Source: an uncultured Bacilli bacterium | GTDB lineage: Bacteria > Bacillota_I > Bacilli_A > RF39 > UBA660 | NCBI GenBank assembly: GCA_947589435.1 | Contig: CANQBI010000002.1 | Span: 886 to 64,885, forward strand | Direction: 5' to 3' | DNA length: 64,000 nucleotides | In this document: in pieces, positions 1 through 64,000 of the stretch | Layout of the letters: each line of letters opens with the position of its first letter | Numbering within the stretch: the first letter of the stretch is position 1 | The notes under the pieces: model-generated | The model's database searches: none | Told to the model about the DNA's origin: nothing | The model's input: the letters and a program-made list of their open reading frames with translations, nothing else | Position numbers and translations under genes: made by a program

Positions 1-1
1 G

Positions 2-1738
2 GCTAATTACGAAAAAAGAGCCATTAATTTAATTAAAGATATTAAATTAGAAATAAAATATTTAAAACTAGAAGAAAAAATTGAAAATCGTGTCGAGATG
101 CGGCTTTCTAAAGAACAAGAAGAATATTATTTAAAAGAAAAACTAAAAGAAATTGAAAGTGTTTTAGGAATTAAAGATGAAAATGAAAACGTTAGAGTTT
201 ATTATGATCGATTAAATGAATTAACTTTAGAGAAGAAGACGAAAGAAAAATTAGAAGGGGAAATTAAAAAATTAGAAAGAATGAGTACCTCTTCTCCGGA
301 AAAAGCTTCTTTACAAAGCTATTTAGATTGGGTTTTATATTTACCTTGGAATATTAGTAGTAAAGAAAATCTAAATGCTAAAAAAGTAATGAGTTCTTTA
401 AATAAAAGTCATTATGGTTTAACCAAAATTAAAAATAGAGTAATTGATTATTTAAATGTGAAGAATTTAAATAATGATATTCCGAGTCCCATCATTTGTT
501 TAGTAGGGCCTCCCGGAGTTGGTAAAACAACGATTACTAAAAGTATTGCCTCATCTTTAAACCGGGAATTTTATAAAATAAGTGTGGGAGGTTTAAATGA
601 CTCAACCGAACTTATTGGTTCTAGAAGAACTTATCTTGGGGCTTTACCTGGTAAAATAATCGAAGCTTTAAAAAAATGTAATACTAATAATCCGGTTATT
701 TTAATTGACGAAGTTGATAAAATGGTTAAAGATTTTAAGGGTGACCCCGCAAGTACCTTACTTGATATTCTAGATAGTACCCAAAATAAATATTTTACTG
801 ATTATTATATTGAAGAACCATTTGATTTAAGTAAAGTAATGTTTGTTTTAACAGCCAATGAAATAAGTAATATTCCTTATACTTTAATTGACCGTTTAGA
901 GGTTATTGAACTATCTAGTTATAATGTTTATGAAAAATTAGATATTGCTAAAAAATATTTATTACCAAGTATTTATAATGAATTTAATTTAACCAAAAAA
1001 TTAGTTATTAAAGATGATACTTTAATGTATTTAATTAATAATTATACGAGAGAATCAGGAGTTAGAAACTTAAAAAGAGTATTAAGAACTTTAGTTACGA
1101 AAGTCGTATCTAGTAAATCATCTTATACGATAACGACAAAATCTTTAAGTAAATACTTAGAAGACTTAAAAGAAGAAGTAAATATTAATATTACTTATCC
1201 GGGAGTAGTTAATGCTCTTGCTTATACTCCTCTTGGTGGTATAACCTTTAAAGTAGAATGTAGTATTTATGAAGGTAAAGAAGAAATTATTGTAACGGGT
1301 TCTTTGGGAGATGTTTTAAAAGAAAGTGTGATGGTAGGACTTTCTTACTTAAAAGAAAATAATTTAATTTCGAAAGATGACGTTAAAGATAAAACAATTC
1401 ATTTGCATTTCTTAGATGCCTCCACTAAAAAAGAAGGACCTTCTTGTGGAGTATCAATTATTACCGCTATTTTATCGAAAATTAAAAATGTTATAATTGA
1501 TAGTAAAACAACATTTACGGGGGAAATTTCTCTAAAAGGAGACATTTTAAAAGTGGGGGGCATTAAAGAAAAAATTATCGCCGCTTATAATGCCGGGATT
1601 AAAACAATTTATATACCTTTAGATAATGCGAGCGACTTAAAAGAAATCCCTAAAAAGATCCTTGATAAGTTAGAAATTAAAAAGGTCAGTAAATATAGTG
1701 ATATATATAAAGAAATATTTAAAAATAATATAGCGTAA
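2..1738 (+). CDS. lon: Lon protease (LonA type), 5' end cut by window edge
   Basis: The frame is open from nt 2 with no stop before the first ATG at 98. Motifs seen: Walker A GPPGVGKTT, sensor RESGVRNL, protease Ser motif KKEGPSCG and Lys motif GGIKEKIIAA. Confidence 0.9.
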   Translation, partial: ANYEKRAINLIKDIKLEIKYLKLEEKIENRVEMRLSKEQEEYYLKEKLKEIESVLGIKDENENVRVYYDRLNELTLEKKTKEKLEGEIKKLERMSTSSPEKASLQSYLDWVLYLPWNISSKENLNAKKVMSSLNKSHYGLTKIKNRVIDYLNVKNLNNDIPSPIICLVGPPGVGKTTITKSIASSLNREFYKISVGGLNDSTELIGSRRTYLGALPGKIIEALKKCNTNNPVILIDEVDKMVKDFKGDPASTLLDILDSTQNKYFTDYYIEEPFDLSKVMFVLTANEISNIPYTLIDRLEVIELSSYNVYEKLDIAKKYLLPSIYNEFNLTKKLVIKDDTLMYLINNYTRESGVRNLKRVLRTLVTKVVSSKSSYTITTKSLSKYLEDLKEEVNINITYPGVVNALAYTPLGGITFKVECSIYEGKEEIIVTGSLGDVLKESVMVGLSYLKENNLISKDDVKDKTIHLHFLDASTKKEGPSCGVSIITAILSKIKNVIIDSKTTFTGEISLKGDILKVGGIKEKIIAAYNAGIKTIYIPLDNASDLKEIPKKILDKLEIKKVSKYSDIYKEIFKNNIA

Positions 1739-1786
1739 AGTTATATTATTTTTTTTCTATCATAGTATTTTCTAGGAGATGATAAT

Positions 1787-2428
1787 ATGTTTGTTAAAAT
1801 ACCTTTTGAGAGTGTAATTCCTTTTAAAACACCGATATATGAAATAACCAAAATGTCTTTAGAACATGATTTTAATGTCAATGATGGCGTTGTTTTAGGT
1901 AATTTTTATGTAACTGGAGAATATCGTAGCCATGAAGTAAGTGTGAATAGTGAAAACTTTAAATATACGCTTCCTTTTACGGTTGAACTTAATAATCGCA
2001 TTAAAACTGATACTTTAGAATTTAATATTGAAGACTTTTCTTATGATGTTTTAGAGGGTAATAAGCTAAAAGTTAATATTGAATATTCCCTTGAAGCGGA
2101 AGGCGAAGAAGAAAGAGAAGAATTATTTGAAGAAGTTAAAGATGATGATTTAAAAGAAGAAATGAGCATTTTAGAAGAAAAAGAAGAGGTAAAAGAAGAT
2201 AGTGAAGAAGAAAGAATAAGTCCAGAAGAAGAAAAAACCATTATGGAATCAGTTCCTTTAGATGATGATACCTATGTTACTTATCACATCCATATTGTAA
2301 AAGAAAGTGAAACTTACGAAACCATTAGTACCTTATATAATGTTCCATCATCCTTAATAAAAGAATACAATAACTTAGATGAACTTGCTACCGGTGATAA
2401 AGTCTTAATTCCAAAATGTGATGAATAA
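1787..2428 (+). CDS. SpoVID/SipL-like spore-coat morphogenetic protein (N-terminal SpoVID-type domain, acidic linker, C-terminal LysM)
   Basis: The N-terminus has the pattern F..V.PF...I.EI..MSL....V.D.VVLGNFYVTGEY, which resembles the SpoVID N-domain. An E/K-rich linker follows. The C-terminal YHIHIVKESETYETISTLYNV...GDKVLIP is a LysM motif. The RBS is AGGAGA. Confidence 0.5.
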   Translation: MFVKIPFESVIPFKTPIYEITKMSLEHDFNVNDGVVLGNFYVTGEYRSHEVSVNSENFKYTLPFTVELNNRIKTDTLEFNIEDFSYDVLEGNKLKVNIEYSLEAEGEEEREELFEEVKDDDLKEEMSILEEKEEVKEDSEEERISPEEEKTIMESVPLDDDTYVTYHIHIVKESETYETISTLYNVPSSLIKEYNNLDELATGDKVLIPKCDE

Positions 2429-3317
2429 TTTAGATCATTTAAAAAGTATTTATAAACCTTATCGCTATACCATTAGAGGTAAATGTATGGTTATGGAAAG
2501 CACCAGTGGCAACTTTGTCGTTAAAGAAAGACCTAAAAATAAAGATATTCCGAGTATCTTTAATTATTTAAAAAGTCGTAATTTTAATTATTTTCCCGAA
2601 ATATATATCGATAGTCGAAGTGATAATTACATTTATGAATATATTGAAGATAAAGAAAAAATAAATCCCCAAAAAAGTGAAGATTTAATCTCTTTAGTGG
2701 GGCTTTTACATTCCAAAACCTCTTATAATAAGGAAGTAGAAGAAGAAACTTATAAAGAAATCTATGAAAATATTTTAAGTAATATCCTTTATTTAAAAGA
2801 TTATTATCAAAAACAATATGAAATGTTTTTAATTCCTATTTATATGAGTCCTTCCGAATATGAATTTGTAAGAAACTATTCCAAGATTAAAGCCGCTTTA
2901 GATTTTTCTAATTCTAATTTAGATGATTGGTATAGTAAAGTTAAAAATAAAAGAAGAGAAAGACTTTCTCTAATTCATAATAATTTAAGTATGGATCATT
3001 ATCTTAAAAGTGATAAAGATTACTTAATTAGTTGGGATAATGCTAAATTTGACACTCCTGTCTTAGATTTGTTTAAGTTTTATGAAAGAAGTGCCATTGA
3101 TTTAGAATTTTCTTCTCTTTATGAAAGATATAAAAGTATTAATCCTTTAAATAAAGAGGAAGAAGAACTATTCTTTATCTTAATTAGTTTAGTTCCCAAA
3201 ATAGAATTTAGGGGTAGTGAGTTTGAAAAATGTAAAAATATGCGAAAGGCTCTCGATTATGTTTATAAAACTGAAGAGTTTTTAAAACCATACTATGCGA
3301 CTGATAGCGAAGAATAA
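2418..3317 (+). CDS. CotS/YsxE-like spore-coat kinase-fold protein (aminoglycoside-phosphotransferase-like)
   Basis: The motif LIHNNLSMDHYL...YLISWDNAKFDTPVLDL resembles the HGDxxxxN / DWxxA kinase-like core of the CotS family. It overlaps the upstream gene by 11 nt. B. subtilis ysxE-spoVID are also neighbours. Confidence 0.45.
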   Translation: MMNNLDHLKSIYKPYRYTIRGKCMVMESTSGNFVVKERPKNKDIPSIFNYLKSRNFNYFPEIYIDSRSDNYIYEYIEDKEKINPQKSEDLISLVGLLHSKTSYNKEVEEETYKEIYENILSNILYLKDYYQKQYEMFLIPIYMSPSEYEFVRNYSKIKAALDFSNSNLDDWYSKVKNKRRERLSLIHNNLSMDHYLKSDKDYLISWDNAKFDTPVLDLFKFYERSAIDLEFSSLYERYKSINPLNKEEEELFFILISLVPKIEFRGSEFEKCKNMRKALDYVYKTEEFLKPYYATDSEE

Positions 3318-3455
3318 GAAGAATATTTCAAGGGTTAAGATAAAAATATTGTATCTAAAAGGTAAAATAAACGTAATAATTAATTGATAAAATATTAAAA
3401 TACATAAGCCTAAAGCTAAAAGAATATAGAAAGTGGGATTAGGTCTTGGTCTCAT
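3282..3455 (-). CDS. possible 57-aa hydrophobic peptide, convergently overlapping the end of the previous gene
   Basis: An ATG at 3455 is preceded by AGGTGA with 5-nt spacing. The product MRPRPNPTFYILLALGLCILIFYQLIITFILPF... has two hydrophobic stretches. It is below the length cut-off of the ORF track. Confidence 0.25.
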   Translation of the reverse strand: MRPRPNPTFYILLALGLCILIFYQLIITFILPFRYNIFILTLEIFFLFFAISRIVWF

Positions 3456-3497
3456 TATATCACCTAATATATTATATTTATCTTATATTTTTTAGTG

Positions 3498-3524
3498 AAA
3501 CATCCAAATAGAGGATGTTTTTTC
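3498..3524 (+). terminator. rho-independent terminator
   Basis: The stem AAACATCC / GGATGTTT is followed by a T run. Confidence 0.6.
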
Positions 3525-3592
3525 TATTTAGTAATTATTTAAAATATTAGTAATATAATATAAGGAAATTATATCTTTTTTTGTAAATAAGC

Positions 3593-3635
3593 GATATTTG
3601 TCAAAAATTAGTAAAAATATATCTTGACAAATATC
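3593..3635. repeat. perfect 12-bp inverted repeat GATATTTGTCAA / TTGACAAATATC, 19-bp spacer
   Basis: The arms lie at 3593-3604 and 3624-3635. The right arm contains the -35 hexamer of the surface-protein promoter. Confidence 0.85.
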
Positions 3636-3654
3636 ATACGGGGGGGGGTATAAT
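3624..3654 (+). promoter_or_regulatory. sigma-A-type promoter with a G9 tract in the spacer
   Basis: TTGACA (3624-3629), then a 19-nt spacer ending in G9, then TATAAT (3649-3654). An AAGAGGA RBS and the ATG at 3683 follow. Confidence 0.7.
3640..3648. repeat. G9 homopolymer tract
   Basis: The sequence reads atacGGGGGGGGGtataat. It is one of only two G/C runs of 7 or more that I saw in the window. Confidence 0.95.
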
Positions 3655-3682
3655 TAGGACATAGAAAGGAAAGAGGAAAAAA

Positions 3683-5092
3683 ATGAAAAATTTAAAAATG
3701 TTTGCAATTGCTGTTATGGCATTCGCTGTAATGGCTATGGGTGTTCATGCTGATAATGTCGCAAGATATACTGATAAAGACGGTTATAAACATGAATTTA
3801 CTACTTTAACACAAGCTTTAGCAGATGTTAAAGATTCTGAAGAAAATGTAACTGTAACTGTTTTAAAAGATATTACTAATGAAACATTTACTGCCGTTAC
3901 AATCAGCGGTAAAGTTACACTTGATTTAGATGGACACAAGGTTTCTTTAACTGGTGGAAATATTAAAGTTGAGAAAGGTACTTTAGTAGTTACTGGTAAA
4001 GAAGGAAGTACAATTTATAGAACTGGAAATACTGGAGGGACTTTATTTGTTGTTCTAGGAAGAAGTTCTCATTTAACTGTTGATACAAATGTAACAGTTG
4101 GATCAAAAGATTCAACAGATACTGCTGTTGGATTATTTAGTGACAAGGGCGCTGCACAATTAGGAAGTGCTGTTAATGCTACAATTGATATTAAAGGAAC
4201 TTTATTATCTAAATCAGGATTTGCTTTCAGTGTTGAAGGATGTGTTGAAGAAGCAGAAAAAAATCCTGCTAAAGTTACAATCTATGATGGAGCAAAATTA
4301 GTTAGTAAAGAAGGCATGGCTTTATATCAAGCTGGTTATGCTATAACAACTATTGGAAAGGCTACAATTGAAGGAGATAGTGGTGTTGGCGCTAAAGCTG
4401 GTTCTATTACATTTAATGGAACTACTGTTACTGCTAAAGGTGAACACGTTGATGAAGCAGGAGATATGAATGGCGGAATCAATGCTGTTGGTGCTGCTAT
4501 TCAAGTAGAAAGTAGTGAAGAAGGAACAACATATGCAAGTCCAGCAACTATTACATTAAATGGTGGTACTTATACATCTGAAAAAACAAATGCAATAGTA
4601 ATTAACAACTGGAGTAAGACAAAAACTGCCTTAGATGAAAAATCAGTTATTGATGGTGGAGCTGTATTAAATAGTGCTGAAGATGAAGATGGTGAACCAT
4701 TACCTGGTATTGCTATTACTGCTGCTGAAAAAGATATAGCTGAAAAATTATTAACAAATCTTGAAGGCTTTGTTAAAGATGCAGAATTTAATGGTGCTAT
4801 TGTTGGAGATTTACTTGTTGGTGATAACACTAAAGATGCTAGTGCTATTCAAGCTACTTTAACAAAAGGTTCTAATGTTAACACTGATGATGAAGGTAAT
4901 ACTACTGTTGGTGGTAATACTGAAGGACAACAACCAGGAACTACAGAACCAGGAACAACTGGTGATGGAAATCAAGGTGGAACAGAAAACGTTAAAAATC
5001 CAGAAACTAATGATAATATCTTAGTATATGCTGGTCTAGGACTAGTAAGTCTTGCCTCTGTTGCTTTTACAGCAAAGAAAAGAGAAGACTAA
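3683..5092 (+). CDS. cell-surface protein with signal peptide and C-terminal sortase-type sorting signal (NPETN + TM + KKRED)
   Basis: The N-terminal signal MKNLKMFAIAVMAFAVMAMGVHA is followed by a Gly/Thr/Val-rich repetitive beta-strand-like body. The C-terminus is NPETNDNILVYAGLGLVSLASVAFTAKKRED. Confidence 0.75.
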   Translation: MKNLKMFAIAVMAFAVMAMGVHADNVARYTDKDGYKHEFTTLTQALADVKDSEENVTVTVLKDITNETFTAVTISGKVTLDLDGHKVSLTGGNIKVEKGTLVVTGKEGSTIYRTGNTGGTLFVVLGRSSHLTVDTNVTVGSKDSTDTAVGLFSDKGAAQLGSAVNATIDIKGTLLSKSGFAFSVEGCVEEAEKNPAKVTIYDGAKLVSKEGMALYQAGYAITTIGKATIEGDSGVGAKAGSITFNGTTVTAKGEHVDEAGDMNGGINAVGAAIQVESSEEGTTYASPATITLNGGTYTSEKTNAIVINNWSKTKTALDEKSVIDGGAVLNSAEDEDGEPLPGIAITAAEKDIAEKLLTNLEGFVKDAEFNGAIVGDLLVGDNTKDASAIQATLTKGSNVNTDDEGNTTVGGNTEGQQPGTTEPGTTGDGNQGGTENVKNPETNDNILVYAGLGLVSLASVAFTAKKRED

Positions 5093-5235
5093 TTAAATAA
5101 GTTACCTAATTTTGTTAAATAAATTGTTTAAATAGAAATTTAGGGACTCGCAAACACCCTAAAATTCATTCTCACAAACCTTTCCACATAACTTGTGGTA
5201 ATTGTAAAACAATTATTAACAAATTGGTATAAATG

Positions 5236-5265
5236 AAACATACTATTTCGGTAGTATGTTTTTTT
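5236..5265 (+). terminator. rho-independent terminator
   Basis: The stem AAACATACTA / TAGTATGTTT is followed by a T run. Confidence 0.7.
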
Positions 5266-5330
5266 GAACAGCTTGATAAAGTATCGAATTTGATATATAA
5301 TATTGTTGCGATATGTAAAGGTGGTCTAAA

Positions 5331-5510
5331 ATGAATTGGTTAAAGAAAATATTTGGTATTAAGAAAAATGTAGAGTATGAAAGTGAAGCTGACTTAGAAC
5401 GAGTGAAATGGACTAGAAAAGATTCAAGTCAAGTAGATAAAGATATGCCTAAATGGCTAGTTAAATTTTTTGAAGAAAATGAAAATGAAGAAAGAAATAG
5501 CAAAATTTAA
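5331..5510 (+). CDS. hypothetical 59-aa protein
   Basis: It has its own promoter (TTGATA 5273-5278, 17-nt spacer, TATAAT 5296-5301) and an AAAGGTGG RBS. A hairpin plus T run at about 5492-5533 follows the stop. No recognisable motif. Confidence 0.4.
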   Translation: MNWLKKIFGIKKNVEYESEADLERVKWTRKDSSQVDKDMPKWLVKFFEENENEERNSKI

Positions 5511-5569
5511 AATTTAAAACTATTTCTTTTTTTAATGGGCGTTTTTTAATCAAAAAATAAATTAAATAT

Positions 5570-5600
5570 AACTTGAGGTGCCAGTTTGGCACCTCAAGTT
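5570..5600. repeat. palindrome/hairpin 1: AACTTGAGGTGCCA gtt TGGCACCTCAAGTT (14-bp arms)
   Basis: The arms are perfect complements and there is no adjacent T run. Confidence 0.9.
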
Positions 5601-5719
5601 AAGAAAAATAATTTTATAGTTCAAAATATTTTCAAGTTCCTAAGTTGGGACCTTAGAAATTATACATATAAATTGGAATTAACAATAATAATGTTTTTGC
5701 GTTTATTAACAAATATATT

Positions 5720-5746
5720 TTTAAGGTCGCAAATTGCGACCTTAAA
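5720..5746. repeat. palindrome/hairpin 2: TTTAAGGTCGCAA a TTGCGACCTTAAA (13-bp arms)
   Basis: Perfect inverted repeat. Confidence 0.9.
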
Positions 5747-5778
5747 GAAGTAATAGTAGTCAATATATTTAAATTGAT

Positions 5779-5805
5779 TTTTCGGTTTCATATTGAAACC
5801 AAAAA
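5779..5805. repeat. palindrome/hairpin 3: TTTTcGGTTTCA tat TGAAACCaAAAA
   Basis: A 7-bp core is extended by 4 A-T pairs across one mismatch. Confidence 0.7.
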
Positions 5806-5870
5806 CATAAAATCATCAGTGTATTATAAAATTAGTTATATAAATTCTTTCTTTAAGTTAGAATTTGTTT

Positions 5871-5897
5871 TTTGTGGTCGCAATTTGCGACCACAAA
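5871..5897. repeat. palindrome/hairpin 4: TTTGTGGTCGCAA t TTGCGACCACAAA (13-bp arms)
   Basis: Perfect inverted repeat. Confidence 0.9.
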
Positions 5898-5939
5898 TAA
5901 TAAATTAAAATGCAAATTACAAAAATGTTACAAAAGTTC

Positions 5940-5968
5940 TTGACAAATATTAGTTCGCACAATATACT
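5940..5968 (+). promoter_or_regulatory. promoter of the ORF6N gene
   Basis: TTGACA, a 17-nt spacer, then TATACT. The extended -35 string CTTGACAAATAT is identical to that of the promoter at 3623. Confidence 0.55.
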
Positions 5969-6007
5969 TGATATAAAGTTGTAAGCATAGAGAGGAGATT
6001 AACAATA

Positions 6008-6916
6008 GTGAATAACTTAATAGTAAGTGAAAATGAAATAACAAATAAAATTTATAATATCAGAGGAGTTCAAGTAATGCTTGATAGTGATTTGGCAGAA
6101 CTATATCAATGTAAGAATGGAACTAAAGAAGTTAATCAAGCTGTAAAAAGAAATATAGATAAATTTCCAGAAGATTTTTATTTTCAATTAACTAAAGAAG
6201 AATATAATAATATTTCAAGGTCACATTTTGTGACCTTGAAGAAAGAAAATAAAAGGGGTTATAATCTTAAATATTTGCCTTATGTTTTTACTGAAGGTGG
6301 TGTAGCTATGCTTGCTACAATATTGAAAACTGAAGTTGCATCAAAGGTTAGTGTAGCTATAATGAAGGCTTTTGTTATAATGCATAAATATATATCTAAT
6401 AATTTACTTGAACAAAAATATATAAATAATCAGGTATTTAAAAATACAGAAGATATAAAAGTATTAAAAGAGTCTTTTGACAGTTTTAAAGAAACAAAAA
6501 AAGTAAATGAAATATATTATGATGGACAAATATGGGATGCTTATTCTAAAATACAAGATATATTTAAACTTGCTAAAAACAAATTAATTATAATAGATGG
6601 TTATGCAGATAATAGTGTCTTAGATATTATAAAAAGGTTAGATAATATAGAAGTAGTAATAATAACTAAACCAAATAATTTATTAACTAAACAAGACATA
6701 GAGAAATATAATAAACAATATCATAATTTAAAAGTAATATTTAATAATAGTTTTCATGATAGATATTTTATATTAGATGATAAGACCATCTATCACTGTG
6801 GTTCTTCCATAAATAGAATTGGTTATAAAACGTTCAGTATAAATCTAATTAATGATAAAGAAATAACAGATTATTTCTTAGGAAAAGTAAAAAATGTAAT
6901 AAAAAATAAAAATTAG
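6008..6916 (+). CDS. ORF6N-domain DNA-binding protein fused to a PLD-like (HxK-type, K replaced by R) C-terminal domain
   Basis: The N-terminus IRGVQVMLDSDLAELY...VKRNIDKFPEDFYFQLTKEE...LKYLPYVFTEGGVAMLATIL is a typical ORF6N domain. The C-terminal HDRYFILDDKTIYHCGSSIN fits HxKxxxxD(x6)GSxN with K changed to R. GTG start with GAGAGGAG RBS. Confidence 0.7.
   Translation: MNNLIVSENEITNKIYNIRGVQVMLDSDLAELYQCKNGTKEVNQAVKRNIDKFPEDFYFQLTKEEYNNISRSHFVTLKKENKRGYNLKYLPYVFTEGGVAMLATILKTEVASKVSVAIMKAFVIMHKYISNNLLEQKYINNQVFKNTEDIKVLKESFDSFKETKKVNEIYYDGQIWDAYSKIQDIFKLAKNKLIIIDGYADNSVLDIIKRLDNIEVVIITKPNNLLTKQDIEKYNKQYHNLKVIFNNSFHDRYFILDDKTIYHCGSSINRIGYKTFSINLINDKEITDYFLGKVKNVIKNKN
6214..6240. repeat. palindrome/hairpin 5, inside the ORF6N coding sequence: TTCAAGGTCACA ttt TGTGACCTTGAA
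   Basis: Perfect 12-bp arms. It encodes the conserved SRSHFVTLK stretch of the ORF6N domain. Confidence 0.9.
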
Positions 6917-6940
6917 CACTCATATATTGACAAGTGCTAA
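6913..6940. promoter_or_regulatory. CIRCE element 1 (HrcA operator)
   Basis: TTAGCACT ... AGTGCTAA are perfect 8-mers. The spacing is one nt longer than the consensus TTAGCACTC-N9-GAGTGCTAA. It overlaps the -35 hexamer. Confidence 0.8.
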
Positions 6941-6955
6941 ATATAATATTATAAT
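6927..6955 (+). promoter_or_regulatory. promoter of the hrcA-grpE-dnaK operon
   Basis: TTGACA (6927-6932), 17-nt spacer, TATAAT (6950-6955). Confidence 0.75.
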
Positions 6956-6959
6956 AGGA

Positions 6960-6986
6960 TTAGCAATTCTGGAATGGGACTGCTAA
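6960..6986. promoter_or_regulatory. CIRCE element 2
   Basis: TTAGCAAT-N11-ACTGCTAA has the canonical spacing and one mismatch per arm. It lies between the -10 hexamer and the RBS. Confidence 0.7.
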
Positions 6987-7002
6987 AAAGGTGGTGATGA
7001 AG

Positions 7003-8007
7003 ATGGATGAAAGAAAGAAAGCCCTACTTAAAGAAATAGTGGAAAATTATGTTAAAACTGTAAAACCAGTTGGTAGTAATTCTCTATGTAAGAAGTTAAA
7101 ATGTTCTAGTGCCACAATTAGAAATGAAATGGCGGTCTTAGAGAATATGGGCTATATAGAGAAGAACCATATCTCAAGCGGTCGAATACCTAGTGAACTT
7201 GGTTATAAGTACTATGTGGAACATTTAATGGAACCTAAAGATTTAACGGGAGAAGATATGTTAAAATTACAAACAATATTTTCAAATCATGAACTAAAGG
7301 TGAGTGATGCCGTTACCAGATGTTTAGAAATCATTAGTGATTTAACTAATTATACATCGGTAGTTTTAGGTAGAAGTAGTAGTGATAATTTATTAAGACA
7401 ATTAAATATTATAGCCTTAGATAACCAAAAGATAGTAGCTATAGTTTGTACGGATAAAGGAATTGTCGAAAATAAAGAATTTAGTTTACCAGAGAATATT
7501 GACGCCGTAGAAATTGTCAAAATAGGCGAAATGGTTAATAAAATGTTAGTGGGTACACCAATTAATAAGGTGGCGGAAAAATTAGAATTTGAAATAAAGC
7601 CTATTATTGCCAAAAGAGTTAAAGATTATGAAACGGTTTACAATATTTTCTATGATGCTTTCAATGATTTTCTTCTTCATAACACGAATATTCATGTTTC
7701 GGGAAGAGTAAATTTACTTAAAGAACCGGAATATGATAATACCACGAGTATTAAAAGAATTGCCTCTAAGTTAGAGGATGATGCTTTTAAACAAATGGTT
7801 AATGATACTCCTGGTGGTGATGATTTACAGATTTATATTGGTAAAGACAGTAAATTTGATGATAATGTTACCGTAATTAAGAAAAAATATAAATCTAATG
7901 GCGAAGAAGGAACCATTGCCATCATTGGACCAAAGCGAATGGAATACGAAAGAGTCGTATCACTTCTTAACTATATGGTAGATAGAATTGAGGGAAAAGA
8001 TGAATAA
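7003..8007 (+). CDS. hrcA: heat-inducible transcription repressor HrcA
   Basis: The N-terminus MDERKKALLKEIVENYVKTVKPVGS is the typical HrcA wHTH, and two CIRCE sites lie upstream. The start is set at the ATG 8 nt after AAAGGTGG; the ORF track offers 6991. Confidence 0.9.
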   Translation: MDERKKALLKEIVENYVKTVKPVGSNSLCKKLKCSSATIRNEMAVLENMGYIEKNHISSGRIPSELGYKYYVEHLMEPKDLTGEDMLKLQTIFSNHELKVSDAVTRCLEIISDLTNYTSVVLGRSSSDNLLRQLNIIALDNQKIVAIVCTDKGIVENKEFSLPENIDAVEIVKIGEMVNKMLVGTPINKVAEKLEFEIKPIIAKRVKDYETVYNIFYDAFNDFLLHNTNIHVSGRVNLLKEPEYDNTTSIKRIASKLEDDAFKQMVNDTPGGDDLQIYIGKDSKFDDNVTVIKKKYKSNGEEGTIAIIGPKRMEYERVVSLLNYMVDRIEGKDE

Positions 8008-8530
8008 CGAAGAAATTAAAGAAGAAGTAAAGTGTGAAAAAAAAGAAGAGAAAAAGAAAGAACATAAAAAAGAAAATAAAGAAACATTAAAATTACAAGA
8101 AGAAAAAATGTTATTAAATGATAAACTCTTACGTATTAGTGCGGAAATGCAAAATATGAAAAAAAGATTTGAAGATGACCTTGCCAAAAGTTATAAATAT
8201 GGTGGTGAAGATGTCATCGTCAAAATGTTACCCATAATAGATAATTTTGAAAGAGCCATTAAACTTGATGATAGTAATTTATCTGATGAACTTTCAAAAT
8301 TCCTAGAGGGATTTAAAATGATTTATGGTAATTTAGTTAACATTTTAAATAGCTTGGATGTTAAAGAAATAGATTGCTATAAAAAAGAATTTGATCCTAG
8401 TTGTATGGAAGCAGTACTAACAAGTCATGAAGAAGGAATTGCACCAGGTATAGTAATTGATATCATGCAAAAAGGATATACTTATAAAGATAAAGTTATT
8501 AGAGTCGCTATGGTAAAAGTTAGCGAATAA
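8000..8530 (+). CDS. grpE: nucleotide exchange factor GrpE
   Basis: The N-terminus is a K/E-rich coiled coil. The core reads LLRISAEMQNMKKR...LPIIDNFERA...IMQKGY. The gene sits between hrcA and dnaK. The start at ATG 8000 overlaps the hrcA stop. Confidence 0.9.
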   Translation: MNNEEIKEEVKCEKKEEKKKEHKKENKETLKLQEEKMLLNDKLLRISAEMQNMKKRFEDDLAKSYKYGGEDVIVKMLPIIDNFERAIKLDDSNLSDELSKFLEGFKMIYGNLVNILNSLDVKEIDCYKKEFDPSCMEAVLTSHEEGIAPGIVIDIMQKGYTYKDKVIRVAMVKVSE

Positions 8531-8571
8531 AATTAAAAATACTCTTAAATTTAATAGAAAGAAAGGAATGA

Positions 8572-10398
<1,827 letters not shown>

Positions 10399-10406
10399 TA
10401 AGTTTT

Positions 10407-10440
10407 GTTAGGTTCTAAGATTTCTTAGAGCCTAACTTTT
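10407..10440 (+). terminator. rho-independent terminator after dnaK
   Basis: A 13-bp stem GTTAGGTTCTAAG / CTTAGAGCCTAAC (one G-U pair) is followed by TTTT. Confidence 0.7.
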
Positions 10441-10461
10441 AAGTTTAGAAAGGTAAGTCTT

Positions 10462-12264
10462 ATGGGAAAGAAAAGAAGCGAATTTAAAAGTGAATATAAA
10501 TGGAATACTAGTGATTTATTTAAAAGTGATGAAGAGGCTTTAAAAGAAATAGATAATTTAAGCAAAGAAGTTGATAAAGTAAAAAAATATGAAGGCCATA
10601 TTTTAGATAGTGCTTCTAGTTTATATGAATTATTAACTTTTGATACTAATTTAGAAAAAAGATTAGAAAGAGTATTTATCTATGGACACTTAAATAATGA
10701 TGCCGATACGAAAGATGTTAATAGTCAAACGTTATTTGGGAAATCAAGAAATGTTTATAGTAAATATTTAGAAAAATCAGCTTTTATAATACCTGAATTA
10801 TTAGAAAGTGATTATGAAAAAATAGAAAAGTATTTAAAAGAAGAACCTAAATTAAAAGAATTTGAGAGAATGCTTAAACATATTTATAGAGAAAAAGAGC
10901 ATGTTTTAAGTAAAGAAGTTGAAAGTGCTTTAGCAATATTTTCCAAGAGTTTTTCCGCACCCGAAGAAATTATGCAAACTTTAAGTGATAGTGATTTTAC
11001 TTTTGATGATATAGAAGTTGAGGGTAAAAAGGTAGAACTAACCGAAAGTAATTTTTCTACTTATATTAAAAATCCTAATCAAGAAGTAAGAAGGCAAGCC
11101 TTTGATTCTCTATATAAAACTTTTGAAAAATTTAAAAATTCCATTGCGGTTATTTTAAAAAATGAAGTAGAGAAGAATGCATCTAGTGCGAAATTAAGAA
11201 AATTTAAAAGTAGTCTATCTTCTTCCTTATTTAGTAATGAAATAGATGAAAAAGTATATTATAACTTAATTGAAGGAGTTCATAAACACCTGCCTTCACT
11301 TTATAAATACTTTGCTTTAAAGAAAAAAGAATTAGGTTTAAAAGAATTACATATCTATGATACTTATACATCTCTAGAAAGTAAAAAAACTAAAAAATAT
11401 ACTTTTGAAGAAGCTAAAGAATTAGTTTTAAAAGTATGTGCACCTTTAGGTAAAGAATATACAGGTATTTTAGAAAGAGCCTTCACGGAAGGTTGGATTG
11501 ATTCATGTAATAATGAAGGTAAAAGGGGAGGAGCTTATTGTACAGCTTGTTATATGACCCATCCTTATGTCTTATTAAGTTATGAAGGAACATTACAAGA
11601 TGTTTCCACGCTTGCTCATGAACTTGGTCATGCTATGCATTATTACTACGCTATTAATAATCAAAATTATCAAGATTATGGTTATAGTATCTTTGTGGCC
11701 GAAGTAGCCAGTCAAGTAAATGAAATATTACTTAGTCGGTATTTACTTGATAATTCGAAAGATAATCATGAAAAGAAAAAAATTATTGATGATTTGCTTC
11801 TTTCTTATAAGGCTTCTTTATTTAGACAAACAATGTTTGCCGAATTTGAGTTATTTATTCATGATTTTACGGAAAAAGGTAATATTTTAACTTATGAAAA
11901 TATGAGTGATAAATATTATGAACTTAATAAACTATATTTTGGCAAGGCAGTCGTAGTTGATGATAAAATAAGATATGAGTGGGAAAGAATACCCCATTTC
12001 TATATGAATTTCTATGTTTATCAATATGCCACATCTTTTACGGCAGCAATTAGTTTAGCAAATAAAATATATGAAGGTGATCAAGATACCTTAAAGAAAT
12101 ATTTAGAATTCTTAAAACTAGGATGTACTAAAGATCCAGTTGCTTCATTAAAAGTAGCGGGGATTGATATGACTAGTAGTAAAGTAATGGATGATGCGAT
12201 TTTATACATGGATAAATTATTAGAAATGTATGAAGATTTACAAGGAAGTGATAAGAGTGAATAA
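10462..12264 (+). CDS. pepF: oligoendopeptidase F (M3B family)
   Basis: It has the HELGHAMH zinc motif, a length of 600 aa, and the typical PepF N-terminus W.....F...... Confidence 0.85.
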
Positions 12265-13381
12265 AAAGGATTATTATGAAATATTGGGAGTTTCGAAAGA
12301 CGCCACCGATGAAGAAATTAAAAGAGCCTTTAGAGTTTTAGCTAAAAAATATCACCCTGATGTTAACAAAGAACCAGGGGCTGCTGAAAAGTTTAAAGAA
12401 ATAGGGGAAGCTTACCAAGTTTTATCTGATAAAAATAAAAGAAGTCAATACGACCAATTTGGTCATGCCGCTTTTGAAAACGGGGGAGCTTCAAACTTCG
12501 ATATGGGTGATATCAATTTAGATGATATCCTTTCGAGTATTTTTGGCGATAGCTTTGGTAGTTTTTCTTCCTTCTCCGACTTTGGGGGCTTTGGAAGAAG
12601 AAGACAATCTAATAAAGCTCGTCGAGGTGAAGATTTATTAATGCGCATTCGCCTAACTTTTGATGAAGCCGTTAACGGCTGTAAAAAAGATATTAAAGTT
12701 AAGGTTAGTGAGGTTTGTGATAATTGTCATGGTGAAGGTGGCTTTAATCCTTCAACTTGTCCAACATGTAAAGGTCGGGGCGTTGTAATTGCCGAACAAA
12801 GAAGTTTATTTGGAGTTATTCAAACGCAAAAGACTTGTCCGGAATGTGAAGGAACCGGTAAAATTTATCGTGAGGTATGTAATGAATGTCATGGTAGTGG
12901 AAACGTCGTTAATAACAAAGTTTTAAGTGTTAATGTTCCAGCTGGTGTTGATACTGGTAGCCAACTTCGTCTTAGCGGTAAAGGTGGGTCCGGGACTAAT
13001 GGGGGACCTAATGGCGACATTTATTTAGAATTTCAAGTTGAAGAACACAAATACTTTGAAAGAAACGATAATGATATTTACTTAGAAGTTCCAGTTACCA
13101 TTACGGATGCCATTTTAGGATGTAAAAAAGAAATTCCTACTCTAGATGGTAATGGCTATATTGAAATTAAACCGGGAACGCAAAATTATACAAAATTAAA
13201 ATTAAAAGGTAAAGGTATTAAAGAAGTAAATGGTAGTGGAAGAGGAGATATGTACGTTGTTGTTAATGTTATTATCCCAACAAAACTATCTAAAACTCAA
13301 AAAGATTTATTAAAAGAGCTTGCTGATACTAACTTAGAAAATGAACCCGAATTTGTCGATTTTAAAAGGTCTTTAAAATAA
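12257..13381 (+). CDS. dnaJ: co-chaperone DnaJ
   Basis: The J domain reads [10 protein letters not shown]...HPD. A G/F-rich region follows. There are four CxxCxGxG zinc motifs: [24 protein letters not shown] and CNECHGSG. The start is set at GTG 12257 after AAGGAAGTGA and overlaps the pepF stop by 8 nt. Confidence 0.93.
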
Positions 13382-13390
13382 GGATTAATT

Positions 13391-13936
13391 ATGGAATATG
13401 TTGATGTTTATAATAACTTAGGAGAAAAACTAAATTATACTAAAGAGCGGAATAGTCTTCAAAAAGGGGAAAATAGAATATCTTGCTTTGCTTGGATACT
13501 AAATAGTAAAAATGAAATATTAATTCAACAAAGAGCAAGTAGTGTCAAAAATATGCCTAATATGTGGGAAACAGTTTCTGGTGGAGCCAAGACTGGAGAT
13601 ACTCCGTTATCGGGAACTATTAGAGAAATAAAAGAAGAATTAGGCATTGAGGCAAGTAAAGATAATATGGAACTTATTGGTTCATATAAAAGATATAATG
13701 ATTTTGTTGTTGTTTATTTATTAAAACAAGATATTAATTTAAACTCTATTAAAATGCAAGAAGATGAAGTTCAAAATGTTAAATATGTATCTTTAGAAGA
13801 ATATGCAAAGATGATTACGGATGGTCTTGCTGTCTCAAGTGGCTTTAATATTTTAAAAGAATACTTAGATAATTATTATCAAAAATATATGATTTTTAAA
13901 GATGGTAAGAGACTTATTTTAAGTTATAAAGACTAA
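13391..13936 (+). CDS. Nudix hydrolase
   Basis: The Nudix box is GGAKTGDTPLSGTIREIKEELGI. Confidence 0.8.
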   Translation: MEYVDVYNNLGEKLNYTKERNSLQKGENRISCFAWILNSKNEILIQQRASSVKNMPNMWETVSGGAKTGDTPLSGTIREIKEELGIEASKDNMELIGSYKRYNDFVVVYLLKQDINLNSIKMQEDEVQNVKYVSLEEYAKMITDGLAVSSGFNILKEYLDNYYQKYMIFKDGKRLILSYKD

Positions 13937-13990
13937 AAATATAAACTTTTAGACAAAATAGAACAAAACACGACAAAATTCGACAAAACT
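13931..13990. repeat. 10-bp-phased GACAAAA repeats (4-5 copies)
   Basis: The sequence is agacaaaata gaacaaaaca cgacaaaatt cgacaaaact, with an exact period of 10. A degenerate copy gactaaaa precedes it. Confidence 0.8.
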
Positions 13991-14015
13991 TCCTATGGAC
14001 ATTAGGAAGTTTTTT
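13985..14015 (+). terminator. rho-independent terminator
   Basis: The stem AAAACTTCCTA / TAGGAAGTTTT is followed by a T run. Confidence 0.75.
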
Positions 14016-14048
14016 GTGTTTAATAATACTTTAAAGAAAGGAGGGTTT

Positions 14049-14864
14049 ATGAAAATATTGAAAAAAGTATTATTAATTCTTTGTTTAATTTTATTTATCA
14101 GTTTAATAATTTTAAATATTTATCAATACACTAAAAATAATGATAAGATAGTTGTATATAAAATAGAAGAAACAATTAAAAATGATATACCTATTAAAGG
14201 AGCATTCTTTAAAACTAATAATTCTTTATTTTTAGGAATAGTTATTTATTCTCAAAGATATTTTGATGAAGATACTTATACAAAATTAGAATTATATTCG
14301 GAAAAAGATAACCAATTATTAAAAACAGAAAATTATAGTAAATATATGATTCTTAATGATTATGAATTGTATCATAATTATCTTGATAAAAATAATAAAT
14401 TAATTTTAAAGATTTATTATAAAGATAATACGGAAGAAGAAGTAAGTATTGATTTTAAAGAAATTTATCAAAATAGTTTAAAAAACACTTTAGAAAAATT
14501 TAAATTAAAAAGTTCTAAAGAAAAAATAATTGAAAAGGTAAATAATACTAAAAACAAATTAATTCTTAATATGATTCCTCAAGCTAATTTTTATATTTAT
14601 ATGTTTAATAATCATGAATCAGCGACATATATTCCGGAAAATAACACTTTGTCTTATTATCATTTATTAAAAGATAATGAGTATGATAGATACTATTTAG
14701 ATTTAAATAAATTAGAATTAATATATACTTATAGTGTTAATGATGAAGATGTTAAAACATATATTTATTCTTTAAATCATGATTATTGTGAAAAAGAAGA
14801 ATGTCAAGATTATAAGGCCAAAAAAGAAAATTTTGATAATTTAATATTAAAAATTATTTCTTAA
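14049..14864 (+). CDS. hypothetical membrane-anchored protein
   Basis: The start is set at the ATG after the AAAGGAGGG RBS. The track start at 13995 lies inside the terminator. The N-terminal TM is KKVLLILCLILFISLIILNIY. No recognisable motif. Confidence 0.6.
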   Translation: MKILKKVLLILCLILFISLIILNIYQYTKNNDKIVVYKIEETIKNDIPIKGAFFKTNNSLFLGIVIYSQRYFDEDTYTKLELYSEKDNQLLKTENYSKYMILNDYELYHNYLDKNNKLILKIYYKDNTEEEVSIDFKEIYQNSLKNTLEKFKLKSSKEKIIEKVNNTKNKLILNMIPQANFYIYMFNNHESATYIPENNTLSYYHLLKDNEYDRYYLDLNKLELIYTYSVNDEDVKTYIYSLNHDYCEKEECQDYKAKKENFDNLILKIIS

Positions 14865-14932
14865 ATTGTGCAACTTAAATTGACATATTTTGGCTATTTA
14901 GATATAATTTTTATATAGGAGATGCTGTATAA

Positions 14933-16186
14933 ATGGAGAGTGAAAGACTAGTAAAACTTAAAATGCGTAAAATCTATAAGTTAGGTTTATCATTTGTGGG
15001 ATTACTAATCTTTTTAACTTCTTTTTTAGGGGTATGTTACTTATTTTATGATAAAGTAATAGATCCTTCCAATGATATTGAAGTAAATGGAGCTTTATCC
15101 ATTAATTATGTTGATGGTAAAAGTTTTGATATTACTAAAAATAATAAAATAAAATTTTCGATTTCTAATAGTAGTGAAGATGTGCAATATTATAATATTG
15201 TTTTCTTAAAAATAAGAGGAGATGGAAGTTATAAAATTTTATATAATGATACTTTAATTAATGAAGGAAGTCTTAGTACGAAAGATGAAGTAGCTACGGA
15301 TTCTATTAGTATTGATGCTTTAGAAACTAAGATATATACCTTAGAAATTGATTCTAATGAAAATAATTTAAAAGGAGTAGTTAGTGTAAGAAGTTCTAAA
15401 GGTAAACAAGAAAATTTTGCATCGACTATTTTAAAAAATAATCCTTTTAGTGATAATTCCTTAACTAAAATTGGAAGTGATGCTGGAGTGGAAAATGAAG
15501 GCTTAATTAAAAGCAGTGATGATATTGGGGTATCTTACTTCTTTAGAGGTAATATATCTAATAATTATGTTAGTATTAATGATGTATTATGGCGAATTGT
15601 AAGAATTAATGGTGATGGCACTGTAAGATTAGTTTTAAATGATGTAACTAATGCGGTATCTAATTATTATAATACTGGGGAATTTGTTACGGATTATAAA
15701 GAAAGTAATATCTATTCTTATTTAGATACTTGGTTTCAAGAAAACTTAAGAGGTTATACATCAAATGTGGCTAATACAAGATTTTGTAATGATACAAGTG
15801 TTAATAATGAAGGTATATATTCGTCATATGCGCGGGTTATAACTAATAAAATACCAACTTTTAATTGTTTAAGTAATTCATTTACAAGTAAAATAGGCAT
15901 TTTAAGTGTGGATGAAGTCGTTATGGCCGGAGCTTATCCTGATGGAGGTAATAATAATTATTATTTATATAATAGTGAAATAAGCGATTCTTGGTTTACC
16001 ATGAGTGGCGCCAAGGGAAGTGATGCAACGCTTAATCTCTTTATGATTGATGCCAGTGGTAAAATAAAAAGTGATATAGCTGGAAGTGCTTATCACAGTG
16101 TCCGTCCTGTTATTAATTTAATTAAAAATACGCAAGTTACGGGTGATGGAACAATAGATAATCCTTACCAAATCGTTACCGAGTAA
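14933..16186 (+). CDS. membrane-anchored surface protein related to the C-terminal domain of cassette proteins B1/B2
   Basis: The N-terminal TM is LGLSFVGLLIFLTSFLGVCYLF. Motifs shared with B1/B2: YFFRGN.SNNYV...LWRIVRINGDGTVRL, GILSVDEV, SWFTMSG, VRPVINL...TGDGTIDNPYQIV. Confidence 0.6.
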   Translation: MESERLVKLKMRKIYKLGLSFVGLLIFLTSFLGVCYLFYDKVIDPSNDIEVNGALSINYVDGKSFDITKNNKIKFSISNSSEDVQYYNIVFLKIRGDGSYKILYNDTLINEGSLSTKDEVATDSISIDALETKIYTLEIDSNENNLKGVVSVRSSKGKQENFASTILKNNPFSDNSLTKIGSDAGVENEGLIKSSDDIGVSYFFRGNISNNYVSINDVLWRIVRINGDGTVRLVLNDVTNAVSNYYNTGEFVTDYKESNIYSYLDTWFQENLRGYTSNVANTRFCNDTSVNNEGIYSSYARVITNKIPTFNCLSNSFTSKIGILSVDEVVMAGAYPDGGNNNYYLYNSEISDSWFTMSGAKGSDATLNLFMIDASGKIKSDIAGSAYHSVRPVINLIKNTQVTGDGTIDNPYQIVTE

Positions 16187-16319
16187 TTGAATACTTTATA
16201 ATATTGTGTTATAATAAGTGTCAACATTTGCAAACATTCATGTAAAGCAAATGCTAGATACTTATTTTTATTTACATAAAGTGTTAAAATGGTTATGTAA
16301 CTAATTAGGTGGTGAAAAT

Positions 16320-16907
16320 ATGAAGTTATTAGAAGATATACTTTATTTAATTAATTCTTTTAGTATGGTTGATATTATCTTTTTCTTTGCCATCATTGCT
16401 TTACTAATCTTGCTAGTAACTTTAGTTTATTTTATAAAGATTAATAAAGATGTTTTAGATAGTGATGATTTATTTAAACATTTAGAAGATGATTTAAAAG
16501 AAGATGAGAAAAAAGAAGAAGTAGTGGAAAAAGTTAAACCCGAAGAACCCGAAAAGAAAGAGGAAGAAGAATTTAATGATGAAGAAGGAGAACTTTTAGA
16601 TTTAAAGGCTTTAACAGAAAAACTCCAAAAAGAAAATATTGAATCCTCAAGTAATTTTGAATATGAAAAAGAACAAGAAGAAAAAGCGATTATTAGTTAT
16701 GATGAGTTATTACAAAAGAAAAATAAGTATGCCGTAAATTATGAAAAAGAAGAAGTAATGGATGATTTAGTCGTTAAAAAAGTTGATTTAAATGATTTAG
16801 TTAATAAAAATGAATTAGATGAAGTAAAAGAAGTAAGAGTTATTAGTTATGAAAAAGAAGAAGCTTTCTTAAATGCTTTAAAGGAACTTAATAAACTCTT
16901 AAATTAA
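16320..16907 (+). CDS. hypothetical membrane-anchored acidic protein
   Basis: An N-terminal TM IIFFFAIIALLILLVTLVYFI is followed by an E/K-rich region. Confidence 0.55.
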   Translation: MKLLEDILYLINSFSMVDIIFFFAIIALLILLVTLVYFIKINKDVLDSDDLFKHLEDDLKEDEKKEEVVEKVKPEEPEKKEEEEFNDEEGELLDLKALTEKLQKENIESSSNFEYEKEQEEKAIISYDELLQKKNKYAVNYEKEEVMDDLVVKKVDLNDLVNKNELDEVKEVRVISYEKEEAFLNALKELNKLLN

Positions 16908-16919
16908 AGGGTGGTTTTA

Positions 16920-18167
16920 ATGAAGTTTTATATTGAAACTTTTGGTTGTAAAGTAAATGCTTATGAATCAAATTATTTAAAAGAAGCCTTATTGAGTGAA
17001 GGCTTCTTATTTACACATGACTTAAATGAAGCGGAGATTGTTTTAGTTAATACTTGTACTGTTACCAATACTTCTGATAGTAAATGTAAAAAGTTTGTAA
17101 GAAAAGTAAAAAGAGAAAATCCTAAAGCTATTCTTGTGGTATTTGGTTGTAGTAGTCAAAATAAACCGGAAGAATATAAAGAGATTGGAGTAGACATTTT
17201 ACTTGGTAATAAAAATAAAGTAAAGATACCAAGCCTTATTAAAGATTATTTAAAAACTAAAGAAAAATATTACTATGTCGATAAAAATCGTGATTTAGAA
17301 TTTGAAAGTATGATGATAAATGATTTTAATCATACAAGAGCATTTATTAAAATTCAAGATGGTTGTGATAATTTTTGCTCTTATTGTATAATTCCTTTTA
17401 TGAGAGGTAAATGTCGCAGTAAAAACTTTGAAGAAATTATTAAAGAAGCTAAGGAACTTTCCAAAAACCATCAAGAAATAGTTTTAACGGGTATTCATAC
17501 CGGTTCTTATAGTGATAATGGTCATGATTTAGTCGATGTTATTAATGAATTATCTAAAATCGATAATATTAAAAGAATAAGACTATCTAGTGTCGAAATT
17601 ACCGAGTTAAATGCTAAGTTTATGGATATGCTTAAAACTAATGAGAAATTCTGTAATCATTTACATATCCCCCTTCAAGCTGGAAGTAATCACGTTTTAT
17701 CTTTAATGAACAGGAAATATAATATGGAATATTTCTTTAATAAAATAAAAGAAATTAGAAGTATTAGACCTGATATTGCTATTTCTACCGATATTATTGT
17801 GGGATTTCCAGAAGAAACTGACAAAGATTTTATGGAAACTTATGAAAATGCCAAAAAATTAGCATTTAGTAAAATACACGTTTTCCCTTATTCTAAAAGA
17901 GATGGCACCAAAGCTAGTCTAATGAAAGAAGTACCATCTATAGATAAATCTAAAAGGGACCATAAACTTCTTAATCTATCCGATATTCTAGAAAAACAAT
18001 ATCAAGATAAATTTATAGGTAAACCTTTAGATATTCTAATTGAAGAAGTAAAGAATGGTAAATCTATTGGACATTCTTCAAACTATATTAGAGTAGTAAT
18101 AGATAAAGAATTAACTAAGAATAAAATTTATAATATTATCTATGATGGTAATAAAATAAACTCTTAA
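16920..18167 (+). CDS. mtaB: tRNA methylthiotransferase, MtaB-like radical SAM enzyme
   Basis: The N-terminus is FYIETFGCKVNAYES and the radical SAM motif is CDNFCSYCIIP. Its position downstream of dnaJ matches yqeV in B. subtilis. The start is set after the AGGGTGG RBS. Confidence 0.75.
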   Translation: MKFYIETFGCKVNAYESNYLKEALLSEGFLFTHDLNEAEIVLVNTCTVTNTSDSKCKKFVRKVKRENPKAILVVFGCSSQNKPEEYKEIGVDILLGNKNKVKIPSLIKDYLKTKEKYYYVDKNRDLEFESMMINDFNHTRAFIKIQDGCDNFCSYCIIPFMRGKCRSKNFEEIIKEAKELSKNHQEIVLTGIHTGSYSDNGHDLVDVINELSKIDNIKRIRLSSVEITELNAKFMDMLKTNEKFCNHLHIPLQAGSNHVLSLMNRKYNMEYFFNKIKEIRSIRPDIAISTDIIVGFPEETDKDFMETYENAKKLAFSKIHVFPYSKRDGTKASLMKEVPSIDKSKRDHKLLNLSDILEKQYQDKFIGKPLDILIEEVKNGKSIGHSSNYIRVVIDKELTKNKIYNIIYDGNKINS

Positions 18168-18196
18168 GATAAGAATTAAAATATCTTATCTTTTTT
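18166..18196 (+). terminator. rho-independent terminator
   Basis: The stem AAGATAAGA / TCTTATCTT is followed by a T run. Confidence 0.75.
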
Positions 18197-18217
18197 ACAT
18201 TTCTAAAAATCTTCCTA

Positions 18218-18246
18218 TTGACTAAATAAAATAAATATTATATTAT
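18218..18246 (+). promoter_or_regulatory. promoter of cassette 1
   Basis: TTGACT, 17-nt spacer, TATTAT. A TCCTATT motif (18213-18219) overlaps the -35 hexamer. Confidence 0.5.
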
Positions 18247-18284
18247 TTAAATGTAAGGTAGAAGGATATTTTTTATTTGTAATT

Positions 18285-18306
18285 AATATTCGGTATTTAC
18301 AACATA
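18285..18306 (+). promoter_or_regulatory. conserved 5'-leader motif AATATTCGGTATTTACAACATA (copy 1 of 3)
   Basis: Related copies lie at 36428-36449 and 54588-54607. The consensus is ATAT(T)CGGTAT-N4-AACAT. Confidence 0.5.
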
Positions 18307-18355
18307 AGTATAAAATTAAATAAATATATAAATAATATAAAAGAGGTAAAAGAGT

Positions 18356-18445
18356 ATGAAGAAAGAGAATAAAAACTTAGTATTATATGTAGGATTAACT
18401 ATATTAGTAGTTCTAATAAGTAGCATCGGGGGGGGGTTATTGTAA
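18356..18445 (+). CDS. 29-codon leader ORF carrying a G9 tract (probable detached N-terminus of the next gene)
   Basis: An AAGAGGT RBS lies 9 nt before the ATG. The product is MKKENKNLVLYVGLTILVVLISSIGGGLL*. The G9 tract at 18428-18436 encodes GGG. The stop comes 2 codons later. Confidence 0.6.
   Translation: MKKENKNLVLYVGLTILVVLISSIGGGLL
18428..18436. repeat. G9 homopolymer tract inside coding sequence
   Basis: The sequence reads gcatcGGGGGGGGGttattg. Confidence 0.95.
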
Positions 18446-18572
18446 CACCCTAATATCTTTAGTATTCATACCATTTAATAATCTAAAATATAAACTTTAT
18501 AATATAAAAGAAAAATATAATAATTTAAAATATAAACGAGAAATAACCTATATCATTCTCGGTCTTTTTGTT

Positions 18573-19184
18573 ATGACTTTATTTAGAATAATAAGCACCA
18601 CTCATGCTTATTATAATTATGAGATGGCTCCAGTACCTATATTTACCAGTAAAGTTGGAAACTTTGCTGGTGAAGGAGAAACAGTAAAAGATGGCCCTTT
18701 AAGTGGTAAAAGTACAGATGTTAATGTTATATGGTATACTCAAATGCCAGATAATCCAAAGAAGTATAAAGAGAATAAAGAAGTACCAGTAACAGGATTT
18801 ACATTAAATCAAGATATATCTAATTGTTATCCTAAAAATAATGAAGACGGAACAACATATAATCCAGATTATAAAATAAGTGAAGATGGAACAGTAGATA
18901 TAACAGTATCCGAAACTAAACCAAATCAAATAGTATGTCGATTATATTATGATAGAGATAAGATATCAGATGTAATAGTATATGCTTATATTCAAGACAC
19001 AACTGGTGATAGAGAATATGAAGGAAATAAATATAAAATGAGTAGTACAATACCAACAGGAAAGACATATGTAGGATATAAATGTTCCAATACAAGTGTT
19101 GCCACCAATATAAATTACAATGATACAGATGGATTTACAATAGATACAGATGGACCAAATACATGTTATGCTTATTTTAAGTAA
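18573..19184 (+). CDS. cassette 1 protein A1: secreted protein with TasA/camelysin-like (SipW-type) signal-peptide motif, as annotated lacking most of its signal peptide
   Basis: It is a paralogue of 54608-55324. Shared features are THAYYNYEMAPVPIF..VGNF, two Cys-bracketed modules (..C..-x30-40-..VCRLYYD and ..CSN..-..CYAYF) and the C-terminus GPNTCYAYFK. The homologous N-terminal residues EKYNNLKYKREITYIILGLFV lie upstream of the first ATG. Confidence 0.6.
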   Translation: MTLFRIISTTHAYYNYEMAPVPIFTSKVGNFAGEGETVKDGPLSGKSTDVNVIWYTQMPDNPKKYKENKEVPVTGFTLNQDISNCYPKNNEDGTTYNPDYKISEDGTVDITVSETKPNQIVCRLYYDRDKISDVIVYAYIQDTTGDREYEGNKYKMSSTIPTGKTYVGYKCSNTSVATNINYNDTDGFTIDTDGPNTCYAYFK

Positions 19185-19197
19185 GGAGTGAAAATAT

Positions 19198-20439
19198 ATG
19201 AAAAAGAAAATAATCTTAAAATTAATAGTTATATTAATAACAATAGGAATAATCTATGAAGGGTATGGGATGATAAAAGAATTTAAAAAATCAAATAAAG
19301 TTTTAGAGGACATTAAAACAATAGATGTATTCAGTAAGAAAGATAAATCACTAGCTATAATGATACAAAATGATGGAATAAGCGCAGATGAAACAGAATA
19401 TGGCTGGCATGAGGCAGAAGATAGAAGTAAATGGCCAGATAAAAATACCTACACATATGCAGGAGCCGAGTGTACTGATAGTGAAGGAGTAAGTGTGCCA
19501 AGTAAAAATATTTTGTCATTTGATGAAACAACATATACAGCACACATTAAAACAAAACAAACCATATATTGTACGCTATACTTTGGAAAAGGAAGACATG
19601 CATTAGAAACATTAGACGCTCAAGGAGGACAATATTATGCAAATGGAAATAATACAGCAGTAGAAGGATTATATAGATTTAAAGGGACATATAGTCAAGT
19701 AACAAATAACTTTATCTGTATAGGAGGACCAAAAAACCCCGAAACATGCGGAAGTGTCGAAGGAAACAAATACTTATATAGAATAATAGGAGTAACAGAT
19801 GGGACCGAAGCAGCAGAAAGTAATTCATTAGGATTAGATAAAGGAATGCTAAAAGTAATAAAAGTCATACCATCAAGTACAAACCAAAAATGGGCTTCTT
19901 CTTCTAATAAATATGATAATTTCACATGGGACTATGAGCCTAGTTCTCAGACAACTGGAGCAATGGCGAGATGGACATTAAATAATACATTCTATAATGG
20001 ATTAGGAGGAGAAAAAAATTTAATAAAAGAGGTATATTGGTGGAAAGGAGATAGAAATAATGCACCATCAAGTGGAGCTGAAGCAAAAACAAGAACAAGT
20101 GAAAAATATTCAATAGGCTTAATGTATGCAAGTGATTATTATAATTCATGGACATATCCAACAGCCTCTTATGGGATTCACAACGATAGTTGGCTTCACC
20201 TTTCTCGAACTATGAGTGGAAAAACAAATACATATCAATCTAAATATGAATGGACCATGACCAGAGGTGGAGAAACCGTTTCTAGTATAATTGATGGTGA
20301 TGGTTTTGTATCCTATATAGATCTTACTTATTCGACTATAGTTCGCCCAGTATTTTATCTAAAATCAGATGTTGCTATAATGGGATTTGGAACAGAACAA
20401 AGTCCATACATAATAACATCTCCTCTAATAAATAATTAA
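19198..20439 (+). CDS. cassette 1 protein B1: membrane-anchored surface protein
   Basis: The RBS is AAGGAG. The N-terminal TM is ILKLIVILITIGIIY, followed by one Cys-bracketed module (AECTD...IYCTLYFGKG). The C-terminal domain carries LYRIIGV, GLMYASDY, SWLHLS, VRPVFYL...GFGTEQSPYIITS. By eye about half the residues are identical to B2. Confidence 0.7.
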   Translation: MKKKIILKLIVILITIGIIYEGYGMIKEFKKSNKVLEDIKTIDVFSKKDKSLAIMIQNDGISADETEYGWHEAEDRSKWPDKNTYTYAGAECTDSEGVSVPSKNILSFDETTYTAHIKTKQTIYCTLYFGKGRHALETLDAQGGQYYANGNNTAVEGLYRFKGTYSQVTNNFICIGGPKNPETCGSVEGNKYLYRIIGVTDGTEAAESNSLGLDKGMLKVIKVIPSSTNQKWASSSNKYDNFTWDYEPSSQTTGAMARWTLNNTFYNGLGGEKNLIKEVYWWKGDRNNAPSSGAEAKTRTSEKYSIGLMYASDYYNSWTYPTASYGIHNDSWLHLSRTMSGKTNTYQSKYEWTMTRGGETVSSIIDGDGFVSYIDLTYSTIVRPVFYLKSDVAIMGFGTEQSPYIITSPLINN

Positions 20440-20447
20440 TTGCATAT

Positions 20448-20484
20448 AAAAAGATATTTAAGTGTTTAGCCTAAATATCTTTTT
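20448..20484. terminator. bidirectional terminator between cassette 1 and lexA
   Basis: The stem AAAAAGATATTTA / TAAATATCTTTTT has A/T runs on both sides. Confidence 0.7.
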
Positions 20485-20503
20485 GGCTGTTTTAAATTAT
20501 TAA

Positions 20504-21127
20504 TTAGAACTTACGATATAATCCAATGGCTTTTCCTAAGATAACACAATTATCTAATATAATTGGGTCCATGGTATCGTTTTCTGGTTGTAATCTAATA
20601 TGGCCATTTTCTTTATAGAAGGTTTTAATTGTGGCTTCCCCTTCCATAGTCATAGCCACTACGATATCACCATTTCTTGCTGTGCTTTGTCTTTCGACAA
20701 TAACATAATCGCCATCATAAATACCGGCATTAATCATACTTTCACCACTTACATGAAGAGTGAATATTGTGGCTGCAGCTGGTACTAAGGATGCGGGAAT
20801 CTTAAAGAACTCGTTTGGTTGTTCAATGGCTGTAATTGGACTACCTGCTGTTACTTTACCAAGAAGAGGTACTTTAATAACATCTTCATTAACTGGTAGA
20901 TATTCATTTTCACATAAAATTTCGATTGTTCTAAACTTATTACTTGTTGTTTTAATATAACCTAGATTCTCTAAGTTTTTTAAATGAACAAATACCGTCG
21001 CAGGACTACTTAAGCCAACTCCTTTACAAATTTCTCTAATTGCAGGTGGGTATCCATGTTCTGCTGTGTATTTTTTAATAAATTCTAAAATGTCATTTTG
21101 TCTTGGTGTAAGTTCTGGTATTGTCAT
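20504..21127 (-). CDS. lexA: SOS repressor LexA
   Basis: The N-terminal wHTH is LTPRQNDILEFIKKYTAEHGYPPAIREI. The cleavage site is VTAGSP. The catalytic residues are the Ser in VSGESM and the Lys in EATIKTF. Confidence 0.95.
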   Translation of the reverse strand: MTIPELTPRQNDILEFIKKYTAEHGYPPAIREICKGVGLSSPATVFVHLKNLENLGYIKTTSNKFRTIEILCENEYLPVNEDVIKVPLLGKVTAGSPITAIEQPNEFFKIPASLVPAAATIFTLHVSGESMINAGIYDGDYVIVERQSTARNGDIVVAMTMEGEATIKTFYKENGHIRLQPENDTMDPIILDNCVILGKAIGLYRKF

Positions 21128-21150
21128 AAAATTATCATCTCCTTAAAATA

Positions 21151-21179
21151 ATTTTACAACAATAGTTAAAAAATGTCAA
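21151..21179 (-). promoter_or_regulatory. lexA promoter
   Basis: On the minus strand: TTGACA (21179-21174), 17-nt spacer, TAAAAT (21156-21151), then an AAGGAG RBS. Confidence 0.6.
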
Positions 21180-21190
21180 ACAAATGTTTA
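21177..21190. promoter_or_regulatory. SOS-box-like palindrome CAAACAAATGTTTA
   Basis: It is an AAAC-N4-GTTT variant of the Firmicute GAAC-N4-GTTC Cheo box and abuts the lexA -35 hexamer. Confidence 0.45.
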
Positions 21191-21216
21191 AAATTTATTA
21201 AATTTATTTTTTGCTC

Positions 21217-21245
21217 TTGATTACAAACTTATGTTTTGGTATTAT
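21217..21245 (+). promoter_or_regulatory. divergent promoter with a second SOS-box-like site in its spacer
   Basis: TTGATT, 17-nt spacer, TGgTATTAT. The spacer contains CAAACTTATGTTTT (21224-21237). Confidence 0.45.
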
Positions 21246-21272
21246 TAGTTTAGAAAGAAGGAGTGATATATA

Positions 21273-21413
21273 ATGAAAAAAATGTTAAGTCGTTTTGGAG
21301 GACTAATCTTATTTTACAGCGTAATTGTTTTAGGAGTATTACTCCTGGAGGTAAGATTTTCTTATCTTAATGAACTAGCAGATAATAACTATAATGTAAC
21401 AATGAATAAGTAA
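21273..21413 (+). CDS. 46-aa single-pass membrane peptide divergent from lexA (candidate SOS-induced division inhibitor)
   Basis: A strong AAGGAG RBS precedes the ATG. The product is MKKMLSRFGGLILFYSVIVLGVLLLEVRFSYLNELADNNYNVTMNK. It is below the length cut-off of the ORF track. Confidence 0.45.
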   Translation: MKKMLSRFGGLILFYSVIVLGVLLLEVRFSYLNELADNNYNVTMNK

Positions 21414-21466
21414 ATTCATTGTTTTATTTTGCATTTTGTTTTATAATTAATAAGAGGGTAAGAAGT

Positions 21467-22597
21467 ATGAAGAAAAAAGTTCTAGTATTATATGCTCGTT
21501 ATGGTTCAGGTCACGAAGCAATTGCTAAATATGTAGCTAATTATTTAAGTGTAGATAAAAACTTAAATGTTAAACTTTTAGATATTAGCGACTATGGTAA
21601 TTTTTTAGGACGCATTGGTGTTAAAGTAATGGATTTTGTGGGAAAATATCGTCCGGCTTTAATCTTTAATTTTTTCTATGAATTAATGGACCATCGCCTT
21701 ACCACTTTAGCTCACAATCAGTTTGCTAAGAAGAGCTATGATAATGAAACTTTAAGAAATGTTATCGTGGATTATAATCCCGATATTGTTATCTCCACCC
21801 ATTTTTATGCGAGTAACATAATTACTTATTATAAAAAATTAGGTTTAATTAAACCTAAATTATATACGATTATTACGGATTATAGGCCTCATGAATGTTG
21901 GATTAGAAACAAAAATTTAGAAGATGGTTATATTGTTGGTAATAATGTTGTTAAAGAAGAACTAATCGAAAGAGGAGTGGAAAGTAAAAAAATCTATCCA
22001 TTTGGCCTTCCTTTAAATATTGATAAAATAAAGCATCTGGATAAGATAGAAGACATTTATAAAAGATATAATTTAAAGAAAGATAAAAAGATTTATTTAT
22101 TCTTTGGAGGTTCATCTGTTGGTAGCATGTACTACTATGATTATTTTAAAACCATTTGTAAATTAAACTTAGATAAATATATTATCTTTATAAGTGGCAA
22201 GAATGAAAAATTAAGAGTAAAATGCGAAGAATATGTTAATAAAAATAAAATTGATAATGTTTTAGTTTTAGGATATTCCAAAGATGTTTTAAATTTAATG
22301 AAGATAAGTACTCTTGTTATATCCAAACCGGGAGGGGCCACCGTTACGGAATCTTTAGAGATGCGGCTTCCAATGATACTAGTTCCCGGTGTTGGTGGTC
22401 AAGAAAAATATAATGCGAGATTTATAACCAGAAAAAGATATGGTTTAAAAGTTAGAACTGTCTGGGGATTTAAAAGAGTTTTAGAAAGACTAGAAGTAAA
22501 TGATACATTTATAAAAAAGGCCCATGAAAGGTTAAAAAAATTAGATAATAATGAATCAGTAGAAAAAATACATAATTTAATAGTTAGTAAGAGGTAG
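21467..22597 (+). CDS. diacylglycerol glycosyltransferase (MGDG-synthase/UgtP family)
   Basis: The N-terminus KKVLVLYARYGSGHEAIAKYV resembles UgtP (RVLILTANYGNGH). The C-terminus is GT-B like: KPGGATVTESL. The start is set after the AAGAGGG RBS. Confidence 0.65.
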   Translation: MKKKVLVLYARYGSGHEAIAKYVANYLSVDKNLNVKLLDISDYGNFLGRIGVKVMDFVGKYRPALIFNFFYELMDHRLTTLAHNQFAKKSYDNETLRNVIVDYNPDIVISTHFYASNIITYYKKLGLIKPKLYTIITDYRPHECWIRNKNLEDGYIVGNNVVKEELIERGVESKKIYPFGLPLNIDKIKHLDKIEDIYKRYNLKKDKKIYLFFGGSSVGSMYYYDYFKTICKLNLDKYIIFISGKNEKLRVKCEEYVNKNKIDNVLVLGYSKDVLNLMKISTLVISKPGGATVTESLEMRLPMILVPGVGGQEKYNARFITRKRYGLKVRTVWGFKRVLERLEVNDTFIKKAHERLKKLDNNESVEKIHNLIVSKR

Positions 22598-22601
22598 TTT
22601 T

Positions 22602-24548
22602 ATGAGTAAGAAAGATAAGTTAATAATCAATAATTTAAAAATGCTAAGTTTAGATATGATTAGTGAATCTGGTCATGGCAATGTTTTCTTAAATATTGCG
22701 GCATCTAAAGTGTTTTATACTTTGTATTTAAAACATTTGATGTTTGAAATTCATCGTCCTAATTATATTAATAGAGATAGAGTATTAGTTAGTAATGAAT
22801 TTTTACCAACCTATTATGCGGCAAATTATTTATTTACGAGAAACTTAACTATTGATAATTTAAAAGATTTTAAAAGAATGGATAGTCCGACACCGGGAAT
22901 ACTTTCTAGTATTACTCCCGGAGTCCAAGTAGGGGGCATAAATCCTGGAGACATTATTGGTGAAGCTGTCGGTATTTCTTTAGGTAAAAGATACTTAGAT
23001 ACTTTAATTAAAGATGAACTCAAGAAAAATAGTATCCTAGATTTTAAAACTTATTGTATTTGTAAGTTAAGTGATTTAATGAGTGGAACTTCTTATGAAG
23101 CCTTATCTTTTGCCTCAACGGAAGAAGTAAAAGATTTAGTTTATATCGTTATTAATGATGATATAAGTAAAGATAGTAAAACTAGCGAAGTATTTACGGA
23201 AGAATTAATGGACCGATTAATGGCTTTAAATATTGATTTAGATGTTATTAATGATAATTTAAGTGCGATTGACGATGCCATTGATGATGCGAAAAGAAAT
23301 AAAAAAGCGACTGTTATATTAATTAATATTAAAGATAAAGAAGATGATGAGTTCTATACCGATCTTCCTTTAGATAAAGATAATATGGAAGCATTAAGAA
23401 GTGAATATGGTATACCTTCTGCTTTTGCCACCATTGAAGAAGTAAAAGTAGAAGTTAAAGAGGAACTTGCGAAAAGACTTGCGAAACCCCTTAGTAAATG
23501 GCATGAACTAGTGGAAGAATACAGAGAAAATAAAAAGATAAATGAAATAATTGACTTTTTGGAAATTGGACGAGTTAATGTTAATTTTAAAAGTGAAAAC
23601 ATTAAAATAAATGATAGTTATGAAGAAGAATTAATTTTAAGTAATAGTAAAATATTTAATTTAATTGCGGCCAAAAGTCCATTTGTGTTATCCGCTAGTA
23701 ATGATAATTTTTACTATAATAAATGTTTAATTAATAATACTTCTTTTATGAATAAAGAAGAAAAAATGGGTAGAAACATTTTATTTGGCGAAAGGCCTCT
23801 GGCTTTAGGTAGTGTATCTTTAGGTCTTGCTAGTTTAGGTTTCAAAATGTTTGTCTCAACTTCTTTAACATGCGAAAGCGCTATAGAATCATTTATTAAA
23901 ATAGCCAGTTTAAATAATTTAGATATTACTTATGTATTTACCGAAGATACTTTCTTAAATACCTATGCTGAACTTGGTTATCATCCCGTAAATGAAATTA
24001 ATAATTTAAGAAGTATTCCCGGTCTTATTACTTTTAGACCAGCCGATATTAATGAAGTTTTAGGAGTATATGAAATAATCACGAGTCATAAAAAAACAAC
24101 GGCGATTATTGTCGGTAATAGCAATACAAAAAAATTAGAAGATACTAATCCTAAATATGTTTTGGCGGGAGCTTACCGCGTAAGAAGAGAAAGAGAAGAA
24201 GCGAATGCGATTATTATTTCTTCAGGAAGTGAAGTCCCAATTGCTTTGAGACTCGCTACCGAACTTGCTCCTTATGGGATTGACTTTAGAGTTGTATCAA
24301 TGCCTAGTAGTGATTTATTTGCTATGCAAAATGAAAAATATCAAAATATGTTACTGCCTTCAAATGTTAAAACATTTACCTTAGAATATAGTAGTAAAGA
24401 TTTTTGGTATAAGTACGCTACAAGTAAAGAATATATATTAGGAATTGATAAATATGTTCTCGGAGGTACTAAAGAAGAATTATTAAATGCTTATAATCTA
24501 AACATTGATAGTTTAAAAGCTCAAATTATTGAACAAATGAAGAAATAA
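22602..24548 (+). CDS. transketolase homologue with degenerate cofactor-binding and catalytic motifs
   Basis: It is collinear with Tkt over its full length (LSLDMISESGH, NRDR, TPG, FRPADINE, SSGSEV, VVSMPS). However, SAGH is replaced by SNEF, GHPE by GILS, GDGDLMEG by KLSDLMSG, and THDS..GEDGPTHQP by TEDT..YAELGYHP. Confidence 0.75.
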   Translation: MSKKDKLIINNLKMLSLDMISESGHGNVFLNIAASKVFYTLYLKHLMFEIHRPNYINRDRVLVSNEFLPTYYAANYLFTRNLTIDNLKDFKRMDSPTPGILSSITPGVQVGGINPGDIIGEAVGISLGKRYLDTLIKDELKKNSILDFKTYCICKLSDLMSGTSYEALSFASTEEVKDLVYIVINDDISKDSKTSEVFTEELMDRLMALNIDLDVINDNLSAIDDAIDDAKRNKKATVILINIKDKEDDEFYTDLPLDKDNMEALRSEYGIPSAFATIEEVKVEVKEELAKRLAKPLSKWHELVEEYRENKKINEIIDFLEIGRVNVNFKSENIKINDSYEEELILSNSKIFNLIAAKSPFVLSASNDNFYYNKCLINNTSFMNKEEKMGRNILFGERPLALGSVSLGLASLGFKMFVSTSLTCESAIESFIKIASLNNLDITYVFTEDTFLNTYAELGYHPVNEINNLRSIPGLITFRPADINEVLGVYEIITSHKKTTAIIVGNSNTKKLEDTNPKYVLAGAYRVRREREEANAIIISSGSEVPIALRLATELAPYGIDFRVVSMPSSDLFAMQNEKYQNMLLPSNVKTFTLEYSSKDFWYKYATSKEYILGIDKYVLGGTKEELLNAYNLNIDSLKAQIIEQMKK

Positions 24549-24573
24549 TTTTAAATAAAAAATAGCCAAAATT

Positions 24574-24609
24574 AAATACATCTTTTAATGTCAAAAGATG
24601 TATTTTTTT
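24574..24609 (+). terminator. rho-independent terminator
   Basis: The stem AAATACATCTTTT / AAAAGATGTATTT is followed by a T run. Confidence 0.8.
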
Positions 24610-24837
24610 GACATTTATATAACATTTGGTTTTTAGTAAATCAAATGTATATTAAAGTTATATTTTGTGTCAAATTTGACAAATTTATAAATTTTTTTAA
24701 GAAATTTACTCTGAAAAAAAGGAAATTCGAGATTTTTTTACAATAATATAAGTGAAGGGAGGAAAAATAAGCACAAAATCAAAAAGAATAAAAAAGGGTA
24801 AAATATCATTTAAAAAAAGAAAGAAAAGAGGTAAAAA

Positions 24838-25401
24838 ATGAAAACAAAAGAATTTTATGAAATAAGCAAAATAATTGAAAACGAGAAAGCAGATGAAATG
24901 GTTAGAAAGATCGAAAACAATCGAGAAGACTTACATATGAAATGGTCGGTCGGAAAACTAATTCAAGAAATGCAAGAAGAACCTGATTATAATCCAGAGA
25001 TTATAAGTAAATGGTCAAAAAATTTCACTTCAAAGTATGGGAAAAATTACAACGAATTTAATTTGAAATTAATGCAAGAGTTTTATAATACATTTAAAAA
25101 TTGCCCTGTAATATCTGCTCAAGTAAGTTGGCCATATATTTTGGAATTGCTGCCAATAAAAGATGATAACGAAAGGAATTATTATCTTAACAAAATAATT
25201 AAGAATAAAATTTCATTATATAGTCTTTATAAAGAGATAAAAAATGATAGTTTTAATAAATTATCTGAAAATTCTAAAAAGAATATTAAATTATTTGATG
25301 ATATACTTAATTTTTCTTTAGAAACAGGTGAGTCAACTATAGTAATCGAGGGAATGGAAGAAGTAATGGAGGCGATGAGAAAAAACTGTGAAAGTAAATA
25401 A
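24838..25401 (+). CDS. DUF1016 (YhcG) N-terminal-domain protein, lacking the PDDEXK nuclease half
   Basis: The stretch KWSVGKLIQE...KYGKNYNEFNLKLMQEFYNTF...AQVSWPYILELLPIKDDNERNYYL matches the YhcG N-domain pattern. No PD-(D/E)xK motif is present. Confidence 0.5.
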   Translation: MKTKEFYEISKIIENEKADEMVRKIENNREDLHMKWSVGKLIQEMQEEPDYNPEIISKWSKNFTSKYGKNYNEFNLKLMQEFYNTFKNCPVISAQVSWPYILELLPIKDDNERNYYLNKIIKNKISLYSLYKEIKNDSFNKLSENSKKNIKLFDDILNFSLETGESTIVIEGMEEVMEAMRKNCESK

Positions 25402-25414
25402 TTTAATGGTTATG

Positions 25415-25446
25415 GTTAATTTAGCGAAAAACTTCGCTAAATTAAC
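25415..25446. repeat. perfect 14-bp-stem hairpin GTTAATTTAGCGAA aaac TTCGCTAAATTAAC
   Basis: The hairpin was read directly from the sequence. There is no clear T run, so it may be a terminator or a protein-binding site. Confidence 0.8.
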
Positions 25447-25528
25447 ATAATCAATAATTTGTTTATCACTCGACACCATTCGACATTTTATTTGTGAATA
25501 CTATTATATAATGAAGATGGTGATAATT

Positions 25529-25945
25529 ATGCGATGCTTTTATATTTTTAAAATTAACCGGGAAATGACTATTTTAACTAAAGAAACTCCTTATAATTTG
25601 TATAAAACAATTGAAGGACTATATTATTTAGATACTTATGACCTCGGAGCTTCTTATGAAGTATATGATGATTTATTTTTATCCTTTGATCCTATCTATG
25701 TAAATAAAAGAATCTATAATTTGTTTAAAAATAATCGTTATTATAATTATATTGAAAAGAAACATATTATATATAATAAATATCGTGGTGAAGAAAGTAT
25801 TTTAAAAGTTTATCCTAGTCATATTATTTTAAAAAGTAATATTATTAATCCCACTTTACTTTTAAATTATTTAAATAGTGATAATTTATTTGTCTGTGAT
25901 TTTCAAAATAAAGATTATTTTTGGTTAAATGAGTTTGTAAGATAA
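25529..25945 (+). CDS. SirA-like protein (sporulation inhibitor of replication family)
   Basis: The C-terminus NLFVCDFQNKDYFWLNEFV resembles B. subtilis SirA CFLAMDFNSKRYGWLNPV. The size is similar (138 aa). The position after lexA and tkt matches B. subtilis. The start is set after the GATGGTGA RBS. Confidence 0.45.
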   Translation: MRCFYIFKINREMTILTKETPYNLYKTIEGLYYLDTYDLGASYEVYDDLFLSFDPIYVNKRIYNLFKNNRYYNYIEKKHIIYNKYRGEESILKVYPSHIILKSNIINPTLLLNYLNSDNLFVCDFQNKDYFWLNEFVR

Positions 25946-25979
25946 AGATTTATGTGCTAAAATTAAATAGTGGTGAATA

Positions 25980-26612
25980 ATGAAATTTAAGTTGAATGAT
26001 TACATTATTAATTATGAAGTAGTAAGAAAAGATAATAAAAATCTTTATTTTCGTTTTGATGAAAATTGTAATTTAATTATAACAGCGCCCAGATTTATTA
26101 GTGATAAAGAAGTTCAAAATTTAATTATGAAAAATTCAAGTGCGATTTTAAAGATGTATGAGGATGCCTTAGAGCGAAGTAAAAGAGATGAAAAGTTTTG
26201 GTATTTAGGTAAAAGTTATGAAGTTAATTTTGATAACAGGGTAAAAGATATTGAAGTTGGAGAAGATACGATTACTTGTTTTAATGAAGAGGCTCTAGAA
26301 GATTTTTATGCTAAAGAATGTGAAAGAGTATTTAAAGAGGAAATAGATGTTTGTAAAAAGTGTTTTAATAATTTACCGGATTTTGATTTAAAGATAAGAA
26401 GAATGCGGACTAGATGGGGAGTTTGTAATACTAGGAAAAATATTATTACCCTAAATAGTGAGTTACTTAAAAAAGATATATCTTTAATTGATTATGTTAT
26501 AGTTCATGAAATGGCCCATTTTTTTGAGGCTAATCATAGTAAGAATTTCTGGCATATCGTAGAAGAAGTAATACCGGATTATAAGATTAAAAGAAAGAAA
26601 CTTAGATATTAA
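25980..26612 (+). CDS. YgjP-like metal-dependent hydrolase (DUF45/M48 family)
   Basis: Motifs seen: RWGVCN, and HEMAHFFEANHSKNFWHIVEEVIPDY containing HExxH. Confidence 0.75.
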   Translation: MKFKLNDYIINYEVVRKDNKNLYFRFDENCNLIITAPRFISDKEVQNLIMKNSSAILKMYEDALERSKRDEKFWYLGKSYEVNFDNRVKDIEVGEDTITCFNEEALEDFYAKECERVFKEEIDVCKKCFNNLPDFDLKIRRMRTRWGVCNTRKNIITLNSELLKKDISLIDYVIVHEMAHFFEANHSKNFWHIVEEVIPDYKIKRKKLRY

Positions 26613-26678
26613 TAAATACTTATAGATTAATATGGTTATTTCTTGTATTATTAAATTAAAAATAGTATAATAAAGGCT

Positions 26679-29222
26679 ATGAAAAGAAATGAAGTAGACA
26701 GAAATAAACTAAGTCCCATGATGAGACAATATATGGAAATCAAAGATAATTATGAAGATGAACTTCTATTTTTTCGCTTGGGGGATTTTTATGAATTGTT
26801 TTTTGAAGATGGACTTACAGCCTCAAGAGAACTAGAGCTTACTTTAACAGGTAAATCTTGTGGACTAGAGGAAAGAGTACCCATGTGTGGGGTTCCTTAT
26901 CATGCGGTTAAAGGTTATATTGAAAAACTAGTTAATAAAGGTTACCGAATTGCTATTTGTGAACAGTTAGAGGACCCTAAAATGACTAAAGATACTGTTA
27001 AAAGAGGGGTTGTTGATGTTATTAGTAAAGGGACAATAACCGATTATGAACTTTTAGATGATAAAGTAAATTCTTATATAGCAAGTATCTTAGAATTTAG
27101 TGATATTTATATTATTACTTATGCGGATATTTCTACTGGGGAACTATCTAGTATTAGTTTAAAAAAAGAAGAAAATACTCTTTATAGTGAAGTTTTAAAT
27201 TTAGGAATTAAAGAAGTTATTTTAATAGATAATACCAATGTTACTTTAGTGGATACTCTCAAAAATAAATATGGGATTGATATTGTTTTTAGTAATGCCT
27301 ATTATAATGAAGAACTACCTTTCTTAAAAAAAGTAAATGATGCTAGGAAGAAAATGGGGGTTAATCACTTATTTTATTATTTAGTGGTTAAAGAATTAAA
27401 AGATTTAAGTCATTTTAACGAACTCAAAGAAATTAATAAATTAGACTATTTAGAAATGGATGTCCATACTGTTCGTAACTTAGAATTATTTGAAACAATT
27501 AGATTAAAAGATAGAACTTATTCTTTGATTTGGCTTTTAGATAAATGTAAGACGGCGATGGGTTCAAGAAAACTTAAAAGTTTTTTAATGCATCCTTTAA
27601 AAGATATAAATTTACTTAATCAAAGATATGATAGAATTGAATGCTTAAATAATAATTTTATATTAAAAGATGAACTTAAAAATTTATTAAATGAAATATA
27701 TGATATTGAAAGATTATGTGGAAAAGTAGCGACCGGTAGTGTTAATGGAAGAGATCTTCTGCAACTAAGAAATAGTTTAAAAGTTTTACCAAGATTAAAA
27801 GAAATATTAATTAAACTAGACATATATCCGGATATTGATACGCATCAAGATATTTATATGTTACTCGAGGCCTCTTTATATGAAAATCCTCCCATTAGTG
27901 TTAAAGAAGGCTATTTAATTAAAGAAGGTTATAATAAAGATTTAGATGAGTTAAAAAGTATCAGAAGTAATGGCAAAGATTTTATTTTACAATTTGAAAA
28001 TAAATTAAAAGAAGAAACCGGAATTAAGACTTTAAAAGTTGGTTTTAATAAAGTCTTTGGTTATTTTATTGAAGTATCTAAAGGAATGGCTAAAGAAGTT
28101 AAAGAAAATTTTGGCTGGGAAAGAAGACAAACTTTAACTAATTGCGAAAGGTATATCTCTCCCGAGTTAAAAGAAAAAGAAGCTTTAATTTTAAATGCGG
28201 AAGAAAAGATTATTGATTTAGAATATAATTTATTTACGGAAATTAAAAATATTATTAAAAAAGAAGTTTTAAAAATTAAAAAGACGGCGGATATTATTAG
28301 TGAAGTTGATGCTTTAGTATCTTTATCCATTTGTAGTGAAGAATATAATTTAATAAGACCAACTTTAAATGAATGTAAAGATTTAGAAATAATTGAAGGA
28401 AGACACCCTGTTGTCGAAGTAGTTAGTAAAGATAATTATGTGGCTAATGATTGTGTGATGAATAATAATCAAAGTACTTTACTTATAACAGGCCCTAACA
28501 TGAGTGGTAAATCAACATTTATGAGAGAAGTAGCTATTATTATAATTATGGCGCAGATGGGTTCTTTTGTTCCCGCTAAAAGAGCGAAAATTCCGATTAT
28601 TGATAAAATATTTACCCGAATTGGAGCCTCTGATGATTTAGTTTCCGGCGAATCAACATTCATGGTGGAAATGAAAGAAGCCGAAAATGCTCTTGCGAAT
28701 GCGACTGAGAAAAGTTTAATTATTTTTGATGAACTAGGAAGAGGTACCGCGACTTATGATGGTATGAGTTTAGCCCAAGCCATACTTGAATATGTTTGTG
28801 AAAATATTAAAGCTTTAACATTATTTTCGACCCATTATCACGAGTTAACTAGTTTAGAGAAAAAGTTTAAACTAATTAAAAATGTGCATGTGGAAGCCGT
28901 GGAAAATAATGGAGAAATTACTTTCTTACATAAAGTGAAAAATGGCGCGATTGATAAAAGTTATGGTATTCATGTCGCCAAACTGGCGGGATTACCTCCA
29001 AGTCTTTTAGAAAGAGCTAGTGATATTTTAAAAAATTATGAAAGTAATAAAAAGAGTAATAAACAAATTGAAAAAGTGCAATTAAGTTTTGACTTTGAAG
29101 AAGAAAAAGATAAAGATGAAGACTTATTAAAGAGTGAGTTAAATAAAATAGATCCTGTTAATATGACTCCTCTTGAAGCTTTAAATTATTTGTATGAATT
29201 AAAAAGAAAGGTCCAAAAATAA
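26679..29222 (+). CDS. mutS: DNA mismatch repair protein MutS
   Basis: Motifs seen: TPMMRQYMEIK, the FYELFFEDG mismatch-binding motif, Walker A GPNMSGKST, and DELGRGT. Confidence 0.97.
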   Translation: MKRNEVDRNKLSPMMRQYMEIKDNYEDELLFFRLGDFYELFFEDGLTASRELELTLTGKSCGLEERVPMCGVPYHAVKGYIEKLVNKGYRIAICEQLEDPKMTKDTVKRGVVDVISKGTITDYELLDDKVNSYIASILEFSDIYIITYADISTGELSSISLKKEENTLYSEVLNLGIKEVILIDNTNVTLVDTLKNKYGIDIVFSNAYYNEELPFLKKVNDARKKMGVNHLFYYLVVKELKDLSHFNELKEINKLDYLEMDVHTVRNLELFETIRLKDRTYSLIWLLDKCKTAMGSRKLKSFLMHPLKDINLLNQRYDRIECLNNNFILKDELKNLLNEIYDIERLCGKVATGSVNGRDLLQLRNSLKVLPRLKEILIKLDIYPDIDTHQDIYMLLEASLYENPPISVKEGYLIKEGYNKDLDELKSIRSNGKDFILQFENKLKEETGIKTLKVGFNKVFGYFIEVSKGMAKEVKENFGWERRQTLTNCERYISPELKEKEALILNAEEKIIDLEYNLFTEIKNIIKKEVLKIKKTADIISEVDALVSLSICSEEYNLIRPTLNECKDLEIIEGRHPVVEVVSKDNYVANDCVMNNNQSTLLITGPNMSGKSTFMREVAIIIIMAQMGSFVPAKRAKIPIIDKIFTRIGASDDLVSGESTFMVEMKEAENALANATEKSLIIFDELGRGTATYDGMSLAQAILEYVCENIKALTLFSTHYHELTSLEKKFKLIKNVHVEAVENNGEITFLHKVKNGAIDKSYGIHVAKLAGLPPSLLERASDILKNYESNKKSNKQIEKVQLSFDFEEEKDKDEDLLKSELNKIDPVNMTPLEALNYLYELKRKVQK

Positions 29223-29272
29223 TCTAGTAAATAAATAGGACATTTGGTATAATTGAAAGTGTGGTGATAATT

Positions 29273-29677
29273 ATGGCCAAGACAAGAAGTGAATTAAGAG
29301 AAAAATGTATGATTATTTTATATCAATGGGATTTATTTAAAAAAAGTCCTAATACTAATATTGATGAAATAATTAAAGATAATATGGAAATTGAAAATGA
29401 TTTCGTGAAAGATATTGTTTATGGAGTTATTACATATCAAAATACCATTGATGAGATTGCTAATAAATATATGAAAGATTGGGAAATTTCCAGGATTGAT
29501 AAAACGGGAGCTTCCATTTTAAGAATGGGTATTTTTGAGTTATTGTATACTGATACTCCGGATATTGTTGTCATTAATGAAGCGATTGAACTAGCTAAAA
29601 AATATAGTGATGATAATGTTAGAAAAATTATTAATGCCGTATTAGATAAGGTTACCAAAAATGAAATTAACGAATAA
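29273..29677 (+). CDS. nusB: transcription antitermination factor NusB
   Basis: Motifs seen: RSELREKCMIILYQ, ILRMGIFELLY, VVINEAIELAKKY. The start is set at ATG 29273. Confidence 0.85.
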   Translation: MAKTRSELREKCMIILYQWDLFKKSPNTNIDEIIKDNMEIENDFVKDIVYGVITYQNTIDEIANKYMKDWEISRIDKTGASILRMGIFELLYTDTPDIVVINEAIELAKKYSDDNVRKIINAVLDKVTKNEINE

Positions 29678-30509
29678 GGATTTTCGAAAAATTAAAAGAG
29701 TAAATAATGTTCGGGAAGTTTCTCTTTCTTGTGGGGACTTCTATGTTAAAGATACGTGGAATATAAAACATGCTGTTAATGAAGTAATTGGCAGAAGACT
29801 AGCCTCCATTTTCAATTTAAAGTGTCCAGATTACAAAGTAGTTATTTTTGATTATGATGGTGATACTACTTTAAATTCTCAATATCATAAATATTATAGT
29901 TTAAGTCAAGATTTATTTAATGAGCACGGTAAATTTGAAACGGCCAGAGAAATTGGCATTTTGTTTGAAGAAAATTATTCTTTATACCAAATTTGGTTTA
30001 AATTAGAAAGATTATATGGGACTGGTAAAGTTGCTGATTTAATGACAGATATCGTGAAAGTATATATTTTTGATCTTCTTTTTGGAGGTTCTGATAGACA
30101 CGCTAGCAACTGGGGTATTTATTTTACCAATACGACGCGAAAAGTAACTATTCTTGATAATGAATTCTTATTTGATAATCTAGAAGGTATGATATCATCT
30201 TATTTTTCGAAAGAAGTTTATAATGCGATTGATAAAGTTAGCAGTTATGAGGATTTTAAAAGAAAAGAATTTGCTAATTTCTTAAATGATTCCAGTGAAG
30301 AATTTATAAAATTGTTTTTAGTTTATTATAATTTATTTACCCCGGAATATTTAGAAGAATTATTATTAAGTATTGAAGGTGAAGAAAAATTCATTACAGA
30401 ATTTGGAGAAGTACAATTTGTGATTCCTCATAAAGAGGAGATAATGGAAAATTATCTAAAAAATTATGAATTACTCGGAAGTGTTTTAGAAGAAAGAAAA
30501 TTAAAATAG
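29661..30509 (+). CDS. HipA-C/PI-kinase-like putative kinase
   Basis: A catalytic-loop-like FGGSDRHASNWGI is followed by ILDNEF. It overlaps the nusB end by 17 nt. Confidence 0.35.
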   Translation: MKLTNKDFRKIKRVNNVREVSLSCGDFYVKDTWNIKHAVNEVIGRRLASIFNLKCPDYKVVIFDYDGDTTLNSQYHKYYSLSQDLFNEHGKFETAREIGILFEENYSLYQIWFKLERLYGTGKVADLMTDIVKVYIFDLLFGGSDRHASNWGIYFTNTTRKVTILDNEFLFDNLEGMISSYFSKEVYNAIDKVSSYEDFKRKEFANFLNDSSEEFIKLFLVYYNLFTPEYLEELLLSIEGEEKFITEFGEVQFVIPHKEEIMENYLKNYELLGSVLEERKLK

Positions 30510-30521
30510 AAAGGAGGACTT

Positions 30522-31865
30522 ATGTTTGGAGAAATACAATATTTAGGAGTATCTGAAGTAAATGAATATATTAAAAGTTTATTAGATAGTGATTTATTCT
30601 TAAATAGAATTTATTTAAAAGGCGAAATATCAAACTTTAAAAGTCATACCAGAGGACACTTATATTTTACTTTGAAAGATGACGGCGGAAGAATTAGTGC
30701 CGTTATGTTTGCAAATAATACGCGAACTTTAACTTTTACTCCTGAAGATGGGATGAATGTTTTAGTAAAGGGGCGCATTTCCGCGTATCCAGCGATGGGA
30801 AGTTATCAAATATATGTTGATTCCATGGAACTTGATGGTTTAGGTAATTTGTACTTAGAATATGAAAAGTTAAAAGAGAAATTACTTAAAGAAGGATTAT
30901 TTAATAAAGACCATAAAAAACCAATTCCCAAATACCCGGAAAGAATAGGCATTGTTACGGCCGATACAGGAGCTGCCGTAAGAGATATTATGAGCACCAT
31001 TAAAAGAAGATATCCTTTATGTGAAGCCATATTATTCCCATCCCTTGTCCAGGGAAAAGATGCGGCGCCGAATATCGTAAAACAAATTGAAGTTGCTGAT
31101 AACTTTGGATGTGATGTTCTAATTGTTGGAAGAGGTGGCGGATCTATTGAAGACTTATGGGCTTTCAATGAAGAAATTGTCGCTAGAGCCATTTATAATG
31201 CGAAAACGCCAATTATAAGTGCTGTCGGACATGAACCGGACTTTACCATTGCCGATTTTGTCGCGGACCTAAGAGCGCCAACTCCAACCGGAGCAGCCGA
31301 AATGGCAGTACCTACCATCTTAGATATTAATAATTTAATTAATCAATATAAATTAAGACTTAATAAAAATATTAAAAATTTAGTTAATACCAAGTTTATA
31401 TCTTTATATAATTTAAAAAATTCTTTTATTTTAAAAAATCCGATGAGTTTATATGAAATAAAAGAACAAAAATTAGATAAACTTTTAGATGATTTACAAA
31501 AGAATATGACTTATTATATGGATAATAAAAAAGTCTTATTAGAAAGAAATTTAAACAGATTACAGTTTGTAAGTCCCATGGCTTTAATTAATACAAGTGA
31601 AAATATTTTAAAAAGTTTAAGAACTAATCTAAATAATTTGATGGATAAATATTTAATTAAAAAACATAATTATTTAGATAATATGATTACCACTTTAAAA
31701 CTCGTTAATCCTTTAAATATTTTAAGTAATGGTTATTCTTTAGTTAAAAAGGATGATAAAGTAATTAAGGATACAAGTAAGTTAAAAGTAAAAGATAAAA
31801 TAACAATTAAGTTTTATAAAGGGGAAGTTACTAGTGAAGTTTTGGAGGTAAGAAATAATGAATAA
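30522..31865 (+). CDS. xseA: exodeoxyribonuclease VII large subunit
   Basis: The OB-fold N-terminus is VSEVNEYIKSLL...LKGEISNFK.HTRGHLYFTLKD. The core reads GIVTADTGAAVRDI...VGRGGGSIEDLWAFN. Confidence 0.93.
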   Translation: MFGEIQYLGVSEVNEYIKSLLDSDLFLNRIYLKGEISNFKSHTRGHLYFTLKDDGGRISAVMFANNTRTLTFTPEDGMNVLVKGRISAYPAMGSYQIYVDSMELDGLGNLYLEYEKLKEKLLKEGLFNKDHKKPIPKYPERIGIVTADTGAAVRDIMSTIKRRYPLCEAILFPSLVQGKDAAPNIVKQIEVADNFGCDVLIVGRGGGSIEDLWAFNEEIVARAIYNAKTPIISAVGHEPDFTIADFVADLRAPTPTGAAEMAVPTILDINNLINQYKLRLNKNIKNLVNTKFISLYNLKNSFILKNPMSLYEIKEQKLDKLLDDLQKNMTYYMDNKKVLLERNLNRLQFVSPMALINTSENILKSLRTNLNNLMDKYLIKKHNYLDNMITTLKLVNPLNILSNGYSLVKKDDKVIKDTSKLKVKDKITIKFYKGEVTSEVLEVRNNE

Positions 31866-32568
31866 AGAAATGTTAAAAGAATACTTAGCAAAATATGATG
31901 AAATAAAAACAGAATATGCGTATTTGGAAAATGCGAAAGATTATTTAAAAATTGAAAAAGAAAGAGATGGTCAAGAAAGAGATGACTTTCATAAAGAATT
32001 AACCATTAAAAGATCTAGTTTGTTCCATGAAAAATGGGATGAACTTAACAACATGAAAGAATTTGCTAATAGAACTTATCATAAAAATTTTATTAATTTA
32101 ATTTTAGCAGGACTTTCAATGATTTTAGTCGGCGCTATTGGCGGAAGAGTTATGCAAAATCCCGAATTTACTTTAGCTTTCAGTGGTATTGTTTGTCCAG
32201 TTGTAACGGTAGCAAGTCTTGTTGCTACCTTTGTAAGACATAAAAAAGATTTAAAAGAAATTGATAATATCGAAATTAAAGATGTTACAAGTCCCGAATA
32301 TGAAGAACTAATGAAGGATTACACTAAAAGTGATGAAAGATGTAAAGAAGTCGAAGAATCTTTAAATATAGTAAATGAAAGACTTACCAAACTTGGTTTA
32401 GTAAAACTTGATATTGAAAATTTAATATTATGTTTATTTTCGACTCTTAAAGATATTAAAAGAAATAAAAGTAATGCGGCGATGCCTTATGCTACATGGT
32501 TAAATGTTAGTAATATTGATGAAGAACCAACATTAGAAATGGGTTCAAATATAAGAAGAGGAAGATAG
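31858..32568 (+). CDS. hypothetical two-TM membrane protein inserted between xseA and xseB
   Basis: Its ATG overlaps the xseA stop (ATGAATAA). It has coiled-coil-like ends and central TMs FINLILAGLSMILVGAIGG and LAFSGIVCPVVTVASLVATFV. Confidence 0.6.
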   Translation: MNKEMLKEYLAKYDEIKTEYAYLENAKDYLKIEKERDGQERDDFHKELTIKRSSLFHEKWDELNNMKEFANRTYHKNFINLILAGLSMILVGAIGGRVMQNPEFTLAFSGIVCPVVTVASLVATFVRHKKDLKEIDNIEIKDVTSPEYEELMKDYTKSDERCKEVEESLNIVNERLTKLGLVKLDIENLILCLFSTLKDIKRNKSNAAMPYATWLNVSNIDEEPTLEMGSNIRRGR

Positions 32569-32578
32569 GAGGATAATA

Positions 32579-32830
32579 GTGAAAGAAGAAAAGAAAGAAA
32601 AATCAAAAGTTGCCGAAAAAACATTTGAAAGCAATTTAAAAGATTTAGAAGATTTAGTTAAAGAATTAGAAGCTGGTAATGTTCCTTTAGAAGATGCCAT
32701 TATTAAATATACGGAGGCAATGGAACTTGCTAAAGATTGTAGTGAAAAACTTAATAATGCGACCGAAAAAGTTAATAAAATATTATCAAGTGATGGGGAG
32801 TTAAAAGAATTTACGACACCTGAAAATTAA
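32579..32830 (+). CDS. xseB: exodeoxyribonuclease VII small subunit
   Basis: The product reads FESNLKDLEDLVKELEAGNVPLEDAI..YTEAMELAK.C. GTG start, 6 nt after AGGAGG. Confidence 0.88.
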   Translation: MKEEKKEKSKVAEKTFESNLKDLEDLVKELEAGNVPLEDAIIKYTEAMELAKDCSEKLNNATEKVNKILSSDGELKEFTTPEN

Positions 32831-32916
32831 TTATGGAAACATAGTTAATTTTTTTTGAATTTATCTTTAATTTACATAAATTTTGTAATAAAATGAATAA
32901 TAGTAGTAGGTGGGAT

Positions 32917-34050
32917 ATGAAGAATAAAAAGAATTTAATTTGGTTAATCATTATAATTATTATTCTAGTTATTATAAGTTTAATATTTGGGATTAATTAT
33001 GCTCTAAATAGAAAAGATAAAAATATTATTAATAGAGAGATTACTTTAATTAAAGAAACTAATAATTCATCTTTTTTAGGTAAAGATTTAGAAAAAGAAT
33101 ATTTAGATACGATTACTTATAATGATTTAATTGATACTTTTATAGATAGAGAAAAAATATCTAAAAATACCAGCATTTCTTTAGAATATAACAACGTTTT
33201 ACTAGAGGGTAGTGAAGATATTACATTCTCTTTAGTGGGAGAAAACAAATTAAAAATAATTTTAGAAACGGATTATAATTATAAAAATCATCATGAAGAT
33301 ATAATAAGTTCTAAAGAGTATACCATTTTAGTTAAAGATACAATTTATCCCGTTATAAATGGCTTAAGTGATAAAACTATTTATGTGGGAGATTCAATTA
33401 ACTTAGAAGAAGGAATAACAGCCACCGATGAAAAAGAAGGTGAGGTATCTTTTACAGTTGAAGGAAGTGTAGATACCAAAAAAGCGGGAACTTATGAAGT
33501 ATTGGTTAAAGCAACAGATCAAAATGGTAATGTAGTGGAAGGTACATTTAAAGTAACAGTTAAAAATAAAACCACAAGTAAATCAAATACTAATAATAGT
33601 AATCAAAGCAATAACAATAATAGTAATAGTAGTAATAATAACAATAATAATCAAACTAAACCAAGTGGGGAATTAACCGCCAAAGAAAAAGAAGCTCAAG
33701 CTCGGGTAATTGCGAGAGAAATAGCCAGAAGCATAACAGGAAGTACGGACTTAGAAAAAGTAACTAAGGCCGCTGAAAGGGTAAGTGAATACTATCAAAA
33801 AGGAGTTCATAAAGAAAGTGGCGTTGATTATAGAACAGCTTATGGAGTTTTTATTAAAGGAGAGTCTTCTTGTGCCGGAACAACTAGAGCCTTAGGAATG
33901 GTCTTAGAAGAAATGGGTTATAGTTGGACCCATGCTAATGAGAATCAGTGGACGCATCAATGGGTAATACTGACTATGGATGGTCGTGTAGGTTATGCCG
34001 ATGGTCAAGTTGGAATTGCCGGTTATGGTGTTCATCCGATTGCCGAATAG
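32917..34050 (+). CDS. membrane-anchored protein: Ig-like domain, Asn/Ser-rich linker, transglutaminase-like Cys-His-Asp C-terminal domain
   Basis: The N-terminal TM is LIWLIIIIIILVIISLIFGI. The Ig-like segment is PVINGLSDKTIYVGDSINLEEGITATDEKEG...GTYEVLVKATDQNGN. The N/S linker lies at about 33580-33657. The C-terminus reads SSCAGTTRALGMVLEEMGY...HQWVILTMDGRVGYADG. Confidence 0.5.
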   Translation: MKNKKNLIWLIIIIIILVIISLIFGINYALNRKDKNIINREITLIKETNNSSFLGKDLEKEYLDTITYNDLIDTFIDREKISKNTSISLEYNNVLLEGSEDITFSLVGENKLKIILETDYNYKNHHEDIISSKEYTILVKDTIYPVINGLSDKTIYVGDSINLEEGITATDEKEGEVSFTVEGSVDTKKAGTYEVLVKATDQNGNVVEGTFKVTVKNKTTSKSNTNNSNQSNNNNSNSSNNNNNNQTKPSGELTAKEKEAQARVIAREIARSITGSTDLEKVTKAAERVSEYYQKGVHKESGVDYRTAYGVFIKGESSCAGTTRALGMVLEEMGYSWTHANENQWTHQWVILTMDGRVGYADGQVGIAGYGVHPIAE

Positions 34051-34111
34051 AAAGTTAAATACTTTCTTTTTTATTTCATTTATTTTATAATTTATATAAG
34101 GAGGACTTTTT

Positions 34112-36298
34112 ATGTATGCGGAAGTTTTAATTGAATACCCAACGAAAAAAATTGATAAATATTTTACTTATGAAGTTCCTCTTAAGATGCGAAATACTTT
34201 ACAAGCTGGAATGAAAGTAAAGGTTCCTTTTGGTAGTAAAACAATTAATGGTTTTGTGATGAAAATAACAGACACCTTTAATAGTGATTATGAATTAAAA
34301 GAAATCGTGGAAGTAGTCGACCCGGAACTCAAACTAAATGATGAATTAATGCGTTTAGGTCTTTATTTAGAAGAAAAAACTTTATGTCCTAAGATAAGTG
34401 CTTATCAAACTATGCTTCCGAGTTCCTTAAAAATAAAAGATAATGATACTAATTATAATTTTTATAAAACTTATTTAATGCTTAATAAAACGAAAAAAGA
34501 GGTATTAGATTATTTAGTAAGTTATGGTAAAGAAAATAAACAAACTATTCTTTTAAATACATTATTAAAAGAAGAAAAAGTCTTAAAAAAAGATTATGAT
34601 TCTTATACCGTTAAAGCTTTAAAAGAAAAAGAATTAATTAAAGAAGTAAAAGAACAAGAATACAGGATTAATAAAAGTAATTTAGAAGGATTAGTTAAAC
34701 ATCCTTTAAATGTGGAACAACAAAAAGTATTTGAAACGGTTAAAAATACCAATGAATTTAAAACCTTTTTACTGGAGGGAATTACGGGAAGTGGTAAAAC
34801 CGAAGTTTATTTAAACTTAATTGAGGATACTTTAAATAAAGGGAAGACGGCGATTATGTTAGTGCCAGAAATTAGTTTAACTGTCGCATTAGTAAATCGT
34901 TTTTATGAGTGGTTTGGAAGCAGGGTAGCAATATTACACAGTGCCTTATCAAATGGGGAAAAATATGATGAATATTTAAAGATTATCCGAGGGGAAGTCT
35001 CTTTAGTTGTGGGTACACGTTCCGCCATATTTGCCCCTTTAGAAAATATTGGGATTATTATTATTGATGAAGAGCATAGTGATACTTTTAAACAAGATAA
35101 TATGCCGAGATATAATGCTAAAGATATTGCCATGGTGAGATGTAAATATCACAAGGCCCCTTTAGTTTTAGGAAGTGCGACTCCAACTTTAGAAAGTAAA
35201 GCAAGAGCCTTAAAAGGAGTATATAGTCATTTAAAACTTACGAAAAGAGCAGGTTTTGGGACTCTTCCTCAAGTAACTATTGTCGATATGCTTGAAGAAG
35301 TCAAAAAAAAGAATTTTATTTTTAGTGATGAATTAATTACTAAATTAAAAATGCGAATTAGTGCCCATGAACAAGCCATGATTTTACTTAATAGAAGAGG
35401 TTATAGTACAACAATTACTTGTTCTAACTGTGGTTATACTTATAAATGTCCTAACTGTGATATTACCCTAACTTATCATAAATCCACAAATAATTTAAGA
35501 TGCCATTATTGCGGGTATAGTATTTCCAAAGATAGTGTTTGTCCTAATTGTCATGAAGATGCCCTAAATTATTTAGGTTTAGGTACCGAAAAAGTCATGG
35601 AAGAATTACAAAAAATAATTCCGGAGGCTAAAATTATTCGCATGGATCAAGATACCACGAGCAAGAAAGGTTCTCATGAAAAAATTATTGAAAGTTTTAA
35701 AAATCATGAATATGATATTTTACTTGGCACCCAAATGATTAGTAAAGGTTTTGATTTTCCTTATGTTACTTTAGTGGGTATTATTAATGCGGATAGTTCT
35801 TTAAATATTCCCGATTTTCGCAGTAACGAAAGAACATTTTCTCTTTTATATCAAGCAAGTGGAAGAGCCGGAAGAAGTAATTTAGCTGGTGAAGTCATCT
35901 TGCAAACTTATAATCCCGATAATTATGTCTTAAATTGTGTTAAAGAAAATAATTTTAATAAATTCTTTAATTATGAAATGAATATTAGGAAAATTTTAAA
36001 ATATCCTCCATATTATTATTTAGTAAGTTTAAAGATTATTGCGAAAGATTATGATAAGTCTTTAGAAAATGCCACCAAGATAGCCAACTACTTAAGAAAA
36101 AGTATTTCTCCATCATCCATTGTTTTAGGGCCAACGACGGCTAGTTTATTTAAATTTAATAATACATATCGTTTTCAAATCGTTATTAAATACCGCTATG
36201 ATGAAAAATTAATGAGTGTTTTAAAATACTTAGATAATATTTATTTGAATGATAAAGATGTTAATTTAGAAATCGATATTGACCCTTTACATATCTAA
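34112..36298 (+). CDS. priA: primosomal protein N' (PriA helicase)
   Basis: Motifs seen: Walker A GITGSGKTEVY, DEEH, and the zinc-binding CSNCGY..CPNCD...CHYCGY...CPNC. Confidence 0.95.
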   Translation: MYAEVLIEYPTKKIDKYFTYEVPLKMRNTLQAGMKVKVPFGSKTINGFVMKITDTFNSDYELKEIVEVVDPELKLNDELMRLGLYLEEKTLCPKISAYQTMLPSSLKIKDNDTNYNFYKTYLMLNKTKKEVLDYLVSYGKENKQTILLNTLLKEEKVLKKDYDSYTVKALKEKELIKEVKEQEYRINKSNLEGLVKHPLNVEQQKVFETVKNTNEFKTFLLEGITGSGKTEVYLNLIEDTLNKGKTAIMLVPEISLTVALVNRFYEWFGSRVAILHSALSNGEKYDEYLKIIRGEVSLVVGTRSAIFAPLENIGIIIIDEEHSDTFKQDNMPRYNAKDIAMVRCKYHKAPLVLGSATPTLESKARALKGVYSHLKLTKRAGFGTLPQVTIVDMLEEVKKKNFIFSDELITKLKMRISAHEQAMILLNRRGYSTTITCSNCGYTYKCPNCDITLTYHKSTNNLRCHYCGYSISKDSVCPNCHEDALNYLGLGTEKVMEELQKIIPEAKIIRMDQDTTSKKGSHEKIIESFKNHEYDILLGTQMISKGFDFPYVTLVGIINADSSLNIPDFRSNERTFSLLYQASGRAGRSNLAGEVILQTYNPDNYVLNCVKENNFNKFFNYEMNIRKILKYPPYYYLVSLKIIAKDYDKSLENATKIANYLRKSISPSSIVLGPTTASLFKFNNTYRFQIVIKYRYDEKLMSVLKYLDNIYLNDKDVNLEIDIDPLHI

Positions 36299-36391
36299 AA
36301 GTTAACGATACATAGGTAAATTTAAGCAAAAGGGTAGATAAAAAACTAAATATATTTTATATTTATAATGTCTAGTTTAATATATATTGTA

Positions 36392-36419
36392 ATATGGTAT
36401 TAGATTTAATACCATATTA
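36392..36419. repeat. hairpin AATATGGTATTA gatt TAATACCATATT
   Basis: It has perfect 12-bp arms and lies downstream of priA, so it may be a terminator lacking a clean T run. Confidence 0.6.
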
Positions 36420-36427
36420 TGTGAAAT

Positions 36428-36449
36428 ATATATTCGGTATATGTAACAT
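36428..36449 (+). promoter_or_regulatory. conserved leader motif copy 2: ATATATTCGGTATATGTAACAT
   Basis: See the copies at 18285 and 54588. Confidence 0.45.
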
Positions 36450-36544
36450 TTTAAATAAATTCTTGGGGCAGATAGAAATATTTGCCTTTTTCTTTTAATA
36501 TAAGAAAATTTATGATATAATCACTATATAATAAGGAGAGTATT

Positions 36545-38443
36545 ATGAACGACTTTAATTATGATAATGAGATAATTGAATTAGAAAGTGAAACGGAAGA
36601 AGAAAAAAAAGAAGAATTACTTGAAGAAATACCTAAAGAAAAGCCTCATAAAAAGAAGAAAAAGAGTTTAAAAGATTTTTGGAATAATTTAAATAAATGG
36701 CAAAGATTAGGAATTGTTATAGGTATTGGTTTAATTTTACTGGCTATTGCGGGGGTAATTATTTATTTTGTGGTCTTTAAAGGAAGTAAGCCAGAGGAAG
36801 AAGAAAAAGATCCCGTTATAGTGGAAAAAGATAACTATCGTTATGAAGATGGTAATTTAATATTCTTAGACCGTAACGAAGTAGAGTTAGGTAGATACGA
36901 ATGTAATGTCAAAGATAGTGAACAATGTCTAGTGGCTAAAAGTGATTATACAGGTGATGAAATCGAAAGAATAATGAATGTTAATGAACTTGGTGAAGAA
37001 ATCATTAAACCTAGTAAAATATATTTAGATAATTATGTTTTTGTGAAAGATGGGGAAGAGGTATTCTTATATGATATTAAAGGAAAAGATAAAGCTTTAA
37101 TGGTTCATAATTTTAAAGAATATTTAACGAGTAGAGATGTAATTGTCATATCTGATGAATCTGACCGTTATGGTTTAATTGAAATAACCGGCGAAGGTGT
37201 TAATTATTTAATTAGACCATCTTATGATAATTTAGCCATTGTTAATGGTAATTACCTTTATTTAGTCGCTAAAGATAAAGATACTTCTTACATTATTGAT
37301 AGTGCTTCTAAAAAGTTAAGTGGTAATATTAAAGGAGTTATTGCGAGTGCTTCTGATAGTTATGTTGTCAGCAAAGAAAATAGTAAATATATTTTATATG
37401 CTTTAGATGGCACGAAACTTTTAGAAGATTATGATTATATTGGCTTACATGATGGTATTATTTCTTTAGTTAGTAAAGGTCATTTATATTTAGTAAATAA
37501 TGATTTACAAAAATTATATGAAGAAGGAATTAGACTTACGAGTAGTGATTATGTTAAAAAGTATATCTATGATAAAGATAATAATTTAAAAGAAACAAAA
37601 GTGGCTTATGAAATAACTGTTAATGGAAATGAAGTTTTAGTTAATTTAGGAAGCAGTAGTGAGACCATTAATCTAAATGAAGGCAAAGTAAGTGGCACAA
37701 CTTCTTATATGAGTTATTTTGATGGTACTTTATACTTCTATAAAGATGATGAAAAACAAGATTTATTAAGTACTTATAAATGTGTTAATAAAAATGAGTT
37801 AAAAGATAATGCTATATTAGACAGGTGTACAATCTATACTAAAGATAATAAGTATAGTGGTATATATAACAACAACTATGTCTTTATATATGATAATTTA
37901 TCCAATACGGATGCCAAAATCTATTTATATGATTTAAAGACCAAAAAGAATAAAGGAACTTATAGTGATATTATCTTTGTAAATGATACTGATATGGATT
38001 TAGATATTAAACAAATTGATACGACATCCACCTATGTTATTGCGAAAAGTGCGACTGGAGAAAACTCCGGCAACTATGGGGTTATTGAAATAACGGATAA
38101 TAATGTTAAAGGGAAAGTGGAATTTAAATATAAAGAAATAAAAAATAATAATAAACATTATTTAATGGTTAATAAAGAAGACTCTTATAGTGTCTATGAT
38201 AGTAATTTTAAAAAGATAAGTAATGAATTTGATTATATTGATTTATATGATAAATACTATGTAGGTATTAATAACAATAGTTTAAATGTCTATAAATATA
38301 GTAGTGCTTTAGGTATTTTAAATAGTGATTTAGATGTTAAAGATAATAAATATGAAATTAAATTTGATGAAAAAGGTTTTGTTATCACCATTGATGATGA
38401 AGAATACAAATATGATTTAGAAGGATATAGTCGTTATGATTAA
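36545..38443 (+). CDS. membrane-anchored protein with WG-like beta repeats
   Basis: An acidic N-terminus and the TM LGIVIGIGLILLAIAGVIIYFVVF are followed by recurrent segments such as RYGLIEITGEG..YLIRPSYDNL and NYGVIEITDNNVKGKVEFKYKEI. Confidence 0.45.
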   Translation: MNDFNYDNEIIELESETEEEKKEELLEEIPKEKPHKKKKKSLKDFWNNLNKWQRLGIVIGIGLILLAIAGVIIYFVVFKGSKPEEEEKDPVIVEKDNYRYEDGNLIFLDRNEVELGRYECNVKDSEQCLVAKSDYTGDEIERIMNVNELGEEIIKPSKIYLDNYVFVKDGEEVFLYDIKGKDKALMVHNFKEYLTSRDVIVISDESDRYGLIEITGEGVNYLIRPSYDNLAIVNGNYLYLVAKDKDTSYIIDSASKKLSGNIKGVIASASDSYVVSKENSKYILYALDGTKLLEDYDYIGLHDGIISLVSKGHLYLVNNDLQKLYEEGIRLTSSDYVKKYIYDKDNNLKETKVAYEITVNGNEVLVNLGSSSETINLNEGKVSGTTSYMSYFDGTLYFYKDDEKQDLLSTYKCVNKNELKDNAILDRCTIYTKDNKYSGIYNNNYVFIYDNLSNTDAKIYLYDLKTKKNKGTYSDIIFVNDTDMDLDIKQIDTTSTYVIAKSATGENSGNYGVIEITDNNVKGKVEFKYKEIKNNNKHYLMVNKEDSYSVYDSNFKKISNEFDYIDLYDKYYVGINNNSLNVYKYSSALGILNSDLDVKDNKYEIKFDEKGFVITIDDEEYKYDLEGYSRYD

Positions 38444-39341
38444 TAAAAAGACTGTCCTGGCGACCATTATTGCTCTTTTAATAATTTTTGTTCCTTTAAC
38501 AATTGCGTCATACTTCTTAAAAGAAAAAGAAAACCCTTTTGATAAAAATCCGGGACATGATTTTTATTATAAAGAGATGCTGTGGTTTTATGAAGGTAAT
38601 GATTTAATTAATACATATCATTGTAATACCACTTCTTGTGATTATGCCGAATATGTTATTGATGATGAAGATATTAATTATTATAAAGATGGTAATCTAA
38701 AAAAGAGTGAAGTTATAAATAATAATTATGTTTTTATTAAAGATGGGGCTTTAACTAATCTTTATAGTTTAGATTATGGTAAAGTTTTACAAAGTTATAA
38801 ACAAGTAAAAACTTATAATACCAAAGTTTTTGATAATACTTATATTTTACAAAATCAAGATAATTTATGGGGAGCTATCAGTGTTTCGGAAAACATTAAT
38901 AGCGTTTTACCTTTTGAATATAGTTTTGTGGGATTAAGAGATAATTTAAATGAAGATGGCTCTTTAAATACCGATATGTTTATTGTATCTAAAAATAATA
39001 AATGGTATTTAGTAAGTAAAGATAATGAAAAAAAGTCTTCGGAGTTTGATAGCAAAATAGTTGATTTCAATGATAAATTAATTGTTACTAAAGGAAGTAG
39101 TTATCATATTTATAACTATGATAAAAATGAATATTTAATTGATTATAATATCAATGATTATGGGTTAGTTAAAGATTATCTTTTAATTATTAGTAATAAT
39201 ATGTTATATATTTATAAAGATATTAGTAATGGTTATTTAAAGAGTTATAATGTTTCCAGTGGTAAGTTAAATACCGAAATAGAGAATAACAAAATAATCA
39301 TTAAAATTGGGGAAAATGTGATTGATACTCTTGATGTTTAA
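38436..39341 (+). CDS. membrane-anchored protein with WG-like beta repeats (paralogous to previous gene)
   Basis: It overlaps the upstream stop by 8 nt. The TM is VLATIIALLIIFVPLTIASYF. Repeat-like segments include LWGAISVSENINSVLPFEYSFVGL and KWYLVSKDNEKKSSEFD. Confidence 0.45.
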   Translation: MINKKTVLATIIALLIIFVPLTIASYFLKEKENPFDKNPGHDFYYKEMLWFYEGNDLINTYHCNTTSCDYAEYVIDDEDINYYKDGNLKKSEVINNNYVFIKDGALTNLYSLDYGKVLQSYKQVKTYNTKVFDNTYILQNQDNLWGAISVSENINSVLPFEYSFVGLRDNLNEDGSLNTDMFIVSKNNKWYLVSKDNEKKSSEFDSKIVDFNDKLIVTKGSSYHIYNYDKNEYLIDYNINDYGLVKDYLLIISNNMLYIYKDISNGYLKSYNVSSGKLNTEIENNKIIIKIGENVIDTLDV

Positions 39342-39369
39342 AAATAATTTTGATAAAATTAAAGAAGTT

Positions 39370-39550
39370 TATATGAAGAAGTTGAGGGATATAGGATTTC
39401 TTTTAAAGAGAGTTAGTGGATGGTGCAAACTAATAAAAGAAGAATATATTTGTTGCAATGGAGTATAAAAGCAGAAATGCGTTATAATTTAAAGAAAAAA
39501 TAAAGGTGGTACCGCGGTAATTTCGCCCTTTGGTATAGCCTTTTTCTTTT
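39370..39550 (+). promoter_or_regulatory. T-box leader (tRNA-sensing riboswitch) controlling valS
   Basis: AGAGAGT (39407-39413) is followed by the distal GGATGGTGCAAAC. The T-box sequence AAAGGTGGTACCGCG lies at 39502-39516. The terminator 3' arm GGTATAGCCTTT plus T run lies at 39532-39550. A GUU triplet at 39452-39454 is a possible Val specifier. Confidence 0.85.
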
Positions 39551-39562
39551 GGAGGAAAGTTT

Positions 39563-42079
39563 ATGTTAGAAAAAAAGTATAATCATTTAGAAGTAGAGAA
39601 AGGAGTTTATGATAATTGGCTAGAGTCACATTATTTTGAATGTGGGGATACCTCAAAAAAGCCATACGCTATTGTTATTCCCCCACCTAATGTTACAGGA
39701 AAACTTCATTTAGGACATGCTTGGGATACGGCTTTACAAGATATTATTATTCGTTTTAAAAGAATGCAAGGTTATGATACTTTGTGGCTTCCGGGAATGG
39801 ACCATGCCGCCATTGCGACTGAAGCTAAGGTAGTTCATCGGTTAAAAGAAAAAGGTATCAATAAGTATGAACTTGGAAGAGAAGAATTTTTAAAAGAATG
39901 TTTTAAATGGACAGACGAGCATAAAGATATTATTCATAAACAATGGGCCAAACTAGGTCTTTCGGTTGATTTAACTAAAGAAAGATTTACCCTTGATGAA
40001 GGACTAGAAAAGGCCGTTAAATATGTTTTTGTTAATCTTTATAATAAAGGATTAATTTATCAAGGGGAAAAGATTATTAACTGGGACCCGGTAGCGAAGA
40101 CCGCCTTATCTAATGAAGAAGTTATCTATAAAGATGTTAAAGGAGCTTTCTATCATTTAAAATATTTTATTGAAGGTACCACTGACTTTTTAGAAGTAGC
40201 TACAACAAGACCAGAAACTTTATTTGGAGATACGGCAGTGGCCGTAAATCCCGAAGATGAAAGATATAAAGATTTAATTGGTAAAAATGTTATCTTACCA
40301 GTTGTAGGTAAGTTAATTCCGATTATTGGGGATGAACACGCGGACCCTGAATTTGGAACAGGTGTTGTTAAAATTACGCCCGCGCATGACCCCAATGACT
40401 ATGAAGTAGGACTTAGACATAATTTAGAGAGAATAAAAGTCTTAAATGAAGATGGTACGATGAATGAATATGCGGGTAAATATGAAGGAATGGACCGTTT
40501 TGCAGCAAGAGAGGCCTTAGTTAAAGATTTAGAAAAAGAGGGTATCTTAATAAAAATTGAAGAAATTACCCATAGTGTGGGACATTCGGAAAGAACAGAT
40601 GCCATGGTGGAACCATATTTATCAAAGCAATGGTTTGTTAAAATGGATGAACTATCCAAAAGAGTAGTGGAAAATCAAAAAAATAAAGATACTAAAGTTA
40701 ATTTTATTCCTCCTCGTTTTGAAAAAATTATGAATAATTGGATGAGTGATTGCCACGATTGGTGTATATCTCGGCAACTTTGGTGGGGACATAGAATTCC
40801 CGCTTGGTATAAAGATGATGAAGTGTATGTAGGGTATGACGCACCGACGGGTGAAGGTTGGCATCAAGATGAAGATGTTCTAGATACTTGGTTTTCATCT
40901 GCTTTATGGCCATTTGCGACAATGGGTTGGCCAGATGAAACAGACCTTTATAAAAGATATTTTCCAACCGATGTTTTAGTTACGGGTTACGATATTATTT
41001 TCTTCTGGGTTTGCCGGATGACTTTTGAATCTTTAGAGTTTACGGACCAAAGACCATTTGAAAAATGTTTAATTCATGGTCTTATAAGAGACAAACTTGG
41101 TAGAAAAATGAGTAAGTCTTTAGGAAATGGGGTAGACCCAATGGATATGATTGAAACTTATGGCGCCGATGCTTTAAGATATTACTTAACAACCTCAACG
41201 GCCCCAGGTATGGACTTAAGATTCGATGAAGAAAAGTTAAAATCCACTTGGAACTTTATCAATAAACTTTGGAATGCTTCTCGTTTTGTACTCATGAATA
41301 TTGAAAGTGTTAAAGAAGTAGATTTAACTAATTTACAAAAACACGATGAATGGATTTTAACTAAATTAAATCAGACGATTAAAGATGTTACGAAAGCGAT
41401 GGAGAAGTTTGAATTCAATAATGTTAATACCGCCATTTATTCCTTTATTTGGAATGATTTCTGTGATAACTATATTGAAATGGCGAAGTTTAGTATTGAT
41501 ACTGTTGGTACCAAGAGTACCTTACTTTATACTTTAACTTGTATTTTAAAAATGTTACATCCATTTATGCCTTATGTAACTAGTGTCATTTATGATTATC
41601 TGCCAATTAAAGAGGAAAATATTATGATTAGTTCTTATCCTGTCTATGATAAAAAACAAATATTTCCGGATAGTGAGATAGAAGTAGATGAAATAATTGA
41701 ATTTATCAAAAACTTTAGAACAACTATTAAAGAAAATAATATTTTACCAAGTTATGAAGTTAAATTGAACTTTAATGAAATCTTAGTTAATAAAATCTTA
41801 AAGTTAGAAGGTAAAATAATAAATGAAGATAAAGATATAACGGCCTTTAAAGTAAATACTAAAAATTATGAAGCAATTATCTATTATGAAAAAGAAATTA
41901 CGGAAGATGATTTAAGATTAAAAGAAAAACAAATTAATGAATTAAAAGTATCAATCGAAAAAAGAGAGAATTTACTTAATAATGCTAATTTTGTCAGTAA
42001 AGCTCCAAAAGATTTAGTGGAAAAAGAAAAACAAAAATTAGCAGATGAAAAAGAAGAATTAAATAAATTATTAAGTTAA
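39563..42079 (+). CDS. valS: valine--tRNA ligase
   Basis: The HIGH-type motif is [14 protein letters not shown] and the KMSKS motif is KMSKSLGN. The C-terminus is a coiled coil. Confidence 0.97.
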
Positions 42080-42083
42080 AATA

Positions 42084-42118
42084 AAAATGCGAGATAACTT
42101 AAATTTCTCGCATTTTTT
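42084..42118. terminator. bidirectional terminator shared by valS and def
   Basis: The stem AAAATGCGAGA / TCTCGCATTTT has A and T runs on either side. The def stop codon lies in the loop. Confidence 0.8.
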
Positions 42119-42650
42119 CTTTATCTTTAAACGGATTTTTAGGATCTATCTTATCCACAAATAATATCCCATTTAAATGGTCCATTTCATGTTGGAAGGC
42201 TACTGAAATATCTTCTCTTACTCTTATTTCTTTAGTGTTTCCTTCCATATCTTGATATTGAACTCGCATTCTTGCATATCTTGGAACAATACCACAAACC
42301 TCTCTATTAACTGATAAACAGCCTTCACCTTCACCAACATAGATTAATTCTTCACTATGACTAAGCATTTTAGGATTAATAATAATATAGTTTTCAAACT
42401 CACCTTTATCGACTTCTTCCACGATAACAAAAATATTTTTAGGAATACCTAGTTGAATAAAAGCCAGTCCCATACCTGGTCTTAAATCATATTTTTCAGA
42501 ATATTCTTCAATTTGACTCATAGTAAGATAAGTAATTATATCTTCGATAGTCTTTTTATCTTCTTTAGATAAAGGAAATGTAACTTCATTACTTATTTTT
42601 CTTAAGGTTTTATTTTTTTCATCTAATATTTTTAAATCTGGTAACTTCAT
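42099..42650 (-). CDS. def: peptide deformylase
   Basis: Motifs seen: GMGLAFIQLG, EGCLS, HEMDHLNG. Confidence 0.93.
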   Translation of the reverse strand: MKLPDLKILDEKNKTLRKISNEVTFPLSKEDKKTIEDIITYLTMSQIEEYSEKYDLRPGMGLAFIQLGIPKNIFVIVEEVDKGEFENYIIINPKMLSHSEELIYVGEGEGCLSVNREVCGIVPRYARMRVQYQDMEGNTKEIRVREDISVAFQHEMDHLNGILFVDKIDPKNPFKDKEKMREI

Positions 42651-42663
42651 AATTTATTCCTTT

Positions 42664-43479
42664 CTATTTAGCATAAGGATCTTTTCTTGCTTTCTTAAAT
42701 CTTTTGGTTGCCACTGCTTCCATATTAAGTCTTTGGGTTGTGGCTAATTCTTCTTTAATATCTTTTATTCTAGATGTGTATGCTTCTTTTTCTTCTTCAG
42801 TTGGATTATCCCTTAAAAGAGCATATAAGTTTTGTAATTCTAATTTAATATCTTCACCATTAAAACTATGTTTAACCTTTCGCTTTGGATTAGTTCTGTT
42901 TTCATAATTGATTGCCAAACCTGCGAGTAATTTTATTCTTTTAAAGTCTGTTCCAAAGTAGCCTTTAATTCGATTATGATATGATGAATATTCATAGATA
43001 AATCTTTGCATTTCTAAAAGAGCTCTCTTTTTTAAATCTTTATCTAAAGTACTTTGATGTTCTAGTTCTAAGTAGACTTTTCTAAATAAGGGATTACCCC
43101 AGTTGTTATTATGAAACTGATAATAAAATTCTTTCATAAATTTAGCATCTTCAATATGATTTTGATAATATTTAACTAAATAATCTCTATTTAAGAAAAT
43201 TCTATCTTCCGCAAATGTTAAATTAAAAAATAAGGTACAAGGATAGGGGCCATTACCAAATTCGGCGATGGCTAAATTCTTTGACCAATCAGATGGTGTT
43301 ATTATACCAGAGTCCATAAGCCAGTATTTTAAAGCATTTAAACTGGTAAATTTACTTGTAAATTCCGTAATACCTTCTAGTGTTTTTTCATTCGTTTTAA
43401 AACCAGGTATATCACTATATCCCTTTAGTTCTTTTTGGAAACGATTACCATTACATACAACTAAACTGTACCTCATCAT
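42664..43479 (-). CDS. hypothetical protein (271 aa), distant paralogue of 59987-60637
   Basis: The start is set at the ATGATG after the GAGGGGGA RBS. The track start at 43530 falls in the -35 hexamer. It shares with the other protein an N-terminal beta-strand plus an I(T/D)(E/N)FTS(K/R)FT motif. Confidence 0.6.
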   Translation of the reverse strand: MMRYSLVVCNGNRFQKELKGYSDIPGFKTNEKTLEGITEFTSKFTSLNALKYWLMDSGIITPSDWSKNLAIAEFGNGPYPCTLFFNLTFAEDRIFLNRDYLVKYYQNHIEDAKFMKEFYYQFHNNNWGNPLFRKVYLELEHQSTLDKDLKKRALLEMQRFIYEYSSYHNRIKGYFGTDFKRIKLLAGLAINYENRTNPKRKVKHSFNGEDIKLELQNLYALLRDNPTEEEKEAYTSRIKDIKEELATTQRLNMEAVATKRFKKARKDPYAK

Positions 43480-43501
43480 AATCCCCCTCATATCTGGGTA
43501 A

Positions 43502-43530
43502 ATTATAGCACTTTTTCTTAAAATTGTCAA
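43502..43530 (-). promoter_or_regulatory. near-consensus promoter of the 271-aa gene
   Basis: On the minus strand: TTGACA, 17-nt spacer, TGcTATAAT. A second TTGACA lies 5 nt further upstream. Confidence 0.7.
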
Positions 43531-43626
43531 GTTTGTGTCAATTTAAATATGAAATTCAGAAGAATAAAATCAATTAAATAACATATAATAATTATATAGA
43601 AATTATATAAAAAATACATAAAATCG

Positions 43627-43655
43627 TTGATTTTAGGGTACAAATATGGTATTCT
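43627..43655 (+). promoter_or_regulatory. promoter of the toxin-antitoxin operon
   Basis: TTGATT, 17-nt spacer, TGgTATTCT. Confidence 0.5.
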
Positions 43656-43677
43656 TATCTGGTAAGGAGATGAAATT

Positions 43678-44001
43678 ATGGCTAATATGACAACGACCAT
43701 AAGTGTTCAAATTAATACTAAAGACAAGGAAGAAGTAGGCAAAATACTGCAAAAATTAGGTATAACTTTAAGTGGCCTTATTAATATGACTATTAAGCAA
43801 ACCATCTTAAAAAAGAAAATACCTTTTGAAGTATCTGCCGAAGAAGAATATGAAGATGACATTGAAAAATTTTTCACTAAAAAAGAAATCAAAGAAATGA
43901 TGAAAGAAGTAAAATATATTAAAAAGCACATTGATGAATATCCAAAATACGATAATTGGGAAGATTTAAAGGAAGCCTTATTATCGGATGATGACGAATA
44001 G
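43678..44001 (+). CDS. RelB/DinJ-family antitoxin
   Basis: The ribbon-helix-helix N-terminus is TTTISVQINTKDKEEVGKILQKLGITLSGLINMTIKQ. It overlaps the toxin gene by 14 nt. Confidence 0.8.
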   Translation: MANMTTTISVQINTKDKEEVGKILQKLGITLSGLINMTIKQTILKKKIPFEVSAEEEYEDDIEKFFTKKEIKEMMKEVKYIKKHIDEYPKYDNWEDLKEALLSDDDE

Positions 44002-44287
44002 TCCTTATAAATATAAAGTTGTTTATTCATCACAGTTTAAAAGTGCTTTAAAAAAAGTTACCAAACAAGGTAAAGATTTAGAAAAATTAAGAGTGGTTGT
44101 TCAAAAGTTATCAATTAAAGAAAAATTAGATCCTAAATATCTTAATCATCCATTAAAAAGAAGTAAGAAATATAAAAATTGTTTTGAATGTCATATTGAA
44201 CCTGATTGGTTATTAATCTATGAGTATGTAGGTGATGATTTAGTTTTATTGTTAGTTAATACCGGAAGTCATAGTGATCTTTTATAG
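43988..44287 (+). CDS. YafQ/RelE-family mRNA interferase toxin
   Basis: Motifs seen: F.SALKKVTKQGKDL, LDPKYLNHPLK, CHIEPDWLLIY, and the C-terminus NTGSHSDLL. Confidence 0.8.
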   Translation: MMTNSPYKYKVVYSSQFKSALKKVTKQGKDLEKLRVVVQKLSIKEKLDPKYLNHPLKRSKKYKNCFECHIEPDWLLIYEYVGDDLVLLLVNTGSHSDLL

Positions 44288-44341
44288 CACTAACTTCTTT
44301 TTTTTGTGGGCTTTTTATGTTATTATATTGGTGGTGTTTAT

Positions 44342-46147
44342 ATGCAAGAAGAGAATATACGAAATTTTTCCATTATTGCTCATATTGATCATGGTAAGAG
44401 TACTCTTGCTGATCGGATTTTAGAATATACCGGTGCGGTTTCTAAAAGAGAATTAAAAGAGCAAATGTTAGATAGTATGGACATTGAAAGAGAAAGAGGC
44501 ATAACTATTAAACTTAATACAGTTAAGTTAAAATATCAAAAAGATGATAAAGAATATATTTTGAATTTAATAGATACGCCCGGACATGTCGATTTTTCGT
44601 ATGAAGTAAGTAGAAGTTTAGCGGCTTGTGAAGGAGCCATTTTAGTCGTGGATGCGGCCCAAGGAATTGAGGCTCAAACACTTGCTAATTTATATTTAGC
44701 GATGCAAAATGATTTAACCATAATTCCAGTTATTAATAAAATAGATTTACCTAATGCGGATATTCCTAAAGTTTCTAAAGAATTACATGATGTTTTAGGT
44801 TTTAAAGAAGAAGAAATCATCTTATGTAGTGGCAAAACTGGCGAAGGCGTTAAAGACTTATTAGATGCCGTAGTAGATAGAATTCCGGAACCTAAAATTA
44901 ACTTAAATAATCCAACAAGGGCTTTAATATATGATTCTTATTTTGATAGTTATAAAGGAGTTGTTTTATTAGTTAAAGTTGTCGATGGGGAAATAAAATT
45001 AAAAGATACAATTAAAACGATGGCTACCCATAAAAGTTTTGAAGTGACGGAACTCGGTGTTAAAACTCCCAAAGAAGAACAATTAAAATCTTTAAAAAGT
45101 GGCGAAGTTGGTTATGTTTGTGCGGCGATTAAAGATATTTCAAGTGTTCACGTAGGAGATACTATCACCACTAAAGAAAGAGAGGCCACTACACCACTTG
45201 AGGGATATAAACCAATGAAACCGATGGTTTATTCCGGTATTTATCCAGTTGAAGCTAATAAATATGAAATGTTAAAAGATGCTTTAAATAAATTAAAATT
45301 AAATGATGCTTCCCTTATTTTTGAACCGGTTACCAGTGAAGCCTTAGGTTTTGGTTTTCATACTGGGTTTTTAGGCCTTTTACATTCGGAAATAATTACA
45401 ACAAGACTTGAAAGAGAATTTAACTTAGATATTGTGGTAACAAGTCCGACAGTTTTATATGAGGCTTACCTTACAAATGGGGATGTTGTGATGGTGGATA
45501 ATCCGAATAAAATGCCTCCAAGGGAAAGACTAGCTAAAATTGAGGAACCTTATATATATACCAGTATTATTGCTCCCTCATCATACATTGGGAGCATTAT
45601 GGAACTTTGTCAAAATAAAAGAGGAATTTATAAAAGTATTGAATATATTAATGACACCAGAGTAAATATTCATTATGAACTACCTCTTGCGGAAGTTGTC
45701 TATGATTTTTATGATAAACTTAAAAGTAGAACCAATGGTTATGCTTCATTTGATTATGATTTAATTGGGTATAAAGAAAGTGATTTAGTTAAAATGGATA
45801 TTTTACTAAACGGGGAAAAAGTTGATGCTCTATCTTTAATTATTCATAAAGATTTTGCTTATGAAAAGGGAAGAAGTATCACCGAAAAATTAAGAACAGT
45901 TATTCCAAGACAAATGTTTCAAGTATCTATTCAAGCAAGTATTGGTTCTAAAGTAATTGCAAGAGAAAATATCAGTGCGATGCGGAAAAATGTCTTAGCT
46001 AAGTGTTATGGTGGCGATGTTTCCAGAAAAAGAAAGTTACTCGAAGCCCAAAAAGAAGGTAAAAAGAGAATGAAGATGGTGGGAAGAGTGGAAGTTCCGG
46101 CCGAAGCCTTCTTAAGTATTTTAAGTAGTGAGGATGATAAAAAATGA
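44342..46147 (+). CDS. lepA: translation elongation factor 4 (LepA)
   Basis: Motifs seen: [29 protein letters not shown], and the LepA C-terminal [14 protein letters not shown]. The start is set at ATG 44342 after GGTGGTG. Confidence 0.96.
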
Positions 46148-46554
46148 ATGAACAAATAAGAGAAGTTGCCGAATATATAATAGATATGCATACCATAAGG
46201 GAAGCCGCTAAACATTTTGGTAAATCCGAAAGTAGTATTAAAAAATATTTAAGTGTGGTAAGAGATAATACTAAAGAAGGGTATGATGCGATTCTCCATC
46301 AAAAGTTAGACCTTGCTCAACAAAAGATAATGTTACTCGGAGTTAAAAAAGGTGGTATGGTTGGAAAAAGAAAAAGTACTATAGATGAAGATACTGCTAA
46401 AATGTTGGGGGAAGATTACATTAAAAACGGTCTATCTTTAAGAGAATTAGAGGCTAAAAGTGGAATACCTAAGTCTACTTTACATGAAAATATTCATAAA
46501 ATAGAAGATTCAGAATTTCAAGAAGAATTAAATCATTATACTAAAGGACATTAA
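46144..46554 (+). CDS. putative HTH regulator with two SpoIIID-like helix-turn-helix segments
   Basis: [30 protein letters not shown] and [21 protein letters not shown] both resemble the SpoIIID HTH. The call is weak and made by eye only. Confidence 0.3.
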
Positions 46555-46555
46555 A

Positions 46556-47647
46556 ATGGAAGAAGTTAGTAGTGTTTATATTCATATTCCTTTTTGTCAT
46601 AAAATTTGTCCTTATTGTGATTTTTGCAAAGTTATTTATAATTCTTCTTGGGTTAAAGCCTATCTTCCTAAATTAAAGGAAGAAATAATAGAAAGTTATA
46701 TGGGCGAAGATATTAAAACCATCTACATTGGGGGTGGTACTCCCAGTGCTCTTTCACTTGAAGAAATAGAATATGTTTTAAATTTAACAAATATCTTTAA
46801 TAAAGACAAATTAGAAGAATTTACTTTTGAATGTAATATTGAAGATATAAATAATGACTTAATAAGTTTACTTAAAAGATATGGCGTAAATAGAATAAGC
46901 CTAGGCATTGAAAGCTTTTTAGCCCAAAATTACCCTTATTTAAAAAGAAAAAATGATTTTAAAGAAGTAGAAAATAAAATAAAAATGATTAAAGATATGG
47001 GAATAACTAATATCAATGTCGATTTAATTTATGCAATTCCTGGTGAAGAATTAAAAGACTTAAAAGAAGATTTAAAATACTTTTTAAAATTAGATGTTCC
47101 GCACATTAGTACTTATAGTTTAATGATTCAAGATAATACTTGTCTAGGTATTGATAAGGTTAAAGAAATACCAGAAGAACTTGATTATGAAATGTATGAA
47201 TTAATTCAAAAAACTTTAACTAAAAATGGTTACACGCAATATGAACTATCTAATTATGCTAAAGAGGGGTATGAATCGAAACATAACTTAGTTTATTGGC
47301 ATAATTTAGAATATTATGGCTTTGGCTGTGGCGCTTCTGGTTATACTTTTGGGGTTCGCTACGATAATACTAAAAGTTTAACTAATTATTTAAATGGGAA
47401 AAGAAGAGATAAAGAAGAACTTTTAGATAAAATGGCTATCATGAAATATGAAGTTATTTTAGGTTTAAGAAAAACTAAAGGTATTAATATAAGAAAATTT
47501 TATGATAAATATGGTGTTAATATTGCTGATGTTTTTCCGGTAAAAAAACTACTGCAAAATAAAGAATTATTATATATTGATGGCTATTTAAAAATTAATC
47601 CCACATATTTATATGTGATGAATGAAATTTTAATTAAACTAGTATAA
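46556..47647 (+). CDS. hemW: radical SAM heme chaperone HemW (HemN-like)
   Basis: Motif YIHIPFCHKICPYCDF is present. The gene follows lepA as in B. subtilis. Confidence 0.88.
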   Translation: MEEVSSVYIHIPFCHKICPYCDFCKVIYNSSWVKAYLPKLKEEIIESYMGEDIKTIYIGGGTPSALSLEEIEYVLNLTNIFNKDKLEEFTFECNIEDINNDLISLLKRYGVNRISLGIESFLAQNYPYLKRKNDFKEVENKIKMIKDMGITNINVDLIYAIPGEELKDLKEDLKYFLKLDVPHISTYSLMIQDNTCLGIDKVKEIPEELDYEMYELIQKTLTKNGYTQYELSNYAKEGYESKHNLVYWHNLEYYGFGCGASGYTFGVRYDNTKSLTNYLNGKRRDKEELLDKMAIMKYEVILGLRKTKGINIRKFYDKYGVNIADVFPVKKLLQNKELLYIDGYLKINPTYLYVMNEILIKLV

Positions 47648-47678
47648 AAAAGTTTTATCATCCCAAACTATTTAAGGG

Positions 47679-48086
47679 ATGAATATGATATATGATTTAA
47701 AAATTTTAAATGGGGATTTAGAACTGCCTTTTAATGAATATACTTATAGTTACACCGTTAAAGTCAAAGAAGATGTAACTTCTTTAGAGTTTTCTTATAA
47801 ACTAGCCGAAGATACTTATGTGGAAATTAAAAATAATGAGTTAAATGAAAAAGACAGCATTGTTACCTTAGATGTTTATAATGTTAATGAAGATGTTTTA
47901 TATACTTTTTATGTATCCAAAGAGTCTTCAGAAGATGTATCGGGAATAGAAAACTATATGCATAGTTTAGAGGTAGGAAAAGATGAAGAATTAAATGTTT
48001 TAAATGTCCAATTATTGTCTTTGGGAGTATTCTTTTTAATTATTTTCTTTTTTGCTTTAATATTTAAAAGAAGTAAGAAAACTTAA
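47679..48086 (+). CDS. hypothetical protein with cadherin-like beta-sandwich segment and C-terminal TM anchor
   Basis: The segment reads L.ILNGDLELPFNEYTYSYTVKVKEDVTSLEF. The C-terminus is LLSLGVFFLIIFFFALIF followed by KRSKK. Confidence 0.45.
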   Translation: MNMIYDLKILNGDLELPFNEYTYSYTVKVKEDVTSLEFSYKLAEDTYVEIKNNELNEKDSIVTLDVYNVNEDVLYTFYVSKESSEDVSGIENYMHSLEVGKDEELNVLNVQLLSLGVFFLIIFFFALIFKRSKKT

Positions 48087-48141
48087 GACTTGTAATCTTA
48101 AAATTTTTCCTTTATAATATTCTTCATTAAGGAGGAAACTT

Positions 48142-48843
48142 ATGAAAGAGAAAGAAAAAATTGCTTTAAAAACAAGATTAAAAAGATTAGGATATCACGA
48201 TAGTAAAATTAAAATTATCTTAAGTATTGATGATAATTTACTTAAAAAATTATATTTAATTAGTAGTAATAAATCTTTATGTGAAAGTGTCGATACTATT
48301 TTTAATTTATATACCGAAATGCATGAAGATAATGATATTTATTTAAAAAATCTAGCGGAATATAAAAATAGATATTCTACTGAAGACTATGAAGAAGGCG
48401 TCAATTTATTAACATCTTTACATGGTTATAAAAAGAAACTTGCTTATCAAGTTTTAATTAATGAAGATTTAATGACCATGCAAAAGAATATCGAAAGTGT
48501 CCGTATTTTATTAATGGCTCATGATGAAATGCACGCTACTTTTGTTACTAATGTGCTTACGAATACAGAACTTATCATCTTAAATGTTTCTTTAGAAGTA
48601 GCCAGCATCCTCGTGGAGCCTTATAGTTTTGCGAATATTGAAGAATTAAGAGGAAAGTTAGATACTCCGGAAAAAGAACAATTATTTAAAAACACTTTAA
48701 AAACTTTACAAAATAGTTTAAGAGTATTTATCTCTAGCCCTGAAAAAGATATTAGATGTGCCTCTAAAGATTTAGATGATACTCTAAAAGATATTAAAGT
48801 ATTTATTATGAATGATGATTTAATTAAAACTAATTCTAAATAA
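48142..48843 (+). CDS. hypothetical protein
   Basis: It is a long ORF with an AAGGAGG RBS and no motif I recognise. Confidence 0.6.
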   Translation: MKEKEKIALKTRLKRLGYHDSKIKIILSIDDNLLKKLYLISSNKSLCESVDTIFNLYTEMHEDNDIYLKNLAEYKNRYSTEDYEEGVNLLTSLHGYKKKLAYQVLINEDLMTMQKNIESVRILLMAHDEMHATFVTNVLTNTELIILNVSLEVASILVEPYSFANIEELRGKLDTPEKEQLFKNTLKTLQNSLRVFISSPEKDIRCASKDLDDTLKDIKVFIMNDDLIKTNSK

Positions 48844-48869
48844 TAATATTACCTAGTATATTTTACTAG

Positions 48870-49469
48870 GTGATTTTTTTGGCTAAATTAATTAAACATC
48901 GGGGTGCATATTCCAAAGATATTAAAGAAAATACTTATGAAGCAATCAAAATGGCAATAGATGATTCTAAATACTTAGGAGTTGAATTTGATATAAGAGA
49001 AACTATCGATAACGAGTTTGTTGTCTTTCATAATCCTACTTTAAAAGGTAAATTAATAAGAGAATATAAATTTAATGAACTTCCCAAATATATTCCGCGA
49101 CTTAAAGATATTTTAAAAATTAAAACTAGTAAGATATTTTTAATTGAAATCAAGAATATTATGAGTTTTCCAAAGTTTTTAAATCTTTTAAAAAAGTTTA
49201 ATTATCAAAACATTTATGTTATGAGTTTTTCCAATGCCATAATTAATAAATGTTTAATAAAAAATAGAACTTATAAAGTAGGTATCTTAAATTATGTAAT
49301 AAACACCGAAGATAACTTAAGAGAATTAGATTTTGTCTGTATTTTAAATAATTTACTTAATGATAATTTAATTAAAAGTTTAAAGGATAAAGAAATTTTT
49401 TCTTATGGCCTATTAAGTGAAAATACGAATTATAAATATCCAAATGTTTACTATATTACGGAATATTAA
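48870..49469 (+). CDS. glycerophosphodiester phosphodiesterase-family protein
   Basis: The motif HRGAYSKDIKENTYEAIKMAI...GVEFDIRETIDNEFVVFHN is present. The exact start is uncertain. Confidence 0.6.
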   Translation: MIFLAKLIKHRGAYSKDIKENTYEAIKMAIDDSKYLGVEFDIRETIDNEFVVFHNPTLKGKLIREYKFNELPKYIPRLKDILKIKTSKIFLIEIKNIMSFPKFLNLLKKFNYQNIYVMSFSNAIINKCLIKNRTYKVGILNYVINTEDNLRELDFVCILNNLLNDNLIKSLKDKEIFSYGLLSENTNYKYPNVYYITEY

Positions 49470-49535
49470 GTAAAGTAAATACCATTTAACTACTAATTTT
49501 ATCTCTTTTATTGTATAATTTAAGTAGGTGATTAT

Positions 49536-50621
49536 ATGCGCTTAGTAATATCGGCTGGGGGAACTGGAGGACATATTTATCCCGCTCTAGCTATTTTAAA
49601 TAAATTTAAGGAACGTGAAAAAGATTTAGAAGTTTTATATATTGGAACTCATAACAGAATGGAAACGGAAATTGTGCCATCCCATAATATTCCTTTTAAA
49701 AGTATTAAAATCTATGGCTTTAGTAAAAATATTTTAAAAGATTTTAAAAATTGTTATTTAGTTATGAAGGCCTATTATGATGTTATTGATATCTTTAAAG
49801 AATTTAGGCCTGATGTGGTAATTGGAGTAGGTGGTTATGTTACCATGCCCGTTATTATGGCCGCGAAAAAATTAAAGATTAAATGCTATATTCATGAACA
49901 AAATAGTATTCCCGGGAAAACTAATAAATTTTTAAGTCGCGGAGTTAATGCCGTATTTACATCCTTCGAAGATAGTTCTAAGTATTTTCCCCAAAATATA
50001 AATATCGTTTACAGTGGTAATCCTTCTGGAGAAAATGCGGGAAGTATTAAAAGTATTCCCAAAACTTCTTTAGGTTTTAATAAAAACAAAAAATTAGTTT
50101 TAGTGGTCGCTGGTTCTTTAGGTAGTACTTCCCTAAATGCCAAAATGGTTGATTTTTTAAAACAATGTTCTAGTGTAGATTATGAAGTTTTATATATCAC
50201 AGGTAAATCTTCTTATGAAGAATTTAAGAAAAATAAATTTAGTAATAATGTTAAAGTCATTCCTTATTTAGATAATCTTTCATCCTTCTTTAAAAATTGT
50301 GATTTAATTATCAGTAGAGCTGGGGCTGGAGTTTTAAGTGAAATAGTCGATGCCAAAATTCCTTCTATTTTAATTCCATCCCCAAACGTTGCCAACAATC
50401 ATCAATATTATAATGCTTTATCCTTAGTTAATAAAAATGAAGCCTTAATGTTAGAAGAAAAAGATTTAACTAGCGATTCATTACTTGCGATGGTTAATGA
50501 TTTACTTAATAACAAAGAAAAGTATGATAAAATAAAAAATAATTTAAAAAGTGAAAAAACAATTTCCAGTAGTGAAGTTATTTATAACTATATTAAGGAG
50601 GACTTAAAAGATGTTAAGTGA
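49536..50621 (+). CDS. murG: UDP-GlcNAc:lipid I N-acetylglucosaminyltransferase MurG
   Basis: Motifs seen: ISAGGTGGHIYPALAI, GGYVTMP, SRAGAG. Confidence 0.93.
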   Translation: MRLVISAGGTGGHIYPALAILNKFKEREKDLEVLYIGTHNRMETEIVPSHNIPFKSIKIYGFSKNILKDFKNCYLVMKAYYDVIDIFKEFRPDVVIGVGGYVTMPVIMAAKKLKIKCYIHEQNSIPGKTNKFLSRGVNAVFTSFEDSSKYFPQNINIVYSGNPSGENAGSIKSIPKTSLGFNKNKKLVLVVAGSLGSTSLNAKMVDFLKQCSSVDYEVLYITGKSSYEEFKKNKFSNNVKVIPYLDNLSSFFKNCDLIISRAGAGVLSEIVDAKIPSILIPSPNVANNHQYYNALSLVNKNEALMLEEKDLTSDSLLAMVNDLLNNKEKYDKIKNNLKSEKTISSSEVIYNYIKEDLKDVK

Positions 50622-51486
50622 TTATGGCGAAGTTTTCGAAAATGTCTCTTTAGAAAATTATAATACTTATGGTATTAAAGTTAAAACAAAGTATTTAATT
50701 AAACCGGATACCATTAATCATGTTAAGGATTTAATTAATTATTTAGATAAAGAGGGTATGCCTTACTATTTATTAGGCAAAGGATCTAATGTGATTTTAC
50801 CCGATAATGATTTTGAAGGAGTCATAATTAGTTTAGAAAATTTAAATAAAATTACCATTGATGATTATATGGTTAAAGCGGAATGTGGTGTTATTTTAGG
50901 AAAACTTGTAAGAGAAGTTATTAATAATAATTTAAAAGGCTTAGAAACTTTAGGAACTATACCTGGTACTTTAGGGGGAGCCCTTTATGGTAATGCCTCA
51001 TTTTATAAAGATAAATCAATATATGATTATTTACTTTCCGTTTTAGTTTTAGAAGATAATGAACTTAAAGTAATTGAACGAAAAGATATTAAAATAGGAC
51101 ACAGGTATTCTAGTTTTAAAGAAAGAAAAGTAATATTGCTGGAAGCTACTTTTGAATTAGCCAAAGGTATAAAAGAAGAGATGGAAGAAGAAATAAAGAT
51201 ATGCCAAGAGAAAAGATTAAAAACTCAACCAACGGATAAAAGAAATGCCGGAAGTGTTTTTAAAAATCCGGAAGGGTATGCCGCGGGTAAGTTAATTCAG
51301 GATGCCCACCTTAAAGGATACACTATTGGCGGGGCTCAAGTATCGGAAAAACATGCTAATTTTATTGTAAATTTAGGAAATGCTACTAGCAAAGATATTA
51401 AAGATTTAATAAAAGTTATTAAAGAAAAAGTTTATGCAGAATTTAAAGTCAATTTAGAATTAGAACAAATAGTAATAGAATGGTGA
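50611..51486 (+). CDS. murB: UDP-N-acetylenolpyruvoylglucosamine reductase MurB
   Basis: Motifs seen: LGKGSNV, AGSVFKNP, GGAQVSEKHANFIVN. The gene ends in TGA. Confidence 0.93.
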   Translation: MLSDYGEVFENVSLENYNTYGIKVKTKYLIKPDTINHVKDLINYLDKEGMPYYLLGKGSNVILPDNDFEGVIISLENLNKITIDDYMVKAECGVILGKLVREVINNNLKGLETLGTIPGTLGGALYGNASFYKDKSIYDYLLSVLVLEDNELKVIERKDIKIGHRYSSFKERKVILLEATFELAKGIKEEMEEEIKICQEKRLKTQPTDKRNAGSVFKNPEGYAAGKLIQDAHLKGYTIGGAQVSEKHANFIVNLGNATSKDIKDLIKVIKEKVYAEFKVNLELEQIVIEW

Positions 51487-51493
51487 AAAAATT

Positions 51494-52252
51494 ATGGAAA
51501 ACAAGAAGAAAAAAAGAAAATTAAAATTTAAAGGAATAATTTTAATCGTATTCTTTCTTTTTCTCATTTTTTTGTTTTTCTATTATTTATGGACTTTACC
51601 TATTAAAAATATTGAAATAAAAGGAAATACTTATTTAAAAGATAATGAGATTATTAGTATGTTACCCCTAAAAGGAAAATCCGTCCTTAATGTTAGCAGG
51701 AGGAAAATAAAACAAACTTTACTTAATTCAGAAATAATTAGTGAAGTAAAAATTCATAAAAATTATTTTGGGACATTGACTATTACCGTTAAAGAAGAAA
51801 ATATTTTATTCTATAATTTAAATACCCAAAAAGTTATTTTATCTAGTGGAAGAGAAGTAGATTACTTAGATTCCTTCTTGGGAGTTCCCACTTTAATTAA
51901 TTATGTTCCTGATGAAATATATAAAGAATTTGTGCAAAAACTTAAAATAATTAATCCGGAAGTATTAAGTAAAGTTAGTGAAATAGAATATAGTCCTTCC
52001 AAAATTAATGATAAAATTATTGATGATAAAAGATTTTTATTTCGGATGAATGATGGTAATACGGTTTATATAAATACGATTAATATTGAAAAATTTAATA
52101 ACTATTTAGAAATATATGAAGTAATTGCTAATAAAAATAATGGCGAAGTTAAAGGATGCTTATATTTAGATAGTAATAGTGAAAATAATCACTTTAATAA
52201 ATGTGAAGAAGAAGTAGTAAATCCACCAGAAGGAGAACAGCCAAATGAATGA
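51494..52252 (+). CDS. divIB: cell division protein DivIB/FtsQ
   Basis: An N-terminal TM is followed by a POTRA-like IKNIEIKGNTYLKDNEIISML. The gene follows murG-murB. Confidence 0.8.
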   Translation: MENKKKKRKLKFKGIILIVFFLFLIFLFFYYLWTLPIKNIEIKGNTYLKDNEIISMLPLKGKSVLNVSRRKIKQTLLNSEIISEVKIHKNYFGTLTITVKEENILFYNLNTQKVILSSGREVDYLDSFLGVPTLINYVPDEIYKEFVQKLKIINPEVLSKVSEIEYSPSKINDKIIDDKRFLFRMNDGNTVYINTINIEKFNNYLEIYEVIANKNNGEVKGCLYLDSNSENNHFNKCEEEVVNPPEGEQPNE

Positions 52253-52859
52253 GAGAATTAATTATGATAAAAAATTAGAAAGCATTATTGAAAGTTTAGA
52301 GGGAAGACCTAAACTCCTTTTACATAGTTGTTGTGGTCCTTGTTCTAGTTATGTTATTACTTATTTAAAAGATTATTTTGATATTACGGTTCTTTATTAT
52401 AATCCAAATATTGAACCAAAAAGTGAATACGAGAAAAGAAAGGCCGAACAAATAAGATTAATTAAAGAACTAAATTTACCAAATGTAAAATTAAAGGATA
52501 TTGATTATGAAAATGAGAAATATCGCGAAGTAATTGTGGGACATGAAAAAGATAAAGAGGGTGGCAATCGTTGCCACATTTGTTATAATTTAAGACTGGA
52601 AAAATGTGCCGAGATAGCTAAAAGTGAGGGTTATGATTATTTTGGAACTACTTTAACAGTAAGTCCTTATAAAAATGCCCAAGTTTTAAATGAACTAGGA
52701 GAAGAGTTAGAACGAAAATACCAAGTAAAATGGTTATATAGTGATTTTAAGAAAAAAGATGGTTATAAAAAAAGTATTGAATTATCTAAAGAATATAATT
52801 TGTATCGCCAAGATTATTGCGGTTGTGAATTTAGTAATTATCATCATATTGAAGAATAG
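52245..52859 (+). CDS. queH: epoxyqueuosine reductase QueH (DUF208)
   Basis: Motifs seen: LLLHSCCGPCSSY, CHICY, DYCGCEFS. Confidence 0.85.
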   Translation: MNERINYDKKLESIIESLEGRPKLLLHSCCGPCSSYVITYLKDYFDITVLYYNPNIEPKSEYEKRKAEQIRLIKELNLPNVKLKDIDYENEKYREVIVGHEKDKEGGNRCHICYNLRLEKCAEIAKSEGYDYFGTTLTVSPYKNAQVLNELGEELERKYQVKWLYSDFKKKDGYKKSIELSKEYNLYRQDYCGCEFSNYHHIEE

Positions 52860-52941
52860 TTAAATATAGTTTGGTTGAAAAATATAGATTTTTCATCTTT
52901 TTTTTGCTATAATAACGGAATTATTTGAAAGAAGTGATTGG

Positions 52942-54183
52942 ATGAAATTACCAAATATTGAAAGACATAGTTTCGTTGATGCAATAGATAGTGACATTTC
53001 AAAAAAGCGTTTAGAAGAAATAAAAAGAGTTAATTTAATTAAGAGTCAGTTTAGTTTAAATGATATGCCTATTTTATGTACTCCGGATTTATTAGAAGAA
53101 AATATTGAAAAAATAAAAATATGGTTTCAAGATGGGGGTAGAATTAAACAATATAGTAAAATAACTCCATTTAAAAGTGGTTTATCAGTTGTAACATTAA
53201 AGGATTTAAATGTTAATAAATTTTTTTGTGATGTTGTTGATAAAATTGGCGTTATAAATGAAGAGGGTACAGAAATAATCCCATGTTCAACTCAATTTAA
53301 AGATATTGTCATTTTAAATGAAAATTTAATTAGAGTTCAAAATCATGACGATAGTTACAGTTTGTTTTCCCTATTAACTGGTAAAGAATTAGAACCTAAG
53401 AAATTATATTACCTTGATGCTGATTTTCATGACGGTTTATTAGTGGGTTTAGTAAATTCTCCTAAAGTTAATACTGATTATGAGTCTTCTCAATCTAATT
53501 TGTATGTTTATTTTGATGAATATGGAAATATTGCTTTATCCTCTAATAATTATGCTCTTATGGGTCAATTTAAAGGCGGTTTAGCCATTGCTTCTTCTGA
53601 AAAATGTATTTCTCCTTGTCCTTATATTTCTCAAGAACATATATTTATTAAAAGACCAGATAATTCCTATTACAGGATTCCTGAGTTTGCTCCTTATGAG
53701 TATATGTATGAATATCATAAATATTTGATAAATAAAAAGGGTGAAAAAGTTAAAGACTTGGGTACAGAAATTGTTGGGGCAGAGAATAATTTATCAGCGC
53801 GACGTGATAGTTCTTCTTTGATAAAAGATATTATTTTTACCTCTGATTTTCCTAAAGAATTTAATAAAAATATTATGGGTGATTTAAAATTTTCTTTAGT
53901 TAAAAAGAAAGAATCTTTACCTAAGGGAAGAACAGAAGATTTAAGAACTTATATTTTAAATAATGGTTATAATCCAGAAAAAGAAATAGAAAAAACCATT
54001 GAAAAAGTTATATATTTAACTAATAATTGGGAAGAAATAATTGAATATATTGATTATAATGATGATGTTACAATAAAAGAAATTCATAGTCAAAAAGTCC
54101 CTTATATTTATTATTTAAATAGAGATAGTTATAAGTTAGATAGAGGCTATGTTTATACTTCAGATAAAGGTTTATTAAAATAG
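52942..54183 (+). CDS. WG-repeat-like hypothetical protein
   Basis: Repeat-like segments are IGVINEEGTEIIPCSTQFKDIVILNENLIRV, FHDGLLVG, YFDEYGNIALSSNNYALMGQFKGGLAIAS. Confidence 0.45.
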   Translation: MKLPNIERHSFVDAIDSDISKKRLEEIKRVNLIKSQFSLNDMPILCTPDLLEENIEKIKIWFQDGGRIKQYSKITPFKSGLSVVTLKDLNVNKFFCDVVDKIGVINEEGTEIIPCSTQFKDIVILNENLIRVQNHDDSYSLFSLLTGKELEPKKLYYLDADFHDGLLVGLVNSPKVNTDYESSQSNLYVYFDEYGNIALSSNNYALMGQFKGGLAIASSEKCISPCPYISQEHIFIKRPDNSYYRIPEFAPYEYMYEYHKYLINKKGEKVKDLGTEIVGAENNLSARRDSSSLIKDIIFTSDFPKEFNKNIMGDLKFSLVKKKESLPKGRTEDLRTYILNNGYNPEKEIEKTIEKVIYLTNNWEEIIEYIDYNDDVTIKEIHSQKVPYIYYLNRDSYKLDRGYVYTSDKGLLK

Positions 54184-54207
54184 TAATATATATGAATAAA
54201 TTAAATT

Positions 54208-54244
54208 AAAAATAACAGAATGTTAAAAATCTGTTATTTTTTTT
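54208..54244. terminator. bidirectional terminator
   Basis: The stem AAAAATAACAG / CTGTTATTTTT has flanking A/T runs. The stop of the XRE gene lies in the right arm. Confidence 0.75.
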
Positions 54245-54467
54245 CGTTGGTAATAATTATTTTTAAATTATGTTTTTTGGCAATATCCATTAACGTTTCA
54301 AAATAGAATCTATTAGAGCCACTTTCAATTTTTTTAATGCCATGATAACTTTTTCTGTTTAATTCATTAGCCAACTCAGTTTGGGTAAGTCCTGTATATT
54401 CTCTTACCATTCTAAATACTTCTTTTGGTTCATAATCATTTGCAACTATTCTCATTTTATCACTCAT
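54234..54467 (-). CDS. XRE-family helix-turn-helix regulator
   Basis: The HTH is VREYTGLTQTELANELNRKSYHGIKKIESG. It is divergent from cassette 2. Confidence 0.8.
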   Translation of the reverse strand: MSDKMRIVANDYEPKEVFRMVREYTGLTQTELANELNRKSYHGIKKIESGSNRFYFETLMDIAKKHNLKIIITNEKK

Positions 54468-54473
54468 TTCAAG

Positions 54474-54566
54474 ACCTATTTTAATATATAAATAGAACCT
54501 ATTAGTTAAAATAGTACTTGACAGTTCCTATTTAAAATATTATTATAATAATAGATACTAATAGGT
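54474..54566. promoter_or_regulatory. operator-like repeats (A/T)CCTATT x3 plus inverted AATAGGT around the cassette 2 promoter
   Basis: The copies are ACCTATT at 54474 and 54497, TCCTATT at 54527, and inverted AATAGGT at 54560. ACCTATTAG (54497-54505) and CTAATAGGT (54558-54566) form a 9-bp inverted pair. Confidence 0.5.
54518..54546 (+). promoter_or_regulatory. promoter of cassette 2
   Basis: TTGACA, 17-nt spacer, TATTAT. The architecture matches the cassette 1 promoter. Confidence 0.55.
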
Positions 54567-54587
54567 ACTATAGAATGTGTCCAATTT

Positions 54588-54607
54588 AATATCGGTATTA
54601 GCAACAT
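54588..54607 (+). promoter_or_regulatory. conserved leader motif copy 3: AATATCGGTATTAGCAACAT
   Basis: It lies about 35 nt downstream of the predicted transcription start, as in cassette 1. Confidence 0.45.
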
Positions 54608-55324
54608 ATGAAAGGATGTGATAGTTTGATAAGAGAAAAATTAAAAAATGTGAGGTATAAAAAAGAAATAATAGCAATTATAGTTCTTGTTATTTTTGCA
54701 ACCGTTATTATCACTTTAAGAGGAACCCATGCTTATTATAATTATGAGATGGCCCCAGTTCCTATATTTACAGGCAGGGTAGGAAACTTTAGTGGTAAAG
54801 GTGACACCTCAAATTTAGATAAACCAACAGATGTTAATTTAATGTTTTATGTTCAAGATATAACAAATCCAAAAAATTACACTATCATGGATGGTCCACC
54901 TGTATTGGTATCAGGATATATTATTAGTGACAAAAAAAGCAATTGTATACCAGTTAATGGAACATACGATAAGATTGATGATAAAGTATATTCTATTTCT
55001 GAAGACGGAACAGTAACAGTTAAAATAAGTCAAAGTAAACCAAATCAAGTTGTTTGTCGAATTTATTACGATTATGAAAAAGATTTAACAAAAGAAGATA
55101 TTATAGTTTTTGCTTTAAAAGAAGATGATTTAGGAATGATTATTTATAATGACAAACATTATATAATGAGCGAAACTATACCTAGTACTGGTTTTACTTA
55201 TAATGGCTCAAACTGTAGTAATACAGAAATAGCAACTGAAATTAACTATAATACTACAAATGGGTTTACTTTTAAAACTGAAGGTCCAAATTTATGCTAT
55301 GCCTATTTTAATAAAACAAATTAA
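54608..55324 (+). CDS. cassette 2 protein A2: secreted protein with TasA/camelysin-like (SipW-type) signal-peptide motif
   Basis: The n-region and TM are KKEIIAIIVLVIFATVIITL, followed by RGTHAYYNYEMAPVPIFTGRVGNF. It has two Cys-bracketed modules and the C-terminus GPNLCYAYF. The true start may be the in-frame TTG at 54626, 9 nt after AAAGGA. Confidence 0.7.
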   Translation: MKGCDSLIREKLKNVRYKKEIIAIIVLVIFATVIITLRGTHAYYNYEMAPVPIFTGRVGNFSGKGDTSNLDKPTDVNLMFYVQDITNPKNYTIMDGPPVLVSGYIISDKKSNCIPVNGTYDKIDDKVYSISEDGTVTVKISQSKPNQVVCRIYYDYEKDLTKEDIIVFALKEDDLGMIIYNDKHYIMSETIPSTGFTYNGSNCSNTEIATEINYNTTNGFTFKTEGPNLCYAYFNKTN

Positions 55325-55336
55325 GGAGATGAAATA

Positions 55337-56614
55337 ATGAAGAAAGAAGTATATTTAAGAGTTATAATAATTGCTTTGGTATTATTATCGTGTTATGAAA
55401 GTTATGAGTATTTTTGTGATTTAAGAGTTTCTAATAAGGTATTTGAAGATGTTAAACAAGTAGAGGCTTTTAATGATAAGGAGAAAGCACTAACAATAAT
55501 GATTCAAAATGATGATGATTACGATTATCATGAAGCTCCAGATAGAAGTAAATGGCCAAGTTATACAGAATATACATATGCGGGAACAAAATGTGAAGAT
55601 GCATCAGGTAATAACATAGAAAATACTAGACAGTATGTGCAATTTGATGAATTAAGTAATATGGCAACAATTACCACAAAAAAAACTATATACTGTACTT
55701 TGTATTTTTCAAAAGGACGTCCAGCAGCTGAAGTATTGCCTAAGAATGCCGTAGGTGGAAACGGAGTAACAGTATTTACAGAAAATGATGTAGATGGCCT
55801 ATACAGATTTGCTGGTACATATACAGAAGTTAACAATAATTTTCTTTGTTTTGGCGCAGTAACAAATCTAGAAGAATGTGTAAGTTCCACTGGTAATAAA
55901 AATAAATATCTTTATAGAATAATTGGAATAGTAAGTAAAGATGATGATACTTTAGGTCTAAAAAAAGGTCAAATGAAAATAATTCGTGCAAATTATTCAA
56001 GAAGCGGATCAAATATTTGGGCTAATACTGGTGATCCAGTAAATTTAGATTGGGAACAAACTATTGGTACTTTATACAATGTTACGTCTTTTTATAATAG
56101 TTTAGATCAAAAATTAAAAAATTTAATAACAACTCAATATTGGTATAAAGGAGATATAAAAAATGATCCTCCAACAACACAACCGAAAATTCGCACATCA
56201 AAACAATATTCAGCAGGTTTAATGTATGCTAGTGATTATGTTAATTCTTGTCCAACAGGTGTAAAAACTTATGGTAGTAAATGTTATTGGTATCAAAAAC
56301 CTATTCCTAGTTGGTTACATTTAAGTCATGGACATTCGAATGTTAGTCTTGGTCAATACTATAGAGAATTGACCAAGACACATTATGGTAGTTATACTAA
56401 CTCATATACGTACATGGTGGAATACCATCATTGGGAAATATCTGCTGATTCTGATTATGATGATGGCCAATTAGTTTTTAATGATGATCGAAATTGCGAT
56501 GTAGGTACTTATATACGACCCGTTTTTTACCTTGATGCCTCTGTTCCTATTGCTGGTTTTGGTACAGAACAAAGTCCATATATTATTACAAGTATTGCTG
56601 GACCACAAGGATAA
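55337..56614 (+). CDS. cassette 2 protein B2: membrane-anchored surface protein
   Basis: It is a paralogue of B1. Shared motifs are SNKVFEDVK, IMIQND, DRSKWP, IYCTLYF, GLYRF.GTY, NKYLYRIIG, GLMYASDY, SWLHLS, RPVFYL, GFGTEQSPYIITS. Confidence 0.75.
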   Translation: MKKEVYLRVIIIALVLLSCYESYEYFCDLRVSNKVFEDVKQVEAFNDKEKALTIMIQNDDDYDYHEAPDRSKWPSYTEYTYAGTKCEDASGNNIENTRQYVQFDELSNMATITTKKTIYCTLYFSKGRPAAEVLPKNAVGGNGVTVFTENDVDGLYRFAGTYTEVNNNFLCFGAVTNLEECVSSTGNKNKYLYRIIGIVSKDDDTLGLKKGQMKIIRANYSRSGSNIWANTGDPVNLDWEQTIGTLYNVTSFYNSLDQKLKNLITTQYWYKGDIKNDPPTTQPKIRTSKQYSAGLMYASDYVNSCPTGVKTYGSKCYWYQKPIPSWLHLSHGHSNVSLGQYYRELTKTHYGSYTNSYTYMVEYHHWEISADSDYDDGQLVFNDDRNCDVGTYIRPVFYLDASVPIAGFGTEQSPYIITSIAGPQG

Positions 56615-56829
56615 TAAAAAATATACACATTCAAAAAAGCGGGAACTTTCAATTTTATTTTAAGAATTTGATAATTTCGCTTGTTTTAATGCATATAATT
56701 TGATAAAATACTATTGGCTATTTAAGTCAAATATACATTAATATTTAGCCTGCGCCTAGTGCTTATTAATAATAAGTGGTAATGGTATTAAATATTAAGA
56801 AGAGAAAACGAAAGGAAGAGTGATTATTT

Positions 56830-57840
56830 ATGGCCGTAGTTTCTATGAGTTATTTATTAGAAGCTGGAGTTCATTTTGGACATCAAACTAAAAGATGGAA
56901 TCCAAAAATGAAAGAATATATCTTTACAGCAAGAGAAGATATATATATTATTGACTTGCAAAAAACCAAAGCATTACTTGAGGATGCTTACAATGTAGTA
57001 AAAGAAATTGCTACTAATGGAGGAAAGTTCTTATTTGTGGGAACTAAAAAACAAGCTCAAGAAGTTTGTGTAGAAGAAGCTACTAGAAGTAAATCTTACT
57101 ATGTAACGGAAAGATGGTTAGGAGGAACTCTTACTAACTTTAGAACAATTAGAAAAAGAGTTAAAAGACTAGAAGAAATTGAAGAAATGGAAACTTCAGG
57201 TAAATTTGAAGTATTACCTAAAAAAGAAGTTATTGGTCTTAAAAAAGAATATGATAAATTAAATCGTATTTTAAGTGGTATTAGAGATATGGATAAATTA
57301 CCACAAGCGTTAATTGTTGTAGATCCTAAGAAAGAATACAATGCTGTTAAAGAAGCAAGAAAATTAAAAATACCGGTATTTGGTATAGTAGACACTAATG
57401 GAGATCCTGATGATGTAGATTATGTTATCCCAGGAAATGACGATGCTGTTCGCTCTATTAAAGTTATGCTTGGTGTCTTAAATAACGCTATTTGTGAAGC
57501 AAATGGTCTAGAAATGGTTGATTATGTAACAGAAGAAGATAAAAAAGGTTCTGCTAAAGAAGAAAAAATGGAAGATTTAATTAAAACTAGTGATTTTGAT
57601 AAATCTAAAAAAGATGATTTAGCACCTGAAGTACCAGTTAAAGAATTTAAACATAAAGATAAAAAAGAATTCAAAAATAAAGAAGAAAAACATGAAGATA
57701 CTCCTAAAAAGGAAGTAAAAGAAGAAAAAGTTGATTTAAATTCTAAAACTTTAGCGGAATTAAAAACTATGGCTAAAGAAGCTGGAATTAAAGGTTACAG
57801 TTCAATGAAAAAAGATGAATTAATTAGTAATTTAAAATAA
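56830..57840 (+). CDS. rpsB: 30S ribosomal protein S2 with ~100-aa K/E-rich C-terminal extension ending in a Rho_N/SAP-like motif
   Basis: The S2 core runs [19 protein letters not shown]...VDTN.DPD. The extension spans 57535-57840. Its last residues are [31 protein letters not shown]. Confidence 0.95.
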
Positions 57841-57860
57841 TAAAAAGGAGGGAAAATATT

Positions 57861-58739
57861 ATGGAAATTACCGCAAGTATGGTTAAAGAATTAAGAGAAA
57901 CTTCTGGAGCTCCAATGATGGATTGTAAAAAAGCCTTAAGTGAATGTAATGGTAACATGGATGAAGCCATGAATTACTTAAGAGAAAAAGGTATTGCAAA
58001 AAGTGCTAAAAAAGAATCTAGAATTGCTGCCGAAGGTCTTGCTAATATCTTTATTGATGGCAATAAAGCCGTTATCTTAGAAGTAAATAGTGAAACAGAC
58101 TTTGTTTCTAAGAATGAAGAATTCGTTAATATGATTAAAGTTATTGGTACTTCTTTACTTAAGAGTGATGCTAAAACTTTAGAAGAAGCAAATGAAGTTG
58201 AAACTGAAAATGGTAAAGTTAAAGATTATATCATTTCTATGGTAGCTAAAATTGGCGAAAAATTATCTTTAAGAAGATTTGAAATTGTTAATAAAAGGGA
58301 TGATGAAGTCTTTGGTGATTACCTACATATGGGTGGAAGAATTGCGGCCCTTACAGTTTTAAAGGGAGCAAACGCTGAAGTAGCTAAAGAAGTATCAATG
58401 CAAGCTGCTGCAATGAAACCATTATATTTAAATATTAATGATGTTCCTGAAGATGTTTTAGAAAACGAAAGAAAAATCCAAAAGGAACTTGCTATGAATG
58501 AAGGAAAACCTGCAGACATAGCCGAAAAAATGGTGGAAGGAAGAATTAAGAAATTCTATAAAGAAATTTGTTTAGTTGAACAACCATTCATTAAAGATGG
58601 TGATGTATCTGTTAAAGACTACGTAGCTAAAAACGGTGGAGAAGTATTAAAAATGGTTCGTTATGAAGTTGGCGAAGGTATGGAAAAAAGAAACGATAAC
58701 TTTGCTGAAGAAGTAATGAGTCAAGTTAAAGGAAATTAA
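57861..58739 (+). CDS. tsf: translation elongation factor Ts
   Basis: Motifs seen: ITASMVKELRETSGAPMMDCKKAL and EVNSETDFV. Confidence 0.96.
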   Translation: MEITASMVKELRETSGAPMMDCKKALSECNGNMDEAMNYLREKGIAKSAKKESRIAAEGLANIFIDGNKAVILEVNSETDFVSKNEEFVNMIKVIGTSLLKSDAKTLEEANEVETENGKVKDYIISMVAKIGEKLSLRRFEIVNKRDDEVFGDYLHMGGRIAALTVLKGANAEVAKEVSMQAAAMKPLYLNINDVPEDVLENERKIQKELAMNEGKPADIAEKMVEGRIKKFYKEICLVEQPFIKDGDVSVKDYVAKNGGEVLKMVRYEVGEGMEKRNDNFAEEVMSQVKGN

Positions 58740-58766
58740 GGAAAGTCAAAGGACTTTCTTTTTTAA
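58738..58766 (+). terminator. rho-independent terminator after tsf
   Basis: The stem AAGGAAAGTC / GACTTTCTTT is followed by a T run. Confidence 0.8.
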
Positions 58767-58775
58767 TTGCTACTA

Positions 58776-58804
58776 TTGTCAATTGCATCATTATTTGGTA
58801 TAAT
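58776..58804 (+). promoter_or_regulatory. promoter of the Fic gene
   Basis: TTGTCA, 17-nt spacer, TGgTATAAT (extended -10). Confidence 0.6.
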
Positions 58805-58832
58805 GGTGCATATAAAGAAAAGGGTGAGGCAA

Positions 58833-59885
58833 TTGCGTAACTTTAATTTAAAAGAAGTCTATGATAAAGTCATAACTAATAGTAATATTATTAGTTTAAT
58901 AAGTAAAATACATGAATATAAAGGTAAAGAAGAATATTTACTTTCAACTAAAAAGGATACTTTAGAAACCTTACTGAAGGTTGCTAAGATAGAAAGTACT
59001 TCTTCTTCAAATAAAATTGAAGGTATATCCACAACAGATAAAAGAATTAAAGAAATAGTGGTTCAAAAATTAGAACCAAAGAATAGAAATGAAGAAGAAA
59101 TAGCGGGCTATAGAGATGTTTTAAATTTAATTCATGAAAATTACGGATATATTGATATTAATAAAAATACTATTTTACAATTACATAGAGATTTATATAA
59201 ATATACTGGCTATTCTTATGGAGGAAAATTTAAAAATTCTCAAAATTATATAGAAGAAACAGATAAAACTGGAAAAAAGAAAATAAGATTTACTCCTATG
59301 TCTGCAGTTGAAACTCCAATTGCAGTTGAATATTTATGTCAAAATTATAATGAACTTGTTACAAATGAAACTTGTGATATACTTATATTGATACCAATTT
59401 TTATTTTAGATTTTTTATCAATTCATCCCTTTAATGATGGTAATGGAAGAATAAGTAGATTATTAACTTTACTTTTGTTATATAAAGCTAATTATATGAT
59501 TGGCAAATATATAAGTATTGAAAAAATAATTGAAGATACTAAAGATAGTTATTATGATGTTTTAGAAAAAAGTTCAATAAATTGGCATGATAATAAAAAT
59601 GATTATTCTTACTTTATAGAATATTATTTAGGAATTATATTAAATGCTTATAAAGAACTCGATAGTAGAGTTAATGTTTTTGATAATAAAAAAATAACGG
59701 CATATGATAAAATAATAAATGTATTTAAAGAAAGTTTAATTCCTATTGATAAAGCCTTTATAATAAATAAATGTCCTGATTTAAGCGAAACAACTATTGA
59801 AAGAAATTTAGGTATTTTATTAAAAGAAAAGAAAATTATCAAATTAACTGGGGGAAGATATACTAAATATAAATGGAATAGTTAG
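58833..59885 (+). CDS. Fic-family protein (AMPylase-type), class II with N-terminal inhibitory motif
   Basis: The Fic motif is HPFNDGNGRISRLL. The inhibitory-helix motif SNKIEG fits (S/T)xxxE(G/N). The start is set at the in-frame TTG after AGGGTGAGG, because the track start lies upstream of the promoter. Confidence 0.8.
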   Translation: MRNFNLKEVYDKVITNSNIISLISKIHEYKGKEEYLLSTKKDTLETLLKVAKIESTSSSNKIEGISTTDKRIKEIVVQKLEPKNRNEEEIAGYRDVLNLIHENYGYIDINKNTILQLHRDLYKYTGYSYGGKFKNSQNYIEETDKTGKKKIRFTPMSAVETPIAVEYLCQNYNELVTNETCDILILIPIFILDFLSIHPFNDGNGRISRLLTLLLLYKANYMIGKYISIEKIIEDTKDSYYDVLEKSSINWHDNKNDYSYFIEYYLGIILNAYKELDSRVNVFDNKKITAYDKIINVFKESLIPIDKAFIINKCPDLSETTIERNLGILLKEKKIIKLTGGRYTKYKWNS

Positions 59886-59930
59886 GATTTTAACTGTTCT
59901 TTTTTTGTGAAGTTTTAAAATTGGCCTATA

Positions 59931-59960
59931 TTGACATAGCTATATACTTAGTGTTATAAT
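59931..59960 (+). promoter_or_regulatory. promoter of the 217-aa gene
   Basis: TTGACA, 18-nt spacer, TGtTATAAT. Confidence 0.6.
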
Positions 59961-59986
59961 AAATGTCCTTGAAAAAGGGGGAAATA

Positions 59987-60637
59987 ATGATGAAAGATAT
60001 AATATATTGTTTAGTTTTAGAAAGAAAAATTGGAGATGTTAATCCTGTAGAATGTCAAGAATTAGACTTATGTATACAAAGTGGTTTAAAGGTTGATAAT
60101 ACTTTAATTGGAATTGATAATTTTACCAGTAGATTTACGGAAGAAGAGATAAGAAATTCCATTAAAAATAGTAATATGCCTAGACCCGAATTTTGTGAAT
60201 ATCCTTTAATGATTTATGGTTATGTAAAACATGGCGAAAATTTAAAAAGAGTTAAAAGATATCCGGTAACTTATAAAGATACTGTTAAAACTATCAATGA
60301 TTATTCCCAAAATGATTTAATATTAGAAATTAATGACCGTAATAAATTATATGGTGAATTTAAAAAGATAATTGAAAAATTATTTACTGATGTTAGTGTA
60401 ATTAGCAAATTATTAAATAGTTTTAAAGAAGCTTTAAAAGAAAATGATAAAAATAGATTATTCGGCATTATTGAGGAAGTTGCGGAATCTTCTTATTCTG
60501 GGGCTAGAGAAATCTATTTTACCATTTATGAATTAGAGACTAAAAGAAAACAAAATATTAGTCAAATAAATGAATATGGCGAAGTTGAAATATTAGATAA
60601 AGAAAGAACTTTAAGAAAGTATGAGGAAGTTGCCTAG
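59987..60637 (+). CDS. hypothetical protein (217 aa), distant paralogue of 42664-43479
   Basis: The RBS AAGGGGGA precedes an ATGATG start. It shares the motif IGIDNFTSRFTEEEI with the other protein. Confidence 0.6.
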   Translation: MMKDIIYCLVLERKIGDVNPVECQELDLCIQSGLKVDNTLIGIDNFTSRFTEEEIRNSIKNSNMPRPEFCEYPLMIYGYVKHGENLKRVKRYPVTYKDTVKTINDYSQNDLILEINDRNKLYGEFKKIIEKLFTDVSVISKLLNSFKEALKENDKNRLFGIIEEVAESSYSGAREIYFTIYELETKRKQNISQINEYGEVEILDKERTLRKYEEVA

Positions 60638-60653
60638 CGACTTTCTTTTTTTT
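60613..60653 (+). terminator. rho-independent terminator
   Basis: The stem AAGAAAGT / ACTTTCTT has a 19-nt loop and is followed by a T run. Confidence 0.6.
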
Positions 60654-60669
60654 GTGCTATAATTTTAGT

Positions 60670-61563
60670 ATGAAAATAGAGGATGCTAAAAATAAATTTT
60701 TAGAATATTTAGAAAAAGAATTAAATTATTCTAAGATGACTATTGTTGATTATGAAAGTGATTTAAATATCTATCATAACTTTTTAAAAGGCTCTAATTT
60801 AGATTATTTAAAAGTGGATAAAAAAGATATTATGAATTATTTAAAATTTTTAGATAATCTAAAATATAGTAATAAAAGTATATCGCGTAATTTAAGTGCT
60901 TTAAGAAGTTTTTATAATTATTTAGTAGAAGTAAAGTTACTTGAAGAAAATATTTTTAGAAGAATTAGAAATCCGAAGTTAGAAAAAAAACTTCCAAACT
61001 TTCTAAATGAAGCTGAAGTTTCGCAAGTGCTTGATAAAATGGAAGAAGAAAATCCTGATGAAATTAGAAATAAGTGCATTTTTGAACTTTTATATTCAAC
61101 TGGTTTAAGAGTATCCGAATTAAGTGATATAACCTTAAATAATTTAGATATGAATGAATATACCATTAGAGTTAAAGGTAAAGGAAGTAAAGAGCGGATT
61201 GTCTACTTTGGAGATTTTGCGGCGTGTTTATTAGAAAAATATTTGAGTGTTCGAAATACTTATTTAAAGAAAGGTGATATTCCTTATCTTTTTGTCAATA
61301 AGGTTGGGGGAAAATTAAGTCGGCAAAGTATTGAGGCCATTATTCAAAAAGTATCTTTAACGTCCGGACTTAATCATAATTTTTCACCCCATACATTAAG
61401 GCATACCTTTGCCACCCATTTACTTGATGAAGGAGCAGACCTTAGAAGTGTTCAAGAACTTTTAGGCCATGAAAATTTAAATACAACGGAAATATATACG
61501 CATGTTAGTAATGAAAGATTAAGAAGCGTTTATTTAGAGTGTCATCCCAATAAGAAAAGATAA
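60670..61563 (+). CDS. tyrosine site-specific recombinase, XerC/XerD family
   Basis: The N-terminal core-binding domain is FLEYLEKELNYSKMTIVDYESDL. The catalytic residues are in ELLYSTGLRVSEL, HTLRHTFATHLL and LLGHENLNTTEIYTHV. Confidence 0.88.
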   Translation: MKIEDAKNKFLEYLEKELNYSKMTIVDYESDLNIYHNFLKGSNLDYLKVDKKDIMNYLKFLDNLKYSNKSISRNLSALRSFYNYLVEVKLLEENIFRRIRNPKLEKKLPNFLNEAEVSQVLDKMEEENPDEIRNKCIFELLYSTGLRVSELSDITLNNLDMNEYTIRVKGKGSKERIVYFGDFAACLLEKYLSVRNTYLKKGDIPYLFVNKVGGKLSRQSIEAIIQKVSLTSGLNHNFSPHTLRHTFATHLLDEGADLRSVQELLGHENLNTTEIYTHVSNERLRSVYLECHPNKKR

Positions 61564-61638
61564 GTGTTAAATGTTAAATCATAAAATCTTTTCTTTTTTT
61601 AATTTAAGACCTATGATAAAATATTTATTAGGAGGAAA

Positions 61639-64000
61639 ATGGAAAATATGAAAAAATTTGTTTACCTATTTAATGAAGGTAATAAAGATATGAAAGATAT
61701 CCTCGGTGGAAAAGGGGCTAATTTAGCCGAAATGACTAATTTAGGTTTACCTATTCCCGAAGGATTTACAATTTCAACGGAAGCTTGTACGGCTTACTAT
61801 GAAAATGGTAAAAGTATAAGTAAGGAAATTGAAGAAGAAATACTGGCTTCAATTAAAAAACTAGAAGATATTACAGGCAAAAAATTTGGTGATGAAAACA
61901 TGCCATTATTAGTATCTGTAAGAAGTGGTGCTAGAGCTAGTATGCCAGGAATGATGGATACGATTTTAAACTTAGGTTTAAATGATGTATCCGTAGAAGG
62001 ATTTGCGAAAAGTACCAATAATCCTCGTTTTGCTTATGATTCATATAGAAGATTTATTCAAATGTATTCTGATGTCGTTATGGAAGTTAATAAATCATTC
62101 TTTGAAAAAATTATTGATGAATTAAAAAGTGAAAGAGGAGTTACTTACGATACGGAGTTAACTACCGAAGATTTACAAGAATTAATTAAAAGATTTAAAA
62201 AAGTTTATAGTGACCATATGAATGGGGAAGAATTCCCACAAGATGTTCATGTTCAATTAATGGAAGCTGTTAAAGCAGTATTCCGTTCGTGGGACAATCC
62301 AAGAGCTATAGTATATCGTAGAATGAATGATATTCCAAGTAGTTGGGGTACGGCCGTAAACGTTCAAAGAATGGTCTTTGGTAACATGGGTAATACTTCT
62401 GGAACAGGTGTAGCATTTACAAGAAACCCTGCAACTGGTGAAAAAGGTATTTATGGTGAATACTTAATTAATGCTCAAGGTGAAGATGTAGTTGCGGGTG
62501 TAAGAACACCAGAACCAATAACCAAACTAGAAAGTGACCTACCTGAATGTTATCAAGAATTTATGAGTCTTGCTCAAAAACTTGAAGACCATTATGCCGA
62601 TATGCAAGATATGGAATTTACAATTGAAAATGGTAAGCTTTATTTCTTACAAACAAGAAATGGTAAAAGAACTGCTTATGCGGCGATTAAAATTGCTTGT
62701 GACTTAGTAGATGAAGGTAAAATTAGTGAAAGTGAAGCTGTTTTAAGAATCGAAGCGAAAAGTTTAGACCAATTACTTCATCCAACATTTGTGGCTGATG
62801 CCCTAAAAAATGCGGAATGTATTGGGGAAGCCCTACCAGCATCTCCGGGAGCTGCTGCTGGTAAAGTAGTATTTAGTGCGGAAGATGCTAAAAAACTTGG
62901 CAAAGATGGTAAAGGCGAAAGAGTTGTCTTAGTAAGACTTGAAACCACTCCGGAAGATATCGAAGGCATGGTAGCCAGTCAAGGTATCTTAACTGTTCGT
63001 GGTGGTAGAACTAGTCATGCCGCTGTTGTCGCTAGAGGCATGGGAACTTGCTGTGTTGCTGGTTGTGGTGACATTAAAATTAATGAAGAAAAGAAAGAAT
63101 TTAGTTTAGGAGGATATACATTTAAAGAAGGTGATTATATCTCTTTAGATGGTAACACTGGTAAAATTTATAAAGGCGATGTGGAAACTGAAGATGCTAA
63201 AGTTGCTGGTGATTTTGGCAGGATTATGGCTTGGGCCGATAAATATCGTCGTCTAGGAGTTAGAACTAATGCCGATAATCCAAGAGATACTAAAAAAGCC
63301 ATTGAACTTGGGGCTGAAGGTATTGGTTTATGTCGGACGGAGCATATGTTCTTTGAAAGTGATAGAATTCCAAAGATAAGAAAAATGATTTTATCTAGTA
63401 CGAAAGAAGAAAGAGAAGCCGCTTTAAATGAACTTATTCCATTCCAAAAGAATGACTTTAAAGCGATGTATAAAGAACTTAAAGGGCTACCTATGACCGT
63501 TCGTTATTTAGATCCACCTCTACACGAATTCTTACCAACAACGGAAGAAGAAATCAAAGAACTTGCTAAAGATATGGGCGTAAGTGAAGAAACAATTAAA
63601 AATAAATGTACGGAATTACACGAATTTAACCCAATGATGGGGCATAGAGGCTGTCGTTTAGCAGTTACTTACCCAGAAATTGCGCGGATGCAAACAAGAG
63701 CCTTAATGGAAGCGGCGATTGAAGTTAAAGAAGAAGATGGTTATGATATTAAACCAGAAATTATGATTCCATTAGTTGGCGAAGTAAAAGAGTTAAAATT
63801 TGTTAAAGATATAGTTGTCGAAGTAGCTGAAGAAGTCAAAAAAGAAAAGCATAGCGATATGGAATACCATATTGGAACCATGATTGAAATTCCAAGAGCG
63901 GCCTTAACTGCAGATAAAATTGCCGAAGAAGCTGAATTCTTCTCATTTGGTACTAACGATTTAACGCAAATGACCTTTGGTTTCTCCAGAGATGATGCGG
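61639..64000 (+). CDS. ppdK: pyruvate, phosphate dikinase, 3' end cut by window edge
   Basis: This gene is absent from the ORF track because no stop is reached. I translated it myself: MENMKKFVYLFNEGNKDMKDILGGKGANLAEM..., the phospho-His motif GGRTSHAAVVARGMG, and NDLTQMTFGFSRDDA at the end. AGGAGG lies upstream. The start is ATG 61639 or 61648. Confidence 0.93.
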   Translation, partial: MENMKKFVYLFNEGNKDMKDILGGKGANLAEMTNLGLPIPEGFTISTEACTAYYENGKSISKEIEEEILASIKKLEDITGKKFGDENMPLLVSVRSGARASMPGMMDTILNLGLNDVSVEGFAKSTNNPRFAYDSYRRFIQMYSDVVMEVNKSFFEKIIDELKSERGVTYDTELTTEDLQELIKRFKKVYSDHMNGEEFPQDVHVQLMEAVKAVFRSWDNPRAIVYRRMNDIPSSWGTAVNVQRMVFGNMGNTSGTGVAFTRNPATGEKGIYGEYLINAQGEDVVAGVRTPEPITKLESDLPECYQEFMSLAQKLEDHYADMQDMEFTIENGKLYFLQTRNGKRTAYAAIKIACDLVDEGKISESEAVLRIEAKSLDQLLHPTFVADALKNAECIGEALPASPGAAAGKVVFSAEDAKKLGKDGKGERVVLVRLETTPEDIEGMVASQGILTVRGGRTSHAAVVARGMGTCCVAGCGDIKINEEKKEFSLGGYTFKEGDYISLDGNTGKIYKGDVETEDAKVAGDFGRIMAWADKYRRLGVRTNADNPRDTKKAIELGAEGIGLCRTEHMFFESDRIPKIRKMILSSTKEEREAALNELIPFQKNDFKAMYKELKGLPMTVRYLDPPLHEFLPTTEEEIKELAKDMGVSEETIKNKCTELHEFNPMMGHRGCRLAVTYPEIARMQTRALMEAAIEVKEEDGYDIKPEIMIPLVGEVKELKFVKDIVVEVAEEVKKEKHSDMEYHIGTMIEIPRAALTADKIAEEAEFFSFGTNDLTQMTFGFSRDDA

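Follow-up and report, generated by a model that had tools for sequence, protein, structure and literature searches.

A run of nine guanines (G9) between the -35 and -10 hexamers of a surface protein promoter probably acts as a slipped-strand transcriptional switch of the vlp/porA type, as judged from its sequence context. The tract lies in a 64-kb stretch of DNA from an uncultured Bacilli bacterium, which we refer to as the window, and it recurs at the promoters of a family of related genes in genomes from the rabbit gut. Most likely, the system represents a known type of switch in a new gene family and a new lineage. Our literature searches turned up no account of the family, nor of any poly-G promoter switch in low-GC gut Firmicutes with a cell wall.

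Anatomy of the Promoter

The promoter and its surroundings occupy positions 3593-3682 on the forward strand of the window. The -35 hexamer TTGACA (3624-3629) and the -10 hexamer TATAAT (3649-3654) are separated by a spacer of 19 nt (3630-3648), which consists of ten non-G nucleotides, AATATCATAC, followed by the G9 homopolymer (3640-3648), the candidate slippage-prone element. A preliminary description of the locus had placed TTGACA at 3624, a 19-nt spacer ending in G9 after it and TATAAT at 3649, and reading the sequence bears out all of these coordinates. The hallmark of vlp/porA-type loci, a homopolymer of at least about 7 nt between recognisable -35 and -10 hexamers, is thus present here, and TATAAT stands 28 nt 5′ of the ATG at 3683 that opens a 469-aa ORF. 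Our promoter scanner takes spacers of 16-18 nt only, which is the sole reason why this promoter with its 19-nt spacer was overlooked.

Upstream of the spacer, sequence reading revealed the two arms of an inverted repeat. The left arm, GATATTTGTCAA (3593-3604), contains a -35-like TTGTCA (3598-3603), and the right arm, TTGACAAATATC (3624-3635), follows after a gap of 19 nt. As described previously, the -35 hexamer doubles as the start of the right arm. Directly 5′ of the -35 is an A+T-rich stretch, AAAATTAGTAAAAATATATC (3605-3623), which is kept in the promoter cassette of the family as AAAATTAG[T/C]AAAAATA and may act as an UP element. Downstream of the -10, the 5′ leader CATAGAAAGGAAAG with its ribosome-binding site (GAGG at 3673-3676) spans positions 3660-3682 and is kept across cassettes. 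Transcription would start near A3661.

The gene upstream of the surface protein promoter encodes a ysxE-like spore coat protein (2418-3317, matching the YsxE profile). It is followed by an intrinsic terminator at 3497-3521, with a 9-bp stem, a 7-nt loop and a T-run. Because this terminator ends the upstream gene, the surface protein promoter is self-contained and insulated from read-through.

Long G runs are not expected in DNA of this base composition, which is 26-32% G+C across the window. Just two runs of at least eight G occur in the 64 kb, at 3640 and 18428, while shuffled sequences lead to an expectation of 0.08 and none of 100 shuffles matched the observed count.

Other readings of the region were rejected. 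Rfam had no match in positions 3000-6500 when searched for a leader RNA or riboswitch, and as the G tract also lies 5′ of the predicted transcription start, this reading was dropped. For a divergent minus-strand promoter based on the TTGACA of the left arm, the sequence offers no suitable -10 at a distance of 16-19 nt. A tandem upstream promoter based on the TTGTCA at 3598 scores only 9/12, with TATCTT as its -10, and is unconserved.

A Probable Class B Sortase Substrate with a Predicted β-Solenoid

The gene at 3683-5092 on the forward strand encodes a protein of 469 aa with a signal peptide, a predicted all-β solenoid body and a disordered linker rich in Gly, Thr and Pro. The signal peptide, MKNLKMFAIAVMAFAVMAMGVHA (3683-3751), is of the Sec type and is cleaved before D at an AXA-type site (VHA, followed by D); a lipobox Cys is absent at or near the cleavage site. 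At the opposite end, positions 4997-5089 encode a C-terminal sorting signal, NPETN-DNILVYAGLGLVSLASVAFTA-KKRED, in which a hydrophobic segment and then a charged tail come after the motif. Together, the signal peptide and the sorting signal point to exposure on the cell surface. The TNDNILVYAGLGLVS run and most of the C-terminal tail are invariant among 18 aligned family proteins.

The NCBIfam profile LPXTG_anchor (TIGR01167) matched the protein at 16.0 bits, with a cutoff of 15.9. NPxTN is the motif type of class B sortases, as in IsdC of S. aureus (NPQTN), and the Sec signal peptide, NPxTN motif, hydrophobic segment and charged tail that characterise class B sortase substrates are all present. 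The earlier reading of the protein as a sortase substrate therefore stands and can be refined to class B, based on the signal peptide, the NPETN sorting signal and the sortase genes that lie beside relatives of the gene.

Pfam detected no domain in the surface protein. An exact-protein look-up returned no record for it, nor for P0004, and a plasmid collection contained nothing matching. In an AlphaFold model (pLDDT 84, pTM 0.81), the protein forms an all-β solenoid over residues 25-410. Foldseek found no significant match to this model, the best E-value being 0.018 and TM-scores being around 0.3. The top matches, all below significance, are right-handed β-helices and include PL6 lyases, phage tailspikes, the PfbA adhesin and autotransporter passenger domains. 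Judging by the model, the secreted surface protein is probably β-helical.

The spore-coat genes ysxE and spoVID-like adjoin the surface protein locus, and a penicillin-binding protein gene was found in the related locus L002. These genes indicate that the host is walled and spore-forming.

The orthologous gene in L001 (4001-5409), which comes from another sample, is split into ORFs of 261 and 208 aa, one A having been lost from an AAA run (window position ~4394). The coverage of this contig is 3x, so the split may be an error or reflect a pseudogene.

A Family of Paralogs Shares the Promoter Cassette

A protein search identified 39 relatives of the surface protein among 5.8 billion sequences, often several on one contig. 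When aligned, the family proteins are nearly invariant in the signal peptide and over their last ~30 residues, and ~30% identical in the body. This is the architecture of a variable surface antigen.

We scanned genomes, one per species, for the -10 hexamer and leader (TATAAT-N5-CATAGAAAGGAAAG), leaving the spacer unconstrained. The scan returned 23 loci, 21 of which were in nine genomes annotated as ‘uncultured Bacilli bacterium’ from rabbit (‘Lapin’) gut metagenomes. L009 and L014 were chance matches. Scanning JGI metagenomes with the -10/leader pattern gave 14 matches, all of which were unrelated look-alikes consisting of a promoter and a ribosome-binding site.

The complete cassette, TTGACA-N10-Gn-TATAAT-N5-CATAGAAAGGAAAG-ATGAAAAATTTAAAAATG, is present at a minimum of 35 promoters in the window, two ENA contigs and the nine rabbit-gut genomes (27% GC). 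Family genes often form tandem arrays, such as the four copies in 8 kb of L018. Of the 34 scorable family promoters, 32 retain all six positions of the -35 hexamer TTGACA, and the non-G part of the spacer measures 10 nt in every G8 or G9 promoter that retains this hexamer. The leader CATAGAAAGGAAAG is identical across family promoters but different in the divergent L021 lineage. The sequence 5′ of the -35 has likewise diverged in that lineage, yet GATAC-G9/G8-TATAAT is retained. In 234 kb of related DNA, we found 30 G runs of at least 8 nt, all at surface protein genes: 28 at family promoters, one at L010:7050 and one being the coding tract of the window described below.

The run at L010:7050 (minus strand) is a G9 between TTGACA and TATTATATAAT, 5′ of the gene for a different envelope protein, which has 554 aa and an N-terminal anchor. 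This protein is distantly similar (27% identity) to the one encoded at 19198-20439 of the window. At L011:1360-1410, ~24 bp have been deleted between two TTG(T/A)CAAA repeats, so that the -35 is lost and a TTGTCA stands 21 nt from TATAAT; this family promoter is probably dead.

A class B sortase gene is located directly upstream of a family member in L010 (626-1390, minus strand), L019 (2468-3232, minus strand) and L004 (72-719, plus strand). The genes in L010 and L019 match TIGR03064 with 184 and 192 bits (cutoff 153.75), and L004 contains a homolog. The Pfam Sortase domain matches the sortase gene beside a family member with an E-value of 2.5e-14. No sortase gene was found within the 64-kb window.

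Tract Length and Spacer Length

Among the family promoters, 21 have a G9 tract and a 19-nt spacer. Four have a G8 tract and an 18-nt spacer (L010:465, L013:1027, L015:3220 and L021:2269), each in a separate genome, with some of the G8 calls deriving from low-coverage assemblies. Some G8 and G9 copies have identical flanks, for example L013:1027 (G8) and L018:6864. Shorter tracts were seen once each, as G6 (L019:2365) and G5 (L004:855), and six promoters of the TTGACAAAAAGAAAAGAAGTGAAGTATAAT type have no tract. In all of these promoters without a long tract, the spacer is 18 nt. No G7 or G10 was found among the family promoters.

In three genomes, the family member beside the sortase gene combines an 18-nt spacer with a tract of G8 (L010), G6 (L019) or G5 (L004), which indicates that the spacing was conserved during tract decay. 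This copy looks ‘locked-on’.

We also surveyed the spacers of near-consensus promoters (at most one mismatch in 12) in 263 kb of this lineage, excluding the family itself. Spacers of 17 nt (n = 28) and 18 nt (n = 26) were common, and the 19-nt class (n = 6) was at background, similar to non-functional spacings. The relevant optimum in this lineage looks to be 17-18 nt, in which case the loss of a single G would suffice. The preliminary description had assumed an optimum of 17 nt. From these lengths, we infer that G8 (18 nt) would be on and that G9 (19 nt) would be low or off; G7 is presumably on.

In the switch that we propose, the G9 run would be the variable spacer part of a sigma-A-type promoter for a sortase-anchored, β-helix-like surface protein. 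Slipped-strand mispairing during replication, presumably at a high rate, would lead to the gain or loss of one G. A G8 tract would restore the 18-nt spacer found in relatives without a long tract and in many ordinary promoters of the lineage, resulting in high transcription, while a G9 tract would give a 19-nt spacer in which the -35 and -10 hexamers are misaligned, resulting in low or no transcription. Each paralog would have a promoter cassette of its own and an exposed body that differs between copies, set between a signal peptide and a sorting signal that are invariant, and copies that switch independently would generate a combinatorially variable cell surface.

How far do the promoters themselves agree with the earlier claim that tract length tunes or switches promoter strength? 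The G8 and G9 copies with identical flanks and the 18-nt spacing of relatives without a tract are in favour of it, and the tract occupies the same position in dozens of paralogs from nine genomes. The comparison of homologous promoters that had been suggested as a check speaks against it in one respect, as orthologs show no difference in length. Across independent samples, orthologous promoters have a consensus of G9 everywhere and no switching event is seen at any single locus (three promoters in three samples, L040-L042, as well as the pairs L043/L044, L045/L046, window/L001 and L002/L017), bearing in mind that consensus assemblies conceal minority tract lengths.

A Second Tract Acts by Frameshift

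The other long G run of the window lies within a putative second contingency gene (18356-19184, forward strand), where the G9 tract at 18428-18436 breaks up the reading frame and leaves an ORF of 29 aa (18356-18445). With G9, translation stops after 29 codons, while a tract of G8 or G11 gives one membrane-anchored protein of 275 aa that continues through to 19184. The homolog P0045 (270 aa, 54% identical) keeps the N-terminal extension across the tract, IGGGYCNTLISLVFIP, and the corresponding DNA (L047, genome Lapin-017 bin11) has a G8 and is in frame. In contrast, the L048 ortholog has a G9 and is split into ORFs of 29 and 208 aa, as in the window. Poly-G length thus differs between related genomes with an on/off consequence.

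The region 18356-19184 looks like a translational contingency locus. Both G9 tracts of the window had been proposed to control exported proteins. This holds for the outcome but not for the mechanism, as the second tract is an intragenic frameshift element rather than part of a promoter.

Taken further, the promoters and the coding tract could belong to a Vlp-like combinatorial system of G8/G9 promoter toggles in walled, spore-forming gut Bacilli, a reading to which we give slightly less than an even chance. Each genome would have about ten tandem sortase-B-anchored β-helix proteins, most of them parked at G9 (off). Typically one copy would be at G8 (on), in addition to one that is ‘locked-on’ beside the sortase gene and one that is tract-less. 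Other envelope proteins would have the same poly-G device within their coding regions.

Alternative Explanations

The inverted repeat offers another way to control the promoter. It is perfect over 12 bp with a 19-nt gap, overlaps the -35, and its arm starts lie 31 bp apart, corresponding to about three helical turns. The preliminary description took it for an additional repressor site, and in the strongest form of this idea, a repressor on GATATTTGTCAA-N19-TTGACAAATATC would occlude the -35 as the main control, leaving the G tract a secondary role as in NadR/NadA. The core TTTGTCAA...TTGACAAA is indeed found at the same distance in most cassettes, and nadA of Neisseria meningitidis provides a precedent for a repeat tract near a promoter combined with repressor operators (PMC2791445). 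In nadA, however, the repeats are located 5′ of the core promoter and repressor binding has been demonstrated, whereas the candidate operator of the window is unconserved. Complementarity of 12/12 is limited to the window; elsewhere in the family, with the gap held at 19 nt, it lies between 3/12 and 10/12, with 5-8/12 in many copies, and the left-arm core TTTGTCAA alone recurs in paralogs. Over 3 kb, the L001 locus and the window share 99.7% identity and differ at eight positions, four of which fall in the 35-bp promoter core (3634-3635, 3657 and 3659). At 3634-3635, L001 has GA where the window has TC, reducing the repeat to 10/12 as in the nearest paralogs; GA is also present in L045, L046, L012 and L011. 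Six copies in one genome have TTGACAG, a direct repeat of the -35, in place of TTGTCAA, and L021 promoters have no left arm but still have the G tract. Across the homologous promoters compared, the repeat is not conserved and no compensatory changes in the arms were found, while the right arm is constrained in any case by being the -35. An additional repressor site is therefore unsupported, and we regard a repressor as very unlikely to be the main control. The promoter-core variants are shared with L045 and L046 in a mosaic pattern, pointing either to gene conversion between the promoters of paralogs or to a template switch. Both processes would be expected to yield a two-base change that makes a quasi-palindrome perfect. 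Inverted repeats with perfect 12-bp arms no more than 40 nt apart occupy ~14 distinct sites in the window, most of them hairpins, compared to 1.3 12-mer hits in first-order Markov simulations, a roughly tenfold excess. It is unlikely that the repeat at the -35 arose by chance, yet it is one of many hairpin-like repeats and not unusual for the DNA of the window.

If the tract is what matters, it could still be static, with G9 fixed for a structural or regulatory reason such as a low constitutive level of expression, a stiffened or under-wound spacer, or a protein contact. The G8 copies would then be neutral or erroneous, and there would be no phase variation. Such fixation is compatible with the presence of G9 in 21 of the 25 long-tract promoters and in all cross-sample orthologs, with the absence of G7 and G10, and with the poly-T tract beside the -10 of the vpma genes of M. 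agalactiae, whose length does not vary (PMC2268961). A G-rich spacer could alter DNA geometry so that 19 nt works, and gene conversion, instead of selection, could be partly responsible for the high identity of the cassettes. We nevertheless consider a static element fairly unlikely, since G8 occurs in four genomes in cassettes that are otherwise identical, the coding tract has a G8/G9 on/off polymorphism in the same lineage, relatives without a tract retained a spacer of 18 nt and not 19 nt, 19-nt spacing is at background among other promoters, and a run of nine G in 27% GC DNA is a classic hypermutable substrate. A sequencing or assembly artefact, such as poly-G from two-colour Illumina chemistry or a homopolymer miscall, is barely credible. 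Long contigs contain the tract in their interior, dozens of assemblies made independently, by different pipelines and from different samples, have it at the same position of the conserved cassette, and the coding tract encodes a conserved Gly-Gly-Gly in frame. This is despite several contigs starting or ending exactly at the tract or the -10 (L008:1, L049:1, L051:1, L052:1 and the end of L041), as would result from heterogeneous tract lengths or from technical difficulties with poly-G and a repeated cassette, and despite the unrelated sequence that is joined 5′ of the G8 in L025 (3030-3077). The tract and cassette break or mis-join metagenome assemblies, and a practical warning is that poly-G tracts can break assemblies and split genes in metagenome-assembled genomes.

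Comparison with Known Phase-Variable Systems

The slipped-strand switch that we favour has several counterparts. In vlp of M. hyorhinis, maa2 of M. arthritidis and vmm of M. mycoides, insertions or deletions in a homopolymer or short repeat in the spacer switch transcription, as outlined in a passage of PMC2268961 that cites Citti & Wise 1995. Together with porA, these spacer-repeat switches match our candidate in mechanism, in agreement with the vlp- and Neisseria-type likeness noted previously. The closest system in organisation is vlp, which is also a multigene family where each gene has a conserved cassette of promoter and signal peptide and a divergent exposed region, an arrangement that permits combinatorial expression. 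The tract in the vlp group is poly-A or TA, while that of the rabbit-gut family is poly-G. Moreover, Vlps are lipoproteins of a wall-less host with a body of tandem-repeat peptides, whereas the proteins of the rabbit-gut family are Sec-secreted and sortase-anchored in a cell-walled, spore-forming lineage and have a predicted β-solenoid. The resemblance to Vlp is analogous, without sequence homology.

In porA of Neisseria meningitidis, the poly-G tract between -35 and -10 gives high surface expression with 11 G, ~2-fold lower expression with 10 G and ~13-fold lower expression with 9 G (PMC3639595). The rabbit-gut family shares with porA a poly-G tract in the -35/-10 spacer of a gene for a major surface protein. 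However, the Gram-negative pathogen has porA as a single gene, with a tract that accounts for most of the spacer. In the rabbit-gut family, the tract is confined to the 3′ half, directly next to the -10, and is repeated throughout a set of paralogs.

G tracts also control surface structures from within genes. G-tract slippage in Bifidobacterium breve controls a sortase-dependent pilus through an intragenic frameshift (PMC9187656). Like our candidate system, this is a G-tract switch on a sortase-dependent surface structure of a Gram-positive gut commensal. However, B. breve is a high-GC actinobacterium, and its intragenic mechanism matches the tract at 18428-18436 rather than the promoter tract. 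The A+T-rich genome of Campylobacter jejuni contains multiple G8-G11 tracts that are concentrated in genes for surface structures (PMC8437040, PMC13317227). Unlike those of the rabbit-gut family, the C. jejuni tracts are mostly intragenic, in genes for glycan-modifying enzymes, and do not form a promoter-spacer family.

The best-documented cases of phase variation through simple sequence repeats come from mycoplasmas and from Gram-negative pathogens of mucosal surfaces, while the known surface switches of low-GC, walled, spore-forming gut commensals are mostly invertible promoters. If the proposed switch is real, uncultured gut Bacilli would vary their surface in the way that mycoplasmas do. 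Should the combinatorial reading above hold, a walled Firmicute commensal would provide the first phasome in which promoter-spacer repeats drive a multigene family. The signature TTGACA-N10-Gn-TATAAT would then allow the phase state to be mined from metagenomic reads, and a protein family without Pfam domains would be flagged as a likely target of selection by host, phage or immune system in the rabbit caecum.

Additional Features of the Window

Perfect palindromic hairpins are present at 5569-5900 and ~6214, between the surface protein gene and a gene with an ORF6N domain (6008-6916). Examples from this series are AACTTGAGGTGCCA/TGGCACCTCAAGTT, TTTAAGGTCGCAA/TTGCGACCTTAAA and TTTGTGGTCGCAA/TTGCGACCACAAA, for which Rfam had no match. 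In L040, an ORF6N gene comes after the family array as well.

The second G9 gene is flanked by genes at 14933-16186 and 19198-20439, whose proteins have an N-terminal anchor and share the C-terminal motifs YRIIGVT and RPVFYL. The cluster around this gene looks like a set of envelope proteins without Pfam or NCBIfam assignment.

What the first reader, a model, noticed from the sequence alone, without database searches (positions are those of the whole stretch)
5570..6240. Array of four long intergenic palindromes that mimic a palindrome embedded in the conserved coding motif of the downstream ORF6N gene
Four inverted repeats lie within 330 bp of non-coding DNA. They have 7-14-bp arms centred on 5585, 5733, 5792 and 5884. 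All follow the template (A/T-rich)-RGG-T-NN-CA-(1-3 nt)-TG-NN-A-CCY-(A/T-rich), but each has a different internal sequence, so pairing is kept by compensatory changes. They are not terminators, since none has a T run and there is no upstream gene to terminate. They are not CRISPR repeats, since they are non-identical and irregularly spaced. A fifth member, TTCAAGGTCACAtttTGTGACCTTGAA (6214-6240), lies inside the ORF6N gene, exactly where it encodes the family-typical (L/S)RS(Q/H)(F/I)(V/A)T motif. When read in the matching frame, the intergenic copies also spell LRSQIAT, LRCQFGT, WSQFAT and FRFHIET. This suggests selection at the DNA or RNA structural level. Possible roles include operator or cruciform sites for the ORF6N/PLD-like protein, recombination sites, or structured RNA.
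Basis: seen in the sequence. Interest (0 to 1): 0.65.

Follow-up and report, generated by a model that had tools for sequence, protein, structure and literature searches.

The report
DNA palindrome built into ORF6N genes
The four intergenic palindromes are real and belong to a family of DNA palindromes found inside essentially every ORF6N and RhuM gene examined and often just upstream of it, so the "conserved protein motif" of these candidate phage-defence genes is really a conserved DNA element, apparently not described before.

Summary
Observation confirmed and much extended. Five near-perfect palindromes (arms 12-16 bp, odd centre) lie at 5569-6240. Dinucleotide shuffles predict 0.0005.

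The coding copy is not a codon accident. 118 distinct ORF6N genes carry a palindrome at the same domain position, in genomes of 25-73% GC. Pairing is 97% against 77% in shuffles, and one pair uses all four Watson-Crick combinations. Amino acids follow the base pairing (F/E, S/V-A-G, K/I, M/T). Seven genes read the same DNA in another frame. The sister RhuM family has its own palindrome at the same place. G:T is not favoured over A:C, so selection acts on DNA, not RNA.

The palindrome encodes a disordered loop at the centre of a ~270-nt hypervariable cassette, inside otherwise near-identical genes.

Extragenic copies use the coding repertoire and grade from truncated ORF6N fragments to bare palindromes. 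They cluster within 1 kb of ORF6N genes, preferentially 30-250 nt before the start codon. They turn over quickly between strains.

The protein is a PADLOC PDC-S05 defence candidate with a TrmB-like layout: DNA-binding domain, coiled coil, PLD-like domain.

Best reading (inferred): dyad-symmetric binding sites for the dimeric ORF6N protein. The array combines such sites with relics of cassette turnover. A recombination-hotspot role is the main rival.

The parts
5569..5601 (.). Extragenic palindrome 1 (15+3+15, perfect). Core CTTGAGGTGCCA-NNN-TGGCACCTCAAG.
   Evidence: dG -16.9 kcal/mol, z -8.7. The same 24 specified bases occur in at least 120 metagenome contigs of 25-73% GC. 82 of these are inside ORF6N domains (NLRCQxGTSS); others lie just upstream of ORF6N genes.
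5631..5656 (.). Decayed family member. The right arm TTGGGACCTTAGA is intact and the left arm is eroded.
   Evidence: The orthologous position in L001 (4136-4168) is a perfect 16-bp-arm palindrome. Folding z -1.0.
5718..5748 (.). Extragenic palindrome 2 (TTTTTAAGGTCGCAA-a-TTGCGACCTTAAAGA).
   Evidence: It differs from its orthologue in L002 (312-332) by two compensatory pairs, in a stretch that is otherwise about 98% identical.
5779..5805 (.). Extragenic palindrome 3 (TTTTCGGTTTCA-tat-TGAAACCAAAAA, 1 mismatch).
   Evidence: Identical in L002. The L001 orthologue has decayed on one side only.
5868..5900 (.). Extragenic palindrome 4 (TTTTTTGTGGTCGCAA-t-TTGCGACCACAAATAA). It is the nearest to the promoter, ending 40 nt before the -35 hexamer.
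   Evidence: Conserved in L002 and L001.
5940..5968 (+). Promoter-like site TTGACA-17-TATACT of the ORF6N gene. It lies downstream of the whole array.
   Evidence: 11 of 12 matches. Conserved in L002 and L001.
6008..6916 (+). Gene for a 302-aa protein: ORF6N domain (aa 13-105), long helix (aa 109-165) and PLD-like domain (aa 166-300, with H250-x-R252...D257...G265-S-x-x-N269). PADLOC candidate defence family PDC-S05.
6098..6367 (+). Hypervariable central cassette of the gene (nt 91-360). It is 43-70% identical to close relatives whose flanks are 90-100% identical, and it is centred on the palindrome.
6214..6240 (+). Coding palindrome (12+3+12, perfect). It encodes aa 69-78 (ISRSHFVTLK), at the end of a helix and the start of a low-confidence loop.

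Best explanation
The four (originally five) intergenic palindromes are extragenic members of a family of 27-33-bp dyad-symmetric DNA sites that belongs to the ORF6N/RhuM N-terminal domain module.

Every gene for this domain carries one such site inside its own coding sequence. It lies in the segment that encodes a disordered surface loop, in the middle of the hypervariable part of the domain. Many genes have further copies within a few hundred bases, most often 30-250 nt before the start codon.

The sites are selected as DNA. Certain bases are conserved (TT..RGGT / ACCY..AA and an A/T centre). The distance between half-sites is fixed. All variable positions stay complementary.

Most likely mechanism (inferred, not shown): the protein is a dimer with two ORF6N DNA-binding domains, joined by a coiled coil and a PLD-like domain, as in TrmB-type proteins. 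It binds these dyads, as duplex or as extruded hairpins. The upstream copies would act as operators and the coding copy as an intragenic partner site.

The array in this window is a mix of such sites and of leftovers. Recurrent duplication, exchange and deletion of the palindrome-bearing central cassette leaves fragments beside the gene. These fragments erode until only the palindrome remains.
For: Shown:
1. Family-wide coding palindrome. 118 distinct ORF6N genes align without gaps. 97.1% of cells are paired against 77.0+-0.6 in 500 shuffles (0/500). The covariation score is 0.587 against 0.196. Slid controls give 25-54% pairing. One pair is GC39/CG28/AU23/UA22.
2. The DNA overrides the protein. 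The third base of the Ser codon pairs with the second base of the V/A/G/E codon. Amino-acid pairs follow the base pairing: F(TTT)/E(GAA), K(AAA)/I(ATT), M(ATG)/T(ACA). Seven full domains read the same palindrome in a shifted frame as FLVENFDQK. One gene carries four in-frame tandem palindromes.
3. RhuM genes (Pfam PF13310) have a different palindrome at the same relative position, encoding very different peptides.
4. Specific bases are kept regardless of genome composition. The exact 24-base core of window palindrome 1 is found in contigs of 25-73% GC.
5. There is no G:T excess (17 G:T, 24 A:C). In close pairs the arms diverge 2.6%, the flanks 8.9% and the three central bases 20.6%, with 8 double-sided and 5 single-sided arm changes.
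6. Placement. 91% of extragenic copies lie within 1 kb of an ORF6N domain, a zone that is 23% of the sequence. In 82 diverse loci, 15 of 21 other strong palindromes lie within 600 nt upstream of the start (7 of them in -100..0) and none lie in gene bodies. 12 of 20 extragenic exact copies lie at -29..-235. Matched pairs occur in Butyrivibrio (at -45) and Legionella (+6 after the stop).
7. Descent from genes. The extragenic copies use the same arm repertoire, and there is a continuum of truncated central fragments (HMM positions 29-99, 30-84, 43-85 and others).
8. Protein. The C-terminal fold is PLD-like. TrmBL2 aligns over the full length of the model, though with low TM-score (0.30) and high rmsd. 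The palindrome-encoded residues 71-87 have pLDDT below 50.
Against: - Binding of the protein to these sites is not shown by anything here.
- Natural operators are rarely perfect palindromes, and positions a protein does not contact need not stay symmetric. Here the variable positions are 93-100% complementary, which fits hairpin pairing or templated self-correction better than plain duplex recognition.
- Array members are mostly not copies of the neighbouring gene's own palindrome (8.6 of 12 against 8.0 of 12 by chance). A strictly cognate operator model therefore fails.
- In this window the array lies upstream of the -35 hexamer rather than over the promoter. Three of its members sit 200-420 nt from the start codon.
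- Some orthologous copies have decayed on one side, so not every member is maintained.
- Arrays differ completely between strains with orthologous genes, which looks more like turnover than like regulation.
Confidence: 0.5

Rival explanations
1. Recombination hotspot. The palindrome forms a hairpin or cruciform that is nicked or broken, by host SbcCD-type nucleases or by the PLD-like domain. Repair from paralogues, silent fragments or incoming DNA then exchanges the surrounding specificity cassette. The arrays are stores or leftovers of such cassettes, as with pilS, vls or hsdS-type variation.
For: - The hypervariable ~270-nt cassette is centred on the palindrome in 39 gene pairs, including tandem paralogues.
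- Central-only gene fragments lie between full genes, for example L030 5992-6372.
- One gene carries in-frame tandem palindromes.
- Arrays are replaced completely between strains, and three independent assemblies break inside the same palindrome.
- Double-sided changes occur in otherwise identical DNA.
- The perfect symmetry and A/T-rich, fast-evolving centre fit an extruding structure.
Against: - The arms are short (12-16 bp) for efficient hairpin cleavage.
- Most array members keep no flanking homology, so they cannot serve as donors.
- RhuM-N domains fused to Fic rather than PLD also carry the palindrome, so cleavage by the C-terminal domain cannot be the general rule.
- The promoter-proximal placement and the conservation of specific bases across 25-73% GC are not explained by this model.
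- It is compatible with the binding model rather than exclusive of it.
Confidence: 0.25
2. Neutral relics kept perfect by mutation bias. The intergenic copies are only the last remains of dead ORF6N gene copies. They stay palindromic because quasi-palindromes are corrected by intramolecular template switching during replication. They have no present function.
For: - There is a continuum from truncated domains to bare palindromes.
- The arm repertoire is the same as in coding copies.
- Some orthologous copies have decayed on one side.
- Double-sided changes outnumber single-sided ones.
- Array content is not cognate with the adjacent gene.
Against: - Exact 27-bp copies sit in GC-rich non-coding flanks of 50-67% GC genomes.
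- There is a strong positional preference just upstream of start codons.
- The coding copy has been retained across two protein families and many phyla, even at the cost of amino-acid changes.
- GGT/ACC and the outer TT/AA are conserved in the non-coding copies (though with an ascertainment caveat).
Confidence: 0.12
3. REP/MITE-like mobile mini-palindromes. These would be moved by the ORF6N/PLD-like protein, by analogy with REP elements and RAYT transposases, and would insert next to existing copies, including inside the gene.
For: - Clusters of palindromes that differ in sequence but share structure lie beside a gene for a DNA-binding, nuclease-like protein.
- Abutting palindromes are seen in L054, L182, L249 and L260.
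- The units of duplication are about 36-76 nt.
Against: - They are not dispersed. There are none elsewhere in the 64-kb window, and 91% lie within 1 kb of ORF6N domains.
- There is no HUH/Y1 transposase.
- No target duplications are evident in the flanks shown; this was not tested systematically.
- The coding copy is at one fixed codon position throughout the superfamily.
Confidence: 0.06
4. Structured RNA. The hairpins would act in the mRNA or in small transcripts, for translational autoregulation, processing or stability, or as intrinsic terminators.
For: - The coding copy and some upstream copies (L001 4942-4978, L101) lie within the transcribed region.
- The hairpins are strong.
Against: - G:U is not favoured over A:C (15 G-U among 1416 cells; 17 against 24).
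- There is no Rfam match.
- The window array lies upstream of the promoter.
- There is no T-run on the + strand. Terminator-like matches appear only on the - strand of AT-rich flanks.
- The palindromes are exactly symmetric right up to the centre.
Confidence: 0.04

Closest known systems
Cis sites lying inside the gene of the protein that uses them (lambda ori iterons inside gene O; pac sites inside small-terminase genes; auxiliary operators such as lacO2 in lacZ and galOI in galE). Cited from established knowledge, not tested here.
   Same: A DNA site sits within coding sequence and works together with a partner site near the promoter. In lambda O the sites lie in the part that encodes a flexible linker, much as this palindrome encodes a low-confidence loop.
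   Different: Here the site is at the same codon position throughout two protein families (ORF6N and RhuM) and many phyla. It is a near-perfect palindrome with covarying positions. It dictates the amino acids and can be read in other frames. Binding is not demonstrated.
REP/BIME elements with RAYT (TnpA-REP) genes
   Same: Clusters of extragenic palindromes lie next to the gene of a DNA-acting protein, with pairing kept while the sequence varies.
   Different: These palindromes are not dispersed over the genome. There is no HUH transposase. A copy sits inside the gene itself.
Hairpin sites recognised by structure plus a few bases (integron attC; IS200/IS605 ends)
   Same: A few bases are conserved and pairing is kept by compensatory change. 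This is the pattern seen.
   Different: These palindromes are perfectly symmetric, so both strands form the same hairpin. There are no extrahelical bases, no integrase or TnpA nearby, and no cassettes between the sites.
TrmB / TrmBL2 DNA-binding proteins (PDB 5bpi, 2f5t)
   Same: An N-terminal DNA-binding domain, a long helix and a PLD-like C-terminal domain. These are the best Foldseek matches, and TrmBL2 aligns over the whole model length, though with low TM-score (0.30) and high rmsd.
   Different: There is no sequence-level membership. The N-domain is ORF6N, not the TrmB winged helix. The H-x-R...D...GSxxN residues are invariant here, which suggests an active or ligand-binding pocket.
Variable-cassette defence and surface genes (hsdS target-recognition domains, pilE/pilS, vlsE, orphan toxin modules)
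   Same: A constant frame encloses one hypervariable segment. Tandem paralogues differ only in that segment, and partial 'central-only' copies lie beside the expressed gene.
   Different: The fragments are mostly eroded to about 30 bp. A palindrome marks the centre of the cassette. No recombinase is linked.
Quasi-palindrome templated mutation (template switching in hairpins). Cited from established knowledge.
   Same: Double-sided changes occur in otherwise identical DNA, and symmetry is kept perfect.
   Different: That is a mutational process, not a function. It does not explain the placement, the conserved bases or retention across the superfamily.

Membership tests
Pfam PF10543 ORF6N (the protein) | HMM match above the gathering score | tested here: met
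   E = 1.7e-30, 105.6 bits against a cut-off of 27.8, residues 13-105.
PADLOC PDC-S05 (candidate single-gene phage defence) | Match to the family HMM over the full length | tested here: met
   PDLC04869, E = 1.9e-89, residues 4-296 of 302.
PADLOC PDC-S05 (candidate single-gene phage defence) | Protects against phage | not testable with these tools
   A different PDC-S05 member with a RhuM domain lowered plating of T7 and T5 about 1000-fold and of T4 about 10-fold (bioRxiv 10.1101/2024.09.26.614923). This protein itself is untested.
Phospholipase D superfamily | PLD fold | tested here: met
   Foldseek matches to Zucchini 4gen (E = 1e-4, TM 0.56 on the target), MITD1, Tdp1 and PPK. The model's C-terminal domain has pLDDT of about 88-90.
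Phospholipase D superfamily | Catalytic H-x-K-x4-D ... G-S-x-N motif | tested here: not met
   H250-D-R252-x4-D257 ... G265-S-S-I-N269. An invariant Arg replaces the Lys and the spacing is one residue longer. Whether it is catalytic is unknown.
REP/BIME elements | Many copies dispersed in intergenic regions across the genome | tested here: not met
   no family member elsewhere in the 64 kb; 91% of extragenic copies lie within 1 kb of an ORF6N domain.
REP/BIME elements | Linked RAYT (Y1 HUH transposase) gene | tested here: not met
   the adjacent gene matches only ORF6N, and the C-terminal domain is PLD-like.
CRISPR array | Near-identical direct repeats at regular spacing | tested here: not met
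   the copies are 74-76% identical, with spacings of 89, 151 and 343 nt.
Intrinsic terminators | GC-rich hairpin followed by a T-run on the strand of an upstream gene | tested here: not met
   terminator-like matches at these sites appear only on the - strand, where no gene ends. There are none on the + strand.
Any Rfam RNA family | Covariance-model match | tested here: not met
   the best E-values are 0.3-0.8, far below the gathering scores.
Integron attC sites | Integron integrase nearby, and sites that bound gene cassettes | tested here: not met
   there is no integrase, and the spaces of 30-120 nt between sites hold no genes.
Autoregulatory operator of a dimeric DNA-binding protein | Dyad symmetry with fixed half-site spacing, placed near the promoter | tested here: met
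   no indel at the centre in 118 sites; extragenic copies are enriched 30-250 nt before the start codon. In this window the nearest copy ends 40 nt before the -35 hexamer.
Autoregulatory operator of a dimeric DNA-binding protein | The protein binds the site and changes transcription | not testable with these tools
   This needs EMSA or footprinting and reporter assays.
Autoregulatory operator of a dimeric DNA-binding protein | The extragenic sites match the gene's own (cognate) site | tested here: inconclusive
   8.63 of 12 against 7.99 of 12 by chance; at least 11 of 12 in 14% against 7%. Matched pairs occur in Butyrivibrio and Legionella, but most arrays are non-cognate.

The most novel reading that the evidence does not exclude
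The ORF6N/RhuM N-terminal module is a DNA-binding domain that carries its own recognition hairpin inside its coding sequence, as a 'self-addressed' gene module. The palindrome would be both the site the protein binds and the point where breaks start the exchange of the surrounding specificity cassette. Defence genes of this superfamily would then diversify their target recognition in a programmed way, leaving arrays of spent palindromes beside them. On this reading the Pfam 'signature motif' is a by-product of a DNA element.
Probability: 0.3. Interest if true: 0.9.

Novelty: new variant of a known kind. Interest (0 to 1): 0.8.

Why it matters
- It shows that the most conserved 'protein motif' of a widespread domain family (PF10543, and likewise the start of PF13310 RhuM) is constrained by DNA pairing rather than by protein function. 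That affects how these families are aligned, annotated and modelled.
- It gives a concrete and testable lead on how PDC-S05/RhuM-type candidate defence genes are controlled or diversified. These genes are common in defence islands and type I restriction operons, and their mechanism is unknown.
- It provides a natural data set of hundreds of covarying DNA palindromes. This can be used to separate selection on DNA structure, protein binding and templated mutation.
- Practically, the palindromes explain contig breaks and mosaic alleles at these loci in metagenome assemblies.

Tried and rejected
- Rfam scan of 5000-7200 at permissive E-values found nothing.
- RNA-structure reading was rejected on the G:U against A:C counts and on the promoter position.
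- Terminator reading was rejected: there is no T-run on the + strand.
- CRISPR and tandem-repeat readings were rejected on identity and spacing.
- REP-like dispersal was rejected.
- 'Peptide encoded by the palindrome is the element under selection' was rejected. Synonymous sites covary, other reading frames are used, the peptide is disordered in the model, and RhuM peptides are unrelated to each other.
- 'The array consists of copies of the gene's own site' is only weakly supported.
- Search for a solved ORF6N structure by sequence found none.
- Cultured-phage collection gave only 5 weak, unannotated hits, so no functional context came from phages.
- Literature searches for ORF6N, PDC-S05 and RhuM with palindrome or hairpin found no report of these palindromes in the held library.
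- The first structure model, built on 24 sequences, was unusable for the N-domain and was redone with 115 sequences.
- Residue-base covariation between the protein and its palindrome was considered but not run. The cassette is inherited as one block, so linkage would confound the result.
Full report
**1.

The window has 28% G+C. Reading 5000-7200 and two independent palindrome scans give near-perfect palindromes at these places:
- 5569-5601: 15-bp perfect arms, 3-nt centre.
- 5718-5748: 15-bp arms, one mismatch.
- 5779-5805: 12-bp arms, one mismatch.
- 5868-5900: 16-bp arms, one mismatch.
- 6214-6240: 12-bp perfect arms. This copy lies inside the ORF at 6008-6916.

A sixth, eroded copy lies at about 5631-5656.

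With a fixed criterion (at least 11 of 12 pairs, at least 3 G/C per arm), the 64-kb window holds six such palindromes. Five of them fall within 5585-6227. Dinucleotide shuffles give 0.14 per 64 kb and 0.0005 per 730 bp. As single-stranded DNA the five fold at -7.8 to -16.9 kcal/mol, z = -4.7 to -9.0.

One detail is wrong. A plausible 59-aa ORF (5331-5510, with a promoter-like site and a ribosome-binding site) ends 59 nt before the first palindrome.

**2. The gene**

The ORF encodes 302 aa with a Pfam ORF6N domain at residues 13-105 (E = 1.7e-30). It matches PADLOC candidate defence family PDC-S05 over its whole length (E = 1.9e-89). A different PDC-S05 member, of the RhuM type, reduced plating of T7, T5 and T4 in one preprint (10.1101/2024.09.26.614923).

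An AlphaFold model built on 115 homologues is confident except for residues 71-87. It has three parts:
- a compact N-domain;
- a 55-residue helix (aa 109-165);
- a C-terminal domain whose best PDB matches are TrmBL2, Zucchini, MITD1, Tdp1 and PPK, which means a PLD-like fold.

TrmBL2 aligns over the full length of the model, though with low TM-score (0.30) and high rmsd. The PLD signature is altered to H-x-R...D...GSxxN, but it is invariant across the family.

The family is very large: more than 7,900 database hits. A Treponema homologue sits between hsdM and hsdS of a type I restriction system.

**3. The coding palindrome is a property of the domain family and is selected as DNA**

I fetched 80 genome loci, mostly gut Bacilli MAGs, 20 viral-contig loci of 26-53% G+C and plasmid homologues. 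Almost every ORF6N domain has a palindrome at the same domain position. The few exceptions are quasi-palindromes.

An ungapped alignment of 118 distinct 41-mers was scored with the pair-counting tool:
- 97.1% of cells are paired, against 77.0+-0.6 in 500 shuffles (0/500).
- The covariation score is 0.587, against 0.196 (0/500).
- 296 cells are changed on both sides, against 79 in shuffles.
- Sliding the partner column gives 25-54% pairing.
- Ten of the twelve pairs show double-sided changes.
- One pair uses all four Watson-Crick combinations almost equally (39/29/24/22).

The pairing involves synonymous positions. The third base of the Ser codon pairs with the second base of the V/A/G/E codon. 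Pairing also forces amino-acid changes: F(TTT) with E(GAA), K(AAA) with I(ATT), M(ATG) with T(ACA).

Seven complete domains read the same DNA palindrome in a shifted frame, as FLVENFDQK instead of LRSKIST. One Saccharibacteria gene has four different palindromes in tandem, all in frame.

G:T mismatches are not favoured over A:C (17 against 24; only 15 G-U among 1416 cells). This argues against RNA-level selection.

Among close relatives, the arms differ at 2.6% of sites, the flanking coding DNA at 8.9% and the three central bases at 20.6%. There are 8 double-sided and 5 single-sided arm changes.

**4. The feature extends beyond ORF6N and across base compositions**

RhuM proteins share the architecture: 28.8% identity over residues 21-279, with Pfam PF13310 confirmed. 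They carry a different palindrome (for example AACTGTTCGGGA-t-TCCCGAACAGTT types) at the same relative position, +179 to +196. This holds in all 14 distinct viral-contig genes examined and in six other loci. The encoded peptides are unrelated to each other: STVRKFRTVQ, SVVAKFATTA, MRKFGNSEFS, SVCSILELTA. Some of these N-domains are fused to Fic instead of a PLD-like domain.

I then scanned metagenomes for the exact core of window palindrome 1, CTTGAGGTGCCA-NNN-TGGCACCTCAAG. Of these, 82 are inside ORF6N domains that encode NLRCQxGTSS.

So specific bases are conserved as well as pairing. This points to recognition by a protein rather than to structure alone.

**5. What the palindrome encodes and where it sits in the gene**

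It encodes residues 69-78. These lie at the end of a helix and the start of the only low-confidence stretch of the N-domain (aa 71-87, pLDDT below 50). In alignments this is the hypervariable, length-variable loop.

At the DNA level the window gene and its relatives L001 and L002 compare as follows:
- nt 1-90: 97-100% identical;
- nt 91-360: 43-70% identical;
- nt 361-840: 90-100% identical.

The same dip is seen in 39 gene pairs, including tandem paralogues within one locus. Its minimum falls next to the palindrome. The genes are therefore mosaics: a constant frame around an exchanged or diversified ~270-nt cassette centred on the palindrome.

**6. What the intergenic copies are**

I searched six-frame translations with an ORF6N profile. 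Of 167 family palindromes in the first 80 loci and the window:
- 97 lie in full domains;
- 25 lie in partial matches, and several of these are clear central fragments (L030 5992-6210 = HMM 29-99; L030 6208-6372 = HMM 30-84; also L049, L077 and L004);
- 45 have no detectable flanking homology, and these include all four in the window.

The extragenic copies use exactly the pair types seen in coding copies, including outer-arm types that in genes are dictated by codons. They therefore come from the same pool as the coding copies and do not arise independently.

Arrays occur at many loci. L001 has nine copies upstream, L018 six downstream, L067 six upstream and L072 four downstream. 91% of extragenic copies lie within 1 kb of an ORF6N domain, a zone that makes up 23% of the sequence.

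Turnover is fast:
- The window and L002 arrays are about 98% identical. Yet palindrome 5718-5748 differs by two compensatory pairs.
- Against L001, some orthologous copies changed symmetrically and others decayed on one side.
- Strains with the orthologous gene upstream of hrcA have entirely different arrays.
- Three independent assemblies break inside the same palindrome.

**7. Placement**

In the Bacilli loci, 16 of 40 upstream copies are centred 35-125 nt before the start codon.

For an unbiased view I took the 82 diverse metagenome loci that had been selected only for their coding palindrome. All other strong odd-centred palindromes there number 21, with no sequence filter applied:
- 15 lie within 600 nt upstream of the ORF6N start, and 7 of those lie in -100..0;
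- none lie in gene bodies or in the first 1.8 kb downstream;
- 12 of the 14 upstream ones listed are family-type, but they differ from the gene's own coding palindrome.

Extragenic exact copies of window palindrome 1 sit as AT-richer islands in GC-rich flanks. 12 of the 20 with a gene in view lie at -29 to -235. Matched pairs with the same arms exist in Butyrivibrio pCY186 (at -45 and +209) and in a Legionella plasmid (at +188 and 6 nt after the stop).

In general, though, array members are hardly more similar to the neighbouring coding palindrome than chance predicts (8.63 against 7.99 of 12).

In this window the promoter-like site (5940-5968) lies downstream of the whole array. The nearest palindrome ends 40 nt before the -35 hexamer.

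**8. Interpretation**

Shown:
- a DNA-level, dyad-symmetric element with conserved bases, fixed spacing and covarying positions;
- its presence in every ORF6N/RhuM-N gene examined;
- extragenic copies of common origin, concentrated beside these genes and preferentially just upstream;
- a hypervariable cassette centred on the coding copy;
- a protein with a TrmB-like layout, which suggests a dimeric DNA binder.

Inferred: the protein binds these dyads, with the upstream copies acting as operators and the coding copy as an intragenic partner. The window array would be a mixture of such sites and of relics left by duplication, exchange and deletion of the cassette.

The near-perfect symmetry at variable positions is not what simple duplex operators show. 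It suggests that hairpin or cruciform pairing, or templated self-correction, also plays a part.

The main rival, which is compatible with the binding model, is that the palindrome is the initiation point for cassette exchange. Pure neutral relics, REP-like mobility, RNA structure and terminators are less likely, for the reasons given under each rival.

**9. Novelty**

Searches of the held literature for ORF6N, PDC-S05 and RhuM with palindrome or hairpin terms found no description of these palindromes. There is no Rfam family and no solved ORF6N structure findable by sequence.

Known parallels are cis sites inside the genes of the proteins that use them, REP/RAYT, attC-type hairpins, and variable-cassette genes. 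None combines all of the following: a fixed codon position across a superfamily, covariation that overrides the peptide, and arrays of relics.

I file it as a new variant of a known kind, namely gene-embedded cis sites of DNA-binding proteins. There is a substantial chance that the mechanism turns out to be of a new kind.

Noticed in passing
window 6913-6940 and 6961-6987: CIRCE-type inverted repeat TTAGCACTC-N9-AAGTGCTAA overlapping the hrcA promoter (TTGACA at 6927, TATAAT ending 6955). A second, degenerate copy lies at 6961-6987. This is the expected HrcA operator ahead of hrcA-grpE-dnaK and is unrelated to the ORF6N palindromes.
   Followed up: partly
window 5331-5510: Small ORF of 59 aa with a good promoter-like site (5273-5301) and a ribosome-binding site. 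It has no Pfam match. The segment that holds it is absent from the orthologous locus L002.
   Followed up: partly
L054 1675-1807: A Saccharibacteria-bin ORF6N gene carries four different family palindromes in tandem, all in frame (LLWFQNGTA..NLKSQLGTSS..LRSQVETA NLKFQTETS). This resembles an iteron-like array inside a coding sequence.
   Followed up: partly
L003 3890-3922, L006 4001-4033, L024 6076-6100, L025 6584-6614, L037 6254-6284, L107 3135-3159, L109-L141: RhuM-family genes (PF13310), some fused to Fic, have their own covarying coding palindrome at the position equivalent to the ORF6N one. The Pfam RhuM model starts at about that motif.
   Followed up: yes
L072 5933-6114: Three tandem units of about 76 bp. 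Each holds the same family palindrome plus a second small hairpin (CCCTTATAAAACAAGG). They are followed by a fourth, different palindrome.
   Followed up: no
L067 4250-4290 and 4520-4560; L001 4868-4880: The motif ATATCGGTAA(AAAGGGGGATTGGTGAG) recurs inside arrays, and in L001 it occurs just after the -10 hexamer of the ORF6N promoter. This suggests that some array units are collapsed promoter-leader-palindrome copies, or that they are transcribed.
   Followed up: no
L102, L103, L104 position 1: Contigs from three separate assemblies all begin at the same base inside a family palindrome, 333 nt upstream of the orthologous gene. The arrays appear to break metagenome assemblies.
   Followed up: no
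L182 ~366-420, L249 ~4788-4840, L260 ~1131-1180: In GC-rich metagenome contigs, an exact copy of window palindrome 1 is immediately followed by a second family palindrome of another type. Abutting pairs therefore also occur far from the Bacilli lineage.
   Followed up: no
window 10407-10436; L002 4989-5018: Palindrome GTTAGGTTCTAAGA-tt-TCTTAGAGCCTAAC directly after dnaK, identical in the orthologous locus. It is probably the operon terminator and is not a family member.
   Followed up: no
metagenome loci: GTGCCA-core and GTCACA-core palindromes tend to occur together at one gene, one in the coding sequence and the other upstream, in either arrangement. This could be chance, since GTCACA is common, or it could point to paired sites.
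   Followed up: no

What the first reader, a model, noticed from the sequence alone, without database searches (positions are those of the whole stretch)
18218..20439. Two diverged paralogous two-gene cassettes encoding an uncharacterised exported protein pair (second copy 54518-56614)
Cassette 1 is A1 (18573-19184) plus B1 (19198-20439). Cassette 2 is A2 (54608-55324) plus B2 (55337-56614). The A proteins have a TM-like signal region followed by (R/T)(G/T)THAYYNYEMAPVPIF(T)(G/S)(R/K)VGNF. This resembles the SipW-cognate signal peptides of TasA and camelysin (GT.AYF.D...F.AG). Two modules follow, each bracketed by a Cys pair and ending C(R/Y)(L/I/A)Y(Y/F). The B proteins have an uncleaved-looking N-terminal anchor, one such Cys module, and a roughly 280-aa domain ending VRPVFYL....GFGTEQSPYIITS. 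The cassette ends are nearly identical at the DNA level: 42 of 44 nt match between 18603-18646 and 54728-54771, and ACAGAACAAAGTCCATA is identical near the B stops. The interiors have diverged strongly, as expected for variable surface structures. By analogy with tapA-sipW-tasA, this could be a fibre subunit plus a membrane anchor or assembly partner. No SipW-type peptidase gene is in the window.
Basis: partly seen in the sequence, partly recalled or inferred. Interest (0 to 1): 0.75.

Follow-up and report, generated by a model that had tools for sequence, protein, structure and literature searches.

The report
Phase-variable swappable surface-protein gene cassettes
The two gene pairs belong to a family of dozens of interchangeable surface-protein cassettes in uncultured rabbit-gut bacteria; a run of G bases seems to switch some on and off, and whole cassettes are swapped between strains, which suggests a new way for a gut commensal to vary its surface.

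Summary

The two cassettes are not a private duplication. They belong to a family found almost only in a few uncultured rabbit-gut Bacilli MAGs, with 24-29 copies per genome and A followed by B nearly everywhere.

- **A:** signal anchor, an invariant T-H-A|Y-Y...PIF..VGNF segment, then two Cys-bracketed beta modules. No known family or fold matches.
- **B:** N-terminal anchor, one similar module, and a divergent DUF6273 head like those of gut-phage tail proteins.

A SipW/archaeal-type signal peptidase gene lies directly after family members in two related genomes. One of these is near-conspecific with the window organism. The window has none.

- **Cassette 1 switch:** A1 has no start codon of its own. 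It lies out of frame behind a 29-aa leader ORF that ends in a G9 run. The module recurs in 14 loci (G8, G9, G11), and only G8 and G11 fuse leader to A.
- **Cassette 2 regulator:** it carries a divergent XRE regulator gene instead.
- **Strain differences:** against the near-conspecific genome, cassette 2 is wholly replaced between 96-100% identical flanks, and B1's head is mosaic.

The TasA-like fibre reading is only partly supported.

The parts
18218..18246 (+). Promoter-like site of cassette 1 (TTGACT, 17 nt, TATTAT)
   Evidence: 10 of 12 matches. This is a consensus match only; the count in the region is not above the shuffles.
18285..18306 (+). Conserved 5'UTR element AATATTCGGTATTTACAACATA
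   Evidence: 35 of 45 core hits in 918 kb lie 120-360 nt upstream of an A-type motif on the same strand (one more lies at 28 nt).
18356..18445 (+). Leader ORF MKKENKNLVLYVGLTILVVLISSIGGGLL*. It supplies the only start codon for cassette 1.
   Evidence: the same leader occurs in 14 loci.
18428..18436 (+). G9 run, the proposed slipped-strand switch. G9 stops the leader. G8 or G11 would fuse it in frame to A1.
   Evidence: G9 in 12 loci, G8 in L037, G11 in L012. I estimate about 0.2 runs of at least 8 G are expected by chance in 918 kb at 28% GC.
18438..19184 (+). A1 open frame, out of frame with the leader as assembled.
18600..18665 (+). Conserved motif THA|YYNYEMAPVPIFTSKVGNF: presumed signal-peptidase site plus the N-terminal segment of mature A1
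19198..20439 (+). B1: N-terminal anchor, Cys module, divergent DUF6273 head. Region 19890-20420 is mosaic relative to the orthologue.
54234..54467 (-). XRE-family HTH gene, divergent from cassette 2
   Evidence: HTH_3 E 0.0012, below the Pfam cutoff; homologues lie directly upstream of A in 11 other loci.
54518..54546 (+). Promoter-like site of cassette 2 (TTGACA, 17 nt, TATTAT)
   Evidence: 11 of 12 matches.
54588..54608 (+). Conserved 5'UTR element, one base shorter than in cassette 1
   Evidence: read directly; compare.
54608..55324 (+). A2 ORF as listed; the probable real start is TTG 54626
54725..54790 (+). Conserved motif THA|YYNYEMAPVPIFTGRVGNF of A2
55337..56614 (+). B2: N-terminal anchor, Cys module, divergent DUF6273 head
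54690..56690 (+). Segment replaced relative to the orthologous locus L027. About 50% DNA identity inside, 96-100% outside (approximate bounds).

Best explanation
The two cassettes are members of a lineage-specific, highly expanded family of variable surface-protein loci in uncultured rabbit-gut Bacilli.

**A (inferred).** A is exported through Sec and held by a signal anchor. It is probably cut after T-H-A by the SipW/archaeal-type signal peptidase of these organisms. That would leave a mature protein whose first 20 or so residues (YYNYE..PVPIFT.KVGNF) are nearly invariant and unfolded on their own, followed by two variable, disulfide-bracketed beta-sandwich modules.

**B.** B is held by an N-terminal hydrophobic segment. 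It carries one conserved module of a similar kind and a hypervariable DUF6273 head, probably for ligand binding.

**Assembly (inferred).** The conserved N-terminal segment of A is a docking or donor strand. It ties A to B's conserved module, or to further A subunits, so that a variable A-plus-B structure is displayed.

**Three layers of variation.**
1. Stochastic on/off switching by slippage of a poly-G run at the end of a leader ORF. Cassette 1 is off as assembled (G9). G8 or G11 would fuse the leader to A1. The mechanism is inferred; the sequence logic is shown.
2. A divergent XRE-type regulator for cassettes such as cassette 2 (inferred from conserved linkage).
3. Replacement of whole cassettes or of B-head segments by recombination between strains or paralogues (shown by the strain comparison).
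For: **Family size and restriction**
- 73 loci, all in eight 'uncultured Bacilli bacterium' rabbit MAGs: 29 in Lapin-021 bin69 and 24 in Lapin-017 bin11.
- Only 122 proteins match the A profile among 1.84 billion representatives.
- A is followed by B within about 15-210 nt in essentially every locus that is long enough.
- Fusion proteins P0090 and P0095 join the A N-terminus, a DUF6273 domain and A modules in one chain.

**Export and processing**
- Helix 18-39, then disordered 40-65 in the A2 model.
- A42, Y44, I53, V58, G59 and F61 are invariant.
- Distant relatives read A-Y-A|Y-Y or S-H-A|F-F at the same place.
- A SipW-type peptidase closes an A-B-X-SipW gene row in L032 and a fusion-X-SipW row in L066.

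**B head**
- 11 of 25 B homologues hit DUF6273, best E 2.4e-14.
- The best BFVD fold matches are phage DUF6273 proteins, E 1.3e-6 to 1e-2.
- DUF6273 is described as C-type-lectin-like and as a target of hypermutation in phage receptor-binding proteins (PMC10743442).

**Switch**
- 14 loci share the leader and poly-G module.
- The frame after the run is open into the A-type gene in all 14. There is no start codon at the position homologous to the 'M-IKEK' start of other copies (read from the translations). In the two loci checked with the ORF listing (window, L032) the first in-frame start lies inside the hydrophobic segment.
- Run lengths are 8, 9 and 11, and only 8 and 11 are in frame.
- Further G runs sit in promoter spacers in the window (3640) and upstream of A in L043 and L050.

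**Replacement**
- Flanking proteins are 92-100% identical to L014 and L027.
- Cassette 2 drops to about 50% DNA identity between about 54690 and 56690.
- The last 190 codons of B1 have dS 1.10 and dN 0.44, against dS 0.17-0.28 in the flanks.
Against: - No expression, cleavage or localisation data exist.
- No TIGR04088 SipW-cognate hit was returned for any member.
- The SipW-type enzyme may simply be the only signal peptidase I of these organisms. No LepB-type motif was seen in 918 kb. With about 25-30 cassettes per genome, linkage to one of them is weak evidence, and the two SipW loci are orthologous, so they count as roughly one observation.
- Poly-G length variation is seen among paralogues, not within one locus across a population. 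The one independent assembly of cassette 1 also has G9.
- The ON-state fusion would carry two hydrophobic segments before the cleavage site, and its topology is unexplained.
- A and B modules are only weakly similar by profile comparison (E 0.0043, probability 8%).
Confidence: 0.6

Rival explanations
1. A is a TasA-like fibre subunit that polymerises by N-terminal donor-strand exchange after SipW cleavage. B is the TapA-like membrane or cell-wall anchor and nucleator.
For: - The T-x-A|aromatic..N........F.S pattern is in register with mature TasA.
- The conserved N-terminal segment is disordered in the monomer model, as described for BsaA (PMC11580942) and TasA (PMC9674648).
- SipW is linked to family members in L032 and L066.
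- B also has a conserved, disordered segment next to the membrane, NKVLEDIKTVDVF. It recalls TapA's AFHDIETFDV, but the TapA sequence is from my memory only.
- An XRE regulator sits next to cassette 2, as SinR controls tapA-sipW-tasA (PMC9674648).
Against: - No Pfam or NCBIfam match to camelysin/TasA.
- Foldseek against the PDB gives only generic tandem beta-sandwich hits (best E 0.017), and no TasA entry appears among the 50 best listed.
- A has two Ig-like modules, not a jellyroll.
- The strict 1:1 A-B pairing and the single-chain fusions fit a heterodimeric adhesin as well as a fibre.
- Thirty different fibres per genome would be unusual.
Confidence: 0.3
2. Cassette 1 is a decaying pseudogene, the G9 run is a frameshift or assembly error, and only cassette 2 is functional.
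For: A1 has no start codon of its own and is out of frame with the only upstream ATG. 12 of the 14 module copies, plus an independent assembly of cassette 1 (L078, also G9), are in the out-of-frame state.
Against: - The same leader, poly-G run and 45-codon open linker are conserved in 14 paralogues from three genomes, with no stop codon in a 28% GC sequence.
- Two copies are in frame (G8, G11).
- A1 evolves under purifying selection against its orthologue (dN 0.034, dS 0.36).
- All 18 runs of at least 8 G found in 918 kb (about 0.2 expected by my estimate) lie on the coding strand, 17 of them in 5' coding or promoter positions.
Confidence: 0.07
3. G9 is not an OFF state. RNA polymerase slips on the 9-G template and always produces a fraction of in-frame mRNA, so the run sets a low constitutive expression level and is not a heritable switch.
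For: Nearly all copies have exactly G9. That is unexpected if lengths drift freely. A run of 9 equals the length of the RNA-DNA hybrid, which established knowledge of transcriptional slippage says allows realignment.
Against: G8 and G11 alleles exist. G runs in promoter spacers in the same genomes can act only at the DNA level. 'Most copies off, few on' is what a multigene variation system would show anyway.
Confidence: 0.12
4. Diversity of the B head is generated by a diversity-generating retroelement, as for phage DUF6273 proteins.
For: DUF6273 domains are hypermutation targets in phages (PMC10743442). The distal head of B is the most variable part.
Against: There is no template-repeat-like second copy of either B 3' region in the window. 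Divergence includes many indels and dS of 1.1, which is not adenine-specific substitution. No reverse transcriptase was seen next to any cassette inspected.
Confidence: 0.03

Closest known systems
tapA-sipW-tasA of Bacillus subtilis (TasA fibres)
   Same: - Signal peptide ending T-x-A followed by aromatic residues.
- The conserved N-terminal segment of the mature protein is the candidate assembly strand.
- A second, co-encoded protein with its own N-terminal segment.
- A SipW-type peptidase encoded with family members in related genomes.
- An XRE-type regulator nearby.
   Different: - No sequence or fold homology of A to TasA, or of B to TapA.
- A is two Ig-like modules with Cys pairs.
- B carries a DUF6273 head.
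- Dozens of cassettes per genome, of which only one is next to sipW.
- Poly-G switching and cassette replacement are unknown for tasA.
sipW-bsaA-bsaB-bsaC of Clostridium perfringens
   Same: SipW-dependent secreted matrix proteins. The disordered N-terminal loop is modelled as a donor strand (PMC11580942).
   Different: BsaA and BsaB are remote TasA homologues locked by isopeptide bonds and exist as one operon. Here there is no TasA homology and no evidence of isopeptide bonds, and the system is a multigene family.
Homopolymeric-tract contingency loci (for example poly-G genes of Campylobacter jejuni, Neisseria and Haemophilus surface genes) - from established knowledge
   Same: - G8-G11 runs in an AT-rich genome.
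- The runs sit in the 5' coding region or the promoter spacer of surface-protein genes.
- Run length decides the reading frame.
   Different: - The run sits at the end of a dedicated leader ORF, a portable module that supplies the start codon to a gene lacking one.
- The host is a Gram-positive gut commensal.
- The module is combined with a family of about 30 cassettes.
Variable surface protein families of Mycoplasma (Vlp, Vsp, Vsa) - from established knowledge
   Same: A large family of paralogous surface genes in a low-GC Bacilli relative. The 5' end is conserved, the body is variable, and homopolymer-dependent switching occurs.
   Different: Those are lipoproteins switched by promoter poly-A runs or by site-specific inversion. 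Here there are two-gene cassettes with signal-peptidase-I-type signals, no lipobox as a family feature, and no invertible element detected.
Phage DUF6273 proteins ('tentaclins' and related tail proteins)
   Same: B's head is a divergent DUF6273. In both cases it is the hypervariable part.
   Different: In phages the domain is varied by retroelement hypermutation and sits on tail structures. Here it is chromosomal, anchored to the cell, and varied by recombination.

Membership tests
TasA/camelysin (Peptidase_M73, PF12389) | Profile match to the family | tested here: not met
   Pfam scan at E up to 1 gives no such hit for A1, A2, B1 or B2. NCBIfam gives none. A PDB sequence-profile search finds no TasA.
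TasA/camelysin (Peptidase_M73, PF12389) | Jellyroll fold like 5OF1/8AUR | tested here: not met
   Foldseek of the A2 model (pLDDT 75) against the PDB gives cadherin-like tandem beta-sandwich hits, best E 0.017. No TasA entry is among the 50 best listed. The two-domain model with a floppy N-terminus weakens this test.
TasA/camelysin (Peptidase_M73, PF12389) | Polymerisation by N-terminal donor strand | not testable with these tools
Only indirect evidence exists: the segment is invariant and disordered.
SipW-cognate class signal peptides (TIGR04088) | Match to the curated signal-peptide model | tested here: not met
   No hit at E up to 10 for A1, A2 or six distant A-family relatives, nor for the B proteins B1, B2 and P0086. 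Short models are easily lost to HMMER's filters, and I did not check that this model is in the library copy.
SipW-cognate class signal peptides (TIGR04088) | Hydrophobic anchor, then small-x-small site followed by aromatic residues, in register with TasA | tested here: met
   T-H-A|Y-Y-N... compared with TasA ...|A-F-N-D-I-K-S-K-D-A-T-F-A-S (mature N-terminus from 8AUR). T, A and Y are invariant or nearly so in 61 motif instances.
SipW-cognate class signal peptides (TIGR04088) | SipW-type peptidase encoded in the genome, preferably adjacent | tested here: inconclusive
   Absent from the window. Present right after family members in L032 and L066. L032 is from the near-conspecific MAG. The rest of the window's own genome is not available.
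DUF6273 (PF19789), for B | Profile match | tested here: inconclusive
   B1 and B2 themselves do not hit. However, 11 of 25 full-length homologues do, best E 2.4e-14, and these align with B2 over 72-99% of its length at E 1e-39 to 1e-91.
DUF6273 (PF19789), for B | Fold like other DUF6273 proteins | tested here: met
   Foldseek of the B2 model against BFVD: six of the nine best hits are named DUF6273 proteins of phages. The top hit (unnamed) has E 1.3e-6, the named ones E 1.8e-3 to 1.5e-2, and the nine have probability 0.80-1.00. No PDB counterpart.
Homopolymeric-tract phase-variable (contingency) genes | Long homopolymer in the 5' coding region or promoter, far above chance | tested here: met
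   G9 at 18428-18436. There are 18 runs of at least 8 G in 918 kb, against about 0.2 expected by my estimate. All lie on the coding strand, 17 of them in 5' coding or promoter positions.
Homopolymeric-tract phase-variable (contingency) genes | Run length varies and decides the reading frame | tested here: met
   G8, G9 and G11 occur among 14 paralogous modules. Only 8 and 11 join the leader to A, and the downstream frame is always open.
Homopolymeric-tract phase-variable (contingency) genes | Length heterogeneity at one locus within a population | tested here: inconclusive
   Only one independent assembly of cassette 1 was found, and it also has G9.
Diversity-generating retroelement targets | Template repeat and reverse transcriptase nearby | tested here: not met
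   No second near-copy of either B 3' region in the window. Divergence includes indels and saturated synonymous sites.
Sortase-assembled pili or LPXTG proteins | C-terminal LPXTG-type sorting signal | tested here: not met
   A ends ...CYAYFNKTN and B ends ...SPYIITSIAGPQG, with no hydrophobic tail. By contrast, ORF 3683-5092 has such a signal.
Type IV pilins or pseudopilins | N-terminal G|F..E prepilin motif before the hydrophobic segment | tested here: not met
   The A and B N-termini lack it. Some distant module-bearing proteins have a pilin-like MxxKGF(V/I)STS start, but no NCBIfam prepilin hit.

The most novel reading that the evidence does not exclude
A previously unrecognised antigenic-variation system of a Gram-positive gut commensal lineage. 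It would comprise about 30 interchangeable two-gene cassettes per genome. Each would build a SipW-processed, strand-docked surface fibre or adhesin (A stalk plus B lectin-like head). Only a few would be expressed at a time, through a portable 'leader ORF plus poly-G' translational switch or through dedicated XRE regulators. Cassettes would be exchanged by recombination at the conserved signal-peptide and 3' ends. It would be a counterpart, for uncultured Bacilli, of Neisseria pilin/Opa or Mycoplasma Vsp variation.
Probability: 0.3. Interest if true: 0.8.

Novelty: new variant of a known kind. Interest (0 to 1): 0.68.

Why it matters
Little is known about how uncultured, small-genome gut Bacilli present themselves to the host, to phages and to neighbouring microbes. 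This family combines three things:

- an unannotated export and assembly signal that resembles the TasA/SipW class;
- a lectin-like head otherwise known from gut-phage receptor-binding proteins;
- two textbook variation mechanisms, homopolymer switching and cassette replacement, arranged in an unusual way: a leader ORF that lends its start codon.

If confirmed, it would give a defined, testable model of surface variation in commensal Gram-positives. It would define a new protein family for A. It would also supply a practical marker for contingency loci in metagenome-assembled genomes, where gene callers currently truncate or miss these genes.

Tried and rejected
- **Family scans.** Pfam and NCBIfam scans of A1, A2, B1 and B2 gave nothing meaningful: TraK_N and Pox_A28 at E about 0.02, well below their cutoffs. 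No TIGR04088 hit was returned for six distant A-family proteins or the distant B relative P0086 either.
- **Solved structures.** Foldseek of both models against the PDB gave no significant match. PDB sequence-profile searches gave only a chance-level trichosurin hit at E 0.0045.
- **A vs B modules.** hhalign of the A and B profiles aligns A module 2 with the B module at E 0.0043 but probability 8%. This is too weak to call homology.
- **RNA families.** Rfam on the whole window and on the cassette 1 leader found no family, so the 5'UTR element is not a known RNA.
- **Retroelement idea.** Rejected.
- **Population variation of the G run.** A1 was found in only one other assembly, with G9. The B proteins of other poly-G loci were not among multi-contig entries.
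- **Window 36433.** This copy of the 5'UTR core lies upstream of unrelated membrane proteins and is followed by a terminator-like hairpin. I treat it as chance or irrelevant.
- **Literature.** A search for SipW with phase variation found nothing relevant. One search was badly framed and wasted.
- **Protein X.** No family was found for protein X of the SipW gene row.
- **Organism.** The window's MAG name was not recovered; only short ENA contigs carry A2.


Full report
**1.

A1 and A2 share 49% identity (E 6e-70). B1 and B2 share 42% (E 4e-96). The 42/44-nt match between 18603-18646 and 54728-54771 is exact, and so is the shared 17-mer at 20392 and 56564. The Cys pairs that bracket two modules in A and one in B are conserved across the family. 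The AlphaFold model of A2 (pLDDT 75) shows a helix at 18-39, a disordered stretch at 40-65 that holds the motif, and two beta domains at 76-156 and 165-236.

Two details need correction.
- The ATG at 18573 cannot be the start of A1, because it would cut the hydrophobic anchor in half. The frame is open back to 18438, and the codon that is 'M' in other copies (M-IKEK...) is AAT here.
- A2 most likely starts at TTG 54626, behind an AAAGGA ribosome-binding site. The ATG at 54608 lies inside a conserved 5'UTR element.

**2. This is a large family in a narrow lineage**

A search of 5.8 billion proteins found 60 A homologues and 26 B homologues, none named. A profile search of 1.84 billion representatives found only 122 A-type proteins.

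A scan of 185,579 species genomes returned 73 loci. All are in eight 'uncultured Bacilli bacterium' MAGs from rabbit gut: 29 in Lapin-021 bin69 and 24 in Lapin-017 bin11. In practically every locus with enough sequence, A is followed by B within about 15-210 nt.

About ten loci, and proteins such as P0153 and P0201, carry the A-type N-terminus on a single chain that ends in the B-type domain. P0090 and P0095 join the A N-terminus, the B-type domain and A modules in one chain. Such fusions argue that A and B work together.

**3. What the proteins are**

Neither A nor B matches any Pfam or NCBIfam model or any solved structure, by sequence or by fold.

B's large C-terminal domain is a divergent DUF6273. 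Eleven of 25 full-length homologues hit PF19789, best E 2.4e-14. The B2 model's best matches among predicted viral structures are mostly phage DUF6273 proteins: the top hit is unnamed at E 1.3e-6, and six of the nine best are named DUF6273 at E 1.8e-3 to 1.5e-2. The literature describes DUF6273 as C-type-lectin-like and as the hypermutated head of phage receptor-binding proteins (PMC10743442). It also occurs as the N-terminal domain of a gut IgA protease (PMC12402451).

A is a new family built from a repeatable, Cys-bracketed beta module. Distant relatives have three to seven such modules.

**4. The SipW question**

The most conserved part of A lies just after the anchor: T-H-A-Y-Y-N-Y-E-x-x-P-V-P-I-F-T-x-K-V-G-N-F. 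Distant relatives read A-Y-A-Y-Y or S-H-A-F-F at the same place. This fits a signal-peptidase-I site with small residues at -3 and -1.

Placed against TasA, the motif lines up without gaps. The solved TasA fibre chain begins AFNDIKSKDATFAS. Mature A would begin YYNYEMAPVPIFTS, sharing N3, F12 and S14. The preceding TasA residues GGGTWA are from my memory. In TasA these first residues form the donor strand that builds the fibre, and TapA is thought to supply the first strand (PMC9674648). In C. perfringens BsaA a disordered N-terminal loop is modelled to do the same (PMC11580942).

The window has no SipW gene. In L032 the gene order is A - B - X - SipW-type peptidase - rubrerythrin. In L066 it is two XRE genes, a 609-aa A-N-terminus/DUF6273 fusion, X, then the same peptidase. 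The peptidase scores 86 bits on TIGR02228 (cutoff 51.85) and has the Ser/His-type motifs SESMEP, THRV and GDNN.

L032 is from Lapin-021 bin69, the same MAG as L014 and L027. The proteins that flank those two loci are 92-100% identical to those flanking the window's cassettes. The window's organism therefore very probably has this gene too.

Three caveats apply.
- The two SipW loci are orthologous, so they count as about one observation.
- With roughly 30 cassettes per genome, chance proximity is not negligible.
- No LepB-type peptidase motif was seen in 918 kb, so this enzyme may process all exported proteins.

No TIGR04088 hit was returned for any member.

**5.

Upstream of A1 is a 29-codon ORF (18356-18445, MKKENKNLVLYVGLTILVVLISSIGGGLL*). 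Its Gly codons are a run of nine G (18428-18436). The same module occurs in 14 loci from three genomes: the leader, the G run, then TTATTGTAACACCCTAATATCTTTAGTATTCATACC.

In all 14, the frame one base further on is open from the run straight into the A-type gene, about 45 codons with no stop in 28% GC DNA. There is no start codon at the position homologous to the 'M-IKEK' start of other copies (read from the translations). In the two loci checked with the ORF listing (window, L032) the first in-frame start lies inside the hydrophobic segment. Twelve copies have G9, so the leader stops after GGGLL. L037 has G8 and L012 has G11, and exactly those two lengths put the leader in frame with A.

I estimate about 0.2 runs of at least 8 G are expected by chance in the 918 kb examined; 18 are present. 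All lie on the coding strand, 17 of them in a 5' coding region or a promoter spacer. Other examples are:
- a DUF6273 gene in L001 whose signal peptide ...LILAIGGG|VTYAYF is interrupted by G9;
- promoters TTGACAcc-G8/9-tgtTATATAAT about 150 nt upstream of A in L043 and L050;
- in the window itself, TTGACA-10 nt-G9-TATAAT before ORF 3683-5092, an LPXTG-type surface protein.

This is the signature of contingency loci. Cassette 1 is in the OFF state as assembled. The sequence logic is shown; actual switching is inferred. The only other assembly of cassette 1 also has G9.

One point is unexplained. The ON-state protein would have two hydrophobic segments before the cleavage site.

**6. Two regulatory classes and a shared 5'UTR element**

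Cassette 2 has no leader. It has a divergent 77-aa XRE-type HTH gene at 54234-54467. Homologues of that gene sit directly upstream of A in 11 other loci, and none of those loci has the poly-G leader.

Both classes share a promoter-proximal element, AATATTCGGTATTTACAACATA. Of 45 core matches in 918 kb, 35 lie 120-360 nt upstream of an A motif on the same strand (one more lies at 28 nt). They fall into two distance classes that differ by the length of the leader module. The element matches no Rfam family. Its role is unknown; it may be an operator or a leader-RNA signal.

**7. Cassettes are replaced between strains**

L027 is the orthologous locus of cassette 2: the WG-repeat protein is 98% identical, XRE 100% and RpsB 92%. 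DNA identity is 96-100% up to about 54690, inside the signal-anchor codons. It falls to about 50% through all of A2 and B2, and returns to 100% from about 56690. The proteins are only 46% (A) and 35% (B) identical.

L014 is the orthologue of cassette 1: MtaB 96%, LexA 99%, MGDG synthase 98%. There, A1 and the first two thirds of B1 are about 90% identical in DNA, but 19890-20420 drops to 40-70% with indels.

By the Nei-Gojobori method:

| Region | dS | dN | dN/dS |
|---|---|---|---|
| Flanking genes | 0.17-0.28 | 0.004-0.018 | 0.01-0.11 |
| A1 | 0.36 | 0.034 | 0.09 |
| Last 190 codons of B1 | 1.10 | 0.44 | 0.40 |

These values indicate imported sequence, not only faster evolution.

Within the motif, rare codons are nearly fixed across 61 copies. 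ATA is used for Ile in 55 of 61 copies, against 19% genome usage. AAC is used for Asn in 45 of 54, against 10%. That hints at homogenisation of the 5' end, which would make it a recombination anchor. No template repeat for a retroelement is present.

**8. Conclusion**

The SipW/TasA-class signal is plausible and now has genetic support from related genomes. A is not a TasA homologue, however, and fibre formation is untested.

The better-supported picture is a multigene family of phase-variable and recombination-variable surface cassettes. The conserved N-terminal strand of A is the likely docking element, and the DUF6273 head of B is the likely variable binding surface.

I rate it a new variant of known kinds: SipW-class secreted assemblies and homopolymer contingency loci. 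The protein family for A is new, and the leader-ORF switch design is unusual.

Noticed in passing
window 3624-3660 and ORF 3683-5092: A G9 run (3640-3648) sits in the 19-nt spacer between TTGACA and TATAAT, upstream of a 469-aa surface protein. That protein has a VHA|D signal peptide and an NPETN + TM + KKRED sorting signal (LPXTG_anchor 16.0 bits, cutoff 15.9). It looks like a second, transcriptional poly-G switch in the window.
   Followed up: partly
L043 4801-4808; L050 9850-9858: In more distant MAGs, A-B cassettes are preceded about 150 nt upstream by TTGACAcc-G8/G9-tgtTATATAAT. The G run is in the promoter spacer, not in a leader ORF.
   Followed up: partly
L001 16441-17906: A DUF6273 protein has its signal peptide (...LILAIGGG|VTYAYFTL...) interrupted by G9. 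It is out of frame as assembled and would be in frame with G8 or G11. The 5'UTR element precedes this gene as well.
   Followed up: partly
L032 12090-12872; L066 12321-13103: A conserved 260-aa membrane protein 'X' lies between the family member and the SipW-type peptidase gene. It has no Pfam or NCBIfam family. Its segment next to the membrane (FYINNYYDKK) is rich in aromatic residues, as in A and B.
   Followed up: partly
downstream of B stops in L007, L009, L018, L019, L026, L032, L037, L068, L070 and others: A recurrent palindromic repeat, gacaaagttcgacagaaatgtcgaattttgtc...ttttgtcgaacg. A separate GC-rich repeat, tatcgcccaaggcggc...ggcgtgccggt, occurs in L005, L013, L015, L028, L041 and L064. 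Either could be a small mobile element or a recombination or regulatory site. Neither occurs next to the window's cassettes.
   Followed up: no
P0115, P0128, P0130, P0140: The same Cys-bracketed module is repeated four to six times behind a pilin-like N-terminus, MxxKGF(V/I)STSLIYTFF. The module may therefore also be used on a type-IV-pilin-like scaffold in other bacteria. No prepilin model hit was found.
   Followed up: no
L078 200-640 vs window 18160-18600: An identical A1 ORF, also with G9, occurs in another metagenome assembly, but behind a different upstream flank (a 198-aa gene in place of MtaB). This suggests the cassette sits in more than one genomic context.
   Followed up: no
window 55337-55400 (B2 N-terminus): B2 alone reads ...ALVLLSC|YESYEYF. 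That fits the lipoprotein lipobox pattern as I recall it. The Cys is absent from B1 and all other B homologues, so it is probably incidental.
   Followed up: no
window 36433-36450: A copy of the 5'UTR core (TTCGGTATATGTAACA) lies upstream of two membrane proteins of unknown function (36545-38443 and 38436-39341) and is followed by a terminator-like hairpin. It is probably unrelated.
   Followed up: partly
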